From Pirellulales bacterium (lineage in GTDB: Bacteria; Planctomycetota; Planctomycetia; Pirellulales; PALSA-1355): a stretch of 64,000 nt of DNA. The notes below the pieces were generated by a model that was not told the DNA's origin, did no database searches, and saw nothing but the letters and a program-made list of their open reading frames with translations. Where the stretch lies: assembly GCA_963733035.1 (NCBI GenBank), contig CAVTBU010000007.1:128001-192000 (forward strand), read 5' to 3'. The position numbers were made by a program, and so were the translations under genes. Of this stretch, positions 1 to 64,000 are shown piece after piece. Every line of letters begins with the position of its first letter. The stretch's first letter is position 1.

Positions 1-181
1 GGATGGTCGGCCGACCGCGGATATTCATTTACCGAAGCTTGACGAAGCATCGCTGGGACAGTTCTTTCAGATGATGATGCTGGCCACCGCGGTTGAAGGA
101 CGCTTATGCGGCGTCAATCCCTATGGCCAGCCCGGTGTTGAAGGATATAAAAGGCACATGAACGCGCTGTTGCAGAAGTAG
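1..181 (+). CDS. pgi: Glucose-6-phosphate isomerase, 3' end (partial)
   Basis: Frame 2 reads ...LGQFFQMMMLATAVEGRLCGVNPYGQPGVEGYKRHMNALLQK*, matching the PGI C-terminal NPxxQPGVExxK motif. Confidence 0.8.
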   Translation, partial: DGRPTADIHLPKLDEASLGQFFQMMMLATAVEGRLCGVNPYGQPGVEGYKRHMNALLQK

Positions 182-219
182 CGCGCCGAACGAATGCGCG
201 GCACGAAAGCGAGGTCATC

Positions 220-906
220 ATGGCGACGACGTTACGTTGGCTGGGGCACAACACCTGGAGCCTCGATACCGGCCAGCACAAGCTGATCATCGATCCGTTT
301 CTGAATGATTCGCCAACATCGCCGGTGAAAGCCGACGCCGTCGATGCCGATTTCGTGCTGGTCTCGCACGGCCATTTCGACCACGTGGCCGATGCGCTGG
401 CCATCGTCAAGCGTACCGGAGCCACGGCGGTCTCGAACTTCGAGATCTGCGAATGGCTCGCCGGCCAAGGCGCTCAGAACACCCAGCCGATGAACCACGG
501 CGGACAAATCGAACTGCCGTTTGGCCACGTGAAGTACACGCTGGCGTTTCATAGCTCGGTGCTTCCCGACGGCACCTACGGCGGCAACCCCGGAGGGTTT
601 CTGCTCAGCCTGGCCAACGGCAAGAAACTTTACTTCGCCTGCGACACGGCCCTGTTCAGCGACATGCAGCGGATTGGCGCTGTGGGGCTTGACCTGGCCG
701 TGGTGCCCATCGGCGACCGTTTCACGATGGGTATCGAGGACTCGGTCGACGCCGTCAAGTTGCTCGAACCGACTCGCGTGCTTCCCTGCCACTACAACAC
801 CTGGCCGCCAATCGCGCAAGACGCCAAAGCCTGGGCCGCGAAAGTCAAAGCCGAAACCAACGCCGAACCCATCGTGCTGGAACCCGGCGAAACCGTGACG
901 TTGTAA
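220..906 (+). CDS. Metal-dependent hydrolase, metallo-beta-lactamase fold (UPF0173-like)
   Basis: WLGH, IIDPF, SHGHFDH motif, DTALF, PIGDRFTMG, PCHYNTW; GAGG RBS upstream. Confidence 0.9.
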   Translation: MATTLRWLGHNTWSLDTGQHKLIIDPFLNDSPTSPVKADAVDADFVLVSHGHFDHVADALAIVKRTGATAVSNFEICEWLAGQGAQNTQPMNHGGQIELPFGHVKYTLAFHSSVLPDGTYGGNPGGFLLSLANGKKLYFACDTALFSDMQRIGAVGLDLAVVPIGDRFTMGIEDSVDAVKLLEPTRVLPCHYNTWPPIAQDAKAWAAKVKAETNAEPIVLEPGETVTL

Positions 907-943
907 CGTGGACTGCAACTCCTCCAGCCAACAGACGTGAACC

Positions 944-1327
944 GTGCGGAAAGTACACCTCGAACGGTCGCTGGCCCAATTTAGCGATTACTGGAATCCG
1001 CGAATCGTCGGCGAGTTGAATGGGCAACACGTAAAGCTCGCAAAGTTCCTCGGCGAATTCGACTGGCATCACCACGCCGACGAAGATGAAATGTTTTTGG
1101 TCCTGCGCGGTTCCTTTCGCATGGAGTACCGCGATCCGAATGGCACCCCGCAAAGCCTGCACTTGGAGGCGGGCGAATTCGTCACCGTTCCGCGTGGTAC
1201 GGAACATCGACCTTGTGCGGACACGGAGTGCCACGTCCTGTTGTTTGAGCCTGCCGGCACCCTGAACACCGGAAACGTTCGCAGTGACAAAACGATTGAA
1301 CATCCGCCCGAACTGCGAGTGGAATAA
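944..1327 (+). CDS. Cupin domain protein
   Basis: FDWHHHADEDEMFLV and VPRGTEHRP cupin motifs; GTG start. Confidence 0.85.
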   Translation: MRKVHLERSLAQFSDYWNPRIVGELNGQHVKLAKFLGEFDWHHHADEDEMFLVLRGSFRMEYRDPNGTPQSLHLEAGEFVTVPRGTEHRPCADTECHVLLFEPAGTLNTGNVRSDKTIEHPPELRVE

Positions 1328-1360
1328 CGTCGCGACTCGTTGACGGACAGGCCGCGGCGG

Positions 1361-1675
1361 TTATTTGTCTACCCGTACTTGGATTTCATCCCCCACGACG
1401 CGGACTTCGAATGCGTCGGTTTTGATGCGAGGATTGTCGCACCAGGTGCCGTCCGAAGTGCGGAATCGCCAGGCATGCCAGGGACAGGTGACGATGCCGC
1501 CCTCTAGGTTGCCGTCGGCCAGCGAGGCGCCCATGTGCGGACACAAGTCGTTGATGGCCTGATAGACGCCGCCGCCAAGATTGAATACGGCCACCAGCTT
1601 ATCTCCCACCGGAAACGCCATCCCGGTCCCTTCGGCAATCGCGCCGACCTTGGCAACAGTCACAAATTCAGACAT
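1361..1675 (-). CDS. Rieske (2Fe-2S) ferredoxin, NirD-like
   Basis: CPHMG...CPWHAW Rieske ligands; start placed at MSEFVTVAKV. Confidence 0.9.
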   Translation of the reverse strand: MSEFVTVAKVGAIAEGTGMAFPVGDKLVAVFNLGGGVYQAINDLCPHMGASLADGNLEGGIVTCPWHAWRFRTSDGTWCDNPRIKTDAFEVRVVGDEIQVRVDK

Positions 1676-1874
1676 ACGAAACCCGGCGACTCCAGCGGTA
1701 GTTTGCCCCAACGAATACATGGCCGGCCCGCGTTGCCGAACCATGTGCAGTCTATCTTAGGAAGAGACGCCAGCGGCGAATAGGGCTCGGCGTTTCGCCT
1801 GTCCGGTCGCCGTGATTTTTGCGATATTTGTAGCTGGGGTTTCCCCGCTGCCTCTCGATACTGCCCCCGTCTTC

Positions 1875-2711
1875 ATGCCCAACTTTCGACTCCTGGCAAT
1901 CGACATCGATGGCACGCTCGTCAACAGTCAACACGAGCTGACCGAACGTACGCGCCAGGCGGTACTGCGGGCCAGGCGGGAGGGAGTTGAAATCGTGCTG
2001 GCCACCGGGCGGCGCTATAGCCGTGTGTTGCCGCTCGTCGAGCCGCTCGAATTGAACGTGCCGTTGATCACCGCCAGCGGCGCGCTGGTGAAACGGGCCT
2101 CCGACCATCAAACGCTGTTCCGCGCCGAGTTTCTGCCAGGCGCGCTCGAGCATTGTCTCGAGGTGGTAGGCCACGTTGGCTTCGAGGCCGTGCTGTATGG
2201 CGATACCTACGATGCGGGATTCGACTTTTACCACCGCGCGGAGGATTCGACGTCGCCCCTTTTGAGCGAATTCTTCGCCAAGAACGCCGGGTTTGGACGC
2301 GTGCACCCCGAGATCATGACGCGTCCGCCCGAGGGAGTCTTCGCTGGCTTCGCCATGGGCACCCGCGTGGAGATGTTGCACTTGCAGGCGGAACTCGCTC
2401 GACATCTGCCGGAGCTGCTTTACGTGCACGTGCTCCGCAGCCCCCGCTATGCCGGCTTCATGTGTGAGATTGCTCCCTACGGCGTGAGCAAATGGACCGG
2501 CGTTTATCGGTTGGCCGAGGAGTGGGGCATTTCGCCGGAGGAAATCTGCGCCGTGGGAGATGATGTCAATGATATTCCGATGATCCAGGCCGCCGGTCTG
2601 GGTATCGCGATGGGCAATGCCGTCGACGAAGTGAAAGCAGCCGCGGATCGCGTCGCTCCGGCCAATGATGAGGACGGATTGGCCAAGGTCGTGGAGTGGG
2701 TTTTGCGGTAG
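1875..2711 (+). CDS. Cof-type HAD-IIB hydrolase
   Basis: DIDGTL, LATGR, SKW, GDDVND motifs. Confidence 0.9.
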   Translation: MPNFRLLAIDIDGTLVNSQHELTERTRQAVLRARREGVEIVLATGRRYSRVLPLVEPLELNVPLITASGALVKRASDHQTLFRAEFLPGALEHCLEVVGHVGFEAVLYGDTYDAGFDFYHRAEDSTSPLLSEFFAKNAGFGRVHPEIMTRPPEGVFAGFAMGTRVEMLHLQAELARHLPELLYVHVLRSPRYAGFMCEIAPYGVSKWTGVYRLAEEWGISPEEICAVGDDVNDIPMIQAAGLGIAMGNAVDEVKAAADRVAPANDEDGLAKVVEWVLR

Positions 2712-2794
2712 AATGGGCTAGGCAAACCCGCACCCGCCCGGTTTGACCCAGACTATTGGTGTCGTTTGATCCTCAGCCGTTATCGAGAGTTGTC

Positions 2795-5641
2795 ATGCAT
2801 TGTTTTGTCCGTCGCTCCGCCACTCTGGCCGCGATCGCGGGCTTGATGCTGGCGGCGGCCGCGGCACGGGCTGTCGACCCCGAATCGCCCGACGCGGCAT
2901 CCGTGGCCCGGCGGCTACTTGATGAGGGCAAATACGCTGAGGCCGAAGAGAAGTTCCGCGGCCTGCAAGCCGAACAACCGCTGATCGCTGCCGTTGGCAT
3001 CGCGCGTTGCCAACGTGCCACCGGGCATCGCGACGCGGCGGCCGAAACCCTGACGGCGACCTTCCAAAAGCACGCCGAAGCGGCCGTGCTCCCGGCGGAA
3101 ATGGCCGCGATCGCACTCGAGCGCGGCGATTACCCGGCAGCCACCGAGCTACTCGAAAAGGCCCTGCGGCTTGATGCCGATCAGGTGCAAGCCCATTGGC
3201 TGCGTGGCGAACTACGCGCCTCCACCGGTCAGCTCGACCAGGCCAATGCCGACTACGAGTGGCTCGTCGAATTCTATAACGCCCACGATGTCGACGACCC
3301 CGACACGCTACGCTGGATCGGCTTGGGTGCGGCCCAATTTGCCCGTTGGAACCGACTTAGTGATCAGTTCGGGTTTTTGGTTAACGAGTACTTTTCCGAA
3401 CTCGCAGGGCGGGTTCCCAGCTATTGGCCTGCCCATTACGAAGCAGGTCGCCTATTTGCCGAAAAGTACAACGACGCCGAGGCGGCCAAGGAATTCAAGG
3501 CCGCCCAGGTTATCAATGGTAATGCCGCCGAAGTGCATGCGGCCATCGGCGCTCAGTCGCTCGATCAATTTGAACTTGGTCCGGCGTTGGCCTCCTGCGA
3601 GCAGGCCCTGGCAATCAATCCCCAGCTGCTCGCGGCGCATCAGCTGCGGGCGGATATCCACTTTGCGAATTTCGAGCCTCGCGCGGCTGCCGGAGTGCTG
3701 AGCGATGCACTGAAATTGAACCCGGTTTCCGAAGATACCCTCGGGCGCTTGGCCGCCGCGTATCTTTCGACCGACGGCACGGCCAATCGCGGTTCGGAAA
3801 CACGATTCGGCAAGATCGTCGCCGAAGTCAACGACCGCAATCCACACGCGGGCCGTTTCTACCTGGCTCTGGCCGACGCGCTCGATCGTCTGCGCCGCTG
3901 GCCGGCGGCGGCCGAATATTATCGTGAAGCCATGACGCGCATGCCCCGGCTGATCGAGCCCGCGGGTCGGTTGGGCATGATGCTGATGCGTTTGGGCGAG
4001 GAAGCCGAGGCCAAGCAAGTGCTCGACGCCTCGTTCGCGGCCGATCCGTTCAACGTTCGTGTGAACAACACGCTCAAAGTGCTGGAAGTGCTCGACGGCT
4101 ACGAGGTGCACGAGACCGAGCACTTTCGCATCAAGTTCGATCCGGAGAAAGATCGGCTTACCGCCCAATATATGGGGCGCTGGCTTGAGCAGGTCTATCC
4201 ACAGCTCGTCGGCCAATTGGGCTATGCTCCCCCGGAGAAGTCGCTGTTCGAAGTCTTCAATCATGCCCGAAATACGGACGGTCACGGCTGGTTTAGCGCG
4301 CGGATGGTAGGCCTGCCGCGGATTCATCCGATTGGAGCCTGTGCCGGCAAGATCGTGGCGTTGAAGTCTCCCAGCGAAGGAGACCAGCGATTCAATTGGG
4401 CACGCGTGCTCAAGCACGAGTTCGTGCACGTGATCAATCTGCAGCAAACCGACTTCAACATACCGCATTGGTTTACCGAAGCGTTGGCCGTTTTGAACGA
4501 GGGCTACCCGCGACCGCAGGAGTGGAACCAGTTGCTCGTCGCGCGGGCGACGCAAGGCAAGTTGTTCAATCTTGATACCATCAACTTTGGTTTCATTCGG
4601 CCGCAGTCGAGCGATGACTGGACGCTGGCCTATTGCCAGGCCGAGTTGTACGCCGAGTACTTGCTCGAGCGATTTGGCGACGATGCCATCGCCAAAATGC
4701 TCGCCGCCTATGCCGATAACCTGAGCACGACCGAAGCCATCCAGCGAAGCTTCAGCGTCAATCAGCCGGATTTCGAACGCGGCTATCAAGAGTTCGTCAA
4801 GAAAATCCTCGCCGATCTACCACCGGCCGAGTCAGACGGCGAAAAGTCGCTGGCCGAAATACAAAAGGCCCTGGCCGCGAACCCAGAGGATCCGCAGTTG
4901 CTCGCCGAATCGGCCCAAGCGCAGCTCAACCGTCGCAACTATCCCCAGGCGCGCCGGCAGGCCGACGCCGCGCTCGGCCGCGATCCGAAGAACCAGCTCG
5001 CCCACTATGTTCGCGCCCGGCTGCATCTGCTCGTCGGCGAAAACCGCGAGGCATTCGACCGGCTGGAGAAAAATCTCGACCGCGATCATCCGCAGTCCAA
5101 CCTGCTGGCGCTGCTGGCCGGGCTCAAGCTGCGGGCCCAGGACTACGCCGCGGCAGCCGATCTGTACGAGTTGGGGGCTGCTCACGATCCGGGCGGCAGC
5201 AAGTGGCTCAAGTCGCTAGCGGCCGTGTATTTGAAGTCGGGCGACAACGCCAAGCTGCAGCCGGTGTTGGAAAAGCTGGCCGGAATGGACCCCGATGACT
5301 TGCCGCTACGGAAAAAACTGGCTCAACTGGCCATCGAGCGCCAGGATTGGCCGGCGGCCGAGCGCTGGACGCTGGAAGGCTTGCATATTCAGGTCCAGGA
5401 TGCCAACCTGCATGTTTGGCGCGCGATGGCCCTGGCCGCCCAGGACAAGGCCGCCGAGGCGGCCGACGAATATGCCGCCGCCGTCGAGCTTTCGCCCGAC
5501 GACCCAAAGTTGCCGATCGAGTACGCCAGGACGCTCGTCCGGGCCGGCCGAAAAGCCGAAGCCCGCGGCGTTCTCGAAGAGTTGCTCAAGCGTGCGGGCG
5601 ATGATCCCGAAGCGCGGAAATTGCTGAAGACGTTGCAGTAG
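2795..5641 (+). CDS. Secreted TPR-repeat protein with central zincin (peptidase MA-like) domain
   Basis: Signal peptide, many TPR-like helices, VLKHEFVH...PHWFTEALA (HExxH plus downstream E). Confidence 0.8.
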   Translation: MHCFVRRSATLAAIAGLMLAAAAARAVDPESPDAASVARRLLDEGKYAEAEEKFRGLQAEQPLIAAVGIARCQRATGHRDAAAETLTATFQKHAEAAVLPAEMAAIALERGDYPAATELLEKALRLDADQVQAHWLRGELRASTGQLDQANADYEWLVEFYNAHDVDDPDTLRWIGLGAAQFARWNRLSDQFGFLVNEYFSELAGRVPSYWPAHYEAGRLFAEKYNDAEAAKEFKAAQVINGNAAEVHAAIGAQSLDQFELGPALASCEQALAINPQLLAAHQLRADIHFANFEPRAAAGVLSDALKLNPVSEDTLGRLAAAYLSTDGTANRGSETRFGKIVAEVNDRNPHAGRFYLALADALDRLRRWPAAAEYYREAMTRMPRLIEPAGRLGMMLMRLGEEAEAKQVLDASFAADPFNVRVNNTLKVLEVLDGYEVHETEHFRIKFDPEKDRLTAQYMGRWLEQVYPQLVGQLGYAPPEKSLFEVFNHARNTDGHGWFSARMVGLPRIHPIGACAGKIVALKSPSEGDQRFNWARVLKHEFVHVINLQQTDFNIPHWFTEALAVLNEGYPRPQEWNQLLVARATQGKLFNLDTINFGFIRPQSSDDWTLAYCQAELYAEYLLERFGDDAIAKMLAAYADNLSTTEAIQRSFSVNQPDFERGYQEFVKKILADLPPAESDGEKSLAEIQKALAANPEDPQLLAESAQAQLNRRNYPQARRQADAALGRDPKNQLAHYVRARLHLLVGENREAFDRLEKNLDRDHPQSNLLALLAGLKLRAQDYAAAADLYELGAAHDPGGSKWLKSLAAVYLKSGDNAKLQPVLEKLAGMDPDDLPLRKKLAQLAIERQDWPAAERWTLEGLHIQVQDANLHVWRAMALAAQDKAAEAADEYAAAVELSPDDPKLPIEYARTLVRAGRKAEARGVLEELLKRAGDDPEARKLLKTLQ

Positions 5642-5650
5642 GAATGCCCG

Positions 5651-5980
5651 ATGACGCCTGAGAATCCATCACCTCCAAACGTCTCGCTTGCTGATTTTCA
5701 GCAGCTAATTCGCGATATGTATTTCGAGAAAGACGTCGCCCGCGGAATCGATGGGACATTCATGTGGTTGATGGAAGAGGTTGGCGAGTTGGCGTCGGCA
5801 TTGCGCAACGGCACGCACGAGGAGAGGCTCGGAGAGTTCGCCGACGTGTTGGCCTGGCTGGCCACGATCGCCAACGTTGCGGGCGTCGACCTGAGCGAGG
5901 CCGTGGCTCTCAAGTATGGCTCGGGCTGTCCGGGTTGCGGACAATTCGCCTGCACCTGTGCCGACGCGGAGAAGCCATGA
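5651..5980 (+). CDS. MazG-like nucleotide pyrophosphohydrolase
   Basis: EEVGELA...EFADVLAWL; C-terminal CPGCGQFACTC. Confidence 0.85.
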   Translation: MTPENPSPPNVSLADFQQLIRDMYFEKDVARGIDGTFMWLMEEVGELASALRNGTHEERLGEFADVLAWLATIANVAGVDLSEAVALKYGSGCPGCGQFACTCADAEKP

Positions 5981-8271
5981 AAGGCGGCGCGATGGTGAGG
6001 CGGAACCTGGTGGCCCCCGTGTTGGTCGCTGTTTGCCTGGTGGCGTGGCTGCCGCGATCGCGCTCGGCGGTCGCTCAAGATAAGGCCGCTCCCGCGAAAC
6101 CAACGGCCGGCGTGGTCGAGGCGTCGACCGCTGCGACGCCGCGAATCGCCGCGCTTCGCCCCGGCTTCAAGGGTCACTTCAAGGTCGGCTATTGGACTCC
6201 TTTCGTGGTCGAGCTTGTCGGCGGCAGCGAGACCGTCGAGGGACGCGTGCGACTCACGGTTCCCGATAGCGACGGCGTGTTGAGCCGCGTGCACGCTCCG
6301 GCCTCCGGTCAATTGACCCTCGAGGCGGGTCAACGGAAGAGCGTGCGGCTGTACGCCAAGCTTGGGCAAATTACGGGCGACGTGACCGTCAGCCTGGTCA
6401 ACGAGTCAGGAGGTGTTCTGACCACCCGCCGCTTTCAGGCTGGCGACGAAGGCCCGCTATCTGGCGTCATGCCGTCGAGTTCAACCTTGCTGGTTTCCGT
6501 CGGGGCCAAATCCGAGCGAGCAGGTTCTTCAGCGGTTACTCGCGGCACTGAAATGATCCAACTTGCCGAGGTCGCCGCATTGCCAACCGAGTGGTGGGGG
6601 CTCGAAGGAGTCGACACGCTCCTGCTCAACACCAGTGATCCGCGCATCGGCGAGGAACTGTCTCGAGCAGAGGCTCAACTTGCGGCCCTGGAGCTTTGGG
6701 TGCGCATGGGAGGACGAATGGTGCTCAGTGTTGGCCGGCGCGGTGAGGAGCTGCTGGCGTCCGGATCGCCGCTCGCGCCGTTCGCTCCCGGCGAGTTCGA
6801 GTCGGTCGTGCCGCTGCGGCAGGGCACGATGCTCGAAACCTATGCCGAAAGTGCCGAACCACTGGCGGCGGGCGCAGCGCTCAAGCTTGACGTCACCAAA
6901 CTGCGGAACGTACGTGGGCGGGTCGATGCCTTTGCCGGCACGGGGCCCCGCGATTTGCCCCTCGTCGTTCGCGCGCCGCATGGCTTTGGGCAGATCGTCT
7001 TTGTGGCGTTTGAGTTGGATCAGCCCCCCTTGTCCGACTGGGTTGCCAAAGGTCAACTCCTGGAGAAGATCCTGGGCCGATTCGCTTCCAAGGCCAGCGA
7101 TGAAGACTCCAGCACGCTGGGCGCCGTCACTACTTTGGGATTTGTCGATCTGTCGGGGCAGTTGCGCGGTGCGCTCGATCAGTTTGACGAGGTGCGGCTC
7201 GTGCCTTTTTGGTTCGTGTCGATCCTGGTGACCTTGTATGTACTGTTCATTGGTCCGCTCGACTACTACCTGGTCAAGCATGTAATCAAACGGCCACGAC
7301 TCACATGGATTACCTTTGCGCTCACGGTCGTGGCGTTCTCCGCCGGAGCCGTGCTAATGGCCTTTGGGCTCAAGGGGCGCGAGTTGCGAGTCAATCAACT
7401 CGACGTGGTTGACTTCGACGCCGAAAGTGGTTTCGTGCGCGGCACCAGTTGGTCGAACCTGTTCAGTCCCGAAATCGAAACCTACGATCTTTCGCTCGCG
7501 CCCAGCGCCGGCCAGACATCCGCCGGGGACGCTCGAGGAGGAGTGCTTTTCTCCTGGTTTGGACTCACCGGAACGGGCTTTGGGGGCGTCGACGCGGTGG
7601 GAAGTGCAACCGGCGGCATGGGGGCAGCTTCCGGCAGCCTGCCGCTCTTTAGCGTCGCATACGACTACTCGGCTCAACTCGATCGCATCGAGCGCGTGCC
7701 GATTGCGCAATGGGCGAGCAAAGCGTTCGTGGGCCGCTGGTGGCAACTGGGCAGCGGCGGCGTCGAAGCCAAGCTTGCCGACGACGGCCGTTTGGTTGGC
7801 ACCGTGACCAATCACCTCGACGTGCCGCTGACCCATGCCGTGCTGGTTTACGACCGCTGGGCCTACGTGATTCACGATTTCGCGCCGGGCCGACAGATCG
7901 ACTTGGAGTTCGATATCGATCCGCAAACCGTCGACACCTATCTGCGGCACGTCACGGCCGTAGGCGATCGGAAAGTCGCGGCCGCGTATAATCAGGCCTC
8001 GTTCGACGTGGCACGGATCGTTGAGGTCATGACCGGTCAGGAACTCGTCGCCGGCGGAAAAGCCTATACCGGCTTGGCGAATCAGTACCAGGGTTTCGTC
8101 GAATTGAGTGATCTGGTGCGTCTGGGTCGAGCGGTCCTCATCGGGCGCGTTGCCAAAGCGGGCTCGACGCTCGAGCGGGACGGCAAACCGCTGGCCGGCG
8201 CCGACGTAGAAACCAACGCCTGGACCTTCCACCGTTATGTGTTTCCCGTGGCGGAGCAGGGCACTCCCTAG
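5977..8271 (+). CDS. Large hypothetical membrane protein, probably ABC-transporter associated
   Basis: ATGA overlap with the MazG stop; signal peptide, central two-TM hairpin (ILVTLYVLFIGPLDYY...WITF); next to an ABC ATPase. Confidence 0.75.
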   Translation: MKGGAMVRRNLVAPVLVAVCLVAWLPRSRSAVAQDKAAPAKPTAGVVEASTAATPRIAALRPGFKGHFKVGYWTPFVVELVGGSETVEGRVRLTVPDSDGVLSRVHAPASGQLTLEAGQRKSVRLYAKLGQITGDVTVSLVNESGGVLTTRRFQAGDEGPLSGVMPSSSTLLVSVGAKSERAGSSAVTRGTEMIQLAEVAALPTEWWGLEGVDTLLLNTSDPRIGEELSRAEAQLAALELWVRMGGRMVLSVGRRGEELLASGSPLAPFAPGEFESVVPLRQGTMLETYAESAEPLAAGAALKLDVTKLRNVRGRVDAFAGTGPRDLPLVVRAPHGFGQIVFVAFELDQPPLSDWVAKGQLLEKILGRFASKASDEDSSTLGAVTTLGFVDLSGQLRGALDQFDEVRLVPFWFVSILVTLYVLFIGPLDYYLVKHVIKRPRLTWITFALTVVAFSAGAVLMAFGLKGRELRVNQLDVVDFDAESGFVRGTSWSNLFSPEIETYDLSLAPSAGQTSAGDARGGVLFSWFGLTGTGFGGVDAVGSATGGMGAASGSLPLFSVAYDYSAQLDRIERVPIAQWASKAFVGRWWQLGSGGVEAKLADDGRLVGTVTNHLDVPLTHAVLVYDRWAYVIHDFAPGRQIDLEFDIDPQTVDTYLRHVTAVGDRKVAAAYNQASFDVARIVEVMTGQELVAGGKAYTGLANQYQGFVELSDLVRLGRAVLIGRVAKAGSTLERDGKPLAGADVETNAWTFHRYVFPVAEQGTP

Positions 8272-8294
8272 CACATTCACTGAGGGCGCAACCG

Positions 8295-9242
8295 TTGATC
8301 GAAGCACACGACCTGACCATGAAGTATGGCGAGCTGTACGCCGTCAAATCCCTGGAGCTCGACCTCCAAAAAGGGGACGTGTTTGGCTTCATCGGCCCCA
8401 ACGGCGCCGGCAAGACGACCACCATGCGGATGTTGGCCACGCTCTTGCATCCCACCTGGGGCGAAGCCTACGTTTGCGGACATTCGATCTATACCCACCC
8501 GCGCGACATTCGCCGCCTGGTGGGCTACATGCCCGATTTCTTCGGCGTGTACGACGACATGAAGGTGATCGAATACCTCGAGTTTTTCGCCGCGGCCTAT
8601 CGCATCAAGGGGGCCGCCCGCCGCAAGGTGTGCGACGAAGTGCTCGACCTGGTCGATTTGGGCTACAAACGCGAGGCGCTCGTCACCAGCCTGTCGCGCG
8701 GCATGACGCAGCGGTTGGGCCTGGCCCGCGTGCTGTTGCACGATCCGCAGGTTCTCTTGCTCGACGAGCCGGCCAGCGGCCTCGATCCCCGCGCTCGCAT
8801 CGAAATTCGAGGTTTGCTCAAGGAGTTGCGGGGGCTGGGAAAAACGATCATGGTTTCGAGCCACATTCTGCCCGAACTGGCCGATATCTGTAATAAGATC
8901 GGCATCATCGAGCGGGGAGAACTGCTGGTCAACGCCGACGTCGATGAAGTGATGAAGCAGGTTCGGCGGCAGACGATTCTCAATATTGGCGTCTCCGAAA
9001 AGCCGGACGCCGCGGCCAAGTTGCTCGGCGAACATCCCGACGTCGAGAAAGTCGAACCGCGCGCGAAGGCGCCCGCCGGCAAGAACCCGCCGCTGGTCGT
9101 GACCCTCAAACCCGACATCGTTGACTACAGTCCTCTGGCGACGCTGCTGGTGCACAGCGGTTTCAAGTTGACGCTGTTCCGCGAGGAAGAGCTCAACCTG
9201 GAAACGGCATTCCTGGCACTGACCAAGGGAATTACCTCCTAG
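8295..9242 (+). CDS. ABC transporter ATP-binding protein (ABC-2 type)
   Basis: Walker A GPNGAGKTT, signature LSRGM, Walker B LLLDEP, SSH switch. Confidence 0.95.
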   Translation: MIEAHDLTMKYGELYAVKSLELDLQKGDVFGFIGPNGAGKTTTMRMLATLLHPTWGEAYVCGHSIYTHPRDIRRLVGYMPDFFGVYDDMKVIEYLEFFAAAYRIKGAARRKVCDEVLDLVDLGYKREALVTSLSRGMTQRLGLARVLLHDPQVLLLDEPASGLDPRARIEIRGLLKELRGLGKTIMVSSHILPELADICNKIGIIERGELLVNADVDEVMKQVRRQTILNIGVSEKPDAAAKLLGEHPDVEKVEPRAKAPAGKNPPLVVTLKPDIVDYSPLATLLVHSGFKLTLFREEELNLETAFLALTKGITS

Positions 9243-9302
9243 GCGGCCAAGCACATCTCCAAGTACGCGGAGCGAACCAACCGTTCGCTGCGGATACCTT
9301 CT

Positions 9303-9713
9303 TCATCCCTCGGACTTGATCCTTCCCTCCGCCCCTCCTCCGATTCGCGGCTTCGCCAGTTCACCCGTCGCATTGGCAATCAGTTGCTCGGGATTCGTCG
9401 GCATCGCGCCGGCCGGGCCGGCAAGCTTGTCGTGGTCGTTTTCTCCGCGGGGCTCCAGCATTTTCCAGGAGGTCGCGCCGCGCGGCGGGCCGTCGGCGCG
9501 TTGCCGCTTGCAGAGCTCGTCGAGCACGTGTTGCATGTGCTGCGAGGCGAGGTAGCCCTCCATGGTTACCCACTGCGGATGCGGACCGTAGTAAGCTGTC
9601 GGTCCACTCGAGCGCCGTAACAGCCGGTCCCACCAATTCGGCCGGCGATAGACCTTGAGCAGCAGATCGCCGCCGTTGCCGCTGGGCCCCACGGAAGTCA
9701 ATTCGTAATGCAC
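9303..9713 (-). CDS. Hypothetical protein
   Basis: GTG start with AGGAG RBS (MHYELTSVG...); no family recognised. Confidence 0.55.
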   Translation of the reverse strand: MHYELTSVGPSGNGGDLLLKVYRRPNWWDRLLRRSSGPTAYYGPHPQWVTMEGYLASQHMQHVLDELCKRQRADGPPRGATSWKMLEPRGENDHDKLAGPAGAMPTNPEQLIANATGELAKPRIGGGAEGRIKSEG

Positions 9714-9747
9714 GAGTTGTCTCCTTAGGTTGGTCGCCCCTATGGAA

Positions 9748-10235
9748 CTACTCCAATGCATTATACGCGGCGCGGACAGCCTCCATCCGTCGGCGGTTTG
9801 TCCCTAGATCCGAATAGCCGATGCGCGAGGCCGAGCGAAAGTCGATTTGCTTCGTCTCCGGATCGACGACGAATTCCACGTCGTCGGTAAAACGAAACAG
9901 TGCCGTGCGGAATTCCACGTGCAGATAAGCTCCCTCCTCGGTGACAATCGTCGTTCGCGGCATCGACGCAATCGCCCGCTTCAACCGCGCGACGGCTTCC
10001 TCGGACGAACCGGTGAACTCGAGGGCGCAATCCCGTGCTCTTCGTCGGTGTCCTCGGTACACACGCAGTTCGGCGAGGCGGGGCAGCGCCGCAGCGTGCC
10101 GTCGACCAGCCCCAGGTCAGCGGGCCGTGTCGAGAGCGCACTGCGAACCGCGAGCGAACCAAAAAACAACACGAGCATAGCCAACAGCCCGACGCCGAGA
10201 TAAATCATGATTCTTCGCCAAATCGTGAAAGACAC
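9748..10235 (-). CDS. DUF1499 family protein, apparent frameshift near 10023
   Basis: N-part CPASPNCV in one frame; C-part FTDDVEF...FRSASRIGYSDLGTNRRR in another. Confidence 0.8.
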
Positions 10236-10304
10236 GTGGCTCTTGGTAACGTGAGAATGGGAGTAGCCGAGCGGCGAAGCGAAATCCTCCTCCGCACGCG
10301 GTGT

Positions 10305-11489
10305 TCAAATCCCCTTTTGCTTGGCGATGATGTCGTACATCACTTCGGTGGTGCCGCCGCCGATGCGGTCAAGGCGGATGTCGCGGTAGGCGCGCTGGAT
10401 GGGGTATTTGCTCAGGTAGCCCCAACCGCCGTGCAGTTGCAGGCAGTCGTCGATGATCCGGCAGGCGGCATCGGCGGCAAACGCCTTGGCCATTGCCACT
10501 TCCTTCAGGCTCGGAATGCCCCGCACCACGCGCCAGGCGGTGGCATAGACCAACTGCCGCGCGGCTTCCAGCTCCATGTAGCTCTTGGCCAGCCGCTGCC
10601 GGGTCACCTGCATGTCGGACAGATGCCCGTCACCGTATTCGCGGCCTTGTACATATTGCACGGTTTGATCGAGCGAGATCTCAGCCAACCCGACGCAACC
10701 GGCCGCGATCACGATCCGTTCGTGCTCAAAGCACTGCATGATCTGGTAGAACCCTTTGTTCTCCTCGCCGATCAACGCCGAGGCCGGCAGCTGGCAGCCG
10801 TCGAATCGCAGGTGGCCGGTGTCGCTGGCGCGGCGGCCCAGTTTGCCCTTCATCTCCTCGACGCTAAAGCCGGGCGTCGTCCGCTCCACCAGAAACATGC
10901 TGATGCCCTGGCGGCCCAGTGCGGGATCCGTCTTGGCGGCAATGAAGTACAGGTCGGCAATCACGCCGTTGGTGATAAACATCTTCTCGCCCGAGAGCGT
11001 CCAGCCGTCGCCCTGGCGCACTGCCGTGGTCTTGATGCCGGCCACGTTCGTGCCTGCGGTTGGTTCGGTAACGCCGAGCGCTCCCACTTTGCGCCCGGCG
11101 ATCATGTCGCGCAGATAACGGTCTTTCTGCTCTTGGGTTCCGAAGCGAACCAGGTGCGGCTTGGCAATTTCGTTGTGGGCCCCCAGGGCCATCCCCACGC
11201 CGCACGAACGCGACTTGGAAATCTCCTCGCTCATCACAATTGCCATTCGGCAATCGATGCCCGATCCGCCGTATTCCTCCGGTGCGCCATGCGCCAGCAA
11301 GCCCGCTTCGCCCGCCTTCAGGTATAGGTCGCGCGGCACGCGTTCGGCTTCTTCCCAGGCGTCGGCAAACGGATTGACGTGCTCCGCGACGAATGCCCGC
11401 ACCCGCTGGCGAAAGTCATGATGCCGCGGTTCGAAGAGGAAGTCGGCTTGTTGATCGGACGTCGGGGCAGCGGGCGCATCGGATTTCAC
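10305..11489 (-). CDS. Acyl-CoA dehydrogenase
   Basis: TEPTAGTN, GEKMFITNG, QLHGGWGY, YRDIRLDRIGGGTTEVM. Confidence 0.95.
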   Translation of the reverse strand: MKSDAPAAPTSDQQADFLFEPRHHDFRQRVRAFVAEHVNPFADAWEEAERVPRDLYLKAGEAGLLAHGAPEEYGGSGIDCRMAIVMSEEISKSRSCGVGMALGAHNEIAKPHLVRFGTQEQKDRYLRDMIAGRKVGALGVTEPTAGTNVAGIKTTAVRQGDGWTLSGEKMFITNGVIADLYFIAAKTDPALGRQGISMFLVERTTPGFSVEEMKGKLGRRASDTGHLRFDGCQLPASALIGEENKGFYQIMQCFEHERIVIAAGCVGLAEISLDQTVQYVQGREYGDGHLSDMQVTRQRLAKSYMELEAARQLVYATAWRVVRGIPSLKEVAMAKAFAADAACRIIDDCLQLHGGWGYLSKYPIQRAYRDIRLDRIGGGTTEVMYDIIAKQKGI

Positions 11490-11599
11490 AACAAGGACCT
11501 CCTGGCACGAGGGTTTGGATGGGCGCCTGCTATTACAGCGGCCAGGAGAGTCGCGGTCAAACGATTCGCTGCGCGTTCAAGGAACTTGTGCCTCCCACG

Positions 11600-11842
11600 T
11601 CACATTCCGATGACCCACCACAGCAAGATCACCAGGCACAACACCACGCCCACGATCATCCACCACGGCTTCCGTGCCGCTGGCGCGTCCTCCGCCGAGA
11701 TATATTGCTCGCAATAGGGGCACCGCACCGCATCCTCATGGATCTCTCGCCGGCAATAAGGGCAGGGGACCGTCACATCGTCGTCATCCTCGTCGACGTC
11801 GTATTCGTCGTCGTCATCGTCGAAATCGTCGTCGTAGCTCAT
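11600..11842 (-). CDS. Small acidic zinc-ribbon membrane protein
   Basis: Asp-rich N-terminus, CPYC...CPYC, C-terminal TM helix. Confidence 0.75.
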   Translation of the reverse strand: MSYDDDFDDDDDEYDVDEDDDDVTVPCPYCRREIHEDAVRCPYCEQYISAEDAPAARKPWWMIVGVVLCLVILLWWVIGM

Positions 11843-12000
11843 GGCCGTTAGCGTAACCTGGAACGAAAGGGCAGGAAAGCCGAGCCATATTTGCAATGTC
11901 ATCGAAGCCTGGTTCCCATTGTCCCCAGGCGCACTAGAATACTCTTGGCCTCGTCACCTGCTCTCCATCATTGCATCATGATTCACTGCGAGGATTCTTC

Positions 12001-14069
12001 ATGCGCCGCTGTCTGCTTTCTTTCGTTTGCCTGGGAGGTTTGCTCTTGTCCACCGAACCAGTTGCTGTCGCCGGGCATCCGCTTTCGCTTGCCGACCTGT
12101 TTGCCATGCAGCGGATTTCCGATCCGCAGGTCAGTCCCGATGGCAAGAGCGTGGCCTATGTCGTCGGCGTGGTCGACAAGGAGAAGAATGCCAGTACTTC
12201 CACGATCTGGCTGGCGCCGACCGATGGCGGCCATCCGCGGCAACTGACCGGCGGACCAAAGCACGACAAGCACCCGCGATTCAGCCCCGACGGCACGAAA
12301 CTGTTGTTCGAGTCGGACCGATCGGGCGACACGCAGTTGTGGATACTCGATTTGGCCAGCGGGGGCGAGGCACGCCAGCTGACCACGATTGCCAGCGAAG
12401 CCAGTACCGGCATCTGGTCGCCTGACGGCAAGTGGGTCGCCTTCGTCTCGGCCGTCTATCCCGAGTACTCCGGCCAACCGTTTATCGAAAGCAATGCGGC
12501 TAACAAGAAGCGGAAAGAAGAGATCGAAAAGAACCCGGTCAAGGCGCGGATATTCGACAAGTTGTTCTTCCGCCACTGGGACTCGTGGGTGGAAGGCAAG
12601 CGGCAGCATTTGTTCGTGATGGCGGCCGACGGCGGTGAGCCCCGCGATCTGACGCCCGGCGATTTGGATGCCTATCCCACGTCGTCGACCTTTTCGATGG
12701 GGGACGACTTCACCTTCACGGCGGATAGCTCGGCAATCGTTTACACCGCGCCGGCCGTGCGCGATGAAGCCTGGAGCACGAATCACGATCTGTATCGCGT
12801 GCCGGTAGCGGGCGGAAAGCCGGAGAACCTGACTGCGGATAACCCCGCCGCCGACAGTTGCCCACGCTTCAGTCCCGATGGAAAGTGGCTGGCGTACCGC
12901 GTCAGGCGAAGGCCGGATTCGAAGCCGATCGCTGGCAACTCATGATCGCCCCGTCCGCTGGCGGCACGCCGCGCAGCATCACGGCGTCGCACGACCGATC
13001 GATCGACGCCTTTGTGTGGGCCGACAACGAGACGATCTATTGCACCTCGGAGCGAAACGCGAACATTCCCCTCTGCAAGATCGGCGTGAAGGACGGCAGC
13101 CTCACTGAAGTTGCCACTGGCGGCGTGTTCGGTTCGCCGAGTATCAGCCGCGACGGCCAGCATCTGACCGCGGCGCACGCATCGATGAACGCCCCGGCGG
13201 AAGTCGTGCTGTTCGCTACGGCCAGCGGCAAGCTGCGGAATCTTACCGAGGCGAACCAGGCCCTGCTCGCCGACGTCACCATGAACAAGCCACAAAGCGT
13301 CATGGTAAAAGGGGCCGGCGGCACACCCATGCAGATGTGGATCGTTACGCCGCCCGGTTTCGACGCGAAACAGAAATGGCCCCTGGTCTACCTGGTGCAT
13401 GGCGGGCCGCAGGGGGCCTGGGAAGACGGCTGGAGCTACCGCTGGAACCCGCAGCTATGGGCGGCCCAAGGTTACGTCGTCGCTTTGCCGAATCCGCGCG
13501 GCAGTACCGGGTTTGGTCAGCAATACGTCGACGAGATCAGCGGCGACTGGGGGGGAAAGGTCTTCGACGATCTGATGGCCGGTGTCGATTACCTGGAAAA
13601 GCTGCCGTACATCGACACCACGCGAATGGCCGCCGCCGGCGCATCGTTCGGTGGCTACATGATGAACTGGTTCGAGGGGCACACGGACAAGTTCAAGACG
13701 CTCATCACCCACTGCGGCGTCTACAACTTCGACAGCATGTACGCCACGACCGAGGAACTCTGGTTCGACGAATGGGAGCACGGCGGCCCCCCCTGGGAAA
13801 GCCGCGAGAGCTACGAAAAGTTCTCGCCGCACCTGTACGCCAAGAACTTCAAGACGCCGATGCTGATCATCCACAACGACCAGGACTTTCGCGTGCCAAT
13901 CAGCGAAGGCCTGATGATGTTTACCACGCTGCAGCGCCTTGGTATCCCCAGCCGGATGGTCAACTTTCCCGACGAGGGCCACTGGGTGCTCAAGCCGGCC
14001 AATAGCGAGTACTGGCACCAGGAAGTGTTCGACTGGCTGAAGAAGTACGTGCCGCCGGGACCGAAGTAG
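12001..14069 (+). CDS. S9 family peptidase (acylaminoacyl/dipeptidyl peptidase), apparent frameshift near 12902
   Basis: Signal peptide, PD40-like SPDG repeats; second frame continues QAKAGFEADRWQL to HGGPQG, GASFGG, DFRVP, DEGHW. Confidence 0.9.
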
Positions 14070-14108
14070 TGGCCCGCTCGTCACAGGCTTTGCCCGTCGC
14101 AGCCAATC

Positions 14109-14414
14109 CTACTGCTTGGCCGGCGACTCAGTCGGATTCGACGTGATGACGTGCTTTCCTGCTCGGAGCCGATAGACGCGATGCATCGGCTGCCACGGCG
14201 TTCGGAAAGCCGCGCGAATGCGTTGGGCATCGCCATTAAAACCGGCGGCTTGCAGTTTGTCCGCGGCTTCCAGGGCGAAATCCACCCGGTCACCGCCGAG
14301 GAAAGTCGGATAATCCAACAGGGTCGGCCGGGAATAGGGTGGAAAGTCGTCGTCGTTGGCGGTCGCGGCCGACAGCCATGTGAGTCCCATAAAACACGTT
14401 AGTAGAAATCGCAT
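14109..14414 (-). CDS. Small secreted hypothetical protein
   Basis: GGAGG RBS, signal peptide MRFLLTCFMGLTWLSAATA; motif LEAADKLQAAG shared with the two upstream genes. Confidence 0.7.
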   Translation of the reverse strand: MRFLLTCFMGLTWLSAATANDDDFPPYSRPTLLDYPTFLGGDRVDFALEAADKLQAAGFNGDAQRIRAAFRTPWQPMHRVYRLRAGKHVITSNPTESPAKQ

Positions 14415-14549
14415 TTCGGCCTCCCCAAATCGAAATTCGCTTCGTCACGTGCTTCCGCCTACGCGACGAGGCGACCGGCTCGATCGCGACGCATGCGTAC
14501 CTGAATTGCACCACAGTGGCGGGTGTCAACCAGGCGAGCGAATGCCCGT

Positions 14550-15728
14550 TTAGCGATTTCCTTTCGCGTGTCCGTGCGCCGACGCCGTGACCGGCGGTTG
14601 GGCGGTGACCAGTTCCGGAGTCACCAGCACCATCAACTGCACCTGGTCCGCGCACGCTTCCTCGTTGCACGCCGCGCCCTGTTCCTTCCGCTTTTGCCGC
14701 TGCTGCAACAAGCCGCACAGAACGGTCGTGTGGCCTGGCTTGACCTCGAAGCCGGTATCGACCATCAGCGTTCGCAGACCAGGGACCTTCAGCCCCTGGT
14801 TTTCGGTATCGCGCGACGGGTCGTGTTCGGTGAACTCTCCTCGAAGTCCGACGCGGAGTTTCCCGTCCGCGGCGGGCGTCACGACCGCATCGATGGTGGT
14901 CCCGACATTTCGCAGGGTGTAAGTCAGGGTTCCGTCCGAGTGCGTCACAGGCACTGCAACTTCGTCGCCCACTTGATAGCGCGCAGCGCGGCCAAACACC
15001 GTTCCGACGGTCGGCGCCGAGAGCACTTTCAGACGCTTCTTCTTGCTCAACTCTTGAATCTCACTTGCAATTTCATCCGTCTTGCAGGACGTCAGCCGAA
15101 ACGGTTCCTGGCCGTCCGGTTGGCAATGGGACAGCGCGCGACCTGGTTTCCGCATTTCGGCCACCGGCACCTCGACGAATTCCAGCTTGAGCAGAACTTG
15201 TTGTCGACGGGCAACGCGCGTTTGCAGCGCTTCGATCTCCTTGTGAAGTCGGTCCAGCTCAGCAATCTTTTGCGCCAGCAATTCCGTTCGGACCTGTTCG
15301 GCGCGAACCGCCAATTCCTGGGCTTCGACCGGCAGGCCCGCCGCCAACAAGTGCTCGACGGCCTTGTCCAAATGTTCCAACTGCAGGGCGGTCAACGTTT
15401 CCGCATCGTCGCAACATGCGTCGGTGCAGCAATCGTTGTCGCTGGCCACGGCCTGATCGCAACACTCCGAATGCGGGCAATTCTCGTCCGACGCTTTGGC
15501 GACGCTGGTGCAACAGACGCTGTTTCGGACACCATGAGCTTGACAAGCCGACGCGACGTCCGTAGCCACCGCCTCGGGACAATCGCTCGCAAGCGGACAG
15601 TGCTTCGCCTGGGCGCAGGCCGATTTCTGACACGCCACTTCCTTTGGACACGAAGCACAGGGTTCTTTGGCGCCGCTGAGCGACGGCCACACCAACATTG
15701 CCATCAGTATGAAAGCAGCACAACGCAT
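14550..15728 (-). CDS. Cys-rich N-terminus plus secretin-like (CpaC/GspD C-terminal) domain protein
   Basis: GGAGG RBS, signal peptide; LSAPTV...VGDEVAVPV...NVGTTI...VPGLRT...VKPGHTTVLCGLL...LMVLVTPELV. Confidence 0.75.
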   Translation of the reverse strand: MRCAAFILMAMLVWPSLSGAKEPCASCPKEVACQKSACAQAKHCPLASDCPEAVATDVASACQAHGVRNSVCCTSVAKASDENCPHSECCDQAVASDNDCCTDACCDDAETLTALQLEHLDKAVEHLLAAGLPVEAQELAVRAEQVRTELLAQKIAELDRLHKEIEALQTRVARRQQVLLKLEFVEVPVAEMRKPGRALSHCQPDGQEPFRLTSCKTDEIASEIQELSKKKRLKVLSAPTVGTVFGRAARYQVGDEVAVPVTHSDGTLTYTLRNVGTTIDAVVTPAADGKLRVGLRGEFTEHDPSRDTENQGLKVPGLRTLMVDTGFEVKPGHTTVLCGLLQQRQKRKEQGAACNEEACADQVQLMVLVTPELVTAQPPVTASAHGHAKGNR

Positions 15729-15815
15729 TGAAGCACCTCCATGTTTCGAAGTCTCGGCGTTCCTAGGGCGCAATCACACCACGGGCGTGTCGTGCCATCG
15801 CCGAAAACGGGTTGA

Positions 15816-17399
15816 TTATTTTGATTCGTTGGCTTTCGGGAGCTTGGCCATTGCCGGAGCCGACGTGTCGATCAACTCAGGCGTCACGAGAAACAATGTT
15901 TGCACCTCGCTGCGAACCGTTTTCGTCTCCGTTGTGAACAGACCGACATGCTTTTCGGCCGTCACCCGCTGCTGCACCTGTCCACCCAGGACGGCGGTTT
16001 GGCCCAATTCCATGTCAAAACCGGTTTCGATCTCTTGAACCCGGAGACCTGGGACCTTGATGCCGACGGCCTTCATCCCAAAGTAAGGATCGAGTTGCGT
16101 CACCTTGGGGTGAATTGCCAGGCGGACCCGATTCGCGGCGATGAAATCCAGGGCGGCATCGATCCGCGTGCCGAAATCCTGGAGCTTGACTTCGATAGAC
16201 TTGTCGGGACGCACGACAGGAGTGGCCACGCTACCGCCGCTGGTAAATGATGCCGGTTGACCATCGAGCATCAGAAGGGTCGCTGACGCCAACTCCTTGG
16301 CCAGATTTTGATTCTGGAGCGCTGAAACCAATCCACGGATTCCCTCGGGGTCTCCCAACGTAAGCGTAATTCGTCGCCCCTTAATCGTTTCTTGGCCGTT
16401 CGTTGAATCGCTCGACTCGTTGAAGAGTGCCGCGGCAAAACCGAGATGATTCAAACTCGTCAATGAAACTTCGAGCACCTGGACACGAAGGGCAACTTGC
16501 TTTGATGCAGGTCTACTGACATGCAACTCCTCCAGTTCGCCCTGTAGCCGTGCAAGTTCGGCCGCCTGTTGCTTTACCAGCTCCTGACGTTGTCGTTCGG
16601 CTCGATGGCGAACCTTCTCGGCCTCGTCCAATAGCCCTGCCGCGGCCAGGTGCGTCGCGGCCTCGTCCAAGTGTTCCAACTGCTCGACGGTCATCGTCTC
16701 CTCGTCGGTACAAGTCGACTCAGCGCAGCACGTGCCCGCAGGGCAAACGGCCACGGTCGCGGCGCAGCAGGCGTCAGTAGCGACCTCTTGCTTACAGCAC
16801 TCCGATTGCGGGCACTGCTCATCGGAAGCTGTGGCAACGGCTTCACAGCTTCCTTTCTTGCAGCACTTGCCCTTCGTGCAGTCTCCGGCGACGTCGGTCG
16901 CGAGCGCCTCGGGACATTCACCACCTTCGCAGCACGCTGCGGTTTTGGCACAAACGCCCGCCGACTTGCAGCACGCTTGATCTTCCGCACTCGCACCTTT
17001 GCAAGCGCAAGTCTTGGCCTTCGCGGCCAGCTTGCCGCAGCTCGTCCCAGCGCCGCAAACGACCATGTCGCCGAACATCGCCCCACTGGTCTGGGTGTCG
17101 ATGGAACCGGCTTGGCAGGACTCGCCCTCACATGCTTTGTTCGCGTTGCACGCCTGCCGGGCTCCGCAAGCCTGGACTCGGCCAACAGTCGTCGGGGCTT
17201 CGTAGGCGGCCGCGTCTTGGCAGGCGGTGCCTTTGGCACATGCCTTCGTGTGGGCACGCGCCGTGTGGAACGCGGCCGCATTCGCCGAAGCCGCCGGGCA
17301 ATAGGCCTCTCGTGGACAGGCCGGCGCCCGGTCTCTGCCTTGGCCCAAGCACGGGTATGCCAAAAGCAGCGCGATCAGACATCCGAATGCAATCCGCAT
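15816..17399 (-). CDS. Cys-rich N-terminus plus secretin-like domain protein (paralog of downstream gene)
   Basis: GGAGG RBS, signal peptide, 33 Cys in the first ~230 aa; QVALRVQVLEVS...DFGTRI...VPGLRV...GQTAVLGG...FLVTPELI. Confidence 0.75.
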   Translation of the reverse strand: MRIAFGCLIALLLAYPCLGQGRDRAPACPREAYCPAASANAAAFHTARAHTKACAKGTACQDAAAYEAPTTVGRVQACGARQACNANKACEGESCQAGSIDTQTSGAMFGDMVVCGAGTSCGKLAAKAKTCACKGASAEDQACCKSAGVCAKTAACCEGGECPEALATDVAGDCTKGKCCKKGSCEAVATASDEQCPQSECCKQEVATDACCAATVAVCPAGTCCAESTCTDEETMTVEQLEHLDEAATHLAAAGLLDEAEKVRHRAERQRQELVKQQAAELARLQGELEELHVSRPASKQVALRVQVLEVSLTSLNHLGFAAALFNESSDSTNGQETIKGRRITLTLGDPEGIRGLVSALQNQNLAKELASATLLMLDGQPASFTSGGSVATPVVRPDKSIEVKLQDFGTRIDAALDFIAANRVRLAIHPKVTQLDPYFGMKAVGIKVPGLRVQEIETGFDMELGQTAVLGGQVQQRVTAEKHVGLFTTETKTVRSEVQTLFLVTPELIDTSAPAMAKLPKANESK

Positions 17400-17615
17400 C
17401 GTATTACCTCCATGGTTCCGGCCAATGAAACGCCGTTTCCGCCGAGAGCAGGCGGGCGAGGAGAGTATCGCCGAGCCCCTCGGGCGTCAATTCCAAGCCG
17501 AGGCCTTTTTCGCTCGCCAGCACCGCTACCGGTTCGTTGGTAGCTTGCCGCCTGGCGGGGAGTTACAATCGCGCCGGCCGATCGATTTCTCACCCCCGCC
17601 AGGAGCTTCCCCATC

Positions 17616-18806
17616 ATGCCTCGCCAGCCCGCTGCCTTCCGACTGTATTACTCGCTGCTGCCCCTTCTCGGAGCAACACTCCTGGGCACGAGCCTGTTTC
17701 AGTCCGCCGCCGAGGCCCAGTCGCCCAACGAGCTGCTGGTCTATGTCGGCACCTACAGCGGGCCCAACAGCCAAGGCATCTATGCCTATCGCCTGAACCT
17801 GAAGACCGGCAAGTGCACGCCGCTGGGGTTGGCCGCCGAAGTGAAGAACCCCTCGTTCCTGGCCGTGCACCCAACGCAAAAGTTTCTCTACTCGGTGAGC
17901 GAAATCGCCGATCTCGACGGCAAACCCACCGGCGGCGTCAGTGCGTTCACCCTCGACCGCTCGACCGGCAAGCTCGGCAAGCTCAATCATCAATCGTCCG
18001 AAGGGCGCGGGCCGTGCCACGTCACGGTCGACAAGACCGGCCAGGTGGCAATGGTGGCCAACTATGGCGACGGCAGTATCGCCTCGTTGCCCATCGGCCC
18101 CGACGGCAAACTCTCGCCTGCGGCTTCAGCCATTCAACATCACGGCAAGAGCGTGAACCCGCAGCGACAGGAAGGACCGCATGCCCACTCGATCAATCCT
18201 GCGCCCGACAATCGCTTCGCCGTCGCGGCCGACTTGGGGCTCGACAAGGTGTTCGTCTATAAGCTCGATCCGGCGGCCGGCACGCTCACGCCAAACGATC
18301 CGCCGTCGGTTTCGGTCGCGCCCGGTGCTGGCCCTCGGCACTTCGCGTTTCACCCCTCCGGTAAACACGCCTACGTGATCAATGAGATCGCCTGCACGGT
18401 CACCGCGTTCGACTACGATGCCAAAGACGGCGTACTAACCGAAATTCAAACCCTCAGCACGCTCCCCGACGGCGAGTCCGTGCGACCGGAATACAGTACG
18501 GCCGAAGTGCAGGTGCATCCCGGCGGACGCTTCGTTTATGGCTCAAACCGCGGCCACGATACGATCACCGTTTTTGCCGTCGATGAGAAGACCGGCAAGC
18601 TATCGCAGATTCAGAACATCTCCACGCAAGGCAAGACGCCCCGGGGATTCGGCATCGATCCAACCGGCCAGTACCTCTTGGCCGGCAACCAGGCCTCCGG
18701 CACGATCACCATTTTTCGAATCGACGCCGACAGCGGAAAACTCAAGCCGACCGGGCAGCAGCTGCAAGTTGGCTCGCCGGTCTGCGTGAAGTTTGTCAAT
18801 CCTTAG
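17616..18806 (+). CDS. Lactonase family protein (6-phosphogluconolactonase-like beta-propeller)
   Basis: VYVGTY, NPSFLA, ANYGDG, RQEGPHAH, GAGPRH, SNRGHD; signal peptide. Confidence 0.9.
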   Translation: MPRQPAAFRLYYSLLPLLGATLLGTSLFQSAAEAQSPNELLVYVGTYSGPNSQGIYAYRLNLKTGKCTPLGLAAEVKNPSFLAVHPTQKFLYSVSEIADLDGKPTGGVSAFTLDRSTGKLGKLNHQSSEGRGPCHVTVDKTGQVAMVANYGDGSIASLPIGPDGKLSPAASAIQHHGKSVNPQRQEGPHAHSINPAPDNRFAVAADLGLDKVFVYKLDPAAGTLTPNDPPSVSVAPGAGPRHFAFHPSGKHAYVINEIACTVTAFDYDAKDGVLTEIQTLSTLPDGESVRPEYSTAEVQVHPGGRFVYGSNRGHDTITVFAVDEKTGKLSQIQNISTQGKTPRGFGIDPTGQYLLAGNQASGTITIFRIDADSGKLKPTGQQLQVGSPVCVKFVNP

Positions 18807-18827
18807 CCCACTCGCAGGGTGTTCGCC

Positions 18828-20351
18828 ATGGCTCGCTCTCATCGATGGCCCGTCGGATTGGCAATTGCCGCGCTGGCGCTGGCAAGTTCGCCGGCGGCGC
18901 AAGCGGAAGACCAGTTCGACTCGGTTCGCCAACGCATCACGCGGGCGCTGGTCGACAGTAATCTCCCCTCGATCGCTCTGGCCGTCGTCCACAATGGCGA
19001 GATTATCTGGGAACAAGGTTTCGGGCTGGCCGACCGCGAAAACCGCACGCCTGCCAGTGAGCACACGATGTATTCGGTCGCCAGCGTCTCCAAGCCGGTC
19101 ACGGCCACGGGGCTCATGGTGTTAGTTGAACGGGGACTCATCGACCTGGACAAACCGATCGATGACTACCTGGGCGAAGCCAAGTTGCGGGCTCGCGTGG
19201 GCAATGCCGCCGACGCCACCGTGCGTCGCGTGGCTAACCACACCTCTGGCTTGCCGCTGCACTACCAGTTTTTTTATGAGGATGAGACTTTCGCGCCGCC
19301 CGGCTATGACGAGACGATTCGTCGCTACGCGAACCTCGTTACGGCGCCCGGCGAGCGCTACCAATACAGCAACCTCGGCTACGGTCTGCTCGACTATGTC
19401 ATCGAGCGGATCGGCGAGAAGAAGTACGCCGACTTCATGCGCGAGGAGGTCTTTCTGCCGCTGGGGATGACGCACACTTCGATTGACGTTGCCCCGGGCC
19501 TCGAGCCGCACGAGGCGATCCGCTACACGCCCGAGGGAAAGCGGATCCCGTTCTATACGTTCGATCACAACGGCGCCTCGGCCGTGTATGCGAGCGCCCA
19601 CGATCTGGCCCGCTTTGCGATGTTTCACATGAAGGAGCACCTGGCCGAGCAGCGGCCGATTCTCAGCGACGCTTCGATCGATGCCATGCAAGTGCCGACG
19701 GCCAGCAGCTCGTCCGATGCCGGTTATGGCATCGGTTGGGGCTCGTTCACGAATCAGCGGGGCTACGCCTGCGTGCAGCACACCGGCGGCATGCCGGGCG
19801 TGTCGACCTGCGTGCGGATGGTGCCGGCCGAGCGCTTGGCCGTGGTCGTGCTGGCTAACAGCCGCAGCCCGTTGGCCTATCGGCTCCCCGACCTGATCAC
19901 CGACATCCTCCTGCCGGAGAAACCCGATTCCGAAAAGCAGCCGGCAAGCGACAACACGAAGAAGGACGAGGAAGACGGCGCCGACTCCAAACCATTTGTA
20001 CCGAGCGCCGAACTGGTAGGTACCTGGAACGGCGACATCGCTACGTACGAAGGCCGCACGCGGCTGCGGCTGGTGTTCGAGGATGACGGCGACGTTCACG
20101 TGCGATTGGGCAAGCAGCTTGAAACCCTGCTCAGCAACGTCTCCTATCGCGACGGTTTCCTCCGTGGCCGCTTCGCCGGCAGGCTGCCATACGAGGACCA
20201 TCGAGGCCGCGACTACAACATTCAGCTCGAGCTGAAGCTGCGCGACGACAAACTCAATGGCTCGGCCACCACGCATACGCTTCCCGACGCCTGGGGCAGC
20301 AACGCCGTGACGCATTGGGCGGAAGTAAAGAAGCAGCCAGCATCACGTTAG
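18828..20351 (+). CDS. Serine hydrolase, beta-lactamase class C/AmpC-like family
   Basis: SVSK (SxxK), YSNLGY (YxN), HTGG; signal peptide. Confidence 0.9.
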   Translation: MARSHRWPVGLAIAALALASSPAAQAEDQFDSVRQRITRALVDSNLPSIALAVVHNGEIIWEQGFGLADRENRTPASEHTMYSVASVSKPVTATGLMVLVERGLIDLDKPIDDYLGEAKLRARVGNAADATVRRVANHTSGLPLHYQFFYEDETFAPPGYDETIRRYANLVTAPGERYQYSNLGYGLLDYVIERIGEKKYADFMREEVFLPLGMTHTSIDVAPGLEPHEAIRYTPEGKRIPFYTFDHNGASAVYASAHDLARFAMFHMKEHLAEQRPILSDASIDAMQVPTASSSSDAGYGIGWGSFTNQRGYACVQHTGGMPGVSTCVRMVPAERLAVVVLANSRSPLAYRLPDLITDILLPEKPDSEKQPASDNTKKDEEDGADSKPFVPSAELVGTWNGDIATYEGRTRLRLVFEDDGDVHVRLGKQLETLLSNVSYRDGFLRGRFAGRLPYEDHRGRDYNIQLELKLRDDKLNGSATTHTLPDAWGSNAVTHWAEVKKQPASR

Positions 20352-20352
20352 G

Positions 20353-20769
20353 CTACGGCGTGATCTCCAAATGTACGTCGCCGAGGGGGACGCCGGGGTA
20401 GGGGAGGTCGATTTCCAGTACGTTGTGCAGCTTGAGCTGCCGCGTGATGTCGTGGCGACGCGCCGTCGCCGAATCGGCGGCCACCGAGAGTTGCTCGCCG
20501 TTGAGCCGAACGACACCCCGCTCGTCGAGGCTGGCAAGGACCAGCAGCACCCGCTCGCGCGGATCGAGATTCGTCGGCTGGTTAAACCGCCGCGTCAGCC
20601 GCGCCCGGCCCGTAAAATCGTCGCCCAGTAGCTCGCGGCCGTCGCTGGGCATTTGAATCCGCCCGCCCGCGGGCAGATCCTTGGCAACTTCCTGCTGGCC
20701 GGTCGACGTTACGACCACGCGCGCCAGCGGCGTAAGTTCCCAAGGCCCGCGAAGACGAATCTGGTGCAT
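20353..20769 (-). CDS. Hypothetical protein resembling the GH2 N-terminal sugar-binding module
   Basis: IRLRGPW...RRFNQPTNL...LNG...DIT..L...NVLEI pattern. Confidence 0.6.
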   Translation of the reverse strand: MHQIRLRGPWELTPLARVVVTSTGQQEVAKDLPAGGRIQMPSDGRELLGDDFTGRARLTRRFNQPTNLDPRERVLLVLASLDERGVVRLNGEQLSVAADSATARRHDITRQLKLHNVLEIDLPYPGVPLGDVHLEITP

Positions 20770-20874
20770 GGGGGAGAAGGCAGAAGTAGGAAGGATGAGA
20801 AAGAATCAGCGTCCAACGTAGCGGTGAATCCAAGTCTCACTCATCCTTCATCCATCCGCCATCATCGTTCACTT

Positions 20875-22398
20875 CTACTTCGAGTCGAACCGTTGGATCA
20901 CGACGGCTTCGCGAATTTGCTTGCTGTTGGGCTCATAGACGCGAATTGTTACGCGGACGCCGCGCAGCGGAGTTAGATAGGGAGGATGCGTATCGAATTC
21001 AGCCGCTTCATCTACAAGCCCGTTTCCGTTGTCATCCAATCCGTTCGTGCCGGCGTCCATGAATCCATCTCCATCTTCGTCTATACCGTTGTTTTCGTAG
21101 TGCAGGGACCACGTATCATAAACGCGCCATGCAGGGATAAACGCGCTGAGTGGCTTTCTGTCCGGATTCTGCGCCGAAAACTGGGAGTTCGCCGCAGAGT
21201 AATAGCCCAAATCGGCATATGCCCCCATGCTGATAACTGTACTGGCAGCCGGCCATCCTGGATCGCCAGGTTCTAATGCAACCGTTCCGGAACTGTCAAC
21301 TTTGACCGGTGCGTCAGCATCCCATACTCGCACATCAAATGCGAGGACGTTCGTTAGCAGTACGTCATCGCCAAGTCTCTGGCCAGCCATCGGTTTAAGT
21401 AGGGCATTTTCTTGCGGCGACGAGTTTAGTGACGCGGGCATCACCGGTGTTCCCGGCGAAGCAAATGGCACCGATGGTATCACGGCCGGGTCACCACTGA
21501 AGGGAAACGAGAAAGACGAAATTCCGTAGTGCGCGAACCTGTTCTCTCGCTTGGTAAGATCGCCAAGCGAGTTTGGAACCATCGTCGGCGTTCCTGAAAT
21601 TGTCTCGAACCGGGCTGATAGGTCATTGTCTGTTCTGAAACTGTTCAGCGGACTAGAAGTTTGCCCGACGTTCGGCGACACCAACAACACCCGTCGATAG
21701 AGCGTGCACAGTTTTGTCGGAACTGGATTATTCATTGAGTCCACGACGCTCGCGTCCATGATCGGCCCGTCTTGCACGAGGAAATAAATCACCTCGGCGA
21801 GCGGCGACTCAATCGTGGTGTTTACGCCACCAACGAGCGCTTTACCCACGAACGGCGCGCCTCGACTGCGAACCGTGAACATCAAAATGTCGTCTGTATC
21901 GCCAAACAGGGTCCAGCTCGCTGGAGGACTTACGCCGGATATGCTCGACTTTATGCCGTTTGCCTGCGCAATCCTTCGCGGATGATCGTCATTAGATGCG
22001 CCCTCAACGATCTCAAAATACCCCTCGTCCATTTCCGGGCGAAGCGGCGGGGCCATCGTTGCGGTGGCACCTTGCAAATCGCGTTGGATCTGGTCGCGGG
22101 CGGAGCCGAGGCGTTCGGACATTTCGATCAGCGTGCGGCTGGCCGAGACGCTATCGCTGAGCACGCCAAACAGCGTCACCACGGCCCCCATCATGATCAA
22201 CGTGATGGCCAGCGAGACCAGCATTTCAATCAGCGTAAAACCGCCCCGGCCGCTCGCGCCTCGCACGTTTAGCCCGAGCAGCATCGCTGCCGGCGCGTCC
22301 GCCCGAGCGTCGTTCGACAACTCGGCGCGAACCCGTACGGGCGGTCTGCCAGTCGATAGATTCCCCTGGGCAATTGGGGTGGGAAGATTCATGGCCAT
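20875..22398 (-). CDS. Prepilin-type N-terminal cleavage/methylation domain protein
   Basis: G|FTLIEMLVSLAITLIMMGAVV class III signal; Asp/Gly-rich DEDGDG...DDNGNGLVDE near the C-terminus; start uncertain. Confidence 0.85.
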   Translation of the reverse strand: MAMNLPTPIAQGNLSTGRPPVRVRAELSNDARADAPAAMLLGLNVRGASGRGGFTLIEMLVSLAITLIMMGAVVTLFGVLSDSVSASRTLIEMSERLGSARDQIQRDLQGATATMAPPLRPEMDEGYFEIVEGASNDDHPRRIAQANGIKSSISGVSPPASWTLFGDTDDILMFTVRSRGAPFVGKALVGGVNTTIESPLAEVIYFLVQDGPIMDASVVDSMNNPVPTKLCTLYRRVLLVSPNVGQTSSPLNSFRTDNDLSARFETISGTPTMVPNSLGDLTKRENRFAHYGISSFSFPFSGDPAVIPSVPFASPGTPVMPASLNSSPQENALLKPMAGQRLGDDVLLTNVLAFDVRVWDADAPVKVDSSGTVALEPGDPGWPAASTVISMGAYADLGYYSAANSQFSAQNPDRKPLSAFIPAWRVYDTWSLHYENNGIDEDGDGFMDAGTNGLDDNGNGLVDEAAEFDTHPPYLTPLRGVRVTIRVYEPNSKQIREAVVIQRFDSK

Positions 22399-22523
22399 CT
22401 CTTTTCCGCGAAGTGAAGCGCCCCCCGCCCGAGCAGCACGCGTGATGGCAGCTTGCCCACTGCCGGCCCGCTCGATGCGGCAGATCCTATTCTACCCCCA
22501 GCCCCGGCAAATCGCCAATCGGA

Positions 22524-22847
22524 TCAAAAGTTGGTCGCCAGCACGTACCCGCCATAAAGGATCAGGCAAATGAGCGGCACGGCCAGAATATTCTTTACCA
22601 AGTCGGCAAAACGTTGGAGTTGCGGCGTCAGGCTCCAAAAGTAGTGGACATGAGCGAAGAGGGCCGCGCTGCTCACAAACGCGACCCAGGGGCTAATTCC
22701 CTGGCTCACCAGCTGCACGATGCTGTAAACGATCGCGGCGGCCGGGGCGGCAACTCCCAGCACGTACTTGTGCCACCAATCGTCCTCGGGCGGACCAAGC
22801 ATGCTGTCCGCGACGTCGAATGCGCCTCGATGGTAATTGCCGACCAT
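22524..22847 (-). CDS. Small membrane protein
   Basis: Three hydrophobic segments; start uncertain. Confidence 0.55.
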   Translation of the reverse strand: MVGNYHRGAFDVADSMLGPPEDDWWHKYVLGVAAPAAAIVYSIVQLVSQGISPWVAFVSSAALFAHVHYFWSLTPQLQRFADLVKNILAVPLICLILYGGYVLATNF

Positions 22848-22932
22848 CTCTCTCGCCGAGTGAAAAGACCGACCTCGTCTATCCTCATGGTACTAGGTCG
22901 GCGGCGGCGCCGACACAAAAAAGCGGGGCGGT

Positions 22933-23283
22933 CTAGACACCTGTCGACTCCAGCAATCGCCCGATTTCGCTAACGGCGGCCGTCAACGAAGCAGCCGCCA
23001 TCTGGAAGTTCGTGTGCGAGGAGACCTCCGGCTGGATCTGGGCGAACGCCTCGGCTGTCGCCCGCAGCTTGGAGAATTTCTTACGCGCCAGCTTCAGGTA
23101 CTCAGCGGCATTCTGTTCGCGCCAGGCGCCGCCGACGGCGAGCTGATAGTCGTACAACGCCCGATGGATTTCCGCCAGTTCCTCGTCCTCGGCGGCTTCG
23201 TCGGAATGCTTGAGAAACGCGCGCACCATCCATACGTGGGCCAGTTGCGTTTCGATCCCCTGCATTGCCTCCCGTGGTTCCAT
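22933..23283 (-). CDS. Conserved hypothetical helical protein
   Basis: HVWMVRAFLKHS...SSHTNFQMA; GC-typical codon usage. Confidence 0.7.
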   Translation of the reverse strand: MEPREAMQGIETQLAHVWMVRAFLKHSDEAAEDEELAEIHRALYDYQLAVGGAWREQNAAEYLKLARKKFSKLRATAEAFAQIQPEVSSHTNFQMAAASLTAAVSEIGRLLESTGV

Positions 23284-23334
23284 GCCGCTCAACCTTCGCG
23301 CTTCGCTCGCTTGCCGTCTCAGCGTAAGACCTCG

Positions 23335-24423
23335 TTAGGCCGTGGCCGTTTCGGGATTTGGCTCCTCGCTGGGGGGCGGAGCATGCGGCGCCGGCTTGGG
23401 GGCGAACACCAGCACCGTCACGGCGCCGGCCACCACCACGATCAATCCGGCGAAAAACATCGCGTGTAAGTCGCCCCACTGGCCCGCCTGCGTAACGCTG
23501 ACAAACGTATTGATCACCGGCGCGCCGCCGAACACCAGCGGCATGACAAAGATCGGTTTGCCGCCGAAATTAAAGGCCATGATGATGCCCAGCGCGCCGA
23601 CCGCGCCGGCCGCGCCGCCAGCCAGACTCCAAAACGAACCGCTGACGGTAAACTTCCCGGGATCTTCCCACTGCAACAGGATCAGCGTGGGCACGATCAC
23701 CGCGATCAGAAAGTAGGCCACACCGACGCAAATGAACGGCCGCAGCCGGCTGCCGGCCATCCCCATCTGGCCACGATGCAGCGTCGGACCGTACACACCC
23801 CACGACAGCGCCGTCATGGCCGTGAACAGCATCACCATGCTGTAGCGTTCCCAAGTGGTCTCGCCGGCGCCCAGTTCGTGTTTGGCGGGCGTCTTTTCGG
23901 CCACGGCCGGCTTGCCCTCGGATTCCGTCGCCGCGGTTTGCTGCGGGGCCGGCCCGTGTCCGCCGTGCGGGCGAAAGATGAGTACCGTGACCGCGCCGAC
24001 GATCACCAGGATCAGCCCGGCGATGAAGATCGGATTGATTTGCTTGAACGACTTCGACCAGTACATCGTCAGAAACGTGTTCACCACCGGCGCGCCGCCG
24101 AAGACCAGCGGCATCACGTAAATCGGGCTGCCACGAAACGCCAAAGCCAGAATGATGCCCAAGGCTCCCACCGCGCCGGCCGCACCGGCCGCCAGGCTCC
24201 AGACGATGCCGGTGGTGCTCCAGTGCCCCCCTTCGCCCTTCAGCCGCAGCGTGATCACGGGTGCCAACACCGCGATCAGAAAATACGCGATGCCCACGCA
24301 GATGAACGGTTTGAGCGAGCTCCCCAGCATGTCGGCGCGGCCCACCGCCAGCACGGGTCCGTAAACGCCCCAGCAGATCATGGCCAGAAAGATCGACAGT
24401 AGCAGGGCGGCAAGGCCTTTCAT
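23335..24423 (-). CDS. Multi-pass membrane protein with internal duplication (DMT/EamA-like)
   Basis: Two halves each carrying WGVYGP...PFICVG.AYFLIAV...GAVGALGII...YVMPLVFGGAPV / FVMPLVFGGAPV. Confidence 0.8.
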   Translation of the reverse strand: MKGLAALLLSIFLAMICWGVYGPVLAVGRADMLGSSLKPFICVGIAYFLIAVLAPVITLRLKGEGGHWSTTGIVWSLAAGAAGAVGALGIILALAFRGSPIYVMPLVFGGAPVVNTFLTMYWSKSFKQINPIFIAGLILVIVGAVTVLIFRPHGGHGPAPQQTAATESEGKPAVAEKTPAKHELGAGETTWERYSMVMLFTAMTALSWGVYGPTLHRGQMGMAGSRLRPFICVGVAYFLIAVIVPTLILLQWEDPGKFTVSGSFWSLAGGAAGAVGALGIIMAFNFGGKPIFVMPLVFGGAPVINTFVSVTQAGQWGDLHAMFFAGLIVVVAGAVTVLVFAPKPAPHAPPPSEEPNPETATA

Positions 24424-24506
24424 GGCGGATCGGCTCCAAAAAAATCGAGGAACGGCGGGGCAGGGGCGCATTATCGGCAACGATGCCGCAGGTTGCTAGA
24501 GGGAAG

Positions 24507-27500
24507 TTACTCTTCGCGCAGCGCGGGCAGCAGTTTCGCTCGTAGCGTCGCTCGCACGGCGAGCAGCCCGGCCAGCAAACCAACGACGAGCACCGTGGCC
24601 AGGGTCGCGGCCAGCGACAGCCAGGGCACGCTCGCACCGCCGCTGAGCCAATGCGGCAACACGGCCACCAGCGCCGCCAGAATGCCCACGCCGAGTCCCC
24701 CGACCAACAGTAGCGTGTTCTCGATCATCACCAGCCGCGCAAGCAGTGCGCGGCGGAAGCCGGCGGCCCGCATCAACGCGAGTTCGCCGCGGCGTTCGAG
24801 CACGCTGCGCAATTGCACCGTGGCCAGGCCGAACGTGCCTAGCAGCAGCCCCAGGCCGCCAAGGCTCTGGAACGTCGAGAGGTAAGTGTTCTGCACGGCA
24901 AAGAAACCGGCCAACCGCCCGCGGCTCGTTTCGGCGTCGAAGCCGTAATCACCCAGCGACTCTTCGAGCAATTGTTGCACCTTGTCGATTGGCTCGCCGT
25001 CTGTGTCAACCAGAAAGAAACGATAGCCGTTGACCTCGGGATACAGGTCGAGAAACGCCGTTTCGCCAATCAGCATGTCGCCCTGAAAGATACTGTTCTT
25101 GAGCAGGCCGACGATTTGCAGCCGCACGGTGTGGCCGTTGCCGTCGACGACGTCGATCACGTCGCCGAGCGCTTTGTGCAGGCTATAGGTGGCCGTGTTG
25201 AAGTCAACGACCGACGGTACGACGCGTACGCCGTCCGGCGCCGGCGGCAGCTTCTCGTCGAGCAACAACCAGGGATTCGCCGATTGCTCCGATGTTTTTG
25301 CTTGCGACGCTCCCCAGGTAAAACCGCCGCGCTGGATGAGCGCCTGCGGAACGCCCAGGATCCGTGGTTGGGTAGCCTGGTAGAGATTCAAGCAACTTGC
25401 GTCGTCGCCCGACTCGACGCGCAGCGAAAACGCCTGGCACTTGGCAAGCACTTCGTCGGCCTCCTGCGTCAGGCCGAGCTCTTCACGGCCGGCTGGGTCG
25501 CTTAGGTTCTGGTAAATCGGCGCATCGCTTTGCGCCACCAGCGAAAAACCACCGCTGCCGCTATGGGGCCCGCTGGCCAGCGACGCCGGGTCAAGCCGAA
25601 ACGCCGAGAGGGCCACGATCAGAAAACTGGCCGCCGCGATCAGCCCGATCGACAGCACGCTGCGGCTCGGATTGCGGGCGCCGTTGCGTGCGGCCAACCG
25701 TGCGATCGGCATGGCGCCCGCGGCAACGTTGCTGGTAATCGCGCCGCGGCGCATGCGGTTGGCCAGGAAGGTGAGCGCCGAGGCCAAGACCAACGCGCCC
25801 GCGCCAACAAAGGCCCCGGCCTGCGCCTCGCCGCTCAGCCAGGGAGCCATGCCGCCGGAGATGGCCGCCAGCGCCAACAGCGCCGCCGCAACCCACAACC
25901 CGGTGCGCGAGCTGCCGCGCGCGGCAAAGCGATCTTCTTGTGCCTGACCGGCCAATAGCCGCCGCACGGAGATTCTTTTCAGCCGCCGTAGCGTCCACAG
26001 CACGGTCAGCAGCGAAACGATCAGTCCACCCACGAAACCGATGACAAGACTGGTGGGTGTAACGTACAGCGTAAGAAACGGCGTGCTGATGGCGTCGACC
26101 CACCAGGTGGTCAGGCCCACGAGCATCAGCCAGGCGTAGCCCACGCCGGCGACGACACCTAGCAGCGAGCCGACTGCCGTGACGACGAGCGCTTCCACGG
26201 CGAGCACGACCAGAATCCGCCGGTTGCGCATGCCGACGGTTCGCAGCACGCCGATCTCTTCGGCCCGCTGCTCGATGCCCAGGCGAAACAACAGGGCAAC
26301 CAACAGCAGCGACGCGACCATGATGAACAAGCTGAACCCGATGAACAGCCCGTCGAAGGCCGTGGTGCCGCGCGAGGCCTCCAGCCCCAGCCGTTTGATC
26401 GGCCGGAAAATGAATCCCATCGAGGCCGGGGCCAGCACGAGTTGATCGGCCTGGGCTTGCAGCGTCGGTCCCGGCGGCGGCGCGAATCGCACCGCCGTGG
26501 TATCGCCAAAACGGCTCGACCACAACTTGCGTCCGGCAGCCAGCGAGATGAACGCCTTGGGCGTCGTGCGATGCTCGTCCCAGTACTGTTCGTCCTTGTC
26601 GCGGACGCGCGTCGGGTCGTACGGAAATGGCGGATCCCAATCGCTGATCGAAAGCTGATCGGTCACGCCGGGCAGCTGCGGCGTCAGGTCAGGATCGGCG
26701 GCCAAACCTGCGAGCGCGGCGACGTCCTTGAGCCGAAACGTCGCTTTCGCTTCGCGGACCTTGCCGTGCGTGCTCTCGGGTTCGAAGTAGGAGATTTCGA
26801 TCGTATCGCCCGGCTTCGCCCCCAAATCCTCGGCCGCCCAGGTGTTCAGCACGATTTCATCGTCGGCCAGCCGCGCGATCGGTTTGCCTGCGGAGTTGTT
26901 GAAGGGGCCGAGTGGCGGAGCGGTTTGAAAGTCGAGGGCGGAAATCGTCGAGTAGGGGATTTCCTTGTCGCCCAGGGCAATCGTGTTGGCCAGATAGGTA
27001 AACACCGCCTGCGGTTGGTCGGCGGCGAACGCTTTCATGGCCGCCTCGACCACCACCGGATCGACGAGCATGCGATTGCTGGTCAACTGCACATAACCCA
27101 AACGGTGCTGCTGAATCGTGATGCCGTAGTCGGCCAGTCTTGGCTGGAGCAACTTGACGAGTTCGGCGTGCGCCGCCGGCGTTGGCGTGAGTCCCTCGCG
27201 GCCAGCCACGAAGATCGCATTCGCCCGCTCTGGCTGCTCCAATGCGTCCTGCAGCGTTTCGACCGCCACGAAGGCATCGAGCGGCACCAATTGACTGGGG
27301 CTCAGCGCAAAGCGCCCCAATCCATCGGCCGGAATGATGGCCGAAACGGTGAGTCGGCGGTTGCGGATCGTCTCGGTCTTGCGTCCCAGGGCGCTATCGG
27401 CGGGAATCTGGCTGGCGCTGCCGATGCGCATCAGCACCTCGTCGCCAACCTTCGCGCCGATTTCCCGAGCTAGTGGAGCGTTGAGCACGATTTCGCCGCG

Positions 27501-27938
27501 CCCCGGCGCTGTCTCTGGCCCGCCTTCTCCCAGCTTCCAGAACGACGCATCGCTGCCGATCACCGCTACTTGTCCGGCGCGCAGCGCGCTTTCCGGATTG
27601 TCAACCGTCGCCTGCACGTAGATTGCCGGCACGGCCGCCGAGAAGTACTTGTTAAACTCCGCGCCGCCGGCCACTTCGGTGGCCAGTTCGGTGCGAAAGA
27701 ACCGATCGGTCACCAACACTTCGTCGATCTGCCCGAGTTGGTCCAGCAGCAGATGCCGCAGACTGCCGCGCATCGAGTCGCCAACCAGCAGGGCGCCAGT
27801 GAGCACGGCGCTCGAGGCCATCACGGCAAGCGCCACGGCCAGGTTCGTGCGCCAGTGATAGCGCAGCCCCGACCCGATCAGGCTGCCGAGCGAAAAACGG
27901 CCCGGGTTAGACGGCGGTGGGTTCGAGCTGACCTGCAT
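24507..27938 (-). CDS. Large ABC transporter permease, FtsX/MacB family
   Basis: Two FtsX-type units (EQRAEEIGVLRTVG; ERRGELALMRAAGF); start approximate. Confidence 0.9.
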   Translation of the reverse strand: MQVSSNPPPSNPGRFSLGSLIGSGLRYHWRTNLAVALAVMASSAVLTGALLVGDSMRGSLRHLLLDQLGQIDEVLVTDRFFRTELATEVAGGAEFNKYFSAAVPAIYVQATVDNPESALRAGQVAVIGSDASFWKLGEGGPETAPGRGEIVLNAPLAREIGAKVGDEVLMRIGSASQIPADSALGRKTETIRNRRLTVSAIIPADGLGRFALSPSQLVPLDAFVAVETLQDALEQPERANAIFVAGREGLTPTPAAHAELVKLLQPRLADYGITIQQHRLGYVQLTSNRMLVDPVVVEAAMKAFAADQPQAVFTYLANTIALGDKEIPYSTISALDFQTAPPLGPFNNSAGKPIARLADDEIVLNTWAAEDLGAKPGDTIEISYFEPESTHGKVREAKATFRLKDVAALAGLAADPDLTPQLPGVTDQLSISDWDPPFPYDPTRVRDKDEQYWDEHRTTPKAFISLAAGRKLWSSRFGDTTAVRFAPPPGPTLQAQADQLVLAPASMGFIFRPIKRLGLEASRGTTAFDGLFIGFSLFIMVASLLLVALLFRLGIEQRAEEIGVLRTVGMRNRRILVVLAVEALVVTAVGSLLGVVAGVGYAWLMLVGLTTWWVDAISTPFLTLYVTPTSLVIGFVGGLIVSLLTVLWTLRRLKRISVRRLLAGQAQEDRFAARGSSRTGLWVAAALLALAAISGGMAPWLSGEAQAGAFVGAGALVLASALTFLANRMRRGAITSNVAAGAMPIARLAARNGARNPSRSVLSIGLIAAASFLIVALSAFRLDPASLASGPHSGSGGFSLVAQSDAPIYQNLSDPAGREELGLTQEADEVLAKCQAFSLRVESGDDASCLNLYQATQPRILGVPQALIQRGGFTWGASQAKTSEQSANPWLLLDEKLPPAPDGVRVVPSVVDFNTATYSLHKALGDVIDVVDGNGHTVRLQIVGLLKNSIFQGDMLIGETAFLDLYPEVNGYRFFLVDTDGEPIDKVQQLLEESLGDYGFDAETSRGRLAGFFAVQNTYLSTFQSLGGLGLLLGTFGLATVQLRSVLERRGELALMRAAGFRRALLARLVMIENTLLLVGGLGVGILAALVAVLPHWLSGGASVPWLSLAATLATVLVVGLLAGLLAVRATLRAKLLPALREE

Positions 27939-28587
27939 TGAGTTCCACGCGTCGTTGGAGCATGCCGGCAAGTTCCAGGCTATGCGTCACCACAATGAGC
28001 ATGGTGCGTTCGTAAGCTTGAAGTTCGATGAGCAACTCGGCCACGCCGGTCGCGGTCGCGCGGTCGAGGTTTCCGGTTGGCTCGTCGGCTAGCAGCAGAA
28101 CCGGCCGATTCACCAGCGCCCGCGCGATGGCCGTTCTCTGGCGCTCTCCGCCCGAAAGCTCGGCCGGCAGATGGTCGAGCCGGTTTTGCAGCCCCACGCG
28201 CTCCAGCAGCATGCGGGCCCGTTCGACCGCCTCGGGCCGCGCCTGGCCGTCGGCCAGCGTGGGCAACAGCACGTTTTCGAGCACCGAGCATTGCGGCAGC
28301 AGATGATGGTCTTGAAAGACAAAGCCGATCTTGTGATTGCGAAAGGCCGCCAGCCGCCGCTCGTCGAATTGAAACGGATCGTCGCCGTCGAGCGTCACGC
28401 GACCCGACGTTGGCATGTCGAGCGTGCCGATGATGTGCAGCAGCGTGCTCTTGCCGCAGCCACTAGGACCGGTGACGGCCAGATTTTCGCCCCCGCTCAA
28501 CTGACACGACACGCCGCGCAGCACCTCGAGCGGCTCGGCCCGGGTGGGAAACGACTTGGTGACATTGTCGACGACGAGTTCAGCCAT
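27907..28587 (-). CDS. ABC transporter ATP-binding protein (LolD/MacB-like)
   Basis: GPSGCGKST, LSGGERQR, LLADEPTGNLD, VTH. Confidence 0.95.
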   Translation of the reverse strand: MAELVVDNVTKSFPTRAEPLEVLRGVSCQLSGGENLAVTGPSGCGKSTLLHIIGTLDMPTSGRVTLDGDDPFQFDERRLAAFRNHKIGFVFQDHHLLPQCSVLENVLLPTLADGQARPEAVERARMLLERVGLQNRLDHLPAELSGGERQRTAIARALVNRPVLLLADEPTGNLDRATATGVAELLIELQAYERTMLIVVTHSLELAGMLQRRVELNAGQLEPTAV

Positions 28588-29527
28588 CGGGTGCCGTGCT
28601 ATCCATGTGCGGAGCCGCCAGCAGGCTCGTGGTGCCGATTCCGTAAAATGTGTATTCCACGTCGTCGCCGGTGTCCCAGGCGGCGCCGTGAAATCCTCCG
28701 TCCGCCAATTGTAGCGAATTGACGAGCCGCCGCGCACCCTCCAGATCGGCTTCGTGCATTGCACCCAGATCGGCCAGCGTCAGCAGCCCGGTAAACGTGC
28801 TGAGCAAGTCGGCAATGGGAATGCGAGAATTGGCCCGCAGGCCGCCGCCGTCGTCTTGTGCATCGAGCAGAAACTCGACCACGCCCTCGCGCGTTTCGTT
28901 GTCCACGGCGTCAAAGATTGTCAGCAGTCCCACGGCGGCGGCGGTGGGATTCGTGCCGCTGCGCTTCATGACGTTCATCTCGACAAAGCCCCCGTCATCC
29001 CGCCGGCGCGCGCGAACGAAGTCGACAAGCCGTTCAACCTGTGGAGTGGGCTGGCCGATCAATTGCTGGCACAGCACCACCAGAAACGTGTGATACACAC
29101 TGCTGGCCGCTCCCTCGGGCGTTTTGGCGTAGCCCCCGTCTTCGCGGCGCAGCGCTTCCAACGCTGCCGCGACACCGGTCGTCCAGGTGTTCGGCTGCCC
29201 GGCGAACACGTCGAGGCCAGCAACCATTTCCAGCGTCTTGGCGCTATAAATGAGCGACAGGAAATCGACAATCGGCACTTGCCCGGCCAACCGGCTTTGC
29301 AGAAACGCCGTCGCACGGCTGGCAACATCGCCTTCCAGTCCGCCCAGTAGCGCAAGCGAGCGAACCGCGAACGACGTGTAGTACAAATCGCTTTGGCCCT
29401 CACGGCCGGCAAAGCCCCCGTCGGCACGCTGCGCCGCGCGAAGATATTCGAGTTGCCGCGCGCGCCAATCCGTCTCGACATGTTCCAGGCCCGCGGCCAG
29501 ACGCAACGTAAGTTGTTCAAGATACAT
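28580..29527 (-). CDS. Prenyltransferase/squalene oxidase repeat protein (GGTase beta-like)
   Basis: Repeated QxxDGGF motifs with DLYYT, SSVYHT, DVEYTFYG. Confidence 0.85.
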   Translation of the reverse strand: MYLEQLTLRLAAGLEHVETDWRARQLEYLRAAQRADGGFAGREGQSDLYYTSFAVRSLALLGGLEGDVASRATAFLQSRLAGQVPIVDFLSLIYSAKTLEMVAGLDVFAGQPNTWTTGVAAALEALRREDGGYAKTPEGAASSVYHTFLVVLCQQLIGQPTPQVERLVDFVRARRRDDGGFVEMNVMKRSGTNPTAAAVGLLTIFDAVDNETREGVVEFLLDAQDDGGGLRANSRIPIADLLSTFTGLLTLADLGAMHEADLEGARRLVNSLQLADGGFHGAAWDTGDDVEYTFYGIGTTSLLAAPHMDSTAPDG

Positions 29528-29547
29528 GGGCGCCGGCCGGGAGGAGA

Positions 29548-29967
29548 TTACACGGTCACGGTTTTGAGTTTCTCGGCCATCCATGTGGGGATGGCGACCG
29601 ACTGCGGCGTGCCGTCTTCCTCAAAGCGGCAGCAGACGGTCGTGGTCTGGCCGCTGGCCACGGGTTTGCCGTCGTGGCTGAAATTGAATTCATAAGTGAG
29701 ACTTTTTTGCCCCAACCGTACGATCGAAACTTCGATCTCGAGCACGTCCTCGAATTTCACCGATCGCTGGTAATCGCAACGGGCGCCGACGCGCGGGAAC
29801 GAAAGCTTCCCGTCGTCGTCAATGTGCATCACGCTCAGCCCCAGGTGACGCAACAACTCGTGCTCGGCCTGCTCCATGTAGACAAAGAACACGGAAAAGT
29901 GCACGATTCCCGCGGCGTCGGTGTCGCGAAACTCGACGCGCCGCGTGGTTCGGTAGGGTTGCGTCAT
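29548..29967 (-). CDS. Acyl-CoA thioesterase (4HBT/YbgC hot-dog family)
   Basis: VEFRDTDAAGIVHFSVFFVYMEQAE. Confidence 0.9.
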   Translation of the reverse strand: MTQPYRTTRRVEFRDTDAAGIVHFSVFFVYMEQAEHELLRHLGLSVMHIDDDGKLSFPRVGARCDYQRSVKFEDVLEIEVSIVRLGQKSLTYEFNFSHDGKPVASGQTTTVCCRFEEDGTPQSVAIPTWMAEKLKTVTV

Positions 29968-30175
29968 GAGAAGAGATTCCGCAAAGGTGGCTGCACAATC
30001 AGGCCCTGGATGCGCAAGCCACGGACGAGAACACTGCCAGCCACGCGCGCACAAAAAGCGTCGTGCTGTACCGGTTGGAAACGACCCGGACTCGCCGACG
30101 CTTCGAGGTGTTAGCCTTCAACTAGCATCAAACCCGTAGACTAGCTGCAAACCACGTCGAGACGCAAACAGCCTT

Positions 30176-30451
30176 TCAGTCGCCAACGTACGGCAGCAAG
30201 GCCATAAAGCGAGCCCGCTTGACTGCCAGCGTCACGGCGTGCTGGCTGGCCGCCGTGCAACCGCTCTTGCGGCGTCCGACGATCTTGCCCTGGCGATTGG
30301 TGAGTTTGCCGAGCAGGTCCAAATCCTTGTAGTCCACATACATCGGGCGCGGACGCTCGCCATCGACGAAGATGGGGTCCTTCTTCTTCGCCCGAACCTT
30401 ATTCTTGTTCGACCGCCGCTTCGGGGGCCCTTTGAATTTCTTGAATGCCAC
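30176..30451 (-). CDS. rpsR: 30S ribosomal protein S18
   Basis: VDYKD...GKIVGRRKSG...AVKRARFMALLPY. Confidence 0.95.
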   Translation of the reverse strand: MAFKKFKGPPKRRSNKNKVRAKKKDPIFVDGERPRPMYVDYKDLDLLGKLTNRQGKIVGRRKSGCTAASQHAVTLAVKRARFMALLPYVGD

Positions 30452-30635
30452 GAGTGTAACCTGTACTTCCTAAGTCGAGTTGGAACCCCACTATCTGAGC
30501 CGCTTGGCGGCCAAAATGCAAGCCCTAACGCCAGCCGCCGCCGAGAAAGCAGCCCCTCCGCGGCACGCGCAAAATCGCAGGGCGAGCCGAATCAATACGG
30601 CGAACTCGTTTGACGAACGCTTCGCGGGTCGATTA

Positions 30636-30986
30636 TCAGTAGTCGCGGCGACCACCGCCGCCGCCGCCACGACCTCCACGGCCGCCGCCATAGCCACCGC
30701 CGCCACCCCCGTAGCCGCCGCCACCGCCCGTCCGGGGAGCCCGCTCACGGGCTTCGTTCACCGTAATGGCTCGGCCGTCGATTTCCGTGCCATTTAACGC
30801 GTCGATCGCCCGCTGGCAAGCGTCGTCGGATTCCATCTCCACGAACCCAAAGCCGCGCGAACGGCCCGTTTCGCGGTCGGAGATCACTTCGGCCGATTGC
30901 ACGGTGCCGTGGGCGCTGAACAGCGCCTCGAGTGAAGCCGACGTGGTCGACCAGGGCAGGTTTCCGACGTAAATCTTCTTCGCCAT
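30636..30986 (-). CDS. RRM RNA-binding protein with Gly-rich tail
   Basis: KIYVGNL (RNP2), RGFGFVEM (RNP1), GGGG/RGG tail. Confidence 0.95.
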
Positions 30987-31208
30987 CACATAATGTCCTT
31001 TGCGCTCGTTTGGGGTGCGGTTTCTACCCGTACAAAGACTAATGACGCGTGCATCCGGCACCCCGCTCTTGTCGCCGCGTCAAGTCGGCCGGCTCCAGGG
31101 CTCAGGCAAGTTAAATGTACCTTTGCCGCTTAGCGCAATGCAAGCACTTATTGCGCTGGAAAAAGGGCCTGCCAAGCCCGACTGGCCGGGCCGGTTTGTT
31201 CCCCCTTT

Positions 31209-32504
31209 TTAAGCCCGAAAGTCGGCCCGCACACGCCGATAAAGCGCGCGGGTCTGCTCGGCCATGGCCGACGCGGTGAAACGTTCGAAAATCGCCTCCT
31301 GTCCGCTTTTCCCCAAATCACGGGCCAATTCGGGTTCAACCAGCAGCCGTTTGAGGGCGGCGGCCAGCGCCTGGGGGTCGTTGGGCGTATGCAGCAGGCC
31401 GCCCCCCGACTGCTCGATCGTTTCGGGAAAGGCCCCGTGATCGGGCAACACCACCGGCACCGCGTTGGCCAACGCCTCCAGCACGCTGATGCCCTTGCTC
31501 TCGCGATAGACCGTGGGCAAGCTCATCACGTCGAGTCCCTGCAAAAAGGCGATCTTCTCGGCGCGCGACACCTCGCCCACATACTCGAAGGCCCCGGGGC
31601 GGTTCCAGGCGTCGGTCCGCCGCTGGATCGTCTCCAGGTAGGGTCGGTCGAGCTTGCCCAGGTAGCCGGCCGCGCGAACCCGGAACGGCGGCACTTCCGA
31701 GTCAGCCTGCAGCAGTTCGGCCGCGGCCACCAGGTTGTGCAGCCCTTTGTCCGGACAAATCCGCGCCAAGAACCCGATCGTCCGTGGCTCGCCGGCCGCG
31801 GCGGGCCGCGTGCCGTGGCCGGCCAGATTCAGCCCGTGCGGAATCACGTGCACCCGCTCGCGCGGCACACTCAGGTAGTCGGCCATGTAGTCGGCGTAAT
31901 AAGTATTGAGCGCGACCAGGCCGTCGAGCTGGGCGGCCCGCTCACGCAGCACCTGCCGCGCGCGATCGTAGTGTGGCGGCGGCACCTTTTCCAGAAAGAT
32001 GTCCTCGCCCGAGAGCGTCGTCAGCACGGGAATGCCCAGCTTGCGAATCTCGTGGGCCACGCCGATCAGCATGGCATTCGACAGGTGTACCACGTCGGGC
32101 CGGGCTTCCTGCTCGATCCACCGTACCAGCTTCCGCACTTCCTTCCGCTGCCGGCCATGTTCGCCTTCGAGCATCGAGACCGTCAGGTCTCCCAACCGCT
32201 CCGGCTCAATGCTCGGTCCGCCCCGCGTCAGCCACGCGATCATCCGCGGGTTGTCGAGCAGGTGATCCAGAAACCAGGGCGTATGCCGAAAGATGGACGA
32301 GTGCTGCTGCAGGAAGACGTTGACGCCGCCAAAGAAGAGGTGCGAATCGCTGACGCTATCTTCATCGGTGCGGAGCGGCGTGTAGGTGGGCACGAGCAGC
32401 ACATCCTCACCCAGCGCCGAGAGCGCGGCCGCCAGCGTGTTGTCGTGCAGGCAACTGCCGCAATACATGCCGGCCGCCCCGGCCGCCAGATAGAGAATCT
32501 TCAT
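31209..32504 (-). CDS. Glycosyltransferase family 4
   Basis: MYCGSCLHDN N-terminus, ARICPDKG, ESKGISVLEALA. Confidence 0.9.
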   Translation of the reverse strand: MKILYLAAGAAGMYCGSCLHDNTLAAALSALGEDVLLVPTYTPLRTDEDSVSDSHLFFGGVNVFLQQHSSIFRHTPWFLDHLLDNPRMIAWLTRGGPSIEPERLGDLTVSMLEGEHGRQRKEVRKLVRWIEQEARPDVVHLSNAMLIGVAHEIRKLGIPVLTTLSGEDIFLEKVPPPHYDRARQVLRERAAQLDGLVALNTYYADYMADYLSVPRERVHVIPHGLNLAGHGTRPAAAGEPRTIGFLARICPDKGLHNLVAAAELLQADSEVPPFRVRAAGYLGKLDRPYLETIQRRTDAWNRPGAFEYVGEVSRAEKIAFLQGLDVMSLPTVYRESKGISVLEALANAVPVVLPDHGAFPETIEQSGGGLLHTPNDPQALAAALKRLLVEPELARDLGKSGQEAIFERFTASAMAEQTRALYRRVRADFRA

Positions 32505-32757
32505 AAGCCCCCGCCACGCTCAACGCCAAACGCGAATGCCCATCTATTTCGTCGCTGCCAATTGTAGAGGTCTTTGAGCGGATGGGAAATCGTCGACGGA
32601 AAACGATGTAGGGCAGATCGCAGGAGGCGGACGCGTCACGCAAGCAGCGTCACTGGCACGAACAGCGTCCGCTAAGACTACTAGACAAGACGTTACTTAA
32701 AGGTGGGGATCAGCTTTGCCTTGGCCTCGCTCATGGCAGATCATTTTCTTCAACGTG

Positions 32758-33895
32758 ATGGAGCTTGGCAAAATCCATGATGTACAGTTTGCAGGCCCAT
32801 CGAGTGCTACAATCGACCTGTCGAACAGGCGGCTAATGTCGAGATTTTCTTTTGCCTGGTGGCCTGCAATGAATGGCTTCTTGTACGTGCGCGTCGCGGG
32901 AAATCTCCGTCGACCGACTGCCATCTCTAATCCGGGCCTACCAGCAAAAGAACGCGAAGAGCGAATTCGACGCCTTCGGGTCCGGGCTCCAGGAGTTCAG
33001 CTCGCATGGACTGCTGTTTCGACGAATTGAGTCCTTGGCAGCAATCGAACTGGACCAGGTAGTCGTTGGACGCGACTATGAAACGCCCGGCGACTCGGGC
33101 CCCCACCAGGACTTTATCGGCGAAATGGGGCCGCAGACCAAACAGATGTTCTGCAGTTGGCAGACGCTTGTTGATCTGGAATCGCCGGTGGAAAGCAAGT
33201 TCGAACTGGCCGTGCACGGCGGGTGGCTTGTCCACGCCTCCTGGAATGAAGGTCGATGGTTTGCTGGATTTCATATCGGTAGTGCGTCCAAAGGCTTCCA
33301 GGAAATTGAGTACCGACATTTCTTGGTGGAACGCATCCTGGTCGCTATGGGCCTCGACGGCGGGATCAAAACCGAGTTCAATCAGGGCCACTTTACCATT
33401 TCTTCCCAGGAGCCTTGGCAGTTGCGCTTTATCCACGCCGGGCTCGGTGGACAAGATGCCCTCGGCATATGGTTTGGTGGCTTTTCCGACTATGCCCACG
33501 TGCTACGGGCCGCGCGTGGGGCGTTGCAGCATGTTTCGACCAAGATCTACGAGTGCAAAATTGCCGCCAGGTGCGATGCCTCGCAGTTTGAGTCGATCCG
33601 TGGACCGCTGAACGCGCTCGCTCATGATTGGCGCGTCGAACCCCTTGGCGAGTATACACCACGGGCGGCCGCCATTCTGGCGGGCGAAAGCGCCGACTTT
33701 GGCGAAATCTCCGTCATTCCAGCCGCTGAGTGGATCGAAAAGCGAAAAGGTGCGAAGGAGATTTTTCAACTGAACGTCCGCCCGGCCGGCCGCGGTTGCG
33801 TGCTCGAAGTGATTAGCGACTGTGCCGATGTGGACCGGCTGATGGATCGTGCCCAGATTCCTGCGGATCTTGGCTTTACGCTGGTCGCCAAATGA
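32758..33895 (+). CDS. Hypothetical protein in accessory island, apparent frameshift near 32900
   Basis: MELGKIHDVQF...YVRVAG appears to join EISVDRLPSLIRAY... of the 340-aa frame at a GGGAAA run; start uncertain. Confidence 0.55.
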
Positions 33896-34253
33896 TCGAC
33901 AGATTCACAAACCTCCATGCGGAGTGTTGGATGCTTGAGGACACTGACAGGATTGACATGATCGCTCGAACGCCACGTGGCGATCTCGAACTGATTATCA
34001 CTGACTGTGGGATCACAACGAACAATCGTGCGCGATTTGACCTATTGGTTTCCAAGCTGCGGACGTACGTCGGCTATATCGTCAGCGACGAGTTCACAAG
34101 AGAAAACGGGAATAGCGCCCTGGCGACATCGCCATTCGTGTCGTTGCGGCTTCTCCTCCAACAGCACAAATGAAGCGAATCACGCAGGTAAACCCGTCTG
34201 ATCGCCCGGACCTTGCAATTCCGGTGCGGTACGAAGTATTTCCTCGGCCCTGA
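33892..34253 (+). CDS. DUF6572-like small protein, apparent frameshift near 34110
   Basis: ATGA overlap with the upstream stop; DRIDMI...LELIITD.G...LLVSKLRTYVGYIVSDEF, continuing in another frame as PGDIAIRVVAASPPTAQM...YEVFPRP*. Confidence 0.55.
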
Positions 34254-34362
34254 TCCAATTGCGGGTGCCATATGGTAGGCCGCGTTTCAATGGGCCTTCC
34301 GATCTTCTGCCCGCTGAAAGATCTTTGCTATTCGGCTCTGGTCACGGCGTGCATCTCGACGA

Positions 34363-34627
34363 AACGCGTTTGAAATCTCCCGCTTGAAATCGGGCCAGCA
34401 CCTGCGGCATACTCACCCGCGGTCGGATGGCCTGCGACGTGTGGACGAGCAACAAGCCTGGGACCTTGGTTGTCTTGTCTTTGGAACCTGCCCATCCCCG
34501 CCGACACGTTTCGGCGGCACGAGGATTACGGGGTTCGCTTGCGTCCACATGTTCGCCGCTTGGCCGCGCAGATACGCGGCGCCGGGGATCCACGGCGCTG
34601 CAACTTGCGCGGCAGGTCTGGCTGTCT
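34363..34627 (+). repeat. Direct repeat copy 1 (~265 bp): promoter plus candidate structured RNA
   Basis: Near-identical to 36159-36419; four substitutions over the first ~200 bp, small indels in the 3' hairpin. Confidence 0.95.
34384..34413 (+). promoter_or_regulatory. Sigma70-like promoter in repeat copy 1
   Basis: TTGAAA-18 bp-CATACT; both hexamers are identical in the two copies while the spacer varies. Confidence 0.55.
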
Positions 34628-34629
34628 AT

Positions 34630-35166
34630 TTGGCCTCCCGTGCTCGCGGAATTCGCGGGCCACGCAACCGTCCCAATAAGCCCCGTACCGCTACGCCGAT
34701 CGGCCGTAAGAAGCCGCGGTTTCCACCGCCAGTTGATACGATCCGGCTTACAAATCGACGAGGTCGCACGACACCCCATCCAAATCACGTGGTGTCGGTT
34801 GTAACAGAAGAGGAAGCGGCGCGGTTCCTTCATTCACTGCCCGACACCGCGGTGATATTCTGGGGTCAAAAAATCGGAAAACATCGCGCGGACATAATCA
34901 CGTTTAACCTTCGCACAAAGGTCGTAACTTTTTGGGACGTCAAGTATCGCAGCAGTCCTGTTCGAATTCAGGCATCCAAGACATTTGCGAAGGGCAAGCA
35001 ATCGCTGGAAAATGTCATTGTGCAGGCATACGATGCCGTCCTACTGTCCAGTCTAACGCCAGCCGACAAGGCAAGTGCCACAAAAGCATTGGTCTTGCGT
35101 CGATTTCAAGTTCGTACGCTCGGCGCCGGTGCTGCCAAGAACTCGAGTCTAGGAGGGTCCCCATGA
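34630..35166 (+). CDS. Putative PD-(D/E)xK nuclease toxin-like protein (orphan, no delivery domain)
   Basis: E...ADIITFN...FWDVKYRS fits the restriction-endonuclease fold motif; start uncertain (TTG 34630, ATG 34549 or TTG 34384, all in frame). Confidence 0.55.
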   Translation: MASRARGIRGPRNRPNKPRTATPIGRKKPRFPPPVDTIRLTNRRGRTTPHPNHVVSVVTEEEAARFLHSLPDTAVIFWGQKIGKHRADIITFNLRTKVVTFWDVKYRSSPVRIQASKTFAKGKQSLENVIVQAYDAVLLSSLTPADKASATKALVLRRFQVRTLGAGAAKNSSLGGSP

Positions 35167-35900
35167 CCTTTGATCCCAAGCGATTACGCAAGGGTTTACA
35201 CGAGTATCTGATTGCCCTGGCCGAGAATGCGAGCCTTGACGAGGCTCGACGTGGGGAATGCATCGGTAGTGTCGGAAACCACCTGTTGCACATCGCCTTG
35301 CAATGCATTTTGGTCGGCGAGTTTGCCATTGCTAAAACTGTTCTGGCGAAAGTGCGTCGGTTTTTGCAGGAAGCAATCGAAAAAGGGGAGCACGATACGC
35401 CCGGATTGCGGTTCGTACTCGACAATTATTCGCTGACGTCTTGGTTGGTCGAAGGGCGTGATGACAAATCGAGTCTCCGCGAGTGCGTCGCACTCCGAGA
35501 GAAATGGTTTCAAGGAAAGGGCAATCTGAACCGAACCGAAATGCAACTCTCGCTGCTGCCGTATTTGCAATCGGGGCAACTCGACACGCTCATGGCGCGC
35601 TACGAAAGTGTCGGACTCACGAAACCCAAGAGCCTGCGACACATCAAGGGGGAGGGTACGATGTGCTACGTGCTCGCACGCCATCGGCTGGGACTTGATT
35701 ACACCGACGACGAAATCTCGCAGGCACTTCAGACCTTTCTGAAACGCTGCATGGAAGATTGGCTGTTCGGTCACTATTGCACCGTCGCCCGCTGGATGAA
35801 AATCGCGCATTGGAAACCCGGCGACGATCCGATCGCCACCGTGCTGCGCTGCTACGACTATCTGCCGGGCCGCAAGCCGCCGAAGTATCCCCCTGGGTAG
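35163..35900 (+). CDS. Putative immunity protein (helical, 245 aa)
   Basis: ATGA overlap with the nuclease-like ORF stop, GGAGG upstream; ends ARWMKIAHW...TVLRCYDYLP; function inferred from context. Confidence 0.6.
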   Translation: MTFDPKRLRKGLHEYLIALAENASLDEARRGECIGSVGNHLLHIALQCILVGEFAIAKTVLAKVRRFLQEAIEKGEHDTPGLRFVLDNYSLTSWLVEGRDDKSSLRECVALREKWFQGKGNLNRTEMQLSLLPYLQSGQLDTLMARYESVGLTKPKSLRHIKGEGTMCYVLARHRLGLDYTDDEISQALQTFLKRCMEDWLFGHYCTVARWMKIAHWKPGDDPIATVLRCYDYLPGRKPPKYPPG

Positions 35901-36038
35901 ATTCGATCGTCTGGCCCGTCGAATCGCAAAGCGACCTCCTCAAGTGAGAACAAGGAAGCTTGTCACAGGCCGCCAACCAAACCAAATCTTCAGGCGGTCG
36001 GCGATGAGCGTTGTCGACGACGTCTGCCAATCATACCA

Positions 36039-36099
36039 ACCCGAAGCGCGAGCAAGGAAGGACACAGCATACGGAAAAGCCCTCGCTTGCGCTTCGGGT
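36039..36099. repeat. REP/REPIN-like inverted repeat pair
   Basis: ACCCGAAGCGCGAGCAAGG ... CCTCGCTTGCGCTTCGGGT (17/19 match), resembling planctomycete intergenic REP palindromes. Confidence 0.7.
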
Positions 36100-36158
36100 G
36101 AGTATGGCCGTGGACGCTTTCACCGCGTCTCTGTCGCCGTCGCGATTTCTCCCACAAG

Positions 36159-36419
36159 AACGCGTTTGAAATCTCCGGCTTGAAATCGGGCCAGCACTTG
36201 CCGCATACTCACCCGCGGTCGGATGGCCTGCGATGTGTGGACGAGCAACAAGCCTGGGACCTTGGTTGTCTTGTCTTTGGAACCTGCCCATCCCCGCCGA
36301 CACGTTTCGGCGGCACGAGGATTACGGGGTTCGCTTGCGTCCACATGTTCGCCGCTTGCCGCAATACGACGGCGCCGGGGATCCACGGCGCTGCTCTTGC
36401 GCGGCAGGTCTGGCTGTCT
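36159..36419 (+). repeat. Direct repeat copy 2 (~261 bp): promoter plus candidate structured RNA
   Basis: Near-identical to 34363-34627; TTGAAA 36180-36185, CATACT 36204-36209. Confidence 0.95.
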
Positions 36420-36623
36420 TTGCCGCACGAAGGTTTTTTAGCCTGGCTTGGCGGTGGCGGAAGCCGCCGTCACTTGACGTACTGGTAAAACGAGTGCTTC
36501 GTGCTGCATGCCGCGTGTCGCGCCGCTCGGTCGATGGCCGAGGAGTGACCAACCATTAACCACTTTCAAAGTCCAATCCCGGCTCAACCGAGCACGACAC
36601 GCTTCTGTTTTTAAAAAGCGTCC

Positions 36624-36669
36624 AACCAAACGCCGCGCGCACCCTTGCGCGCTGGCGTTTGGTTTTTTT
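36624..36669 (+). terminator. Intrinsic terminator
   Basis: AACCAAACGCC-GCGCGCA CCCT TGCGCGC-T-GGCGTTTGGTT followed by a T run. Confidence 0.75.
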
Positions 36670-36973
36670 GTTTTCAATTCGTCCTTTGTGCCCTTGGTGG
36701 TTTTTTATCAACATCCTGTTTTTAATTGCTTACAGTTGCCCCTTCGCAGCCTTGGGTTCATTCGGAAGAATCGCGATTCGCGTCCACAGGACCAGGGGCC
36801 GACGCCCGCTGGCCATTCGGGGTCGCCGCTGTGTGGCTTTATTCGTACCTCCTCAGGCCCAGCCCTGACCGACTGGGGACACGCTACTCCCGCTGCGAGA
36901 TTCAGGCACGGCGTATACAATGGTCACCACCTCGATGCGAATCAAAAGAAGCCCTCGGACGTCACGCGCCTTG

Positions 36974-38036
36974 ATGCTCCCCACGCTGCGAATTGGACCA
37001 ATTGAACTCGACTTTCCCGTCGTGCAGGCGGCCCTGTCGGGCTACAGCGATTGGGCGATGCGCGTGATCGCGCGGCGGCTGGGGGCGCCGTATACGCTTT
37101 GCGAGGTGATGCTCGATCAGTTCATCAACGAAGTGACCAAGGGGCGCAAGGCGCGGCGCTATCCTGCGCACCAGCGACGAAGAACATCCGGTCGGCGGGC
37201 AGTTGATGGGGGCCAACCCCGAGGATTTTGCTCCGGCCGCTCGGCACCTGGTCGAGGCCGGCTTCGACGTCGTCGATATCAACTTCGGCTGCCCGGTCAA
37301 AAAGGTGCTCGGCCGACAACGCGGAGGGTTCCTGCTGGGGCAAGTCGACACGGCGCTGGAAATCGTCTCGCGGGTGCGCGAGGCCGTGCCCGACCGCGTG
37401 CCGGTGACCGTCAAGATGCGCCGCGGGATCGACGATTCGGCCGAGAGCCGCGACAAGTTCTTCGAGATCTTCGACGGCGCCTTCGAGCGGGGCGTGGCGG
37501 CCATCACCGTGCACGGCCGTACCGTCAAGCAGCGCTACGTCGGGCCGAGCCGGTGGCAGTTTCTACGCGAAGTGAAACAGCATGCCGGCCAGCGCGCGGT
37601 GTTGGGGAGCGGCGACTTGTTCACGCCGCAAGCATGCCTCGACATGATGCGCGAGACGGGCGTCGACGGCGTAACGGCCGCCCGCGGCGCGATCGGCAAT
37701 CCCTGGATCTTCGCCCAGGCCCGAGCGCTCGCCGCCGGCCAGCCGCTTCCCGCGCCGCCGACGGTCCGCGAGCAGCGCGACGTGATCGCCGAGCACTATC
37801 GACTGAGCGAGGAACTCTACGGCCCCGAAACGAGCGGGCGGCAGATGCGGAAGTTCGGCATCAAGTACTCACAGCTCCATCCCCAGGGCAAACAGGTCCG
37901 CGACGCGTTCGTGAAAGTCGCCCGGCCCGGCGAGTGGCTGACGGTATTGGAACGGTGGTACGCCGCAGACGCTCCCGGCGTGCATCCCTCGGCCGAGGAA
38001 GAGCAATTGATGAATTGCAGCGAGTCGGCGGCGTAG
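36974..38036 (+). CDS. tRNA-dihydrouridine synthase (Dus family), apparent frameshift near 37163
   Basis: AALSGYSD in the first frame; GGQLMG...DINFGCPVKKV...TVKMR...TVHGR...ARGAIGNPW in the second. Confidence 0.9.
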
Positions 38037-38054
38037 CACGGGCCCTGTCAGCGT

Positions 38055-39209
38055 TTAGCCGGGAGGCATCGCCGACCGCGTGCCGCTCGCCGCGGAATGG
38101 AGCGCCGCCGCGATTTCGGTCAGGACCTCGGGATCGTCTTCCCGCGGCAAGCGGTGCTCAATCGCCGCACGAGTCGCATCAGAAGCGAATTGACCAAGCG
38201 CCCAGGCGCAAGCTCCGCGCACCAGCGGCTCGTTGTCGCTGAGTCCGCGGATAAGTGCGGGAATTGCTTCGGTCGCCCGCTGGTTGCCCAGCACGATGGC
38301 CGCATTGCGCAGGATGCCGCGCCGCTTGGGGCGCCACAGCGGCGTGCGACGGAACCGAGCCTTGAAGCTGGCGTCATCCAAATCGAACAGGGCAATCAAG
38401 TCGAGCGTGGTCGCTCCGTCGCGCGGCTCGAGCGACGGCTCGTCGGTCGTCACCGGCTTATGATTCCAAGGGCAAACATCTTGGCAAACGTCGCAGCCAA
38501 ACACCCAATCCTGCATACCCGCGCGCAGTTCCGGCGGGATGGATTCGCGCCGCTCGATCGTCAGGTAACTGATGCACTTGCGGGCATCGAGCACGTACGG
38601 CTGGACGAAAGCCTCGGTGGGGCAGGCGTCGAGACAGGCCGTGCACGTGCCGCAGTGATCGGATTCGCGTGCATCGTCCGGCGGAAGTTCCAAATCGGTG
38701 AGCAGCGCCGCCAGGAAAAACCAACTGCCGGATGGCTTGTTCAGCAAAAGCGTGTTCTTGCCGATCCAGCCCAGCCCGGCCAGTTGCGCAAACTCGCGTT
38801 CCAACAGCGGTGCCGTGTCGACCACCGTTCGCGCCGACGCGGTCGGAGCGCGAGCGAGCAGAAACAGTTCCAGGCGTCGCAAACGCTCGCGGATCAAATC
38901 GTGATAGTCGTCTCCCCAGGCATACCGGGCCACGCGGCCGTGGCCCGGTTGAGGAGGCGCCGGCTCACGGGTACGATAAGGAAACGCAAGCACGAGCAGG
39001 CTGCGAACGCCGTCGAGCACATGCCGCGGATGCGAGTAGGCCTCGGCCCGATTCGGCAGATAGTGCATCGTGCCCGCGTAACCGGCGGCCAGCCACTCGG
39101 CAAAGCGATCGATGCCTGCGGGCGTGACGGCCGCGCACACGCCGGAGAGCGAAAAGCCCAGCCGTCGGGCTTCGTCTTTTAATGCGGCGGTGAGTTGTCT
39201 GTTGTCCAT
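38055..39209 (-). CDS. queG: Epoxyqueuosine reductase
   Basis: VARYAWGDDYH, VDTAPLLER, CGTCTACLDACPT, CISYLTIE, GCDVCQDVCPWN, HEAT tail. Confidence 0.95.
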   Translation of the reverse strand: MDNRQLTAALKDEARRLGFSLSGVCAAVTPAGIDRFAEWLAAGYAGTMHYLPNRAEAYSHPRHVLDGVRSLLVLAFPYRTREPAPPQPGHGRVARYAWGDDYHDLIRERLRRLELFLLARAPTASARTVVDTAPLLEREFAQLAGLGWIGKNTLLLNKPSGSWFFLAALLTDLELPPDDARESDHCGTCTACLDACPTEAFVQPYVLDARKCISYLTIERRESIPPELRAGMQDWVFGCDVCQDVCPWNHKPVTTDEPSLEPRDGATTLDLIALFDLDDASFKARFRRTPLWRPKRRGILRNAAIVLGNQRATEAIPALIRGLSDNEPLVRGACAWALGQFASDATRAAIEHRLPREDDPEVLTEIAAALHSAASGTRSAMPPG

Positions 39210-39261
39210 GTGGTCACAAACGAAAACCTGACTGGTCTCGCCCGAGCGATCGCCCCCTCTG

Positions 39262-39531
39262 ATGTTTACACCAAAATGCCTGCACCTGCTCGCCGCCGCC
39301 CTGCTGGGGAGCGTGCTGTTTGTCGGCTGCGAGAAGCCCTTGGACTCGCCGGAGTACGGCGAGCTGATCCAGAAGATACCGCCGGAGTTTGACCGGCCGT
39401 TTCCGCTGCCTGAACTGGACCAGCCGAGCCCCTCGCCGCTCGCCGGCCCCGCCGAAGCCCCAACCGACCCGGCTCCGCCCGAAGCCGGCCCCGCCCAGGC
39501 GGAGACGCAGGACAAGGAAAGCCATAAATAG
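39262..39531 (+). CDS. Small Pro-rich lipoprotein
   Basis: Signal peptide with lipobox FVGC. Confidence 0.7.
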   Translation: MFTPKCLHLLAAALLGSVLFVGCEKPLDSPEYGELIQKIPPEFDRPFPLPELDQPSPSPLAGPAEAPTDPAPPEAGPAQAETQDKESHK

Positions 39532-39631
39532 CGCCTATTTTCTCTATTTTGAGGATTGCACTACCCCAGCTTCCCAAATAGCCTCAAAGAGAGAGGCATC
39601 TTCTGAGCTCTTCCTACGCGAGGTTTGTGAC

Positions 39632-40063
39632 ATGTTCCGGCGAGTGAGCCTGTGGGCGGTGTGTGGTGTTCTGTTGGCGGCAAGCTTTGGTGCTTCGCGG
39701 GCTTCGGCTCAATTCGGTCCGGGCGGCTACGGCATCGGCTTCTTCAACTACGGTGGCAACTACTACGGTGGCAACTATCGGGTGCCGTACTATGCCCTGT
39801 TTCCGCCGGTGTACTACAGCTATCCCGTACCGCGGACCTATGGTTACAGCCCATTTGCTTATCCTCCCGGAACGATGACGCCCAATGCACCGCAAAAGGT
39901 CGCCGCGGTCGAATACGCAAACCCGTTCGTGGGCGGCGCTCGCCAGGATGGAGCGGTGCCGGCACCGGTGGGTAAGCAAGAGCCGGTCGATCCGACGGCC
40001 TCGTTGCCACGAATGTACTACAATCCGTTCGTACAGCCCCCGCAAACTGCCAGCACGAAGTAG
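39632..40063 (+). CDS. Secreted Tyr/Gly/Pro-rich protein
   Basis: Signal peptide ending ASA|QF; VPYYALFPPVYYSYPVPRTYGYSPFAY; GAGG RBS. Confidence 0.8.
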   Translation: MFRRVSLWAVCGVLLAASFGASRASAQFGPGGYGIGFFNYGGNYYGGNYRVPYYALFPPVYYSYPVPRTYGYSPFAYPPGTMTPNAPQKVAAVEYANPFVGGARQDGAVPAPVGKQEPVDPTASLPRMYYNPFVQPPQTASTK

Positions 40064-40336
40064 CAAGCACCTGCCGCCACCGGCGTTGGCGCGATGCAAG
40101 GTCCCACGGCCGTCGTGCATGCAAAACCGGCCTGGACCGATCCGGCCAAGTCGCTATTCTTATGCCCCCTCAGCGTGTGCGCCTGCGCACGCCTCGAGGA
40201 TCCCATCTCGTCGTTTCGCACGTTGCTCATCGATCGTAGGATTTTCCATCGCCCGCGTCCCAATCGCTTCGTCGGGACGTAGATTTCAAGCGGTGAGAAT
40301 CGGACGCGCTATATGGCGTCGAAAGGAGTTTGTCCG

Positions 40337-41769
40337 ATGAAACGGGCCTGGGCGGTCATTCTCACGGTTGCCACGCTGGCCGGTTGCCGCACCGCGCAGC
40401 CGACGAATCCGTTCCTGCGCACGACGGTTCCGCCGCCGGCGACCACGCCCGGCGTTGTCGTTACGCCGGGGACGCCCTATGCCCAGGGTATCTCGCCACC
40501 CATGGTCACGACACCCGCCCCGGCTTTCACAACGCCGCCGCCCGTGACCACGCAGCCGGTTCCGGTCACTCCGGCGCCGGTTGCTCCGGTCGCGCCGATT
40601 ACCGCTCCGCCGCCAGTCGTACCTCAAGGTGACCGGTTTAATCCGCCGGGCGGCTCGTATCTCTATCACCAAAGCTCGCACGAATCGCCAGCGGCCAAGG
40701 TGAAGGCATCTGCAACGAAGCTCACCCGCAATATCCATTCTGACCGCGTGGTGGTACAAGCGTGCTACGCGCCGCCGGTCGACCGCCCCAACACCGAGAT
40801 GTCGCCAGACGGCTTCATCGAGAACCCCTACGTCGTACGGCCCCGCAAAGTCCAGAATCCGCAGGCGGCCTCGGAAGACGGCTACATCGAAAACCCGTAC
40901 GTGAAACAGAAATCCAAGCTGCCCTCGCGTCCGCCAGTCGCGCGGAGACAATCGAGCGTTTCGAAGCCACCGACCTCGAAGGTCCCCTCGCTCGTTAAAT
41001 CTCCTCGGTCTGCCAAACCACTGCCGACCAGCAAAGCAATGCCGCGCGTCGCCGGGCCACCCGTGGCCGCGCCGGCGCGACCCGTGGCGACGCTCAGCAT
41101 CGGCGACGCGCCGGACAGCAATCACAGCTGCCTGCCAAGGTGAGCGTGATGGGGCCGGCCGAGGGCAACGTCATTCGGATCCTGGGGGAGTCGTTGCCCA
41201 GTGCCGGTCGGGCGACAGTTGTTTCAACCTCACCGCACGCGCCCGTAAACAGGCAGGTATTGCGTGCCGGTGAGCCACAATCGCCCCAATCGCCAACCGT
41301 GCTTCGCATCACGGCCGGGGCGCCACAACCGTCGTTGCAATCGGTCGTCCAAGCGTCCGGCACTTCATCGGAATCGAAGGTTGCGGTCCTGATTCCCGGC
41401 GGCAACACGGGCACCGCGGCCACATTTGTCTCTCCCAACGGCCACGACGAGCCGGTCGTCCAGACGACCTTTCAACCCAGTACGAATGGCGCAACGCCCC
41501 CCTATGGCCATACCCCGGATTACCGCACGCTGCGTGGCCGGTTGGAATACTCGCAAAGTCAGCGGCAATGGAAACTCCGTTATATCCCGATCGATGGGCA
41601 AACCGACCGGTTCGGTGGCAGTGTCATGCTTCCAGACGAGGCTGTTCAGGGGCGATTTCAACCGGGTGACTTTGTTGTCATCGAGGGGGCGCTGATCGAT
41701 AAAAACGCCTCCTCCAGCGGCTTCGCCCCGCGCTACCAGCCGACCACGATCATGGCGGCCGGCCGCTGA
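40337..41769 (+). CDS. Pro/Thr-rich lipoprotein; probably one gene frameshifted near 41110-41140, or two coupled ORFs
   Basis: AAGGAG RBS, lipobox LAGC; C-terminal globular domain YGHTPDYRTLRGRLEY...WKLRYIP...DRFGGSV in the second frame. Confidence 0.65.
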
Positions 41770-41948
41770 ATCGGTGACTCTTGGCCCCGCTGCACCAACT
41801 TTCCACCCGCCCCGGGCCGGCTTTTCGGCAATAGACGCGTGGCTTAAGATAGAATAACCGTGCTAGAGGCCACGTCTTTTCGGTCCAGAGACCCAGTTCC
41901 CCGTCGTCCCCCAGGCGCCGACCGCGTAGCAGGTGGTCGGACCCGGAA

Positions 41949-43955
41949 GTGGCCGACGGAAGAGGTTCGTTGTCTATGCAACCCGGCCCTTCGATCGCTT
42001 CCAGGTCCCTGGCCGACGGTTTGCGCACGCCGCTGCAGACGGTATCGAACGGTCTGGCCCGGCGCCAAATCGCCCGTTGGACGGCGCGGTTGCCCAAGAT
42101 CGCGTCCTATGAAGAAGAGCTGAAGCAACTTTCGGCCTTCGATATGCGGAAACGGAGCCTTTCGCTCCGCTATCGGTTGAAGAGTCACGAGCCGGTCGAC
42201 CAGCTCCTGCCCGAGGCATTTGCCTTGGTGCGCGAAGCCGGTCGTCGCACGCTCAACATGCGACACTTCGACGTGCAGATGCTCGGCGGCATGGCCATGC
42301 ATCATCGCTCAATCGCCGAAATGCAGACGGGCGAAGGCAAGACGCTTACCGCCACGCTGCCTCTCTACCTGGCGGCGCTCGAGGGTAAAGGGGCTCACCT
42401 GGCCACGGTCAACGACTATCTGGCCCGCCGCGACGCCGAATGGATGACGCCCATCTACGAAAGCCTGGGCATTACGGTCGGTGTCGTCGAAACGAAGATG
42501 AACCAGGCCCAGCGACGCAAGGCCTATGCCTGCGATATCACCTACGGCACGGCCAAGGAGTTCGGCTTCGACTTCCTCCGCGACCGTTTGCTGCTACGCC
42601 GCATTGGCGAGGGACAAACCGACTTCTTGGGCGGTATGCTCGGCATGAACGCCGACTCGGGCGGTGAGCGGCCGGTGCAGCGCACGCCGTACTTCGTACT
42701 GGTCGACGAAGCCGATAGCATCCTGATTGACGAAGCCCGCACGCCGCTGATCATCAGCGCGCTGCCGAGCGAAGCCCAAATTATCGCCGTGGAGTGCTAC
42801 AAGTGGGCCGCATCCGTGGCCAATCAGTTCGAGGAGGACGAACACTACGAATACGATCACGAGCGCAAAACCGTTGAGTTGACGGCCGAAGGCCGCCGGC
42901 TGGTACGCAATCTGCCCAAGCCGGACGAAATGCACGCCGTCGGCATGTTCAGCATCTACGAATACATCGAACGCTCGGTCAAGGTCGAGCGCGAGTTTGT
43001 CCGCGACCGGCAATACGTCGTCCGCGACGGCGAAGTGGTGATCGTCGACGAATTCACCGGCCGCGCCGCCGAGGGCCGCAAGTGGCGCGCCGGCCTGCAT
43101 CAGGCCGTCGAAGCCGCCGAAGCCGACGTGGAGGTGACTGCCGAGGCCGGCCAGGCCGCCCGTATTACGGTGCAGGATTACTTCCATCTCTATCCGCATC
43201 TGTCGGGCATGACCGGTACGGGCATCACATCGGCCGCCGAATTGCGCAAGATCTACAAAATCCGCGTGCTGCAGGTACCGACCAATCGTCCAGCGATTCG
43301 CGAGCGCTGGCCCGACCGCGTCTTTGGCACCGACGACGAAAAATGGAATGCGATCGTCGAGGAGGTCGACGAAGTGCACGCGACGGGTCGACCGATCCTG
43401 ATCGGTACCCGGTCGATTGACAAGTCCGAACACCTCTCGATGCTGCTCAAACGGAAACACATCGAGCACGAAATTCTGAATGCCAATCACATCGAGGAGG
43501 AGGCCGAAATCGTTGCCAAGGCTGGCGGCCGTGGACGCGTGACGGTTTCCACGAACATGGCCGGACGCGGCACCGACATCAAGCTGGGCGACGGCGTTTT
43601 TGAACTGGGCGGGTTGCACGTGATCATGACCGAGATGCACGACTCGGCCCGCATCGATCGCCAATTGGCCGGCCGTTGCGGCCGACAGGGCGACCCAGGT
43701 ACCTACCGCGTCTACCTCTCGTTGGAAGACGAATTGTTGTTGGGTCTGGGGCCGGAAAAGGCCAAGTACTACCACGAATTTGGCGCCGAGCGGCCCGGCC
43801 GCTACGACCATCTGGCACGCCTATTCCACAAGGCTCAGCGTTTGCTCGAGCGGCGTCACTTCCGCGATCGCAAGATCCTGATGTACCACGAAAAGGAGCG
43901 CAAGAAACTGCAGATTCAAATGGGCCAGGATCCCTATCTCGACACGCCCGGTTAA
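41949..43955 (+). CDS. Short SecA paralog (SecA2-like)
   Basis: EMQTGEGKT, TVNDYLARRD, DEADSILIDEARTPLIIS, STNMAGRGTDI, RIDRQLAGRCGRQGDPG; only ~660 aa. Confidence 0.9.
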   Translation: MADGRGSLSMQPGPSIASRSLADGLRTPLQTVSNGLARRQIARWTARLPKIASYEEELKQLSAFDMRKRSLSLRYRLKSHEPVDQLLPEAFALVREAGRRTLNMRHFDVQMLGGMAMHHRSIAEMQTGEGKTLTATLPLYLAALEGKGAHLATVNDYLARRDAEWMTPIYESLGITVGVVETKMNQAQRRKAYACDITYGTAKEFGFDFLRDRLLLRRIGEGQTDFLGGMLGMNADSGGERPVQRTPYFVLVDEADSILIDEARTPLIISALPSEAQIIAVECYKWAASVANQFEEDEHYEYDHERKTVELTAEGRRLVRNLPKPDEMHAVGMFSIYEYIERSVKVEREFVRDRQYVVRDGEVVIVDEFTGRAAEGRKWRAGLHQAVEAAEADVEVTAEAGQAARITVQDYFHLYPHLSGMTGTGITSAAELRKIYKIRVLQVPTNRPAIRERWPDRVFGTDDEKWNAIVEEVDEVHATGRPILIGTRSIDKSEHLSMLLKRKHIEHEILNANHIEEEAEIVAKAGGRGRVTVSTNMAGRGTDIKLGDGVFELGGLHVIMTEMHDSARIDRQLAGRCGRQGDPGTYRVYLSLEDELLLGLGPEKAKYYHEFGAERPGRYDHLARLFHKAQRLLERRHFRDRKILMYHEKERKKLQIQMGQDPYLDTPG

Positions 43956-44150
43956 ACAACTGTCTGGCGGCAGCGCTCGCAGCGCCAGGCATATGCCGCT
44001 CGACGCGCGGTTGTACGCGTGCTAGCTCTTCGCTAGACTTCGCCTGGGGCGGGGAACAAAAAGGCGAGCCATGACAAGACTTTCGGCACTCTGTTGTGCG
44101 CGCTGTTTTTACGCCGCGCCTGGGTCCACATTGCGAGGCTGCCGCGGCCG

Positions 44151-45641
44151 ATGGGCGTGATGCACTTTCTGGTTCCCCGTCGCGATCGCGTGGGGGCGGA
44201 TGCCGCCCAGCGGGCATATTTCGCCGGCATCGACGAAGTCCCGTGGCTCGCACGCATTCATTGGAATGACGAGGGACTCGTCGTCGAGCGAGCGGAGTGC
44301 GACTCGGGCAACTTTTTTGTTCCGTACGTGGTCGAAGGGCGTGGCGAATTGATGCTCGCGACCGCCAGCCTGATGGAGCGGCCGCGTCCCTACCACCTGC
44401 ACGTCGAACTTGCTCGCGGCACGCTCAATCGGCTGCGCAATCAACTGGCGTCGTTTACCGCCTCCGGCGTGCCGCTTCCCGCGTCGCTCCCTGACCTCAT
44501 GCGTCGGGCCCACGAACAACTGTCCGCGGCGGTCACCCGGCAAGATGATTCGATGGAAGCCGCCCGATTGTCGGATGCCGCCCTTGGCACCACACTCGAT
44601 GCGGTCGAGTTGCTCTCGGCGTCGTACGCCAAGAGCGTCGTTGCCGCGCGCCTCCGTGCCGCGGGCAAACTGACGACGCTGCTGGGCGTCAACTTGGGTA
44701 CCACGCAACCTTCCGGTGCGTTGGCCTCACAACTCAGCGCGACGTTCAACACCGCGCAAGTGCCGCTTGCGTGGCGCAGCATCGAAGCCCGCGAAGGGCA
44801 TCGCGACTTTTCGCTGGTCGACGCGCAGATCGACTGGGCTCGCTCGGCCGGTTTCAAAGTCTGCGGTGGGCCGCTGCTATCGATCGACAAATGGACGCTT
44901 CCCGATTGGATGTACCTATTCGGCGAGGACGATATCGACAGCTTTCGCTCTTGCGTCTCGGAACACATTCAATCCGTGGTGGCCCACTGCCAAGGCCGCG
45001 TGCACCTCTGGATTTGCTCGGCGGGGCTGAACCTGGAAAACGAGTTCGAGCACCCCGAGGAAGAACGCCTGCGGCTGGCGGTGTTGGCCATTGAAAGCAT
45101 CCGCCGGCAGGATCCACGGGCGCCGATCGTGCTCTGCGTCGATCAGCCGTGGGGAGCCTTCATGGGTCATGAGGAATACGATCTCTCGCCGCTGCATTTC
45201 GCCGATGCCCTGGTTCGGGCCGAGCTAGGGCTGGCTGGCATCGGCCTGCAACTGAATGTCGCCTACATGCCCGGTGGCAGCGAACCGAGAGACGCGCTCG
45301 AATTCGGCAGGCAAATGGATCGCTATAGTTCACTCGGCCTGCCGCTGTTGGTCTCGCTAACGGTTCCCAGCGGCAGCACGTCCGACCCGCATGCGCTGCG
45401 CAAGAGCCAGGTGATTCAGTACGCACCGGGCGACAGCCTCTCTCCCGCCACGCAACGCGATTGGGGCGGACAGATTTTGCCAATGCTGCTGGCCAAGCAG
45501 CCCGTGCAGGGCATCCTCTGGAACCAACTGCTCGACAGCCAGCCCCACGAACTTCCGCACGGCGGCCTGTACGACCAGCGCGATCACGCGAAGCCCATCG
45601 TCGAACAGTTGAAAAAGCTACGGCGGGAGAATCTGGCGTAG
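44151..45641 (+). CDS. GH10-like TIM-barrel hypothetical protein
   Basis: FN...WRSIE..EG..DF..VD..IDWA...G.PL....LPDW pattern of GH10-like barrels. Confidence 0.65.
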   Translation: MGVMHFLVPRRDRVGADAAQRAYFAGIDEVPWLARIHWNDEGLVVERAECDSGNFFVPYVVEGRGELMLATASLMERPRPYHLHVELARGTLNRLRNQLASFTASGVPLPASLPDLMRRAHEQLSAAVTRQDDSMEAARLSDAALGTTLDAVELLSASYAKSVVAARLRAAGKLTTLLGVNLGTTQPSGALASQLSATFNTAQVPLAWRSIEAREGHRDFSLVDAQIDWARSAGFKVCGGPLLSIDKWTLPDWMYLFGEDDIDSFRSCVSEHIQSVVAHCQGRVHLWICSAGLNLENEFEHPEEERLRLAVLAIESIRRQDPRAPIVLCVDQPWGAFMGHEEYDLSPLHFADALVRAELGLAGIGLQLNVAYMPGGSEPRDALEFGRQMDRYSSLGLPLLVSLTVPSGSTSDPHALRKSQVIQYAPGDSLSPATQRDWGGQILPMLLAKQPVQGILWNQLLDSQPHELPHGGLYDQRDHAKPIVEQLKKLRRENLA

Positions 45642-45735
45642 TGCGCGACGAATTACGCCAGTCTTCAGATTCGTATGCCTTTGGCCCTCGTTTAGCTCCT
45701 GTTCGGCGATCTTGCCTGGTGACTAGAATGCGGCA

Positions 45736-46107
45736 ATGAGCGGAGTCGATGGCAATCCTTTTGCGAGCCCGAGGGATTCACGTACGGGCGGAACACGCCT
45801 ATCGACCGTGCGGCCCAGCCGGCTGAGACGGATGGCTGCCGTTGGCGCATACCTTTCCGCTGCGATCTGTATGCTGATTTGTTTGACAGGAGTCATTGGT
45901 CTGACGATTAGGCTGTGGCGAGGGGTCGTTGTCACATTCGATTGGGTCGTCATGGCCGCGACGGGATGTGTCGGCCTTTGGGCCGCGGTTCTGGTTGCCG
46001 TAGGACTGCTCCTACAGAGTCGGCCGCGAGGCAAGGCCGAATGGGTCGTCCTGGTATTCTTCGCGATATTCAGCATCGCGATATCCGTGATCAAGACGAC
46101 TTTCTGA
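45736..46107 (+). CDS. Small membrane protein
   Basis: NPFASP N-terminus, three TM segments; TAGAAT just upstream. Confidence 0.6.
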   Translation: MSGVDGNPFASPRDSRTGGTRLSTVRPSRLRRMAAVGAYLSAAICMLICLTGVIGLTIRLWRGVVVTFDWVVMAATGCVGLWAAVLVAVGLLLQSRPRGKAEWVVLVFFAIFSIAISVIKTTF

Positions 46108-46280
46108 GATTCAGTTGCGTGCTTGGAATGCATGGCGTCATTAATCCACCGCTCAAGGCCACTTTGCTATCGGTGGGCCGTGCCGTAATCCGTATCTCAT
46201 GGTGCCTTGCGACTCCGCGAGTTGGGCCCGATAATGACCGGCTTTCACCCCGCACTTACTCTTAGGGAGTCCTTTCGCTG

Positions 46281-47183
46281 ATGTCGCTTCTGGTCGTGGG
46301 TTCCGTGGCTTTGGATAGTGTCGAAACGCCTACCGAAAAGCGCGATAACGTGCTGGGGGGCTCGGCGGTCTTTTTCTCGTACGCCGCCAGCTACTTCACC
46401 GGCGTGCGGCTGGTGGGCGTCGTCGGCGAGGATTGGCCCGGCGAGCATACCGAGTTGCTTTCCAAGCAGGGAATCGACACCGCCGGCTTGCAGGTCGTGC
46501 CTGGCGCCAAGACGTTTCGCTGGCGGGGCAAGTATCAGCCGAACATGAACGACCGCGAGACGCTCGAGATTCACCTCAACGTCTTCGAGACGTTCGACCC
46601 GGTGATTCCCGAGAGCTATCAGGACTGCAAGTTCCTGTTCCTGGCCAACGGCGCGCCCACGCTGCAAATGAAGGTGCTCGAACAGATGCCCAATGCCCAG
46701 TTGGTCGTGGCCGATACGATGGACCTGTGGATCAACATTCAAAACGACGAACTCCGCGCGCTGCTCAAGCGGATCGACGGGCTGGTGCTCAACGACTCCG
46801 AGGCCAAGCTGCTGACCGACGATGAGAACCTGGTCCGCGCTGGCCACAAGGTCCGCGAGATGGGCCCCAAGTTCGTCGTTATTAAGAAGGGTGAGCACGG
46901 CGCGATGTTCTTCAGCAAGGACGAAACGTACGTGATGCCGGCCTATCCGACCCCCGACGTCATCGACCCCACCGGCGCCGGCGACAGCTTTGCCGGCGGC
47001 ATGATGGGCTACCTGACCGAGCAGAAGGACGCCAGCCCCCAAACCCTCAAACAAGCCTTGGCCTACGGCACCGTGGTGGCCAGCTTCAACGTCGAGGACT
47101 TCAGCCTGGAGCGGATGAAGAAGATCGCCCGGCCGCAACTCGAAGCGCGAATGCAGGAGTATCGGAGGATGTTGTCGTTCTAA
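46281..47183 (+). CDS. PfkB family carbohydrate kinase
   Basis: GSVALD, LGGSA, DPTGAGDSFAGG. Confidence 0.95.
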   Translation: MSLLVVGSVALDSVETPTEKRDNVLGGSAVFFSYAASYFTGVRLVGVVGEDWPGEHTELLSKQGIDTAGLQVVPGAKTFRWRGKYQPNMNDRETLEIHLNVFETFDPVIPESYQDCKFLFLANGAPTLQMKVLEQMPNAQLVVADTMDLWINIQNDELRALLKRIDGLVLNDSEAKLLTDDENLVRAGHKVREMGPKFVVIKKGEHGAMFFSKDETYVMPAYPTPDVIDPTGAGDSFAGGMMGYLTEQKDASPQTLKQALAYGTVVASFNVEDFSLERMKKIARPQLEARMQEYRRMLSF

Positions 47184-47267
47184 TCATCGGTTCCATGATC
47201 TTGGTGGATCGCTTGCAGTCGCCTGCCCACATGGCACCGGCGAATCCAAGTCCGGGAACATCGACGT

Positions 47268-47738
47268 ATGATCACCGGCCTGTTTGAAACCCATATCAAC
47301 GTGACGAATCTCGAGCGCTCGCTGGCGTTCTATCGTGACGTGCTGGGGCTTGAAGTCGGGCGCGTCGAAGAGGACCGGCCCGTTGCGTTCCTGTGGATGG
47401 GCAGCCGCGGCGAGGCAATGTTGGGGCTGTGGGAAAAACCGCCGGAGCAGGTTTTGCCACAGCATTTTGCCTTTCGTTCAACGGTCGACGACGTGCTCGA
47501 GCGTTCGGTGGCGTGGCTGGCCGAACGGGGGCTCGACTGCCACAATTTTTTGAACGACGGTACACGGCGACCGATGGTGTTTGCCTGGATGCCGGCCGTG
47601 GCCCTTTACTTCGACGACCCGGATGGCCACTTGCTGGAGCTAATTGCCATGCTCCCCGGCCAGCCGCGCCCCGAGTTGGGTGTTGTCTCTTGGGAGTCGT
47701 GGCAAAACAAGGTCCAGCAACAGGCCCAGCAACAATAG
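47268..47738 (+). CDS. VOC/glyoxalase family protein
   Basis: ETHINVTNLERSLAFYRDVLGL...HFAF...YFDDPDGHLLE. Confidence 0.9.
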   Translation: MITGLFETHINVTNLERSLAFYRDVLGLEVGRVEEDRPVAFLWMGSRGEAMLGLWEKPPEQVLPQHFAFRSTVDDVLERSVAWLAERGLDCHNFLNDGTRRPMVFAWMPAVALYFDDPDGHLLELIAMLPGQPRPELGVVSWESWQNKVQQQAQQQ

Positions 47739-47787
47739 ATCGCGCCCGGCCAACCGCCGCGTCCCCGAACGCATATAATGGACCGTC

Positions 47788-48366
47788 ATGTCGCAAATCA
47801 TTCGCACGTTTGTCGCCGTTGAGATACCACTGGAAACGAAGGACAAAGCCCGCCGGGTGATCTCGGAGCTCGCCGTCACGCCGGCCAAGGTCAAATGGGT
47901 GGAACCTCTGCATTTGCACTGGACGCTCAAGTTCCTGGGCGACGTCGACATTCTCGAAACGCCGGCCATTTGCGAGGCGGTCGCGCGCGCCGCCGAGCCG
48001 CTAGCCTGCTTTGAGGTCGAAACGCACGGCGTGGGAGCCTTTCCCGACTCGCGCCGGCCGCGGACGGTGTGGCTGGGAATGCGGCGGGGCTGCGAGCAGA
48101 TGATCGAATTGCACGATGCCATTGAGTTCGAGCTGGCGAAGCTGGGGTACCGCTCTGAAAACCGCCGCTTCCGACCGCACCTGACCATCGGCCGCGTGCG
48201 GCAAAGTCCCGCGGGCGTTGACGAGTTGGGCGGCCTGATCGACCAGCGCAACGACTTTGACGGCGGCGTTTCGCTGGTCGACGAGGTGGTCGTCTTTTCC
48301 AGTATCCTCAGCCGCGACGGGCCGACCCACGAACCGTTGTGCCACGTGGAGTTAAAGGGGCACTAG
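47788..48366 (+). CDS. thpR: RNA 2',3'-cyclic phosphodiesterase (2H family)
   Basis: RTFVAV, LHWTLKFLG, FRPHLTIGR (two HxT motifs). Confidence 0.9.
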   Translation: MSQIIRTFVAVEIPLETKDKARRVISELAVTPAKVKWVEPLHLHWTLKFLGDVDILETPAICEAVARAAEPLACFEVETHGVGAFPDSRRPRTVWLGMRRGCEQMIELHDAIEFELAKLGYRSENRRFRPHLTIGRVRQSPAGVDELGGLIDQRNDFDGGVSLVDEVVVFSSILSRDGPTHEPLCHVELKGH

Positions 48367-48647
48367 ATTCGCCGCCGTGTGGCGAGCGACACACCCGAAA
48401 ATCGGTCGCACAGAACGCCCCCTAGCGAGCACCTCCGGGGTTGCGCGATGTTCGGGTGACGGTGCGTTAGCGGAAAAACAAAGCGCTTTTCATGTCGGCT
48501 AGGCTATTTTGGAATTCCCCCATTATTTCTTGTCAGGAATATGTCAGCAGCGGCCAAAAGGATGTCAGGACACAGGGTGTCAAACGTATGCCGCTCATCG
48601 TCGGTATGCAGGTACGAAAGCGCCAACCAAAAATGGGCGAGGAAGAC

Positions 48648-49508
48648 ATGACAACCGCCAGAAGGACAAGCCGAATCGCACTTCAAGTCGGCATTTCAAA
48701 ATGGGTTCTCGCTGCCCTTTGCGTCGCAACGACACTCTCCTTGGAAGCGCCTGCAGAAGCTGCCGTCTTCTTCAATGACTCGGTGCATGCCGGTAGTCCT
48801 GCCAACGCCACCAACTACAGCGGGTATATGGCCGACGGCGGTGGTTTCGAGACGCCGAGCGGTCTCTTGAGAGATTTCACCACCGGCGTCTACTCGTCAA
48901 TCACTGCCACTCTTTCGGGGACGAATATCAGCGGCAGCATTTCTGGCGCACCCAGCGTCGGCACCGATGCCTATGACGTCTTCAACGGCAAGGTTAACCT
49001 CGGCGATTGGAGCACTTCCTATAACAGCTCATCCAGCGGCTGGTCCTATCAGGTCACATTTACCGGACTTGACCCTAGCAAAACGTATGAGTTTGTAACG
49101 ACGGCCAACCGCAACAACGCATCATATGCCGGGAACGGCAGCACTTCGCGGTGGACCGAATTCTCGATCGTTGGTGCTGACACGTACACGAACGCCAGCA
49201 CGGCCGGCGTGACCGAAATCTCGCCCGATGTCGTGGAATTCAACACTGGCTATAACACGGTTAACGGCTATGTAGCTCGGTGGACTGGTATCACAGCGGC
49301 TGACGGCAGTTTTACGGTTATCTCACAGAACGTCGGTGCTGGTGGCCCAGGCGAGGCCAACAAGTCATACGGGATGGAAGGATTCATGCTGGCCGAGGCC
49401 GCTGTAGCGCCTGCAGTTCCCGAGCCAACGAGCATCGCCGTCTGGTCGCTGCTTGGAATCGCCGCTTGTTGCGCAGGATGGTGGAGACGACGAAAGCGAG
49501 CGGTGTAA
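48648..49508 (+). CDS. PEP-CTERM sorting-domain protein
   Basis: Signal peptide, Ser/Thr/Gly-rich body, VPEPTSIAVWSLLG...WWRRRKR; visibly lower GC than neighbours. Confidence 0.9.
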   Translation: MTTARRTSRIALQVGISKWVLAALCVATTLSLEAPAEAAVFFNDSVHAGSPANATNYSGYMADGGGFETPSGLLRDFTTGVYSSITATLSGTNISGSISGAPSVGTDAYDVFNGKVNLGDWSTSYNSSSSGWSYQVTFTGLDPSKTYEFVTTANRNNASYAGNGSTSRWTEFSIVGADTYTNASTAGVTEISPDVVEFNTGYNTVNGYVARWTGITAADGSFTVISQNVGAGGPGEANKSYGMEGFMLAEAAVAPAVPEPTSIAVWSLLGIAACCAGWWRRRKRAV

Positions 49509-49868
49509 ACAGCACTAGCTGACACTGCTCTGGCGGACCGATCGCACCATCGGGCGAAACGTGGTCGGTGCGAATGTCGGCGCTCATCCGAGGAATCCGC
49601 CGCGCCAAATCTTCGGCTTGTGGATCGGTGATCGCGCCCACGCTAGGCAACAGCTTTCGGGTAACAACAAGCCCGGTTGTTCCAAGTGCCACAGGTCTCG
49701 CTCGGCAGTTGTTTCGGGCGTCAGCTCTAGCTGCGGCGACGACGGACGTCTGCCGGTCTAAGGGGAATTGGCCCTCAATTTGGCTCGCCACCCGCTTGGG
49801 CCGTTTGCTAAGATGCTGGTGGCCGAGGGCGGAGTTGCCGGCCTCAGCAATTTCTGCGTACTTGGCTC

Positions 49869-49910
49869 TTGCAGAACCGGCCGAACGCCGATAGTATGTA
49901 CATGCGTTCA
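49869..49910 (+). promoter_or_regulatory. recA promoter with candidate LexA operator
   Basis: TTGCAG-17 bp-TAGTAT, overlapped by the quasi-palindrome TGTAC-ATGC-GTTCA (49897-49910). Confidence 0.6.
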
Positions 49911-50001
49911 CTGGTGCGAACGGGCGGCAAAGGGGGCTTCCCAACTTGTCGCATGATTCGCACCTGCCGGCCGTTCTTCAAGCACAAGGAAGCCCGACAC
50001 G

Positions 50002-51117
50002 ATGGTCACCGCCACCAAATCGAACAATCGCATGGCTAAAGAATCCGCAAAAGCCGCCAAGAAGTCGAAAGAGCCCGCCGGGGTGTTCGACTCGAATCCC
50101 GACCTGAAGAATACGGTCGCCCAGATCGAAAAGCAGTTTGGCGAAGGGGCGATCATGCCGCTCGGCTCGGCCAAGGCCGTGCAGATCGCGGGCATTCCCA
50201 CCGGCAGCCTCTCGCTCGATTTGGCCCTGGGTGGGCAGGGGATTCCCAAGGGGCGGATCATCGAAGTATTTGGCCCCGAATCGAGCGGCAAAACCACGCT
50301 CGCGTTGCATGCCGTCGCGCAGGCCCAAAAGGCTGGCGGCATCGCCGCGTTCATCGACGCCGAACATGCCCTGGATCCCAGTTGGGCCAAAAAGCTGGGC
50401 GTTGATCTGGAAACCCTGCTGGTCAGCCAGCCCGGCTGTGGCGAAGAAGCCATGCATATTACCGAAATGCTGATCAAGTCGAACGCGGTCGACATCATCG
50501 TGATCGACTCGGTGGCCGCCTTGGTCCCCAAGAAGGAACTCGACGGCGAAATTGGCGACTCGCACGTCGGACTGCAGGCCCGGCTCATGAGCCAGTCGAT
50601 GCGCAAGCTCACCGGCACGATTAACAAGAGCAAGACCGCGGTGATTTTTATCAATCAGATTCGAGAAAAGATCGGCGTGATGTTCGGCAGCCCCGAAACG
50701 ACTCCTGGCGGCCGGGCCCTGAAGTTCTATAGTTCCTGCCGTATCGACGTTCGCCGGATCGGTCAGCTGAAAGAAGGGGAAGATGTGGTCGGCCAGCGGG
50801 TGCGGGCCAAAGTGGTCAAGAACAAAGTTGCCCCGCCGTTCCGCCTTGCCGAGTTTGATATGATGCACGCAGGCGGTATCAGCTACGAATCGGACGTGCT
50901 GGATCTGGCAATTGCTCAGAAATTAGTCGTCCGATCGGGGGCTTGGTTCCGCTACGGTGATGTACAATTGGGGCAGGGTCGGGAGAAGACCCGGGCTTAC
51001 CTGCAGGAAAATCCCGCTTTGGTCGAGGAGCTGAAGGCCAAGATTCTGGCCTCGGGCGAACCGGTCGAAAAGGTGGGTGATAGTGATGGTGACGACGGAA
51101 GCAGCGGCGACGAATAA
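50002..51117 (+). CDS. recA: Recombinase RecA
   Basis: [62 protein letters not shown]. Confidence 0.99.
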
Positions 51118-51194
51118 CCGTCCGCCGTTTTGCAGGCCGGCACCTCGCCTGCCGCGGTTCGCCACTTCAGCGAGTATGCTCACGAGGTGCTGAC

Positions 51195-52703
51195 ATGCGT
51201 CATGGGAACGGATCGCTCCGCTGGCTCGCTTCGACGGTCACTCTGTTGACCGTTGTCTATGGGCAGGTCGGCCTGATTTTGCCTGCGGTCGCTCAGGAGG
51301 AAGCCAAGCCGGATGTTCGTCAGGCAACAGGCCTGCAAGCGGCCATCGCGATCGAAGGTGCGATGGTTCAGGCCATCGCCAAAGCCGAACGGTCGGTCGT
51401 GGCCATCGCCCGCGTGCGCCGTCAGGACGAACAGCCGCTCGATCTGAGCATCAACCAGTTCGGTCGCATGCAGATTACCGAGCTGGCTTCGCCTGGCACG
51501 CCAGAGTTCATTCCGAACGAGTATGCCACCGGCGTCGTCGTCGGTGCCGATGGTCTGATCCTGACGGCCAATCATGTTCTGCAAGAGAACTGCGACTACT
51601 GGGTCACGACCCCGGATCGCCGCATCTTCAAAGTCCGGCGTATCAAGGGGGCCGATCCGCGCAGCGATTTGGCCGTTTTGCAAATCGACGCCACCGACCT
51701 GGTGCCCATTGCGTTTGGCGATGCGTCAAAGCTGAAAAAAGGCCAAATCGTCATCGCGCTGGGTAATCCGTATGCGATTGCTCGCGATGGTCAGGCCAGT
51801 GCGAGCTGGGGCATTGTGGCCAACATCACACGCAAAGATGGGCCGTCGCTTGATATTACGAACCCCAAGCCCGCGTTACATCAGTATGGCACGCTGATTC
51901 AAACGGATGCCAAGTTGAACCTCGGCACGAGTGGCGGGGCGCTGGTCAATCTGGCGGGAGAAATGGTGGGCCTGACCGTTTCGTTGGCTGCCGCCAGCGG
52001 CTACGAGCAGTCGGCCGGCTTCGCGCTGCCAGTCGACGAAACGTTCCTGCGAGCCGTCAGGACCCTCAAGCAGGGAAGCGAAGTTGAGTACGGGTTTCTC
52101 GGAGTGGCGGTTAATCCGCTGGCCGTCAATGACCGCCAAAAGGGACATTTCGGTGTGCTCGTCACCTCGATCGTTCCCGGCACGCCGGCCGAGCGGTTCG
52201 GGCTAATGGATCGCGACATCATCACGCACGTCGATGGCCAGGAGATTCACGATCAGGATCAGTTCATGCTGGCAATCGGACGTCTGCCGGCCGAGGGCCG
52301 GGCAACGCTTCGGGTTGAACGTGACGGCCGGCCGCGCGTCGTCGTCATTGGCGAGTTGGCCAAGTACTTTGTTCCGGCCGGCCAGATCGTTACCAACCCT
52401 CGTCCTGCCTGGAGGGGATTGCGGGTCGATCATGTCACGGCCTCACGCAACTTTCACAGCTGGTCGCTCCAGGGACTCATCGACCCGCAGGGTTCGGTGA
52501 TTGTCACTGAGGTCATGGAAAATAGCCCCGCCTGGAACGAAGGTTTGCGTCCCGACATGTTGATCAGTCACGTGGCCGGCAATCGCGTCGCCACGCCGCG
52601 GCAGTTTCTCGACCTGGTGGTCGGCCAAGACGGTCCCGTTAAGCTTCGCATCGACGACCGTAGCGGCAAGCCCGATGAGCGCGTGATTCCGCCTGCCAGT
52701 TAA
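51195..52703 (+). CDS. HtrA/DegP-like trypsin serine protease with PDZ domains
   Basis: LTANHV, SDLAVL, IQTDAKLNLGTSGGAL, GFLGV PDZ start. Confidence 0.9.
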   Translation: MRHGNGSLRWLASTVTLLTVVYGQVGLILPAVAQEEAKPDVRQATGLQAAIAIEGAMVQAIAKAERSVVAIARVRRQDEQPLDLSINQFGRMQITELASPGTPEFIPNEYATGVVVGADGLILTANHVLQENCDYWVTTPDRRIFKVRRIKGADPRSDLAVLQIDATDLVPIAFGDASKLKKGQIVIALGNPYAIARDGQASASWGIVANITRKDGPSLDITNPKPALHQYGTLIQTDAKLNLGTSGGALVNLAGEMVGLTVSLAAASGYEQSAGFALPVDETFLRAVRTLKQGSEVEYGFLGVAVNPLAVNDRQKGHFGVLVTSIVPGTPAERFGLMDRDIITHVDGQEIHDQDQFMLAIGRLPAEGRATLRVERDGRPRVVVIGELAKYFVPAGQIVTNPRPAWRGLRVDHVTASRNFHSWSLQGLIDPQGSVIVTEVMENSPAWNEGLRPDMLISHVAGNRVATPRQFLDLVVGQDGPVKLRIDDRSGKPDERVIPPAS

Positions 52704-52946
52704 TGGCCGAACGATTCGGCCGGCGCCGCCCTGCAAGCGTTGCCTTCCAACGTTCGCCGTTCGTTCGCGGACCCGCGTCCCTGGCCGTAAATCCCGATTA
52801 CGGCTATCATTACTCGCTTCGCGGGGGTGACGTTGCGCGGGAACTTGGCGGCTGCCGGGATTGTCCAGCCTGCATGTCAGCCGGCCGGTTTGACCGGGCG
52901 CCAGCCTCGCGGCTTTATGGATTGTCTCGCACCCAATAGCGACCTC

Positions 52947-55562
52947 ATGAATACTGACGAACTCCGCGAAAAGTATCTCGCCTTTTTTGAGACCAAGGGC
53001 TGTGTGCGCCGGCCGAGCGATGTGCTGGTGCCCCGCTGGGATCCCTCGGTGTTGTTCACGCCGGCCGGCATGAACCAGTTCAAGGATCATTTCCTGGGCA
53101 AGGTGAAGCTCGATTTCACGCGGGCCACCACCTGCCAGAAATGTTTGCGAACCGGTGACATCGAGAACGTAGGTCGCACGGCCTATCACCATACGTTTTT
53201 CGAGATGCTGGGCAATTTCAGCTTTGGCGACTACTTCAAGCGCGACGCGATCAACTGGGCCTGGGAGTTTTTGACCCAGAAACAATGGCTAGGGCTCGAT
53301 CCGAACCGACTGTTTGTCTCGGTCTATCAGGACGACGACGAGGCAGCCGAGATCTGGGCCAAGGACATCAAACTCACGCCCGATCGCATCAAGCGAATGG
53401 GCGAGGATGACAACTTCTGGCCGGCGGGCGCACCGAGCCAGGGTCCCGATGGCGTATGCGGCCCGTGCAGCGAAATCTTTTATATGCCCGACGCCAACAG
53501 CGAGGTGGAGATCTGGAACCTCGTGTTCACACAGTTCAACCGCGTTGGCAATCCGCCCGACAACCTGCGACCCCTGCCGAGCAAGAACATCGACACGGGT
53601 ATGGGTCTGGAACGCACGGCCTCGGTACTCCAGGGTGTGTCGACAAATTTCCACATCGACATCCTTCGCCCGCTGGTCGAAGCCGCCGGTGACGTGTGCG
53701 GGATCAAGTACGATCCTCAAAACGAATCCGGTCGCCGGTTGCGCCGCATTGCGGATCACGTGCGGGCCTGTACGTTTGCAATCCACGAAAATGTCTACCC
53801 GGGACCGAACAAGGAAAAGTACGTAGTCAAACGGCTATTGCGCCGTGCGGTGCTCGACGGTCGGCAGATGGGCGTGCATGGTCCGTTCCTCAATAAACTG
53901 GTCACCAAGGTGGCCGAAGTGATGCGCAACCCGTATCCCGAACTCGGCGAAACGACGACCCGCGTGGCTGGCGTCATCGAGCAGGAGGAGAGTAACTTCT
54001 TCGGCACGATCGACGCCGGTCTCGACCGCATCGAGCGTTTGTTCCAGCAGATGAAGGCCGATGGCCGCGAGATGGTAACCGGTGTTGACGCGGCCGAAAT
54101 GTATACCACGCACGGCTTCCCGCCCGAACTGTTCGAAACGCTGGCCGCCGAGCACAACCTCGGCTTCGATTGGGCCGGCTTCAAACAGGAAATGGAGCAG
54201 CACGGCATTGAGTCGGGAGCAGGCCATCGCGTCGAGCTGTTTCAGTCGAGCCCGCTTGATGCGCTCAAGAAAACCATGCCCGGCACGCAGTTTGTCGGGT
54301 ACGAAACCACCACCGCCGAAGCCAAAGTCGTGGGCGTCATCGCCCGCGATGAGCTCGTCGAACAAATTGACGAAGTGGGCCATGACAAGCCGGTTGTCTT
54401 GGTACTCGATAAGACACCGTTTTATGGCGAATCGGGCGGACAGGTGGGCGATAGCGGCGAGATCTCGGGACGCGACTTCCGCTTTGACGTCGTCGACACG
54501 CAGAAGGAGGGCAACTTCACGCTGCACGTCGGTCACTTGCGCACGGGCAGAATCACGCAGGGCGACACGGTGACCGCGCGCGTCGAGGGCCCCCGCCGCA
54601 TGGGCATTCGCCGCGCTCATTCGGCGACGCACCTGCTGCATCATGCACTGCAAAAGCATCTGGGCAAACACGCACAGCAGCAAGGCTCGAAGGTCGACCG
54701 CGATTGGCTGCGTTTCGATTTCACGAATCCCACCGCGGTTTCGCCGGAGCAGTTGGCCGCGATCGAAGCCGAGGTGAATCTCCTCGCGTCCTCGGCGGTC
54801 CGAATCCAATGGCGCACGATGCCGTTGGCTCAGGCCCGCGAAACCGGAGCGATGATGCTGTTCGGCGAGAAGTATCCCGATATCGTGCGGATGGTCTCAA
54901 TCGGAGAATTTAGCAAGGAACTCTGTGGGGGCACGCACCTGGACAACAGCGGCCAGGTCGGACTGTTCAAGATCACCGGCGAAGAGAGCGTTTCGGCCGG
55001 CACGCGGCGGATCACGGCGCTCACGGGCCCCGCCGCGCTGGATTACGTTCGCGGGCACGAGGCTGCCCTGCAGGAGACCGCCACGCTGCTTCGGATTCCC
55101 CTCGGCGAAGTGCCAAATCGCGTTGCGGCATTGGCCAAGGAACTGCGCGAACTGAAGAAGCAACTTTCGGCGGCGCCGAAGGCAGGTGGCGCAACGCCCG
55201 ACAAGTTGCTGGCCGATGCGGCGGAGCAGGGGGGCGTCAAAATCGTCGTGGCCGAGGCGCCCGACGCCGATGCGAACCAGATGCGGCAACTGATCGATCA
55301 GTTGCGCAAAACGGCCGGACCGGTGGCCGTGCTTTTGGGCTCAACTGGCGAGGGGAAGGTGACGCTCGTGGCCGGCATCACGCGCGACCTGCAGGAGCGC
55401 GGCGTCCATGCCGGCAACTGGATCAAAGGTCCCGCGGAAGTTGTCGGCGGCCGCGGCGGTGGCAAACCCGATATGGCCCAAGCCGGCGGCAAGCACACCG
55501 AAAAGTTGGCCGAGGCGCTCGAAGCAGCCCGGCAAGAAATCAAGAAGCTCTTGGCCAAATAG
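52947..55562 (+). CDS. alaS: Alanine--tRNA ligase
   Basis: LFTPAGMNQFK, HHTFFEMLGNFSFGDYFK, IDTGMGLER, HSATHLL, ELCGGTH, GGGKPDMAQAGG. Confidence 0.99.
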   Translation: MNTDELREKYLAFFETKGCVRRPSDVLVPRWDPSVLFTPAGMNQFKDHFLGKVKLDFTRATTCQKCLRTGDIENVGRTAYHHTFFEMLGNFSFGDYFKRDAINWAWEFLTQKQWLGLDPNRLFVSVYQDDDEAAEIWAKDIKLTPDRIKRMGEDDNFWPAGAPSQGPDGVCGPCSEIFYMPDANSEVEIWNLVFTQFNRVGNPPDNLRPLPSKNIDTGMGLERTASVLQGVSTNFHIDILRPLVEAAGDVCGIKYDPQNESGRRLRRIADHVRACTFAIHENVYPGPNKEKYVVKRLLRRAVLDGRQMGVHGPFLNKLVTKVAEVMRNPYPELGETTTRVAGVIEQEESNFFGTIDAGLDRIERLFQQMKADGREMVTGVDAAEMYTTHGFPPELFETLAAEHNLGFDWAGFKQEMEQHGIESGAGHRVELFQSSPLDALKKTMPGTQFVGYETTTAEAKVVGVIARDELVEQIDEVGHDKPVVLVLDKTPFYGESGGQVGDSGEISGRDFRFDVVDTQKEGNFTLHVGHLRTGRITQGDTVTARVEGPRRMGIRRAHSATHLLHHALQKHLGKHAQQQGSKVDRDWLRFDFTNPTAVSPEQLAAIEAEVNLLASSAVRIQWRTMPLAQARETGAMMLFGEKYPDIVRMVSIGEFSKELCGGTHLDNSGQVGLFKITGEESVSAGTRRITALTGPAALDYVRGHEAALQETATLLRIPLGEVPNRVAALAKELRELKKQLSAAPKAGGATPDKLLADAAEQGGVKIVVAEAPDADANQMRQLIDQLRKTAGPVAVLLGSTGEGKVTLVAGITRDLQERGVHAGNWIKGPAEVVGGRGGGKPDMAQAGGKHTEKLAEALEAARQEIKKLLAK

Positions 55563-55594
55563 AAAAAGGCCGGAAGCCGCTTCGACTTCCGGCC
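55563..55594. terminator. Hairpin between convergent alaS and tpx (U tail on the minus strand)
   Basis: AAAAA-GGCCGGAAG...CTTCCGGCC. Confidence 0.6.
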
Positions 55595-55651
55595 CAATTC
55601 GTGTTCCCCAGCGCGGAACGTTTGCCCATCTGACTCTTGCATGCGGCCGAG

Positions 55652-56170
55652 CTACAAGGCGCCCTTGAGGGCGGCCAGGGCCGCGGCGTAGTCTGGTTCC
55701 TCAGCCACTTCCTTAACGGTCTCGGCGTAAATCACTTTGCCGTCCTTGTCGAGCACGAACACGCCGCGGGCCAGAATCTTGAGTTCCTCGATCAGCATGC
55801 CCCAGTTTTGGCCGAAGCTGCGATCCTGGTAGTCGCTCAACGAGCGCATGTTCTTGATGTCCTCCGCGCCGCAGAAGCGGTTCATCGCGAACGGCAGGTC
55901 GAGGCTCACCGTAACGGCGTTGATCTTATCCCCCAACGACGCCAGCTCGTCATTGAACTTCTTGGTCTGCTTTTGGCAAACGGGGGTATCTAGCGAGGGC
56001 ACGACGCTGATGAACGTCGGCTTTCCCTTCCAGTCGGCGGGGGTGACGGCCTTCATGCCCCCTTCGAAAGTATGCAGCTTGCAATCTGGTGCCGTCTGCC
56101 CGACGCTGACTGCGTTGCCAGCTAGCGTCATTGGGTTGCCTTTGAACGTGATCGCTCCGGGACGAGACAT
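55652..56170 (-). CDS. tpx: Thiol peroxidase
   Basis: VPSLDTPVC, SLDLPFAMNRFC, EEPDY. Confidence 0.95.
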   Translation of the reverse strand: MSRPGAITFKGNPMTLAGNAVSVGQTAPDCKLHTFEGGMKAVTPADWKGKPTFISVVPSLDTPVCQKQTKKFNDELASLGDKINAVTVSLDLPFAMNRFCGAEDIKNMRSLSDYQDRSFGQNWGMLIEELKILARGVFVLDKDGKVIYAETVKEVAEEPDYAAALAALKGAL

Positions 56171-56419
56171 AAATCCTTATCCTTTCCGAGTGATAGCATG
56201 GGTCCGAATCGAGTGCGTAGTATCGCGCGATTTCGGGGACCCATCAAGGGGCCGGCTCGACTGAAAAACGACACCAAACATTGCCAGTTTTTTCAGAAGG
56301 AGTAAGATGCAAGGCGCGCGTTGGTTGTTGGGGCGTTCCTTCCGCCCACCCGCCAACTCCCCTCCGGCCTTAGGCGGCCCTTCTGGTAAACATTCGAACG
56401 TTGACGGAGCGACACACAA

Positions 56420-56809
56420 ATGGCCCAGGCAACCATTGTTGGCAGCGGTTGGGATTTTGAAGTCGAGCGCGGACCGGATTGGTTGTTCGTGCGCCCTCGA
56501 AGATTGCCGGCTGGCAACAATCGCGCGGCAGCGCTAGCCGAGCAAATCTGGACACTGCTCGAGCGACAATTCACCAATCGGCTCGTTTTAGACATGGGCG
56601 ACGTCGATCACCTCGATAGCGAACTGGTTTCCCAGTTCGTCTGGCTGCGTAAGCAAATTCACACGCACGACGGACTGATGCGCGTCTGTGGACTGTCCGA
56701 CGACCACGAAGACGTGTTGCAAGCGTGTGGTTTGTGCGGTTCCTTCCCGCGCTACCGCACCCGTGAAGACGCCGTGATGGGGCACACCCATCCGCGGCAG
56801 CCCCGGTAG
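56420..56809 (+). CDS. STAS domain (anti-sigma factor antagonist-like) protein
   Basis: LVLDMGDVDHLDS...LMRVCGLS. Confidence 0.8.
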   Translation: MAQATIVGSGWDFEVERGPDWLFVRPRRLPAGNNRAAALAEQIWTLLERQFTNRLVLDMGDVDHLDSELVSQFVWLRKQIHTHDGLMRVCGLSDDHEDVLQACGLCGSFPRYRTREDAVMGHTHPRQPR

Positions 56810-56936
56810 CATCGCGCCAGCGAATTGGCAATGGATCGCGACGCCGCGAAAGTCGCGGGAGTGGTGGTGCGTGCTAAATGCGCTTCCGCCTCGCGAATCG
56901 CTCTTTTGAGCAGCTCAACTCGCGCGGCCCATCGCG

Positions 56937-57164
56937 CTACGACCAACTCACTTCGAGTTGATTCTCAATTTGCTGGACTCCTTCCAACCGCCGCAATGCT
57001 TCCTGCGCCATCTGTTTGTGGTAGTACGACTTGACCGTCCCCCGCAACACGACACGCCCCTCCTGGGCTTCAAAATGCAGGTTCCGGCGGGTCAGGTGAG
57101 GGTGGTGTTCAATGGCCGACGAAATCCGCTTCGTCAGAGAGCATTCCGCGGTGGACATAGGCAT
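56937..57164 (-). CDS. BON domain protein
   Basis: GRVVLRGTVKSYYHKQMAQE...GVQQIENQLEV. Confidence 0.85.
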   Translation of the reverse strand: MPMSTAECSLTKRISSAIEHHPHLTRRNLHFEAQEGRVVLRGTVKSYYHKQMAQEALRRLEGVQQIENQLEVSWS

Positions 57165-57463
57165 GATTCCGAATTCGGTGGGCTAATTATCGCAAAATAC
57201 GGCGATGCGTCGGGTGTGGTTCGCGCGACTCGTAACCTGTTCATCGGAAGTATGGGTCAAGTAAGTAACTGATTTTGAATTTGGAACTTGGGTTTTTCTG
57301 AAAAGCTGTTCCGGAAATGCCGGTTGTGCCGACAGCAGCTAGCATCCCGGTAGGTTGGACCGGGGCATTGCGTCCGTTCGCGGGTATGTTTCCGACTGGC
57401 GCGACGATCTTTTCCAGCCCGGTTCACTGAGTAACCGGTGCAAGATGCGACCTAGCCTTTGGT

Positions 57464-58637
57464 ATGCTTTCCCAACTGCGCCCACGTCGAACCATCAGAT
57501 GCCGACGGCCAGAGCCAATTCACGCGCGCGTGAGCGATGACCTCGACGCCCTGGAGCAAGCTTGGCCGATAACGGACTGCTGTCCATCGGCCGGGTTCGC
57601 CTGGTTGCGGGCGGCCCGCACGGCTTTTGCCGAATCGGAAGAGGCACAGGTCTTCACCGCCGCCGCGCGTGCACGGGTGCAGGCCGGCACGGCAATGGTA
57701 CGTGTGCGGCATCATGGCATTTGGCATTTGGCGCCGCCTGGACACGAGTTGAAGCTTCCGACGGAGTTGGCGGCCACTGACTCGCGATCGTTGCAATGCC
57801 TGGCGACTGCGTTGGCCCGCTGCGGTCAGCCCATCGCGTTAGATCGAGTCGTGGCGTCGTCGCCGAGCGTGCGTGCATTGGGGCGTGCCTGCCGGGGCCA
57901 CGCGATATCCGTCGTGCGACCGGCAGCACCGTATCTTTTCGTGCCACTCGATGAGAGTTGGGCCGAGCCTGAACGGCACTTGCTCGCGGTCGAGCGGCGA
58001 CGACTAGCCTTGAAACGGCGCCGTGCCGAACGCCTGGGCCCAGTCCATGCGGAAATCCACGCGCCTGATTTGGACGAACTACCGCATCTGCTCGACTTGG
58101 TGTTCGACCTTGCGACTACCGGTGGGCGTCCGGTGACTAACAGCAAGTCCGCTTTGCCACTCAGCGAGGCAATCTTCTTTCGTCAATACGCGGAAGCAGC
58201 CTGTATCGATGGAACGTTACGAGTTTGTGTGCTGCGAATTGGCGACCGCCCAGCCGCCGTGCAGATGGGCGTCGAAACCGGCACGGCACTCTGGCTACTG
58301 CGCCGGCGAGGATCCGCGTTTTACCCGCTGCCGATCGTCGCAGTTATTAACTTGCGAAACGTTGCGCTACGCGGCGCAAGCCAATCTTCAATCGTGCGAA
58401 TTCTGGGCCGAGCAACAACCCTGGATGCAAACCTGGACCGCCCACCAGCGGCGCTGCGTTTCGCTGCGGACCTATCCATTGGGAGTGCGGGGTCTGGCTG
58501 CTGGTACCGCGGCCGGCGGTGTTGCCGTTTTTCGACAATTGCGACAATTGGTTCAGCGACGCCAGGCGTACGCGATGTGCCAGCGCCTCGCCGCGCGATG
58601 CCACACGCACGCCGCTTGGTCGTTTCTAACACGGTGA
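57464..58637 (+). CDS. GNAT family acetyltransferase (CelD/BcsL-like), apparent frameshift near 58300
   Basis: LRVCVLRIGDRPAAVQ...LWLL, then EDPRFTRC...QLLTCETLRYAA...PW..TWT in another frame. Confidence 0.65.
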
Positions 58638-58700
58638 GAATCGCGGTCAGCGCAATCGCTTGCCGCGATCACGGCACTTCTCAAGCGTCACGCCGCGCTG

Positions 58701-60320
58701 TTATCCTGCCAACCACGCCGGCCGCTCGCCGGCCGCGGGCAGCTTGATGATGTAGGCGCTATTGATGGCCGGATGAGAGCGCACTTCGTCGAGGGCAGCC
58801 TGGGTGGGAGCCTGATCGAGATTTAACACGCCAATCGCTTCGCCGCCCTTGGTCTCGCGGCCCACGGCCATTTGGGCAATGTTGATATCGTGCTTGCCGA
58901 AGATCGTGCCCACGGCGCCAACGATGCCCGGCACATCCTTGTGCTTGAAGACCATCAGCACGCCGTCCAGGTATGCGTCGAGCCGGAAGTCGTCGAGCTG
59001 CACAAGCCGGAGCATCTCGGTGCCGAACACGGTGCCGGCCGCCTTGTGCGAACCTTTCTCCGTGTCCACTTCGGCAAGAATCACCGAGGAGAAAGCACCC
59101 GTTTCACTTTTTCGCTGCTCAATCAGCTCGATGCCACGCTCGCGCAACAGCACCTCGGCGTTGACGATGTTGATTTCCTCTTCCAGCGCATGGACTAACA
59201 GGCCGGCCGCGAAGCTTGCTGTAATGAGCTTGGTGTTTTTGGTGGCCACGTCGCCACGGTATTCGACCAGGCAACGACTGACCGGGTCTGTTTCGCATTG
59301 CGCGAGGAGTAACCCCAAACGGTAGGCCATGTCGAGATAGCCCCGCAATTCGGCAAGCGTCTTGGCATCGAGCGGCGTCATGTTCACGGCATGGCGAATT
59401 GCACCAGTTGTCAGGTAATCGACGAGCAACCCCACGCCTTCGACGGCCACCTGAGCCTGAGCCTCCTCGGTGCTGGCTCCCAAATGCGGCGTCGCCAGCA
59501 CCCCGGGCATGCCAAACAGAGGGCTGTCGGTGCAGGGTTCGTTCACATACACGTCGAGCGCCACACCCGCCAGCTTGCCGCTCTTGAGGCCTTCAACCAG
59601 AGCGGCCTCGTTGTAAATGCCACCGCGGGCGCAATTGATCAGCCGCACACCAGACTTGAGCTGATCGAGTTGCGGCATGTCGATCAGATTGCGAGTTTCG
59701 TCGGTCAGCGGGGTGTGCACCGTCAGGTAATCAACCTGCGGCAGCATTTCGGCAACATTGGCCGGTTCGAAGCCCAGCTCCGAGATCCGTTCCTTCGATA
59801 GAAACGGGTCAAAACCGAGCACATGCATTTGCATCGCCTTGGCACGGCTTCCGACAGCCTGGCCGATGCGGCCGAGACCAACGATGCCCAGAGTCTTGTC
59901 GGCCAGTTGCGTGCCCATGTATTGGCTGCGGTCCCATTTGCCAGCGCACAGGCTCTGATAGGCCGGCGCGATATTGCGAGACAGTGCCAACATCATCGCC
60001 AGCGTATGTTCGGCCGTGCTGAGCGTGTTGCCGGCCGGAGTGTTCATCACGACGATGCCCAGCCGCGTGGCTGCCTTGGAATCGATGTTATCGGTGCCGA
60101 CGCCGGCCCGCACGATCGCTTTCAGGCGGTGATTTCCCTCGAGCACGTCGGCCGTTATTTTCACGCCACTACGACAGATCGCGCCGTCGAATTCAGTCAA
60201 GGCCGTGCGCAGCTCGTCGCCCTTGAGGCCAGTGCGGACTTCGAATGCGATGTCCGGTGCGGCCTGTAGCAGGTCGAGGCCTTCTTGCGCCAGCTTGTCC
60301 AACACGATCACTTTCGGCAT
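58701..60320 (-). CDS. serA: D-3-phosphoglycerate dehydrogenase
   Basis: RAGVGTDNID, NTLSTAEH, GLGRIG, INCARGG, TPHLGASTEEAQ, C-terminal ACT domain. Confidence 0.97.
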   Translation of the reverse strand: MPKVIVLDKLAQEGLDLLQAAPDIAFEVRTGLKGDELRTALTEFDGAICRSGVKITADVLEGNHRLKAIVRAGVGTDNIDSKAATRLGIVVMNTPAGNTLSTAEHTLAMMLALSRNIAPAYQSLCAGKWDRSQYMGTQLADKTLGIVGLGRIGQAVGSRAKAMQMHVLGFDPFLSKERISELGFEPANVAEMLPQVDYLTVHTPLTDETRNLIDMPQLDQLKSGVRLINCARGGIYNEAALVEGLKSGKLAGVALDVYVNEPCTDSPLFGMPGVLATPHLGASTEEAQAQVAVEGVGLLVDYLTTGAIRHAVNMTPLDAKTLAELRGYLDMAYRLGLLLAQCETDPVSRCLVEYRGDVATKNTKLITASFAAGLLVHALEEEINIVNAEVLLRERGIELIEQRKSETGAFSSVILAEVDTEKGSHKAAGTVFGTEMLRLVQLDDFRLDAYLDGVLMVFKHKDVPGIVGAVGTIFGKHDINIAQMAVGRETKGGEAIGVLNLDQAPTQAALDEVRSHPAINSAYIIKLPAAGERPAWLAG

Positions 60321-60362
60321 GATTACTCCCAGTCGATTCACTCTCAGGCAAACATGGATGGT

Positions 60363-61532
60363 TCAGGACAAAGGGGTCAGTGGGCGCTCGCTGGCAGCAC
60401 GAATCACTTCGCAGGCAGCGGCTGCCGCCCCGCCCAGCGTCACGGCCTGCCCCATTTCATCGAGCACGAGCTCGATCGCGGCCAAGGTGGCGATGATATC
60501 TAATTCGTCGAGCAGGCCAAAATGTGCCAGTCGAAAGATCTTCCCTTTGAGCTCCAGCTGACCGCTCGCCAGCTTGACTCCAAACCGAGTTTCGAGCCGC
60601 CGGAGCAACTCGCCGGCATCAACTCCGGCGGGAACGCGCACCGCGGTCATGCCGGCGGCTGGTCGCTTTGCGAAGATTTCCAGGTGCATGGCCTGCATAC
60701 CCGCGATCGTCATGCGACTGAGCAATTCGCAGCGCTGCCAGACGGCTTCGATGCCCTCGGCGCGGATCGATTTGAGCGACTCGGCCAAGCCAGCCACCAA
60801 CGTGTGGGCCGGCGTCCAGGGCGTATCGGGGGACGCGCCGTGCAGCTTTGCGCGGTGCCATTTCAGGTCGAAATAGAACGCCTGCGGTTCGACGCCTTCC
60901 ATCTGCGTCCATGCGGCCGGGCTGACCGCCAGCATTGCCAGGCCCGGTGGAATCATCAGAGCCTTTTGCGAACCGACCACCAGAACGTCGATCTTCCAGG
61001 CGTCCGTCAGGCAGCGCATTGCGCCGGTGCCGCTAATGCCGTCAACGACCCACAGGGCATTTGTCGGAGCAACGACCCGGCCGATCGCCTCGACGTCGTG
61101 CCCCACGCCCGTACTGCTTTCCATGAGCGTGCCAAACACGGCCACGGTGTCCGGGTGCTTGGCCAAGGCTTCGGCAACCGTCTCCGGATCGATTGCCTCT
61201 CCCCACGGGACGGCGACCCGCACGACCTTGATTCCATAGCGGGCACAAATATCGGCCCAGCGTCGAGAGAATACACCCGACTCAAGCACAATCGCCTTGC
61301 TGCCGCGTGGCGCCAGGTTTACGACGGCCGCTTCCATGCCGCCGGTGCCAGAACTAGCCAGCACGACCACGTCGTGCGTCGTTTGAAAGACCTCCTGCAG
61401 GCCGGACAAGACTTCGGCAAACAGTGCACGAAATTCGGGCGTACGGTGGTGAATTACCTCGCGTGACATCGCCTGCCGGGCCGCTTCGGGCACCTGCGTT
61501 GGTCCGGGAGTCATGAGGCGTTTGCGAGGCAT
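60363..61532 (-). CDS. Class V PLP aminotransferase (alanine-glyoxylate/serine-pyruvate family)
   Basis: MTPGPT, HHRTPEF, SGTGGMEAA, GSQKALMIPPG; co-oriented upstream of serA. Confidence 0.9.
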   Translation of the reverse strand: MPRKRLMTPGPTQVPEAARQAMSREVIHHRTPEFRALFAEVLSGLQEVFQTTHDVVVLASSGTGGMEAAVVNLAPRGSKAIVLESGVFSRRWADICARYGIKVVRVAVPWGEAIDPETVAEALAKHPDTVAVFGTLMESSTGVGHDVEAIGRVVAPTNALWVVDGISGTGAMRCLTDAWKIDVLVVGSQKALMIPPGLAMLAVSPAAWTQMEGVEPQAFYFDLKWHRAKLHGASPDTPWTPAHTLVAGLAESLKSIRAEGIEAVWQRCELLSRMTIAGMQAMHLEIFAKRPAAGMTAVRVPAGVDAGELLRRLETRFGVKLASGQLELKGKIFRLAHFGLLDELDIIATLAAIELVLDEMGQAVTLGGAAAAACEVIRAASERPLTPLS

Positions 61533-61868
61533 GCAAGGAAGGCATTAAGCTAGGGTTGCGTTGAGGGGAAAGCGAGCCATTGTAGAACCCCATCGCGGGT
61601 TTGACCATCGGCTCGGACACCCGTCGAATAGCGGGGGTTCGCCCCGGCGAGTCGCGCCCTGAAGCACGCTGGGCGCGACAATTCCGCCCAGTTGGCGGTC
61701 GATCGCGGACGCGTTTGGCACGCCCGCCATAAAAAATTGAGGGAGTCATGCCCGCGGACGACGGGCTATGAGCAATTGGCACGGCAAATGCCACCTGTTT
61801 CAAGTGTTACGGTTTTGGTTTTTAGAAAATGCATTCGGTAACTCCAGCACGGAGCGAAGGGTAAAGCC

Positions 61869-62891
61869 ATGACAATCGATCTCACCACCAACTACCTTGG
61901 TCTGAAACTTGCGAACCCAGTGGTCGTGTCGGCCTGCCCGCTCACCGGTGAATTGGACGTGCTGAAGCGTCTTGAGGAGCACGGCGCGGCGGCGGCGGTG
62001 CTGCCGTCGTTGTTCGAGGAACAGCTCGAAGAACATATTCTGCCGCCGGGTGGCGGCGGCCGGGCTGCAGCGGCGCTGATGGAAAGCGCCTCGTACTTTC
62101 ATGAGTTGAAGGAATACAATCGCGGCCCCGAGGCATATCTGAAACACGTAACCGCCGCGAAGCAGGCGTTGTCGATGCCAATTATCGGCAGCATGAATGT
62201 TATCGCAGTGGGTGACTGGGTCCGCTATGCCAAGCGGATCGAAGATGCCGGCGCCGACGCGCTGGAACTAAACGTGTACTTTCTGGTGACCGATTTTGAC
62301 ACCACCAGCCGCGAGGTCGAGGCCCGCTATGTGGAACTCGTGACTGCGGTGCGGAACGAAATCTCGATTCCGCTGGCGGTGAAGCTATCCCCGCAGTTTA
62401 CGGCCTTGCCCAACCTAGCGCGACGGCTTGCCGAGGCCGGCGCTGACGGCCTGGTGTTGTTCAATCGCTTCCTGCAGCCCGACATCGATCTGGACGCGAT
62501 GCGTGTGGTGCCTCGATTGACGCTGAGCACCTCGGAGGAAATGCGCAACACGCTCCGCTGGATGGCCCTGTTGCATGGGAGGCTGAATGCATCGCTCGCC
62601 GCCACGACGGACGCGCACTTCGCCGACGATGTGGTCCGCTTGTTGTTAGCCGGAGCGGACGTGGTGATGGTTGCATCAACGCTCTATCGCCATGGCGTCG
62701 ATATCTTGCAGAACCTGGTCGAAGGACTCACCTATTGGCTCGAAACGCGCGAGTTCCATTCGGTCGAACAGATTCGCGGCATGCTCAGCCAGCGGCGTTG
62801 TCCCGATCCGGCCGCGTTTGCGCGGGCGAACTACACAAAGGCGATCTCGTCGTTTGCCACCGGCGAGGATACCGGCGCCATGGCGCCGTAA
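61869..62891 (+). CDS. Dihydroorotate dehydrogenase-like flavoprotein
   Basis: DLTTNYLGLKLANP, LPSLFEEQ, ALELNVY, VKLSP, VLFNRF, FARANY. Confidence 0.85.
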   Translation: MTIDLTTNYLGLKLANPVVVSACPLTGELDVLKRLEEHGAAAAVLPSLFEEQLEEHILPPGGGGRAAAALMESASYFHELKEYNRGPEAYLKHVTAAKQALSMPIIGSMNVIAVGDWVRYAKRIEDAGADALELNVYFLVTDFDTTSREVEARYVELVTAVRNEISIPLAVKLSPQFTALPNLARRLAEAGADGLVLFNRFLQPDIDLDAMRVVPRLTLSTSEEMRNTLRWMALLHGRLNASLAATTDAHFADDVVRLLLAGADVVMVASTLYRHGVDILQNLVEGLTYWLETREFHSVEQIRGMLSQRRCPDPAAFARANYTKAISSFATGEDTGAMAP

Positions 62892-62929
62892 TGCGCACTG
62901 CATTGCCACTGGCCGGTTGGGAGAAGCGC

Positions 62930-63679
62930 CTAGCGCACCGGCGCGGTTTGCGTGGTGGGCGTCGTCACGACGCGAGTGCCACCGGGTGGTGTCGCGGGCA
63001 CGCCGAGCGACATCTGTGGCATGCTGAGGGCCGCGACCCGCGAGGCCAGCTGTGGCTGATTGGGATCGAGTTGCAATGAGCGCTGGTAGTTGGCCAAAGC
63101 TTGTTGCGTTTCGCCGCCGTCTTCGCGAAGTTTGCCTAGTGCCGCCAGGGCGCGGGAATTGGTCGGTTCCACGGTCACCGCATCGATCAATTGGTGCTTG
63201 GCCGCGTCTTTGTTCCCGGCTTCTTCATACAGACGGGCCAATTCCACCTTGGGTGCCGCGATCGACGGATTGCGAGCCGCCCAGCCTTCCATCAGTCGGA
63301 AAGCATCGGCCGAGCGGCCTCGCTCGTTGAGGAGCACGGCGAGTGCTCGGTAGCAATCGGTACGGTTTTGGTCGCGGTCGAGACACAGGTTGTAGTTGCG
63401 TTCGGCCTGGTCGAAGTCCGCCGGCTGATTGTGCAGCTTGCCAAGTTGGTGATACGTGCGAGCAAGATTGTAGTATCCGTCCGGATTGTTGGGGTCCGTT
63501 TGGATGGCCTGCAAAAACCGCTGTTGGGCCCCTTGGTAGTAAGCCTGGTCGAACATCCGCACGCCTTCGGCGTTCTGCGAGTTCGATACCATCGAGCAAC
63601 CGCATGCCGCGGCAAAGATGGCGCAGCAGCAAAGCATGCGGGGCAGGGCACGGCGGTTTTGACGAACTGCGTCAGTCAC
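62930..63679 (-). CDS. TPR-repeat (lipo)protein
   Basis: N-terminal hydrophobic segment ending ACGC; TPR helices (YYNLA, YQRSLQLDPNQP). Confidence 0.8.
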   Translation of the reverse strand: MTDAVRQNRRALPRMLCCCAIFAAACGCSMVSNSQNAEGVRMFDQAYYQGAQQRFLQAIQTDPNNPDGYYNLARTYHQLGKLHNQPADFDQAERNYNLCLDRDQNRTDCYRALAVLLNERGRSADAFRLMEGWAARNPSIAAPKVELARLYEEAGNKDAAKHQLIDAVTVEPTNSRALAALGKLREDGGETQQALANYQRSLQLDPNQPQLASRVAALSMPQMSLGVPATPPGGTRVVTTPTTQTAPVR

Positions 63680-64000
63680 GGCTGCGAGCGAGCCTCGAAG
63701 GGAATTCGACCCGGCCGTTCCAGATTCTCAAGGCCGGAAAAATGCGAAGCGCGGCGGACGATACCGACCCCCGACGCCAGCCGCAAGGCCAGTTTTTCCG
63801 CCGGGCAACAAAAAATCGGGCCGCGCGCCGCCTCATGGCTGCGCGCGGCCCTAATTCTTATTGAACGGGCGATTCGAATCGGCCAGCTAGCACTCCGCGG
63901 CATGGCACTTTGCCATCGGGCTGACGCCGCCCCCGGCCGGTCGGCCGTTCTTCTTTTCATAACCCAAGGCGAGGAGCACTTCGAGCACTTCGCTGCACGT

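What the first reader, a model, noticed from the sequence alone, without database searches (positions are those of the whole stretch)
34363..36419. Nuclease-toxin/immunity-like cassette bracketed by two copies of a promoter plus structured-RNA unit
Seen: two ~265-bp near-identical direct repeats enclose a ~1.5-kb segment holding a PD-(D/E)xK-like ORF (ADII...WDVK) coupled by ATGA overlap to a 245-aa helical ORF. The nuclease-like ORF has no secretion or Rhs domain, and its frame has a TTG 2 nt after the repeat ends. No transposase or integrase is nearby. Known: adjacent nuclease plus coupled downstream gene is the layout of polymorphic toxin-immunity modules, but their shared repeats are normally coding. 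Inference: a non-coding repeat may act as a portable expression leader and/or recombination handle that captures, expresses or excises toxin-immunity cassettes. This could be an undescribed cassette system, or an RNA-regulated toxin-antitoxin or defence module.
Basis: partly seen in the sequence, partly recalled or inferred. Interest (0 to 1): 0.8.

Follow-up and report, generated by a model that had tools for sequence, protein, structure and literature searches.

The report
Orphan toxin–immunity pair beside RNA-gene repeats
A cut-down bacterial weapon gene (only its nuclease tip) and its matching antidote gene sit between a broken and an intact copy of an unknown, many-copy RNA gene; the gene pair is an ordinary kind of thing, and the RNA gene family is the part that remains unexplained.

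Summary
Window 34363-34627 and 36159-36419 are about 95.5% identical direct repeats around ORF1 (34630-35166) and ORF2 (35163-35900).

ORF1 is the C-terminal toxin domain of a polymorphic toxin. It has a restriction-endonuclease-like fold and a conserved D...WDxK motif. The gene is cut off at about codon 286 of a roughly 480-aa toxin. Relatives of this domain end RHS-repeat, CdiA-like and other long proteins. ORF2 is its helical immunity partner: it follows the domain in 5 of 10 related loci, occurs in tandem arrays, and is predicted to bind it.

The same toxin/immunity family fills the same glycosyltransferase-Dus gap in two sister genomes. Those loci have no repeat.

The repeat is not a cassette device. 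It is the 5' half of a roughly 455-nt promoter-to-terminator unit that looks like a structured RNA gene. This genome has 15 intact copies in three subfamilies. Two sister genomes have 3 each. No other genome searched has any, and Rfam has no match. None of the other 14 copies carries a cassette.

Copy A is a truncated copy fused to the truncated toxin gene, and it probably now supplies the promoter for the immunity gene. The toxin/immunity reading is supported. The portable capture/expression handle reading is not.

The parts
31209..32504 (-). Glycosyltransferase gene, left border of the variable gap
   Evidence: Pfam Glycos_transf_1 E 7.5e-26. It is 75-77% identical to the protein in sister genomes G001-G003. 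DNA homology to them ends at 32504-32516.
32873..34173 (+). Two coupled ORFs of unknown function: 340 aa (32873-33895) and 93 aa (33892-34173), overlapping by ATGA. They form the first part of the low-GC island.
   Evidence: ORF list. The 93-aa ORF is just under the Pfam cut-off for DUF6572 (26.3 vs 27 bits). A paralogous pair lies at G000:C6:845426-846326. GC is 52-58% here against 61-70% outside.
34262..34362 (+). Flank upstream of copy A, homologous to the flank upstream of another F1 copy (C5:197972-198090)
   Evidence: blastn gives 88% over 371 nt when the repeat is included; alignment.
34363..34627 (+). Repeat copy A: the truncated 5' half of an F1 RNA-gene unit. Promoter-like TTGAAA-N18-CATACT lies at 34384-34413. 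The inferred transcript start is near 34420.
   Evidence: It lacks the 3' domain and terminator that the 7 full copies have. Its body is 99.6% identical to the C4 copy but only 95.5% to copy B.
34630..35166 (+). ORF1: 5'-truncated polymorphic-toxin gene. It keeps the linker plus a roughly 130-aa C-terminal toxin domain with a restriction-endonuclease-like fold.
   Evidence: Homology to the 477-aa toxin P0064 starts at its residue 286, which aligns with the first codon after the repeat. 186 cluster representatives match, at the C-terminal end of their proteins. Conserved D47, W61-D62-x-K64-x-R66. AF2 pLDDT 89.4 with alpha-beta-beta-beta-alpha-alpha-beta topology. Best structural matches are PD-(D/E)xK nucleases, Z up to 7.6.
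35163..35900 (+). ORF2: cognate immunity gene. 245 aa, all-alpha, TPR-like. AGGAGG lies 6 nt before its ATG.
   Evidence: 60 homologues of about 245 aa. It lies directly downstream of an ORF1-like domain in 5 of 10 related loci, and in tandem arrays of up to 5. AF2 pLDDT 94. Predicted complex with the ORF1 domain: ipSAE 0.92 vs best control 0.44.
35901..36158 (+). Spacer, unique in the genome. It holds a 26-nt-arm inverted repeat at 36032-36057 / 36081-36106.
36159..36419 (+). Repeat copy B: the part of the intact F1 unit that is duplicated as copy A. It includes 19 nt upstream of the unit that only A and B share.
36178..36669 (+). Intact F1 RNA-gene unit. Promoter at 36180-36209. The inferred RNA is about 454 nt. 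The conserved 3' domain is at 36492-36609. A hairpin plus T7 terminator is at 36626-36669.
   Evidence: Promoter scan. Fold of 461 nt: z -4.95, with a terminal hairpin followed by U7. Covariance model R1 hits C7:164492-164609. Pair counts. The seven full copies are 97-99% identical.
36670..36838 (+). 3' extension shared with some other F1 copies: to 36745 with three copies, to 36838 with the C8 copy
36974..38036 (+). Dihydrouridine synthase gene, right border of the variable gap. It is frameshifted near 37162.
   Evidence: Pfam Dus E 1.5e-54. tblastn with the sister genome's Dus: residues 1-63 align in one frame (36974-37162) and residues 64-353 in another (37164-38033). DNA homology to the sisters starts at 36974.

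Best explanation
The bracketed segment is an orphan polymorphic-toxin module. [quoted passage not shown] The N-terminal roughly 285 residues are gone. ORF2 is the cognate immunity protein that binds and neutralises that domain.

The module lies in a gap between a glycosyltransferase gene and a Dus gene. In this genus that gap is a hot spot for this same toxin/immunity family.

The two 265-nt repeats are not part of the module. They are the 5' half (promoter plus about the first 210 transcribed nt) of a roughly 455-nt promoter-to-terminator unit that behaves like a structured non-coding RNA gene. That unit has multiplied in this genome. Copy B is an intact unit between the immunity gene and Dus. 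Copy A is a copy broken at its nt 246 and fused to toxin codon ~286, either by a deletion or by a template-switch/recombination event.

Inferred consequences:
- The strong RNA-gene promoter of copy A now transcribes the toxin remnant and the immunity gene.
- The cell therefore keeps a protective orphan immunity against competitors that deliver this toxin.
- The toxin remnant has no delivery part and is probably a relic.
- The two direct repeats could delete the module by homologous recombination, leaving one intact RNA gene.
For: SHOWN: ORF1 is a polymorphic-toxin C-terminal domain.
- ORF1's domain matches 186 cluster representatives (E<=1e-3; 97 at <=1e-10). In long proteins the match is the last 110-160 residues, e.g. 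7491-7648 of 7649, 3505-3617 of 3628, 2110-2234 of 2235.
- Of 11 such proteins scanned, 2 carry RHS repeats, 5 carry TPS and/or filamentous-haemagglutinin repeats (one of these also has a pretoxin HINT domain), 1 carries LysM, and 3 have no Pfam family.

SHOWN: ORF2 is the paired immunity gene.
- In 5 of 10 genome loci with an ORF2 relative, an ORF1-like domain ends directly upstream. Tandem ORF2 paralogues reach five in a row.
- The predicted ORF1-domain/ORF2 complex scores 0.92 against a best control of 0.44. That mark was reached by 116 of 157 solved complexes and 2 of 215 mismatched pairs. Runs agree in at least 88% of contacts and partner pLDDT is 91.

SHOWN: fold and truncation.
- The domain alignment has invariant D47 and near-invariant W61, D62, K64, R66. 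The model has pLDDT 89.4. Its structural neighbours are nearly all PD-(D/E)xK nucleases: HamA Z 7.6, Hjc 6.5, Cas4-like 6.0, FokI 5.4.
- Homology to 449-483-aa toxins starts at the first codon after the repeat. P0064 residue 286 'LASRARG...' equals ORF1 residue 1.

SHOWN: the locus is a hot spot and the module is an orphan.
- In G002 the glycosyltransferase and Dus genes are 195 nt apart.
- In G003 they enclose 2 ORF2-like genes.
- In G001 they enclose a 483-codon toxin frame plus 5 ORF2-like genes.
- Here they are 4.47 kb apart.
- This genome has no RHS repeat and no second copy of ORF1 or ORF2.

SHOWN: nature of the repeat.
- There are 8 long copies in the genome, 7 of which continue to a hairpin+T7 terminator.
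- There are 15 intact units in three subfamilies sharing a promoter box and a 3' domain.
- The 3' domain has 17 pairs, 96% of cells paired, and 4 pairs with changes on both sides. 0 of 500 shuffles reach the covariation score. Slid controls are far lower.
- Length differences that are not multiples of three among near-identical copies argue against a coding function.

INFERRED: that promoter A drives ORF1-ORF2, that ORF2 protects the cell, and the order of the rearrangements.
Against: - No transcript data exist: no RNA run holds the stretch.
- No read or contig bridges either junction, so the arrangement rests on this one assembly plus synteny.
- Structural matches for the toxin domain are middling. 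Foldseek gives no E<=1e-3 and Z is at most 7.6, a range the tool says can arise from a common arrangement.
- No Pfam, NCBIfam or PADLOC model hits either protein.
- Copies A and B alone share 19 nt upstream of the unit. That fits a local duplication-with-insertion better than two independent arrivals.
- Copy A's body is nearer to the C4 and C5a copies than to B, which fits an independent arrival or later gene conversion.
- These two points pull in opposite directions, so the history is not resolved.
- ORF1 has intact catalytic-motif residues, so 'relic' is not shown.
Confidence: 0.75

Rival explanations
1. One reading: the non-coding repeat is a portable expression leader and recombination handle of an undescribed cassette system that captures, expresses or excises toxin-immunity cassettes.
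For: - The promoter in copy A points into the cassette.
- The duplicated stretch includes 19 nt of flank that only A and B share, as a duplication-with-insertion or Campbell-type integration would leave.
- Direct repeats of 265 nt could excise the cassette.
- Copies of the unit are mosaics of each other, so they do recombine.
Against: - 0 of 14 other copies in this genome has a cassette or any shared neighbour gene.
- Sister genomes carry the same toxin/immunity family at the same spot without the unit.
- The junction truncates the toxin in mid-protein.
- No recombinase appears among the 20 ORFs scanned around it.
- The promoter box is a common one in this genome: 57 sites at up to 3 mismatches, including sites upstream of a tRNA and of protein genes.
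Confidence: 0.06
2. The pair now works inside the cell as a toxin-antitoxin or abortive-defence module. The truncated nuclease is translated and held in check by ORF2, with the RNA-derived leader regulating it.
For: - The catalytic-motif residues are intact in ORF1.
- The ATGA overlap suggests translational coupling.
- The two proteins are predicted to bind.
- A promoter lies directly upstream, with no terminator-like site on the + strand between 34413 and ORF1.
Against: - In relatives the domain is the tip of secreted or delivered proteins, not a stand-alone toxin.
- No defence-system model hits either protein.
- ORF1 has no evident ribosome-binding site or ATG/GTG start at the junction. Its TTG is an internal Leu codon of the ancestral gene.
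Confidence: 0.1
3. The repeated unit is a non-autonomous mobile DNA element (MITE-like) with no RNA function. Its promoter and hairpins would be incidental.
For: - The eight F1 copies are 95-100% identical and have unrelated neighbours.
- Copy number is 15 here against 3 in each of two sister genomes.
- Depth over the unit exceeds depth over its flanks in a soil metagenome.
Against: - No terminal inverted repeats or target duplications were seen at the ends.
- The boundaries coincide with a promoter and a terminator, and they vary from copy to copy.
- The three diverged subfamilies and the sister-genome units keep the same promoter, the same 3' domain and compensatory pair changes.
Confidence: 0.15
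4. The duplication is an assembly artefact.
For: No read or contig laid here spans either junction. The unit is a multi-copy repeat.
Against: - The two copies differ at about 12 positions, including indels, and each has unique flanks.
- The contig is 751,709 bases long and seven further copies are resolved in long contigs.
- Sister genomes place the same toxin/immunity family between the same two genes, so the order glycosyltransferase - module - Dus is independently supported.
Confidence: 0.03

Closest known systems
Orphan CdiA-CT/Rhs-CT toxin-immunity modules. Sources: Poole et al. 2011, PMC3150448, and Koskiniemi et al. 2014, PMC3967940 (search listing and abstract start only); Zhang et al. 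2012, PMC3482391 (passages read).
   Same: - A toxin C-terminal domain without its delivery part, followed on the same strand by its immunity gene.
- Relatives of the domain end RHS and CdiA-like proteins.
- Immunity paralogues form arrays.
   Different: - Classical orphans lie downstream of a full-length rhs or cdiA gene and keep a stretch of its conserved core for recombination (recalled).
- Here the genome has no RHS repeat and no second copy of the domain.
- The upstream neighbour is half of a non-coding RNA gene.
Tox-REase toxin domains, REase-1 to REase-10 (Zhang et al. 2012, PMC3482391; passages read)
   Same: - Restriction-endonuclease fold.
- A D-[D/E/Q]xK-type signature.
- Delivery by RHS, T5SS and other routes.
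- All-alpha or alpha+beta immunity partners.
   Different: - No Pfam model, Tox-REase models included, hits ORF1 or any of 41 family members.
- Its own signature is G..G.D ... WDxKxR ...
- I did not compare it with the paper's own alignments.
Orphan immunity islands and immunity-gene arrays. Examples: V. cholerae arrays formed by sequential displacement (PMC5361080); Bacteroidales orphan immunity and acquired interbacterial defence (PMC10470768, PMC12247911). Search listings and abstract starts only.
   Same: - A chromosomal hot spot where strains of one genus carry different numbers of immunity genes of one family, with or without the toxin: 0, 2, 5+toxin, and 1+toxin remnant.
- A mosaic allele exists: P0003 has a C-terminal half identical to ORF2 and a diverged N-terminal half.
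   Different: No secretion-system cluster or recombinase adjoins the hot spot in the 27 kb examined.
Large structured bacterial non-coding RNAs of unknown function, such as OLE, GOLLD, ROOL, HEARO and raiA (recalled), and multicopy sRNAs such as LhrC (PMC4132741, listing only)
   Same: - Several hundred nt long, with its own promoter and intrinsic terminator.
- Conserved domains joined by variable regions.
- Several copies per genome.
   Different: - No Rfam family matches even at E<=10.
- Found in only one genus of those searched.
- No conserved neighbouring protein gene.
- Function and expression are untested.

Membership tests
Polymorphic toxin system (toxin C-terminal domain + immunity) | The toxin domain sits at the extreme C-terminus of long delivery proteins with varied N-terminal parts | tested here: met
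   the match is the last 110-160 residues of proteins of 1219-7649 aa; of 11 scanned, 2 have RHS_repeat, 5 have TPS/Fil_haemagg, 1 has PT-HINT, 1 has LysM; in L040 and L037 the domain follows a motif I recall as the end of the Rhs core.
Polymorphic toxin system (toxin C-terminal domain + immunity) | The immunity gene lies immediately downstream on the same strand, and immunity paralogues form arrays | tested here: met
   5 of 10 loci have an ORF1-like domain directly upstream of an ORF2-like gene. Arrays of 5 (L033/G001) and 2 (L032/G003, L038). The window has an ATGA overlap.
Polymorphic toxin system (toxin C-terminal domain + immunity) | The immunity protein binds its toxin domain | tested here: inconclusive
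   Prediction only. ipSAE 0.92 vs best control 0.44. The mark was reached by 116 of 157 solved complexes and 2 of 215 mismatched pairs. At least 88% of contacts are shared between runs and partner pLDDT is 91. No measurement exists.
Polymorphic toxin system (toxin C-terminal domain + immunity) | The domain is toxic and the partner neutralises it | not testable with these tools
   Needs expression with and without ORF2.
Classical orphan Rhs/CdiA module | Lacks the N-terminal delivery region but is homologous to full-length toxins from the break onward | tested here: met
   P0064 residues 286-467 align with ORF1 from its first codon. There is no homology upstream in the repeat.
Classical orphan Rhs/CdiA module | Lies downstream of a full-length rhs/cdiA gene of the same genome and shares core sequence with it (feature recalled) | tested here: not met
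   No RHS_repeat match in the genome, which is 92% complete. ORF1 and ORF2 have no second copy. The upstream neighbours are a repeat copy and two unrelated ORFs.
PD-(D/E)xK (restriction-endonuclease-like) nuclease fold | An alpha-beta-beta-beta-alpha-beta core carrying D ... (D/E)xK on the strands | tested here: met
   Model elements: H10-27, E32-37, E48-52, E58-66, H83-98, H103-114, E118-126. D47 is invariant; W61, D62, K64 are at least 90% conserved.
PD-(D/E)xK (restriction-endonuclease-like) nuclease fold | Clear structural similarity to solved members | tested here: inconclusive
   Foldseek best E is 0.029. In VIA-align the top rows are mostly PD-(D/E)xK nucleases, but Z is at most 7.6, in the range the tool calls middling.
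Pfam Tox-REase families | Match to a curated Tox-REase model | tested here: not met
   No family at E<=1 for ORF1. 0 of 41 family members hit any Tox-REase model.
Gene-cassette or mobile-element system (integron-like, MITE-like, composite transposon) | A recombinase or transposase at the locus | tested here: not met
   None among the 20 ORFs scanned between 18.8 and 45.6 kb.
Gene-cassette or mobile-element system (integron-like, MITE-like, composite transposon) | The repeat recurs next to different cassettes | tested here: not met
   0 of 14 other copies. Exact searches of metagenome contigs for the junction and for the last 24 nt of the repeat found nothing, which says little either way.
Gene-cassette or mobile-element system (integron-like, MITE-like, composite transposon) | Terminal inverted repeats and target-site duplications | tested here: not met
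   None at the ends of the aligned copies. The ends vary between copies.
Any described RNA family (Rfam 15) | Covariance-model match | tested here: not met
   0 matches at gathering score over the window. 0 at E<=10 over 34200-36700. Only chance-level rows on six units of this genome and the sister genomes. No tRNA or tmRNA.
Structured non-coding RNA gene (generic) | Own promoter and terminator, no conserved reading frame, base pairs kept by compensatory change | tested here: met
   Promoter-like sites. Terminal hairpin+U7 and z -4.95. Indels not in threes. 17 pairs, 96% paired, 4 pairs with double changes, 0 of 500 shuffles reaching the covariation score. Expression was not tested.

The most novel reading that the evidence does not exclude
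The promoter-to-terminator units are a new class of large structured non-coding RNA confined to one planctomycete genus. They are about 455 nt here and about 560-740 nt in the sister genomes. They share a conserved 5' motif and a covarying 3' domain around a variable middle. In this genome they multiplied from about 3 to 15 genes by DNA-level copy-and-paste with ragged ends. One broken copy has been co-opted as the promoter and leader of an orphan immunity gene. On this reading the RNA gene is itself a spreading, possibly selfish unit that reshapes neighbouring loci.
Probability: 0.3. Interest if true: 0.6.

Novelty: new member of a known kind. Interest (0 to 1): 0.4.

Why it matters
- **Two unfiled protein families.** The nuclease-type toxin domain has 186 cluster representatives, spread over RHS, CdiA-like and other carriers. 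Its helical immunity partner has at least 60 homologues. Neither is in Pfam, NCBIfam or PADLOC. Together they are a ready pair for structural and biochemical work on toxin neutralisation.
- **A clean natural series.** The glycosyltransferase-Dus hot spot runs from empty, to immunity only, to toxin plus five immunities, to toxin remnant plus one immunity. That series shows how immunity islands are built and decay in Planctomycetota, a phylum where interbacterial antagonism is little studied.
- **An unexplained RNA family.** The multi-copy RNA-like unit is the least explained element. If transcribed, it is a lineage-specific large RNA with unusual copy-number dynamics.
- **For the scan.** The case shows that a 'bracketing repeat' can be a by-product of a proliferating gene rather than a device.

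Tried and rejected
**RNA family identity**
- Rfam at gathering score and at E<=10 found nothing.
- ARAGORN found no tRNA or tmRNA.
- A coding reading of the repeat was rejected. The open frames in it are not kept between subfamilies, and near-identical copies differ by 4-nt and 1-nt indels.

**Distribution of the unit**
- BLAST of the full unit in 40 relatives gave no match. The covariance model then found it in two sister genomes.
- Model R1 over the order matched 1 of 95 genera.
- Model R2 over the class matched 0 of 150 other genomes.
- Viral contigs hold no copy of the RNA 3' motif and no ORF2 relative.
- A conserved protein partner next to the RNA units was not found. One pair of units shares an upstream multi-copy gene pair only.

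**Reads and metagenomes**
- No listed holder is on record as RNA. The best DNA holder has 0.24 of the words.
- Contigs of four runs cover parts of the stretch, but none bridges 34627/34628 or 36158/36159.

**Protein family searches**
- PADLOC and NCBIfam gave no hit for the four island ORFs or for a full-length toxin.
- Profile searches of solved-structure sequences gave nothing below E 0.05.
- The Atlas lead DUF6707 for ORF2 (score 0.92, recognition below the tool's mark) was not borne out. Pfam hits 0 of 23 family members.
- Atlas gave nothing usable for the 340-aa ORF.
- Foldseek for ORF2 gave only weak TPR matches, E>=0.02.

**Literature and earlier notes**
- Three searches turned up no description of a multicopy large RNA in Planctomycetes. 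This covers only the held library and those terms.
- Earlier scan notes had nothing for this genome.


Full report
**1.

The repeat finder reports 34363-34562 vs 36159-36358 at 98%, plus two exact blocks that carry the repeat to 34627 and 36419. Aligned end to end, the two copies are 95.5% identical over 266 columns. The differences sit in one patch and include 4-nt and 1-nt indels.

Between the copies lie 1531 nt found nowhere else in the genome. That segment holds ORF1, whose frame is open to 35166 and contains 'HRADIITF ... FWDVKYR'. It also holds ORF2 (35163-35900, 245 aa), which overlaps ORF1 by ATGA. A TTG at 34630 follows the repeat by two bases.

**2. What the repeat is**

The window is G000:C7:128001-192000. 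The 265-nt query finds 8 long copies in the genome (242-265 nt, 95-100% identity) and 5 short partial matches (40-69 nt, 78-85% identity).

When the copies are aligned with their flanks, all except copy A run on past ...GGCTGTCT into shared sequence. From copy B the shared sequence reaches window 36669 in three copies, about 36745 in two more, and 36838 in one. The repeat is therefore the 5' half of a unit of about 490 nt. Copy A is a truncated copy.

The unit begins with a promoter-like TTGAAA-N18-CATACT at 34384-34413 and 36180-36209. The scan found 5 promoter-like sites in the region against 1.8 +/- 1.4 in shuffles. The unit ends in a long hairpin followed by seven T at 36626-36669. The inferred RNA is about 454 nt.

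Two further subfamilies of four copies each have the same layout:
- The same promoter box.
- A similar 5' motif, GTCYGGTGGCC.
- A conserved 3' block.

A covariance model of the 3' block finds exactly 15 units in this genome.

In that block an outer helix changes by compensation between subfamilies, while an inner helix is invariant. On the 17-sequence alignment:
- 17 pairs are 95.9% paired.
- 4 pairs show changes on both sides.
- 0 of 500 shuffles reach the covariation score of 0.223.
- Versions with the partner slid by 1-3 columns score at most 0.124.
- That alignment was fitted to the model, which favours the structure.

The F1 RNA folds better than its shuffles (z -4.95). The F3 and F2 representatives do so less clearly (z -2.2 and -2.0).

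Near-identical F1 copies differ by indels that are not multiples of three, and no frame is shared between subfamilies. The unit is therefore not coding.

Other properties of the unit:
- Rfam has no match at any threshold tried.
- ARAGORN finds nothing.
- The neighbours of the 15 units share no protein gene.
- The promoter box itself is common in this genome. It has 57 sites at up to 3 mismatches, including sites upstream of a tRNA-Arg and of protein genes. It is an ordinary promoter type here, not a property of the repeat.

**3. Distribution of the unit**

- BLAST found no copy in 40 relatives.
- The covariance model found 3 units each in two of three same-genus genomes (G002, G003; about 40 bits). 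It found none in the third (G001) or in the 29 other genomes of the family.
- A sample of the order gave 1 of 95 genera.
- A second model gave 0 of 150 other genomes of the class.
- In the sister genomes the units start with the same promoter type 457-608 nt upstream of the 3' domain, so the RNA there would be about 560-740 nt.
- Copy number is thus 3 in two sisters and 15 here.

**4. What the cassette is**

*Family searches*
- Neither ORF matches Pfam, NCBIfam or PADLOC.
- A full scan of 1.84 billion representatives finds 186 relatives of ORF1 (97 at E<=1e-10).
- In long proteins the match is the last 110-160 residues, for example 7491-7648 of 7649 and 2110-2234 of 2235.
- Of 11 relatives scanned, two have RHS repeats, five have two-partner-secretion and/or haemagglutinin repeats, one of these also has a pretoxin HINT domain, one has LysM, and three have no family.

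*Fold of the ORF1 domain*
- The domain alignment has invariant D47 and near-invariant W61, D62, K64, R66, S75, F78.
- The model has pLDDT 89.4 and an alpha-beta-beta-beta-alpha-alpha-beta order.
- Foldseek gives no significant match.
- A search not dependent on Foldseek lists almost only PD-(D/E)xK nucleases at the top: HamA Z 7.6, Hjc 6.5, a Cas4-family protein 6.0, FokI 5.4, CinB 5.1. These are scores the tool itself calls middling.
- Motif, topology and neighbours together make a restriction-endonuclease-type toxin the best reading.
- Ten such Tox-REase families are described in Zhang et al. 2012 (passages read). Pfam's models hit none of 41 family members.

*ORF2*
- It has 60 homologues of about 245 aa.
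- It is all-helical and TPR-like (pLDDT 94) with no specific structural match.
- In 10 genome loci with an ORF2 relative, an ORF1-like domain ends directly upstream in 5.
- In two of those 5, the domain is the tip of a long frame with a motif I recall as the Rhs core end.
- ORF2 paralogues stand in tandem, up to five in a row.
- The predicted complex of the ORF1 domain with ORF2 scores 0.92 against a best control of 0.44. That mark was reached by 116 of 157 solved complexes and 2 of 215 mismatched pairs.
- The runs agree in at least 88% of contacts and partner pLDDT is 91. This supports binding but does not show it.
- Most of ORF2's predicted contact residues lie in its N-terminal half. In the closest homologue, P0003, that half has diverged while its C-terminal ~105 residues are identical to ORF2.

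**5. The toxin gene is cut**

Full-length relatives of 449-483 aa have three parts:
- An N-terminal domain with no Pfam family.
- A conserved 'LNPAFxGTG' stretch.
- A basic linker beginning 'LASRARG', followed by the toxin domain.

ORF1 aligns with P0064 from that protein's residue 286, 'LASRARG...'. This is the very first codon after the repeat, and nothing upstream aligns.

About 285 N-terminal residues are missing. This genome has no RHS repeat and no second copy of either ORF. ORF1 is therefore an orphan remnant.

**6. The locus is a genus-level hot spot**

The glycosyltransferase gene (31209-32504) and the Dus gene (from 36974) are conserved neighbours in the three sister genomes. Their separation and contents differ:
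- G002: 195 nt apart.
- G003: 2.1 kb apart, holding two ORF2-like genes.
- G001: 6.35 kb apart, holding a 483-codon toxin frame ending in the ORF1-like domain, plus five ORF2-like genes.
- This genome: 4.47 kb apart.

None of the sister loci holds a copy of the RNA unit. The model's hits in G002 and G003 lie on other contigs.

The interval here has low GC, 52-58% against 61-70% outside. It also has low third-position GC. Besides the module, it holds two further coupled ORFs of unknown function (32873-34173).

**7. How the bracket arose (inference)**

An intact F1 unit (copy B, with a 170-nt 3' extension shared with the C8 copy) lies between the immunity gene and Dus. A second, broken unit (copy A) is fused at its nt 246 to toxin codon ~286.

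Two routes fit:
- Two units flanked a complete toxin-immunity operon, and a deletion then removed the 3' half of copy A together with the toxin's 5' part.
- A single duplication-with-insertion occurred, by template switching or by integration of a circle through the shared 265 nt.

The evidence points both ways:
- For the second route: A and B alone share 19 nt upstream of the unit.
- For the first route: A's body is 99.6% identical to the C4 copy and 99% to C5a, but only 95.5% to B. In addition, about 100 nt upstream of A resemble the flank of C5a.

The copies are mosaics of each other in the variable patch. Gene conversion has therefore blurred the record, and I cannot decide between the routes.

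Either way, the junction is a break inside a gene, not a capture site.

**8. How it most likely works now (inference)**

- Promoter A has no terminator-like site on the + strand before ORF1.
- ORF2 has AGGAGG 6 nt before its ATG.
- The immunity gene is therefore probably expressed from the RNA-gene promoter. It would protect the cell against neighbours that deliver this toxin.
- The toxin remnant keeps its motif residues but has no delivery part and no evident start signal.
- Whether the remnant is translated, and whether the pair then acts as an addiction module, is open.

**9. What could not be tested**

- No RNA data set holds the stretch.
- Short metagenome contigs cover parts of the stretch but bridge neither junction.
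- Two exact-pattern scans of metagenome contigs found nothing.
- Misassembly is unlikely. The copies differ, their flanks are unique, the contig is 751,709 bases long, and synteny places the module where it is. But reads did not exclude it.

**10. Verdict**

- Its toxin/immunity reading is supported and sharpened: this is an orphan remnant in a hot spot.
- Its proposal of a cassette-capturing non-coding handle is not supported.
- The repeated RNA-like unit is the unexplained element and deserves a look in its own right.

Noticed in passing
window 36974-38036: The Dus gene is split between two reading frames near 37162. Residues 1-63 align in one frame and residues 64-353 in another, when compared with the sister genome's intact 360-aa protein. 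This is either a real frameshift or a one-base assembly error.
   Followed up: partly
genome-wide, e.g. G000:C5:1448856/1448559, C6:874900/874605, C6:110968/110672, C4:57737/57444: The promoter box TTGAAATCGGGCCAGCAC, with an unusually conserved spacer, occurs at 57 sites at up to 3 mismatches. It often comes in pairs about 295-300 nt apart. The first of a pair is followed by a conserved leader (TAsGGTCGGsAGATTCTGsAC) and a short basic Cys-rich ORF (MFHxGQNxKAA...KRRKEKCAQLS...). One box lies 190 nt upstream of a tRNA-Arg.
   Followed up: partly
window 32873-34173 and G000:C6:845426-846326: Two coupled ORFs (340 aa and 93 aa, ATGA overlap) lie in the low-GC island and have a diverged paralogous pair on contig C6 (21% and 57% identity). 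The small one is just under the Pfam cut-off for DUF6572. Just upstream of the C6 pair is a fragment that resembles, from memory, the C-terminus of an IS200-like/REP-associated transposase.
   Followed up: partly
window 36032-36106: A 26-nt-arm inverted repeat (85% complementary, 23-nt loop) lies in the unique spacer between ORF2 and copy B. It has no T-run after it. It could be the operon's end or a leftover of the rearrangement.
   Followed up: no
P0003, compared with window 35163-35900: A 245-aa homologue from another data set has its C-terminal ~105 residues identical to ORF2 and a strongly diverged N-terminal half. It looks like a mosaic immunity allele in a very close relative. Its genomic context could not be fetched.
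   Followed up: no
P0062, P0063, P0064, P0070 and L087:2290-3741: The full-length toxins of 449-483 aa share an N-terminal domain of about 285 aa (…KVQxSxNxQLxRQYxxL…FLDDLFNYPL…, then LNPAFxGTG) with no Pfam or NCBIfam match. It may be a delivery or secretion domain of unknown type in Planctomycetota.
   Followed up: partly
G000:C5:2649484 and C5:1082902 (F3 units): Two F3 RNA units share the same upstream gene pair (356-aa and 256-aa ORFs, 83-98% identical). This is probably a multi-copy mobile element next to them.
   Followed up: no
window 30636-31061: A small RRM-domain RNA-binding protein gene (Pfam RRM_1, E 2e-24) lies 1.5 kb left of the island.
   Followed up: no

Follow-up and report, generated by a model that had tools for sequence, protein, structure and literature searches.

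A dispersed family of candidate large, structured non-coding RNA genes in a Pirellulales genome

A stretch of 214 nt in a Pirellulales genome, at positions 34414-34627 of the window (the whole 64,000 nt of DNA that were analysed), probably forms the 5′ domain of one gene in a hitherto undescribed family, whose members would be transcribed independently into highly structured non-coding RNAs. An initial annotation had proposed here a novel structured RNA of about 210 nt, inside a two-copy repeat and possibly with a conformational switch. The proposal of a new structured RNA holds in that the element is plus-stranded, non-coding, covarying and without an Rfam match, but its size, copy number and switch had to be revised: the flagged stretch is one domain of a predicted transcript unit of about 400 nt, which in the second copy runs to 36612/36669, and the repeat is a dispersed family with 16 members in the genome. 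As documented below, the family has defined unit boundaries, is non-coding, and has a fold supported by strand preference and covariation. The units combine what is expected of a structured non-coding RNA gene: a promoter and a terminator of their own, the lack of a coding signal, and covariation in support of a fold on one strand. From these signals we infer that the units are transcribed.

The two copies in the window, A and B, form a direct repeat (34363-34562 versus 36159-36358, 98% identity) that reaches 34627 and ~36420 when the indels are included in the alignment. All motifs named in the initial annotation are in place, namely CATACT (34408-34413), CGGTCGGA (34420-34427), CCTGC (34431-34435), GACGTGTGGACG (34436-34447), the hairpin CCGCCGA-CACGTT-TCGGCGG (34498-34517), CGTCCACATGTT (34542-34553) and GCAGG/TCTGGCTG (34612-34624). 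The alignment of A and B also bears out the differences described: the only core substitution (C34438/T36234) turns G-C into G-U, one of the other three lies just upstream of the -35 box and two lie in the spacer, and the 3′ indels break the frame, none being a multiple of three in length. Four of the proposed elements are present in the minimum free energy (MFE) fold: the helix that closes the structure, the 12-bp stem, the hairpin with CCGCCGA and the long hairpin at the 3′ side; in place of the proposed GAACCT/GGGTTC and ATCC/GGAT stems, it pairs GGACCUUG/CGGGGUUC and UCUUGU/ACGAGG. The closing pairing had been placed where homology ends, which is true of A versus B only, since copy B continues in homology with six further genomic copies for at least 240 bases beyond the A/B limit. 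As for the switch, the complementarity of the competing hairpin is genuine, but its sequence never varies within the subfamily, and the idea is therefore without support.

Copy B (36180-36669) is a complete unit, consisting of a sigma-70-type promoter, a predicted RNA of about 400 nt with three folded domains, a U-run and a second terminator, all on the plus strand. The promoter, TTGAAA-18 nt-CATACT (36180-36209), differs from that of the other copies by two substitutions in the spacer. In the 5′ domain (36216-36430), defined by the full-length fold and the alignment of eight subfamily-1 copies, the 5′ end is predicted to pair with ~36410-36430, enclosing hairpin A (the 12-bp stem with its branches) and hairpin B; the same architecture is predicted in subfamilies 3 and 4 and in sister species. 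Alignment and fold then delimit a middle domain (36431-36510), absent from copy A, that includes the hairpin GGCGGUGGC-GGAA-GCCGCCGUC. The 3′ domain (36511-36612) is the most conserved part of the family in alignments and covariance models (CMs), and contains CCGCGUG followed by stem P1, whose two strands enclose, in order, GAUGGCCGAGGAG, an apical loop rich in A and C that carries UAACC, and AAUCCCGGCUC. The U-run that follows it (36604-36612) is the likely primary terminator; a second intrinsic terminator, CCAAACGCC...GGCGTTTGG and then T7, occupies 36625-36669. Homology to three copies stops exactly at 36669, and additional downstream homology (36670-36838) extends to ~36746 in two copies and to 36838 in one, where a terminator-like hairpin (36825-36837) adjoins the end of this longest match. 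In the organization that we propose, a housekeeping-type promoter would direct a transcript of about 400 nt here, and of about 560-710 nt in the sister species, ending at a U-run terminator. The 5′ domain, about 200 nt long and closed where the 5′ end pairs with the bases right after hairpin B, would be followed by the middle domain and by a 3′ hairpin domain, whose long stem with an unpaired A/C-rich (C)UAACC loop is probably also the terminator.

Copy A (34384-34627), in which the flagged stretch lies, ends abruptly after the 5′ domain and is followed by a two-gene cassette. Its upstream flank AACGCGTTTGAAATCTCC (34363-34383, plus strand; 36159-36179 at copy B) is common to A and B only among the eight aligned copies. 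The promoter TTGAAA-18 nt-CATACT (34384-34413, plus strand) precedes an RNA part (34420-34627, plus strand) that comprises only the closing helix, hairpin A and hairpin B; accordingly, a CM of the 5′ domain scores 228 bits at copy A, and the CM of the 3′ domain finds no match there. The first gene of the cassette, an ORF of 125 aa (34789-35166, plus strand) inside the long open frame 34384-35166, has an atlas score of 0.94 to a cluster with Mrr_cat in 40% of its members, a weak lead towards an Mrr_cat-type nuclease. The second, of 245 aa (35163-35900, plus strand), lies with the first between copies A and B, and has an atlas lead to DUF6707 at 0.92, of low recognition value; neither ORF has a Pfam match. 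Copy A has probably lost everything beyond the 5′ domain, and its promoter would now read into the cassette.

A BLAST search of the genome with the flagged element returned eight near-identical copies (95-100% identity), in seven of which homology runs on beyond the position equivalent to 34627. The CM of the 3′ domain finds 15 sites, which together with copy A, lacking this domain, makes 16 units, the same number as the promoter-motif sites of the family described below. These 16 units fall into four diverged subfamilies and measure 490-660 bp as repeats; their variants are mosaics, and the diverged members have in common the promoter and one 3′ block, and nothing else. Recombination or gene conversion probably keeps the copies alike within a subfamily.

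Longer homologs, of 563-714 nt, are present in two of three sister-species genomes and in five metagenome contigs. They were detected by covariance models only: BLAST with the full unit, run on 32 genomes from this family, gave no match outside the genome of origin, and orthologous copies of the sister species are diverged beyond BLAST alignment. No homologs were found in 29 genomes from other genera of the family, or in about 140 genomes from the order's other families. A first exact-pattern scan over one genome per species gave no hits because the pattern was too specific for this genome. A relaxed pattern found 29 loci, of which eight are true members by CM score, all in two metagenome-assembled genomes (MAGs) labelled Pirellulales bacterium, and the remaining 21 are chance matches in unrelated phyla; in the metagenome scan five of 18 loci were true, all of the sister-species type. 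An improved 3′-domain model (R2), applied to 150 genomes of the order, gave six single weak matches (E 3e-4 to 9e-3), which we take as chance since all six lack UAACC and UCCCGGCUC and only one has TTGAAW within 700 nt upstream. As far as these searches reach, the family is restricted to one genus, from soil and wetland, and is seen in MAGs only.

A consensus scan gave three promoter sites, against 1.0±0.8 in shuffled sequence, with TTGAAA-18-CATACT at both window copies. The motif CTTGAAWTNNNGCCA has 22 sites in the genome, 16 of them at family members, and the family form can be written as TTGAAA, 18 nt and CAnAnT, with a spacer that begins with conserved TCGnGCCA. This promoter is kept in the sister-species homologs. 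Every one of the 15 complete members has AATCCCGGCTC at 386-402 nt from the promoter, the distance being taken in the fifteenth (L125) to the end of the AATCCCGGCTC motif. The promoter motif is also found about 390 nt upstream of rpsO.

Folding energies favour the plus strand. The flagged 214 nt have an MFE of -106.9 kcal/mol (z = -3.09, with 1 of 200 shuffles as stable), compared with z = -2.25 for the minus strand; the equivalent stretch of copy B has z = -2.06. For full-length copy B the difference is larger, with z = -3.72 on the plus strand (0 of 100 shuffles) and -1.68 on the minus strand (5 of 100), and one subfamily-3 copy gave z = -3.25. The same architecture is found in three groups of sequences that can be aligned only group by group, each covariation alignment holding about 3-4 independent lineages. 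In six sister-species copies, 144 pairs are predicted, 94.7% of cells pair, and 20 of the 144 pairs are compensatory, against 11.6±2.0 in shuffled alignments (0 of 500 reach 20) and 0-4 in slid controls, a contrast that is inflated because covariation was counted in the very alignments that had served to predict the consensus structures. In subfamilies 3 and 4, seven of 125 predicted pairs are compensatory. The 3′ domain, aligned over 17 sequences, has three compensatory pairs of 16, all in P1, with 97.8% of cells pairing. G-U pairs make up 14% and 10.8% of paired cells, and when the helices are read on the opposite strand pairing falls to 82% and 87%, versus 95% and 97%. The 12-bp stem has three substitutions among the subfamily-1 copies, each of them a G-C/G-U exchange, and the indels of this subfamily lie in the loops and the outer helix of hairpin B. 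The flagged 5′ domain itself is almost invariant in its eight copies, and hence uninformative for covariation. A model of this domain (R3) recognised the subfamily-1 copies and, at E = 0.046 only, one subfamily-3 copy. Since R3 recognised only subfamily 1 convincingly, there is no CM-guided alignment of the 5′ domain across subfamilies, and a global MAFFT/RNAalifold alignment of all subfamilies was too noisy in this region; the tie of the 5′ domain to the other subfamilies consequently rests on its position, shared motifs and comparison by hand.

No known RNA class was recognised. Rfam 15 gave no match at gathering score in the whole 64-kb window, none at E≤10 in 34200-36700, which holds both copies, and nothing overlapping the RNA at E≤5 in six other members. 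ARAGORN found no tRNA or tmRNA gene in window positions 30000-40000 or in the six member loci. A Shine-Dalgarno mimic in GAGGAG was discarded, the motif being paired in the model and not conserved in the sister species, as was a pairing of the UAACC loop with the tRNA D-loop or 16S rRNA, where complementarity is short. A CsrA sponge of the CsrB/RsmZ type was dropped as well: judged by eye, GGA is not clearly enriched, its number in copy B being close to the rough expectation from composition of about 7 in 400 nt.

It is very improbable that the repeat encodes a small protein instead, either the N-terminal part of a 260-aa frame (34384-35166) or a peptide of the type I toxin kind whose translation the RNA structure would control. 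Long open frames do cross the element on both strands, as is usual at about 64% G+C, and one copy A frame continues into a real-looking ORF. However, indels of 4, 1 and 2 nt break the frames between near-identical copies, and the ATG of one candidate owes its existence to the single A/B substitution. Between the two invariant 3′ motifs lie 27, 33, 28 and 28 nt in the four subfamilies, differences that are not multiples of three. Furthermore, the open frames of the conserved 3′ block differ among subfamilies, and no reading frame is conserved; neither a shared ORF nor the small, usually hydrophobic peptide of type I toxin-antitoxin systems was seen, and there is no Pfam match.

Another reading, which we consider improbable, is that the unit is a portable promoter with a long structured leader and attenuator, acting in cis on the downstream gene as a mobile promoter or in a riboswitch-like manner. 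From reading of the ORF lists, about 13 of the 16 copies precede a gene on the same strand, the promoter and 5′ domain of copy A are fused directly to a downstream open frame, and the terminators could serve as attenuators. However, co-orientation of about 80% is not far above that of usual bacterial neighbours, by our own estimate of the baseline, and in at least two cases the facing gene is convergent (polyphosphate kinase at L061; likewise at copy C5_345). The genes downstream of the copies (among them those for a P450, an esterase, a phosphoesterase, a DNA methylase, an IS3 transposase and an isoleucyl-tRNA-synthetase-like protein) do not have the common function expected below a riboswitch or leader, and the upstream genes are likewise unrelated. 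In copy B, the next start codon comes only after two terminators in succession and 250-300 nt of unrelated sequence. Moreover, no riboswitch or leader of Rfam was matched, and we know of no conserved pocket of the ligand-binding type.

Several observations bear on the alternative that the unit is mainly selfish, non-autonomous mobile DNA, spread in trans or by recombination, whose promoter, terminator and folding serve that spread or are incidental, with no cellular RNA function. We regard this as rather unlikely, although it overlaps our preferred explanation, since mobility would not prevent the unit from making a functional RNA. The eight copies of 95-100% identity lie at unrelated loci, with a sharp 5′ edge 1-2 nt before the -35 box and nested 3′ edges at 36669, ~36746 and 36838, and the family is known from one genus only. 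In four orthologous intergenic regions where lengths were taken (L090, L068, L083 and L087), sister species have a unit within 1.2-1.5 kb, and this genome has gaps of only 82-650 bp; near-identical L087 and L088 occupy different loci in two species; and in sister species the gene is bracketed by inverted REP-like repeats of 26-34 nt. Units are probably gained or lost at single loci between species. On the other hand, one copy is syntenic between species (G014 L088, corresponding to contig 7, 665699-666131), the copies in this genome have no terminal inverted repeats, and inspection of the flanks by eye showed no target-site duplication. The promoter, the length and the 3′ structure are also kept across subfamilies with unalignable middles, together with compensatory changes, which argues for selection on the RNA.

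Nor is a recombinase linked to the copies. The genome, 92% complete, has no match to RVT_1 or to the TnpB zinc-ribbon domain, and the reverse transcriptase gene that should adjoin a retron RNA is not found among the neighbours. DEDD_Tnp_IS110 has five matches, each more than 100 kb away from all 16 copies, and the genes next to the copies include no IS110 gene of the kind that would accompany an IS110 bridge RNA or IS1111 seekRNA. Copy C8_12 does have an IS200-type tnpA 175 nt upstream of it (NF033573, with 61.2 bits where the cut-off is 55), which is the best Y1 transposase match in the genome. We rejected it as the mobiliser, since its flanking palindrome is private, with two sites in the genome, both at that gene; this palindrome lies outside the RNA unit, which consequently does not look like an IS200/IS605 derivative (PATE) or a TnpB omega RNA. 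The narrow distribution of the family, its near-identical dispersed copies and their presence or absence at individual loci resemble selfish repeats more than cellular regulators.

The family, read as RNA genes, can be compared with several known systems. With non-autonomous repeats of the REP/BIME, MITE and PATE type it has in common that its copies are dispersed between genes, form strong hairpins and come and go between relatives, and that an IS200-type transposase lies beside one copy. It differs from them in its unit of 490-660 bp, without terminal inverted repeats here and without shared IS200 palindromes, and in a promoter, length and pairing conserved across subfamilies of diverged primary sequence. 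HEARO/omega RNAs (of IscB/TnpB), IS110 bridge RNAs and retron msr-msd RNAs are likewise multicopy structured non-coding RNAs, of 150-400 nt, present in many copies since the carrier element multiplies; by contrast, none of their defining protein genes adjoins any copy of our family, the HEARO model of Rfam is unmatched, and the unit is not embedded in a transposon end, because it has its own promoter at the 5′ edge and a terminator at the 3′ edge. Multicopy sibling sRNAs are also known (Qrr, csRNAs, LhrC, NsiR1, Yfr2). Like these, the family has multiple paralogous RNA genes in one genome, all with a predicted promoter and terminator of their own, and a conserved exposed loop motif, here (C)UAACC, which in the model could act as a seed. 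Unlike them, its RNA is four to seven times longer, with a three-domain fold, and its copies are 95-100% identical over about 500 bp, with sharp edges, at loci mostly unconserved between species.

OLE, GOLLD, ROOL, HEARO/omega RNA and raiA have each given new biochemistry or are still a puzzle. The family also resembles the large, ornate bacterial RNAs of unknown or emerging function (OLE, ROOL, GOLLD and the raiA motif; PMC12286853, PMC9723947, PMC10861870). Such RNAs share with our family a length in the hundreds of nucleotides, a division into several domains that long-range helices close, invariant blocks between covarying stems, and a stand-alone gene whose context gives no function. The family has no Rfam 15 match to any of them and differs in being multicopy (16 per genome), seen in a single Pirellulales genus, and fast-evolving, to the point that orthologous sister-species copies no longer align by BLAST.

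Two proposals on what these RNA genes do can be made, both tentatively. One possibility is a new class of large (400-700 nt), three-domain RNA forming a self-contained cassette from promoter to terminator, which would multiply in Pirellulales genomes like a mobile element, split into subfamilies and recombine among its copies without encoding or adjoining a transposition protein, its invariant 3′ hairpin being the functional core, for example a handle for a host protein that mediates spread. More doubtfully, the RNA may act in trans as a scaffold or regulator, in which the invariant 3′ hairpin would contact a protein or RNA and the fast-evolving 5′ domain would give specificity to each subfamily. 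To our knowledge, large RNAs of complex fold are rare in bacteria outside the ribosome, RNase P and tmRNA, and Planctomycetota are a phylum with almost no described non-coding RNAs; our literature search found no non-coding RNA class for it. The family would add a large structured RNA class from this phylum, with the unusual trait of up to 16 near-identical promoter-to-terminator copies per genome, gained and lost between species without a linked mobility gene. Should the predicted transcription be borne out, the family would offer a tractable case for the expansion and homogenisation of an RNA gene family, and a candidate for a new ribonucleoprotein. All 16 sequencing runs listed as containing window positions 36100-36800 are DNA metagenomes, in which the sequence is present as contigs, and none is an RNA run.

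The stretch at 34414..34627 had been proposed in the initial annotation as a structured non-coding RNA of about 210 nt lying within a direct repeat. The repeat was confirmed (34363-34562 and 36159-36358 are 98% identical), and with small indels allowed the match reaches 34627 and approximately 36420. The proposed motifs and their coordinates all agree with the sequence, as do the four substitutions and the indels of non-multiple-of-three length seen when the two copies are aligned. A consensus scan places a sigma-70-type site, TTGAAA-18 nt-CATACT, at 34384-34413 in the first copy (copy A, 34384-34627) and at 36180-36209 in the second (copy B), and found three such sites in 2.8 kb compared with 1.0±0.8 in shuffled sequences. 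BLAST against the own genome (6.65 Mb in 10 contigs, 92% complete) returned eight copies of the element at 95-100% identity, and here the extent of about 210 nt did not hold: seven of the eight copies are homologous past the proposed 3' boundary, and copy A alone diverges, at 34627. Between copy B and the other copies, homology begins 1-2 nt before the -35 box and ends at 36669 (three copies), ~36746 (two) or 36838 (one); 36669 coincides with the final T of a terminator made of a strong hairpin and T7 (36625-36669), and 36838 abuts a terminator-like hairpin (36825-36837). Copy B is a complete unit, at 36180-36669. We consider it likely that such units form a new family of stand-alone structured ncRNA genes, with predicted transcription, and that the flagged stretch is the 5' domain of one member.

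A search with extended copy B revealed diverged members in which homology is limited to two segments: the promoter together with ~25 bases at the start of the transcript, and a block of ~85 nt close to the 3' end. A covariance model of this block (R1, built from nine sequences) found 15 sites in the own genome, falling into subfamilies 1 (n=7), 2 (n=4), 3 (n=3) and 4 (n=1), which with the truncated copy A gives a family of 16 units. The promoter motif CTTGAAWTNNNGCCA occurs at 22 sites of this genome, 16 of them family units. In 15 of 15 complete members the AATCCCGGCTC motif lies 386-402 nt from the promoter (taken to the motif's end in the fifteenth, L125), while the middle parts can barely be aligned.

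The 214-nt flagged stretch folds with a minimum free energy of -106.9 kcal/mol (z = -3.09, equalled by one of 200 shuffles), its minus strand having z = -2.25 and the copy B equivalent z = -2.06. The predicted structure contains the closing helix, 12-bp stem, CCGCCGA hairpin and long 3' hairpin of the initial annotation, and pairs the two intermediate stems otherwise. Full-length copy B (36216-36612) reaches z = -3.72 on the plus strand, with none of 100 shuffles as good, and -1.68 on the minus strand, with five of 100; one subfamily-3 copy gave -3.25. Covariation was detected in an alignment of six sister-species copies, from which L083 (with a 150-nt insertion) and L092 (cut by a contig end) were left out, and for which RNAalifold predicted 144 pairs, with 94.7% of cells pairing. 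In counts for which structures were predicted from the same alignments, representing few independent lineages, 20 of these pairs had changed on both sides, against 11.6±2.0 in shuffles (none of 500 reaching 20) and 0-4 in a control with partners slid by 1-3 columns; subfamilies 3 and 4 (four copies) gave 125 pairs, seven of them compensatory, and the 3' domain (17 sequences from both species groups) three compensatory pairs out of 16. Stem P1 of this last domain occurs as GCUCGG/CCGAGC, CUCUUUGG/CCAAAGAG or GCCUUCGG/CCGAAGGC. G-U pairs account for 14% and 10.8% of paired cells, and the helices read on the opposite strand pair at 82% and 87% versus 95% and 97%.

A common layout emerged from three separately aligned groups, namely subfamily 1, subfamilies 3/4 and the sister species. 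In the predicted 5' domain, the 5' end pairs ~200 nt downstream, right after hairpin B, enclosing the long hairpin A; a middle domain and then a 3' hairpin domain with a U-run follow. Comparison of the subfamily sequences by hand, with no computation, shows the closing helix in a kept register as GGUCGGA/UCUGGCU (subfamily 1), AGUCUGG/CCAGGCU (subfamily 3) and GGUCUGG/CCAGGCU (subfamily 4), that is, with two double changes and one single change. The same comparison gives a hairpin A core of GUGGACG/CGUCCAC replaced by G(G/A)GGA(C/U)GU/AUGUCCUC and UGAGACG/CGUCUCG, and a hairpin B of differing sequences in the same place, inside an outer helix of CUCC...GGAG type. Across its eight copies the flagged 5' domain is nearly invariant: the 12-bp stem carries three substitutions, all G-C/G-U exchanges, and indels are confined to the hairpin B loops and the outer helix. 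A covariance model of this domain did not transfer to the other subfamilies. This makes the fold first proposed plausible, in keeping with the layout of the family; its fine details and the suggested conformational switch are predictions. As a working guess, the RNA would act in trans, the invariant 3' hairpin with its exposed (C)UAACC loop serving as contact module and terminator and the fast-evolving 5' domain supplying specificity.

The RNA had not been recognised as a known family, and Rfam 15 likewise yielded no match: the window has none that reaches the gathering score, the surroundings of the two window copies have none at E≤10, and in six other members no match overlaps the RNA. ARAGORN found no tRNA or tmRNA, and the texts reached by a full-text literature search held no published description of such a unit in Planctomycetes or Pirellulales. 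Coding sequence was rejected as an explanation: two invariant 3' motifs are spaced 27, 33, 28 and 28 nt apart in the four subfamilies, the frames open across the 3' block vary among subfamilies, and near-identical copies differ by 4-, 1- and 2-nt indels. No ORF or hydrophobic peptide common to the subfamilies was found. A leader specific to one pathway was rejected as well. The downstream genes include those for a P450, an isoleucyl-tRNA-synthetase-like protein, an alpha/beta hydrolase, a metallophosphoesterase, a DNA methylase, an IS3 transposase and several proteins with no Pfam match; the upstream genes are also unrelated, including DUF1559 proteins, a Mur ligase, an HD-domain protein and a FadL-like protein; and between copy B and the ORF that follows lie two terminators and about 250 nt.

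Outside the own genome, BLAST of 32 genomes belonging to its taxonomic family found no match. R1 gave three matches in the sister species G013, six at E≤1 in G014 (five at E≤0.003, one at 0.58) and none in the third sister genome, G015; four inspected weak matches in other genera (L069, L070, L071 and L085; weak matches spanned E 0.004-1) resemble coding sequence. A pattern scan covering 185,579 species, each represented by one genome, returned 29 loci, eight of them true by covariance-model score and all eight in two MAGs that, with identical scores, are G013 and G014. When 150 genomes of the order were searched with an improved model of the 3' block (R2, from 17 sequences), only the own genome and G013 were recovered, besides six weak single matches that all lack UAACC and UCCCGGCUC; just one of the six is preceded by TTGAAW at up to 700 nt. 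Of 18 loci from a scan of metagenomes, five are true, all five of sister-species type. Because of these BLAST, covariance-model, pattern and metagenome searches, the RNA family appears, as far as they reach, to be restricted to one genus. The sister-species promoter is conserved (GCGCTTGAAATCTTGCCACCCTTTCTGGCAGACT) and the RNA is longer, with 563-714 nt from promoter to 3' motif; ~250 nt 5' of the promoter are also conserved among these copies, which is not seen in the own genome.

The main rival explanation, which partly overlaps with that of ncRNA genes, regards the unit as mainly a selfish repeat, and the gain and loss of copies bear on it. At one locus (L088 in G014) the unit is flanked on both sides by orthologs of the genes flanking the copy at contig 7, 665699-666131; there the protein genes have 70-72% DNA identity and the RNA genes cannot be aligned by BLAST. 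The four orthologous intergenic regions measured (L090, L068, L083 and L087) span 1.2-1.5 kb with a unit in sister species and 82-650 bp with none in the own genome, and the near-identical copies L087 and L088 lie at different loci in two sister species. All four combinations of a loop variant (GAT/GTA) and a bulge variant (TC/AAC) exist in subfamily 1; the copy A interior has one mismatch to the contig 4 copy and copy B resembles the contig 8 and contig 9 copies, whereas 18 nt of upstream flank are common to A and B alone. These mosaics and conflicting affinities indicate recombination or gene conversion between copies. No recombinase was found among the neighbours of family copies and no terminal inverted repeats of the unit in the own genome, where RVT_1 and the TnpB zinc-ribbon domain also had no match (92% complete) and IS110 genes lie far from any copy. 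Sister-species units are bracketed by REP-like inverted repeats of 26-34 nt; repeats of this kind (CTCTGCG..CCTCTGCGGTGAATC) were located at L067:970-1003 with 1680-1713, L067:1723-1770 with 1974-2021, and L087:1428-1453 with 2328-2353. An IS200/IS605-family transposase gene (153 aa; NF033573, 61.2 bits) lies at L053:1379-1840 on the minus strand (contig 8, 11393-11854), 175 nt upstream of one RNA copy and oriented away from it, in what looks like a single, intact element. The palindrome CCAGGGGCAAYGCCCCTGG flanks it at L053 ~1294-1312 and ~1910-1928 and occurs nowhere else in the genome, so that this tnpA was taken as a separate insertion and not as part of the RNA unit.

Within the preferred reading, a family of stand-alone ncRNA genes, copy A is best taken for a truncated member, with its promoter and structured 5' domain now acting as the leader of a two-gene cassette. 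It keeps the promoter and the 5' domain to the closing helix; beyond that point the sequence is unrelated and stays open, in frame, into a 125-aa ORF (34789-35166), which a 245-aa ORF (35163-35900) overlaps. The cassette (34789-35900) would be transcribed from the truncated gene's predicted promoter. Pfam gave no match for either ORF; the leads from the Atlas were a cluster that includes Mrr_cat nucleases (score 0.94) and, with low recognition, DUF6707 (0.92), and the cassette may encode a small nuclease and a partner protein. Just upstream of copy B, a hairpin at 36032-36106 (26-nt arms, 85% complementary, 23 nt apart) may be the terminator of the cassette. Elsewhere in the window, a 93-aa ORF directly upstream of copy A (33892-34173) has a sub-threshold DUF6572 match (26.3 bits, cut-off 27), downstream of copy B the minus strand carries, at 38055-39515, a gene for a queG-like epoxyqueuosine reductase with HEAT repeats, and an 18-nt periodic GCC-rich direct repeat at 30652-30722 (three units, 71% identity), in the minus-strand ORF 30636-31061, is probably a Gly-rich coding repeat.

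The family promoter motif, with its TCGnGCCA spacer start, is also present ~390 nt upstream of rpsO, implying a long leader there; this site, with a CATACT -10 box, is at contig 6, 346978 (L160:201), before the ribosomal protein S15 ORF. Because the motif precedes both rpsO and a candidate sRNA of another kind, it fits an ordinary housekeeping-type promoter, probably a strong one. Rfam had no match at six non-family sites of the motif, including this candidate. The candidate sRNA lies at contig 6, 451338-451460 (L161:201-320), where ~85 nt separate the promoter motif from a strong hairpin, GGGCCCCTTGCTGG, with T7.
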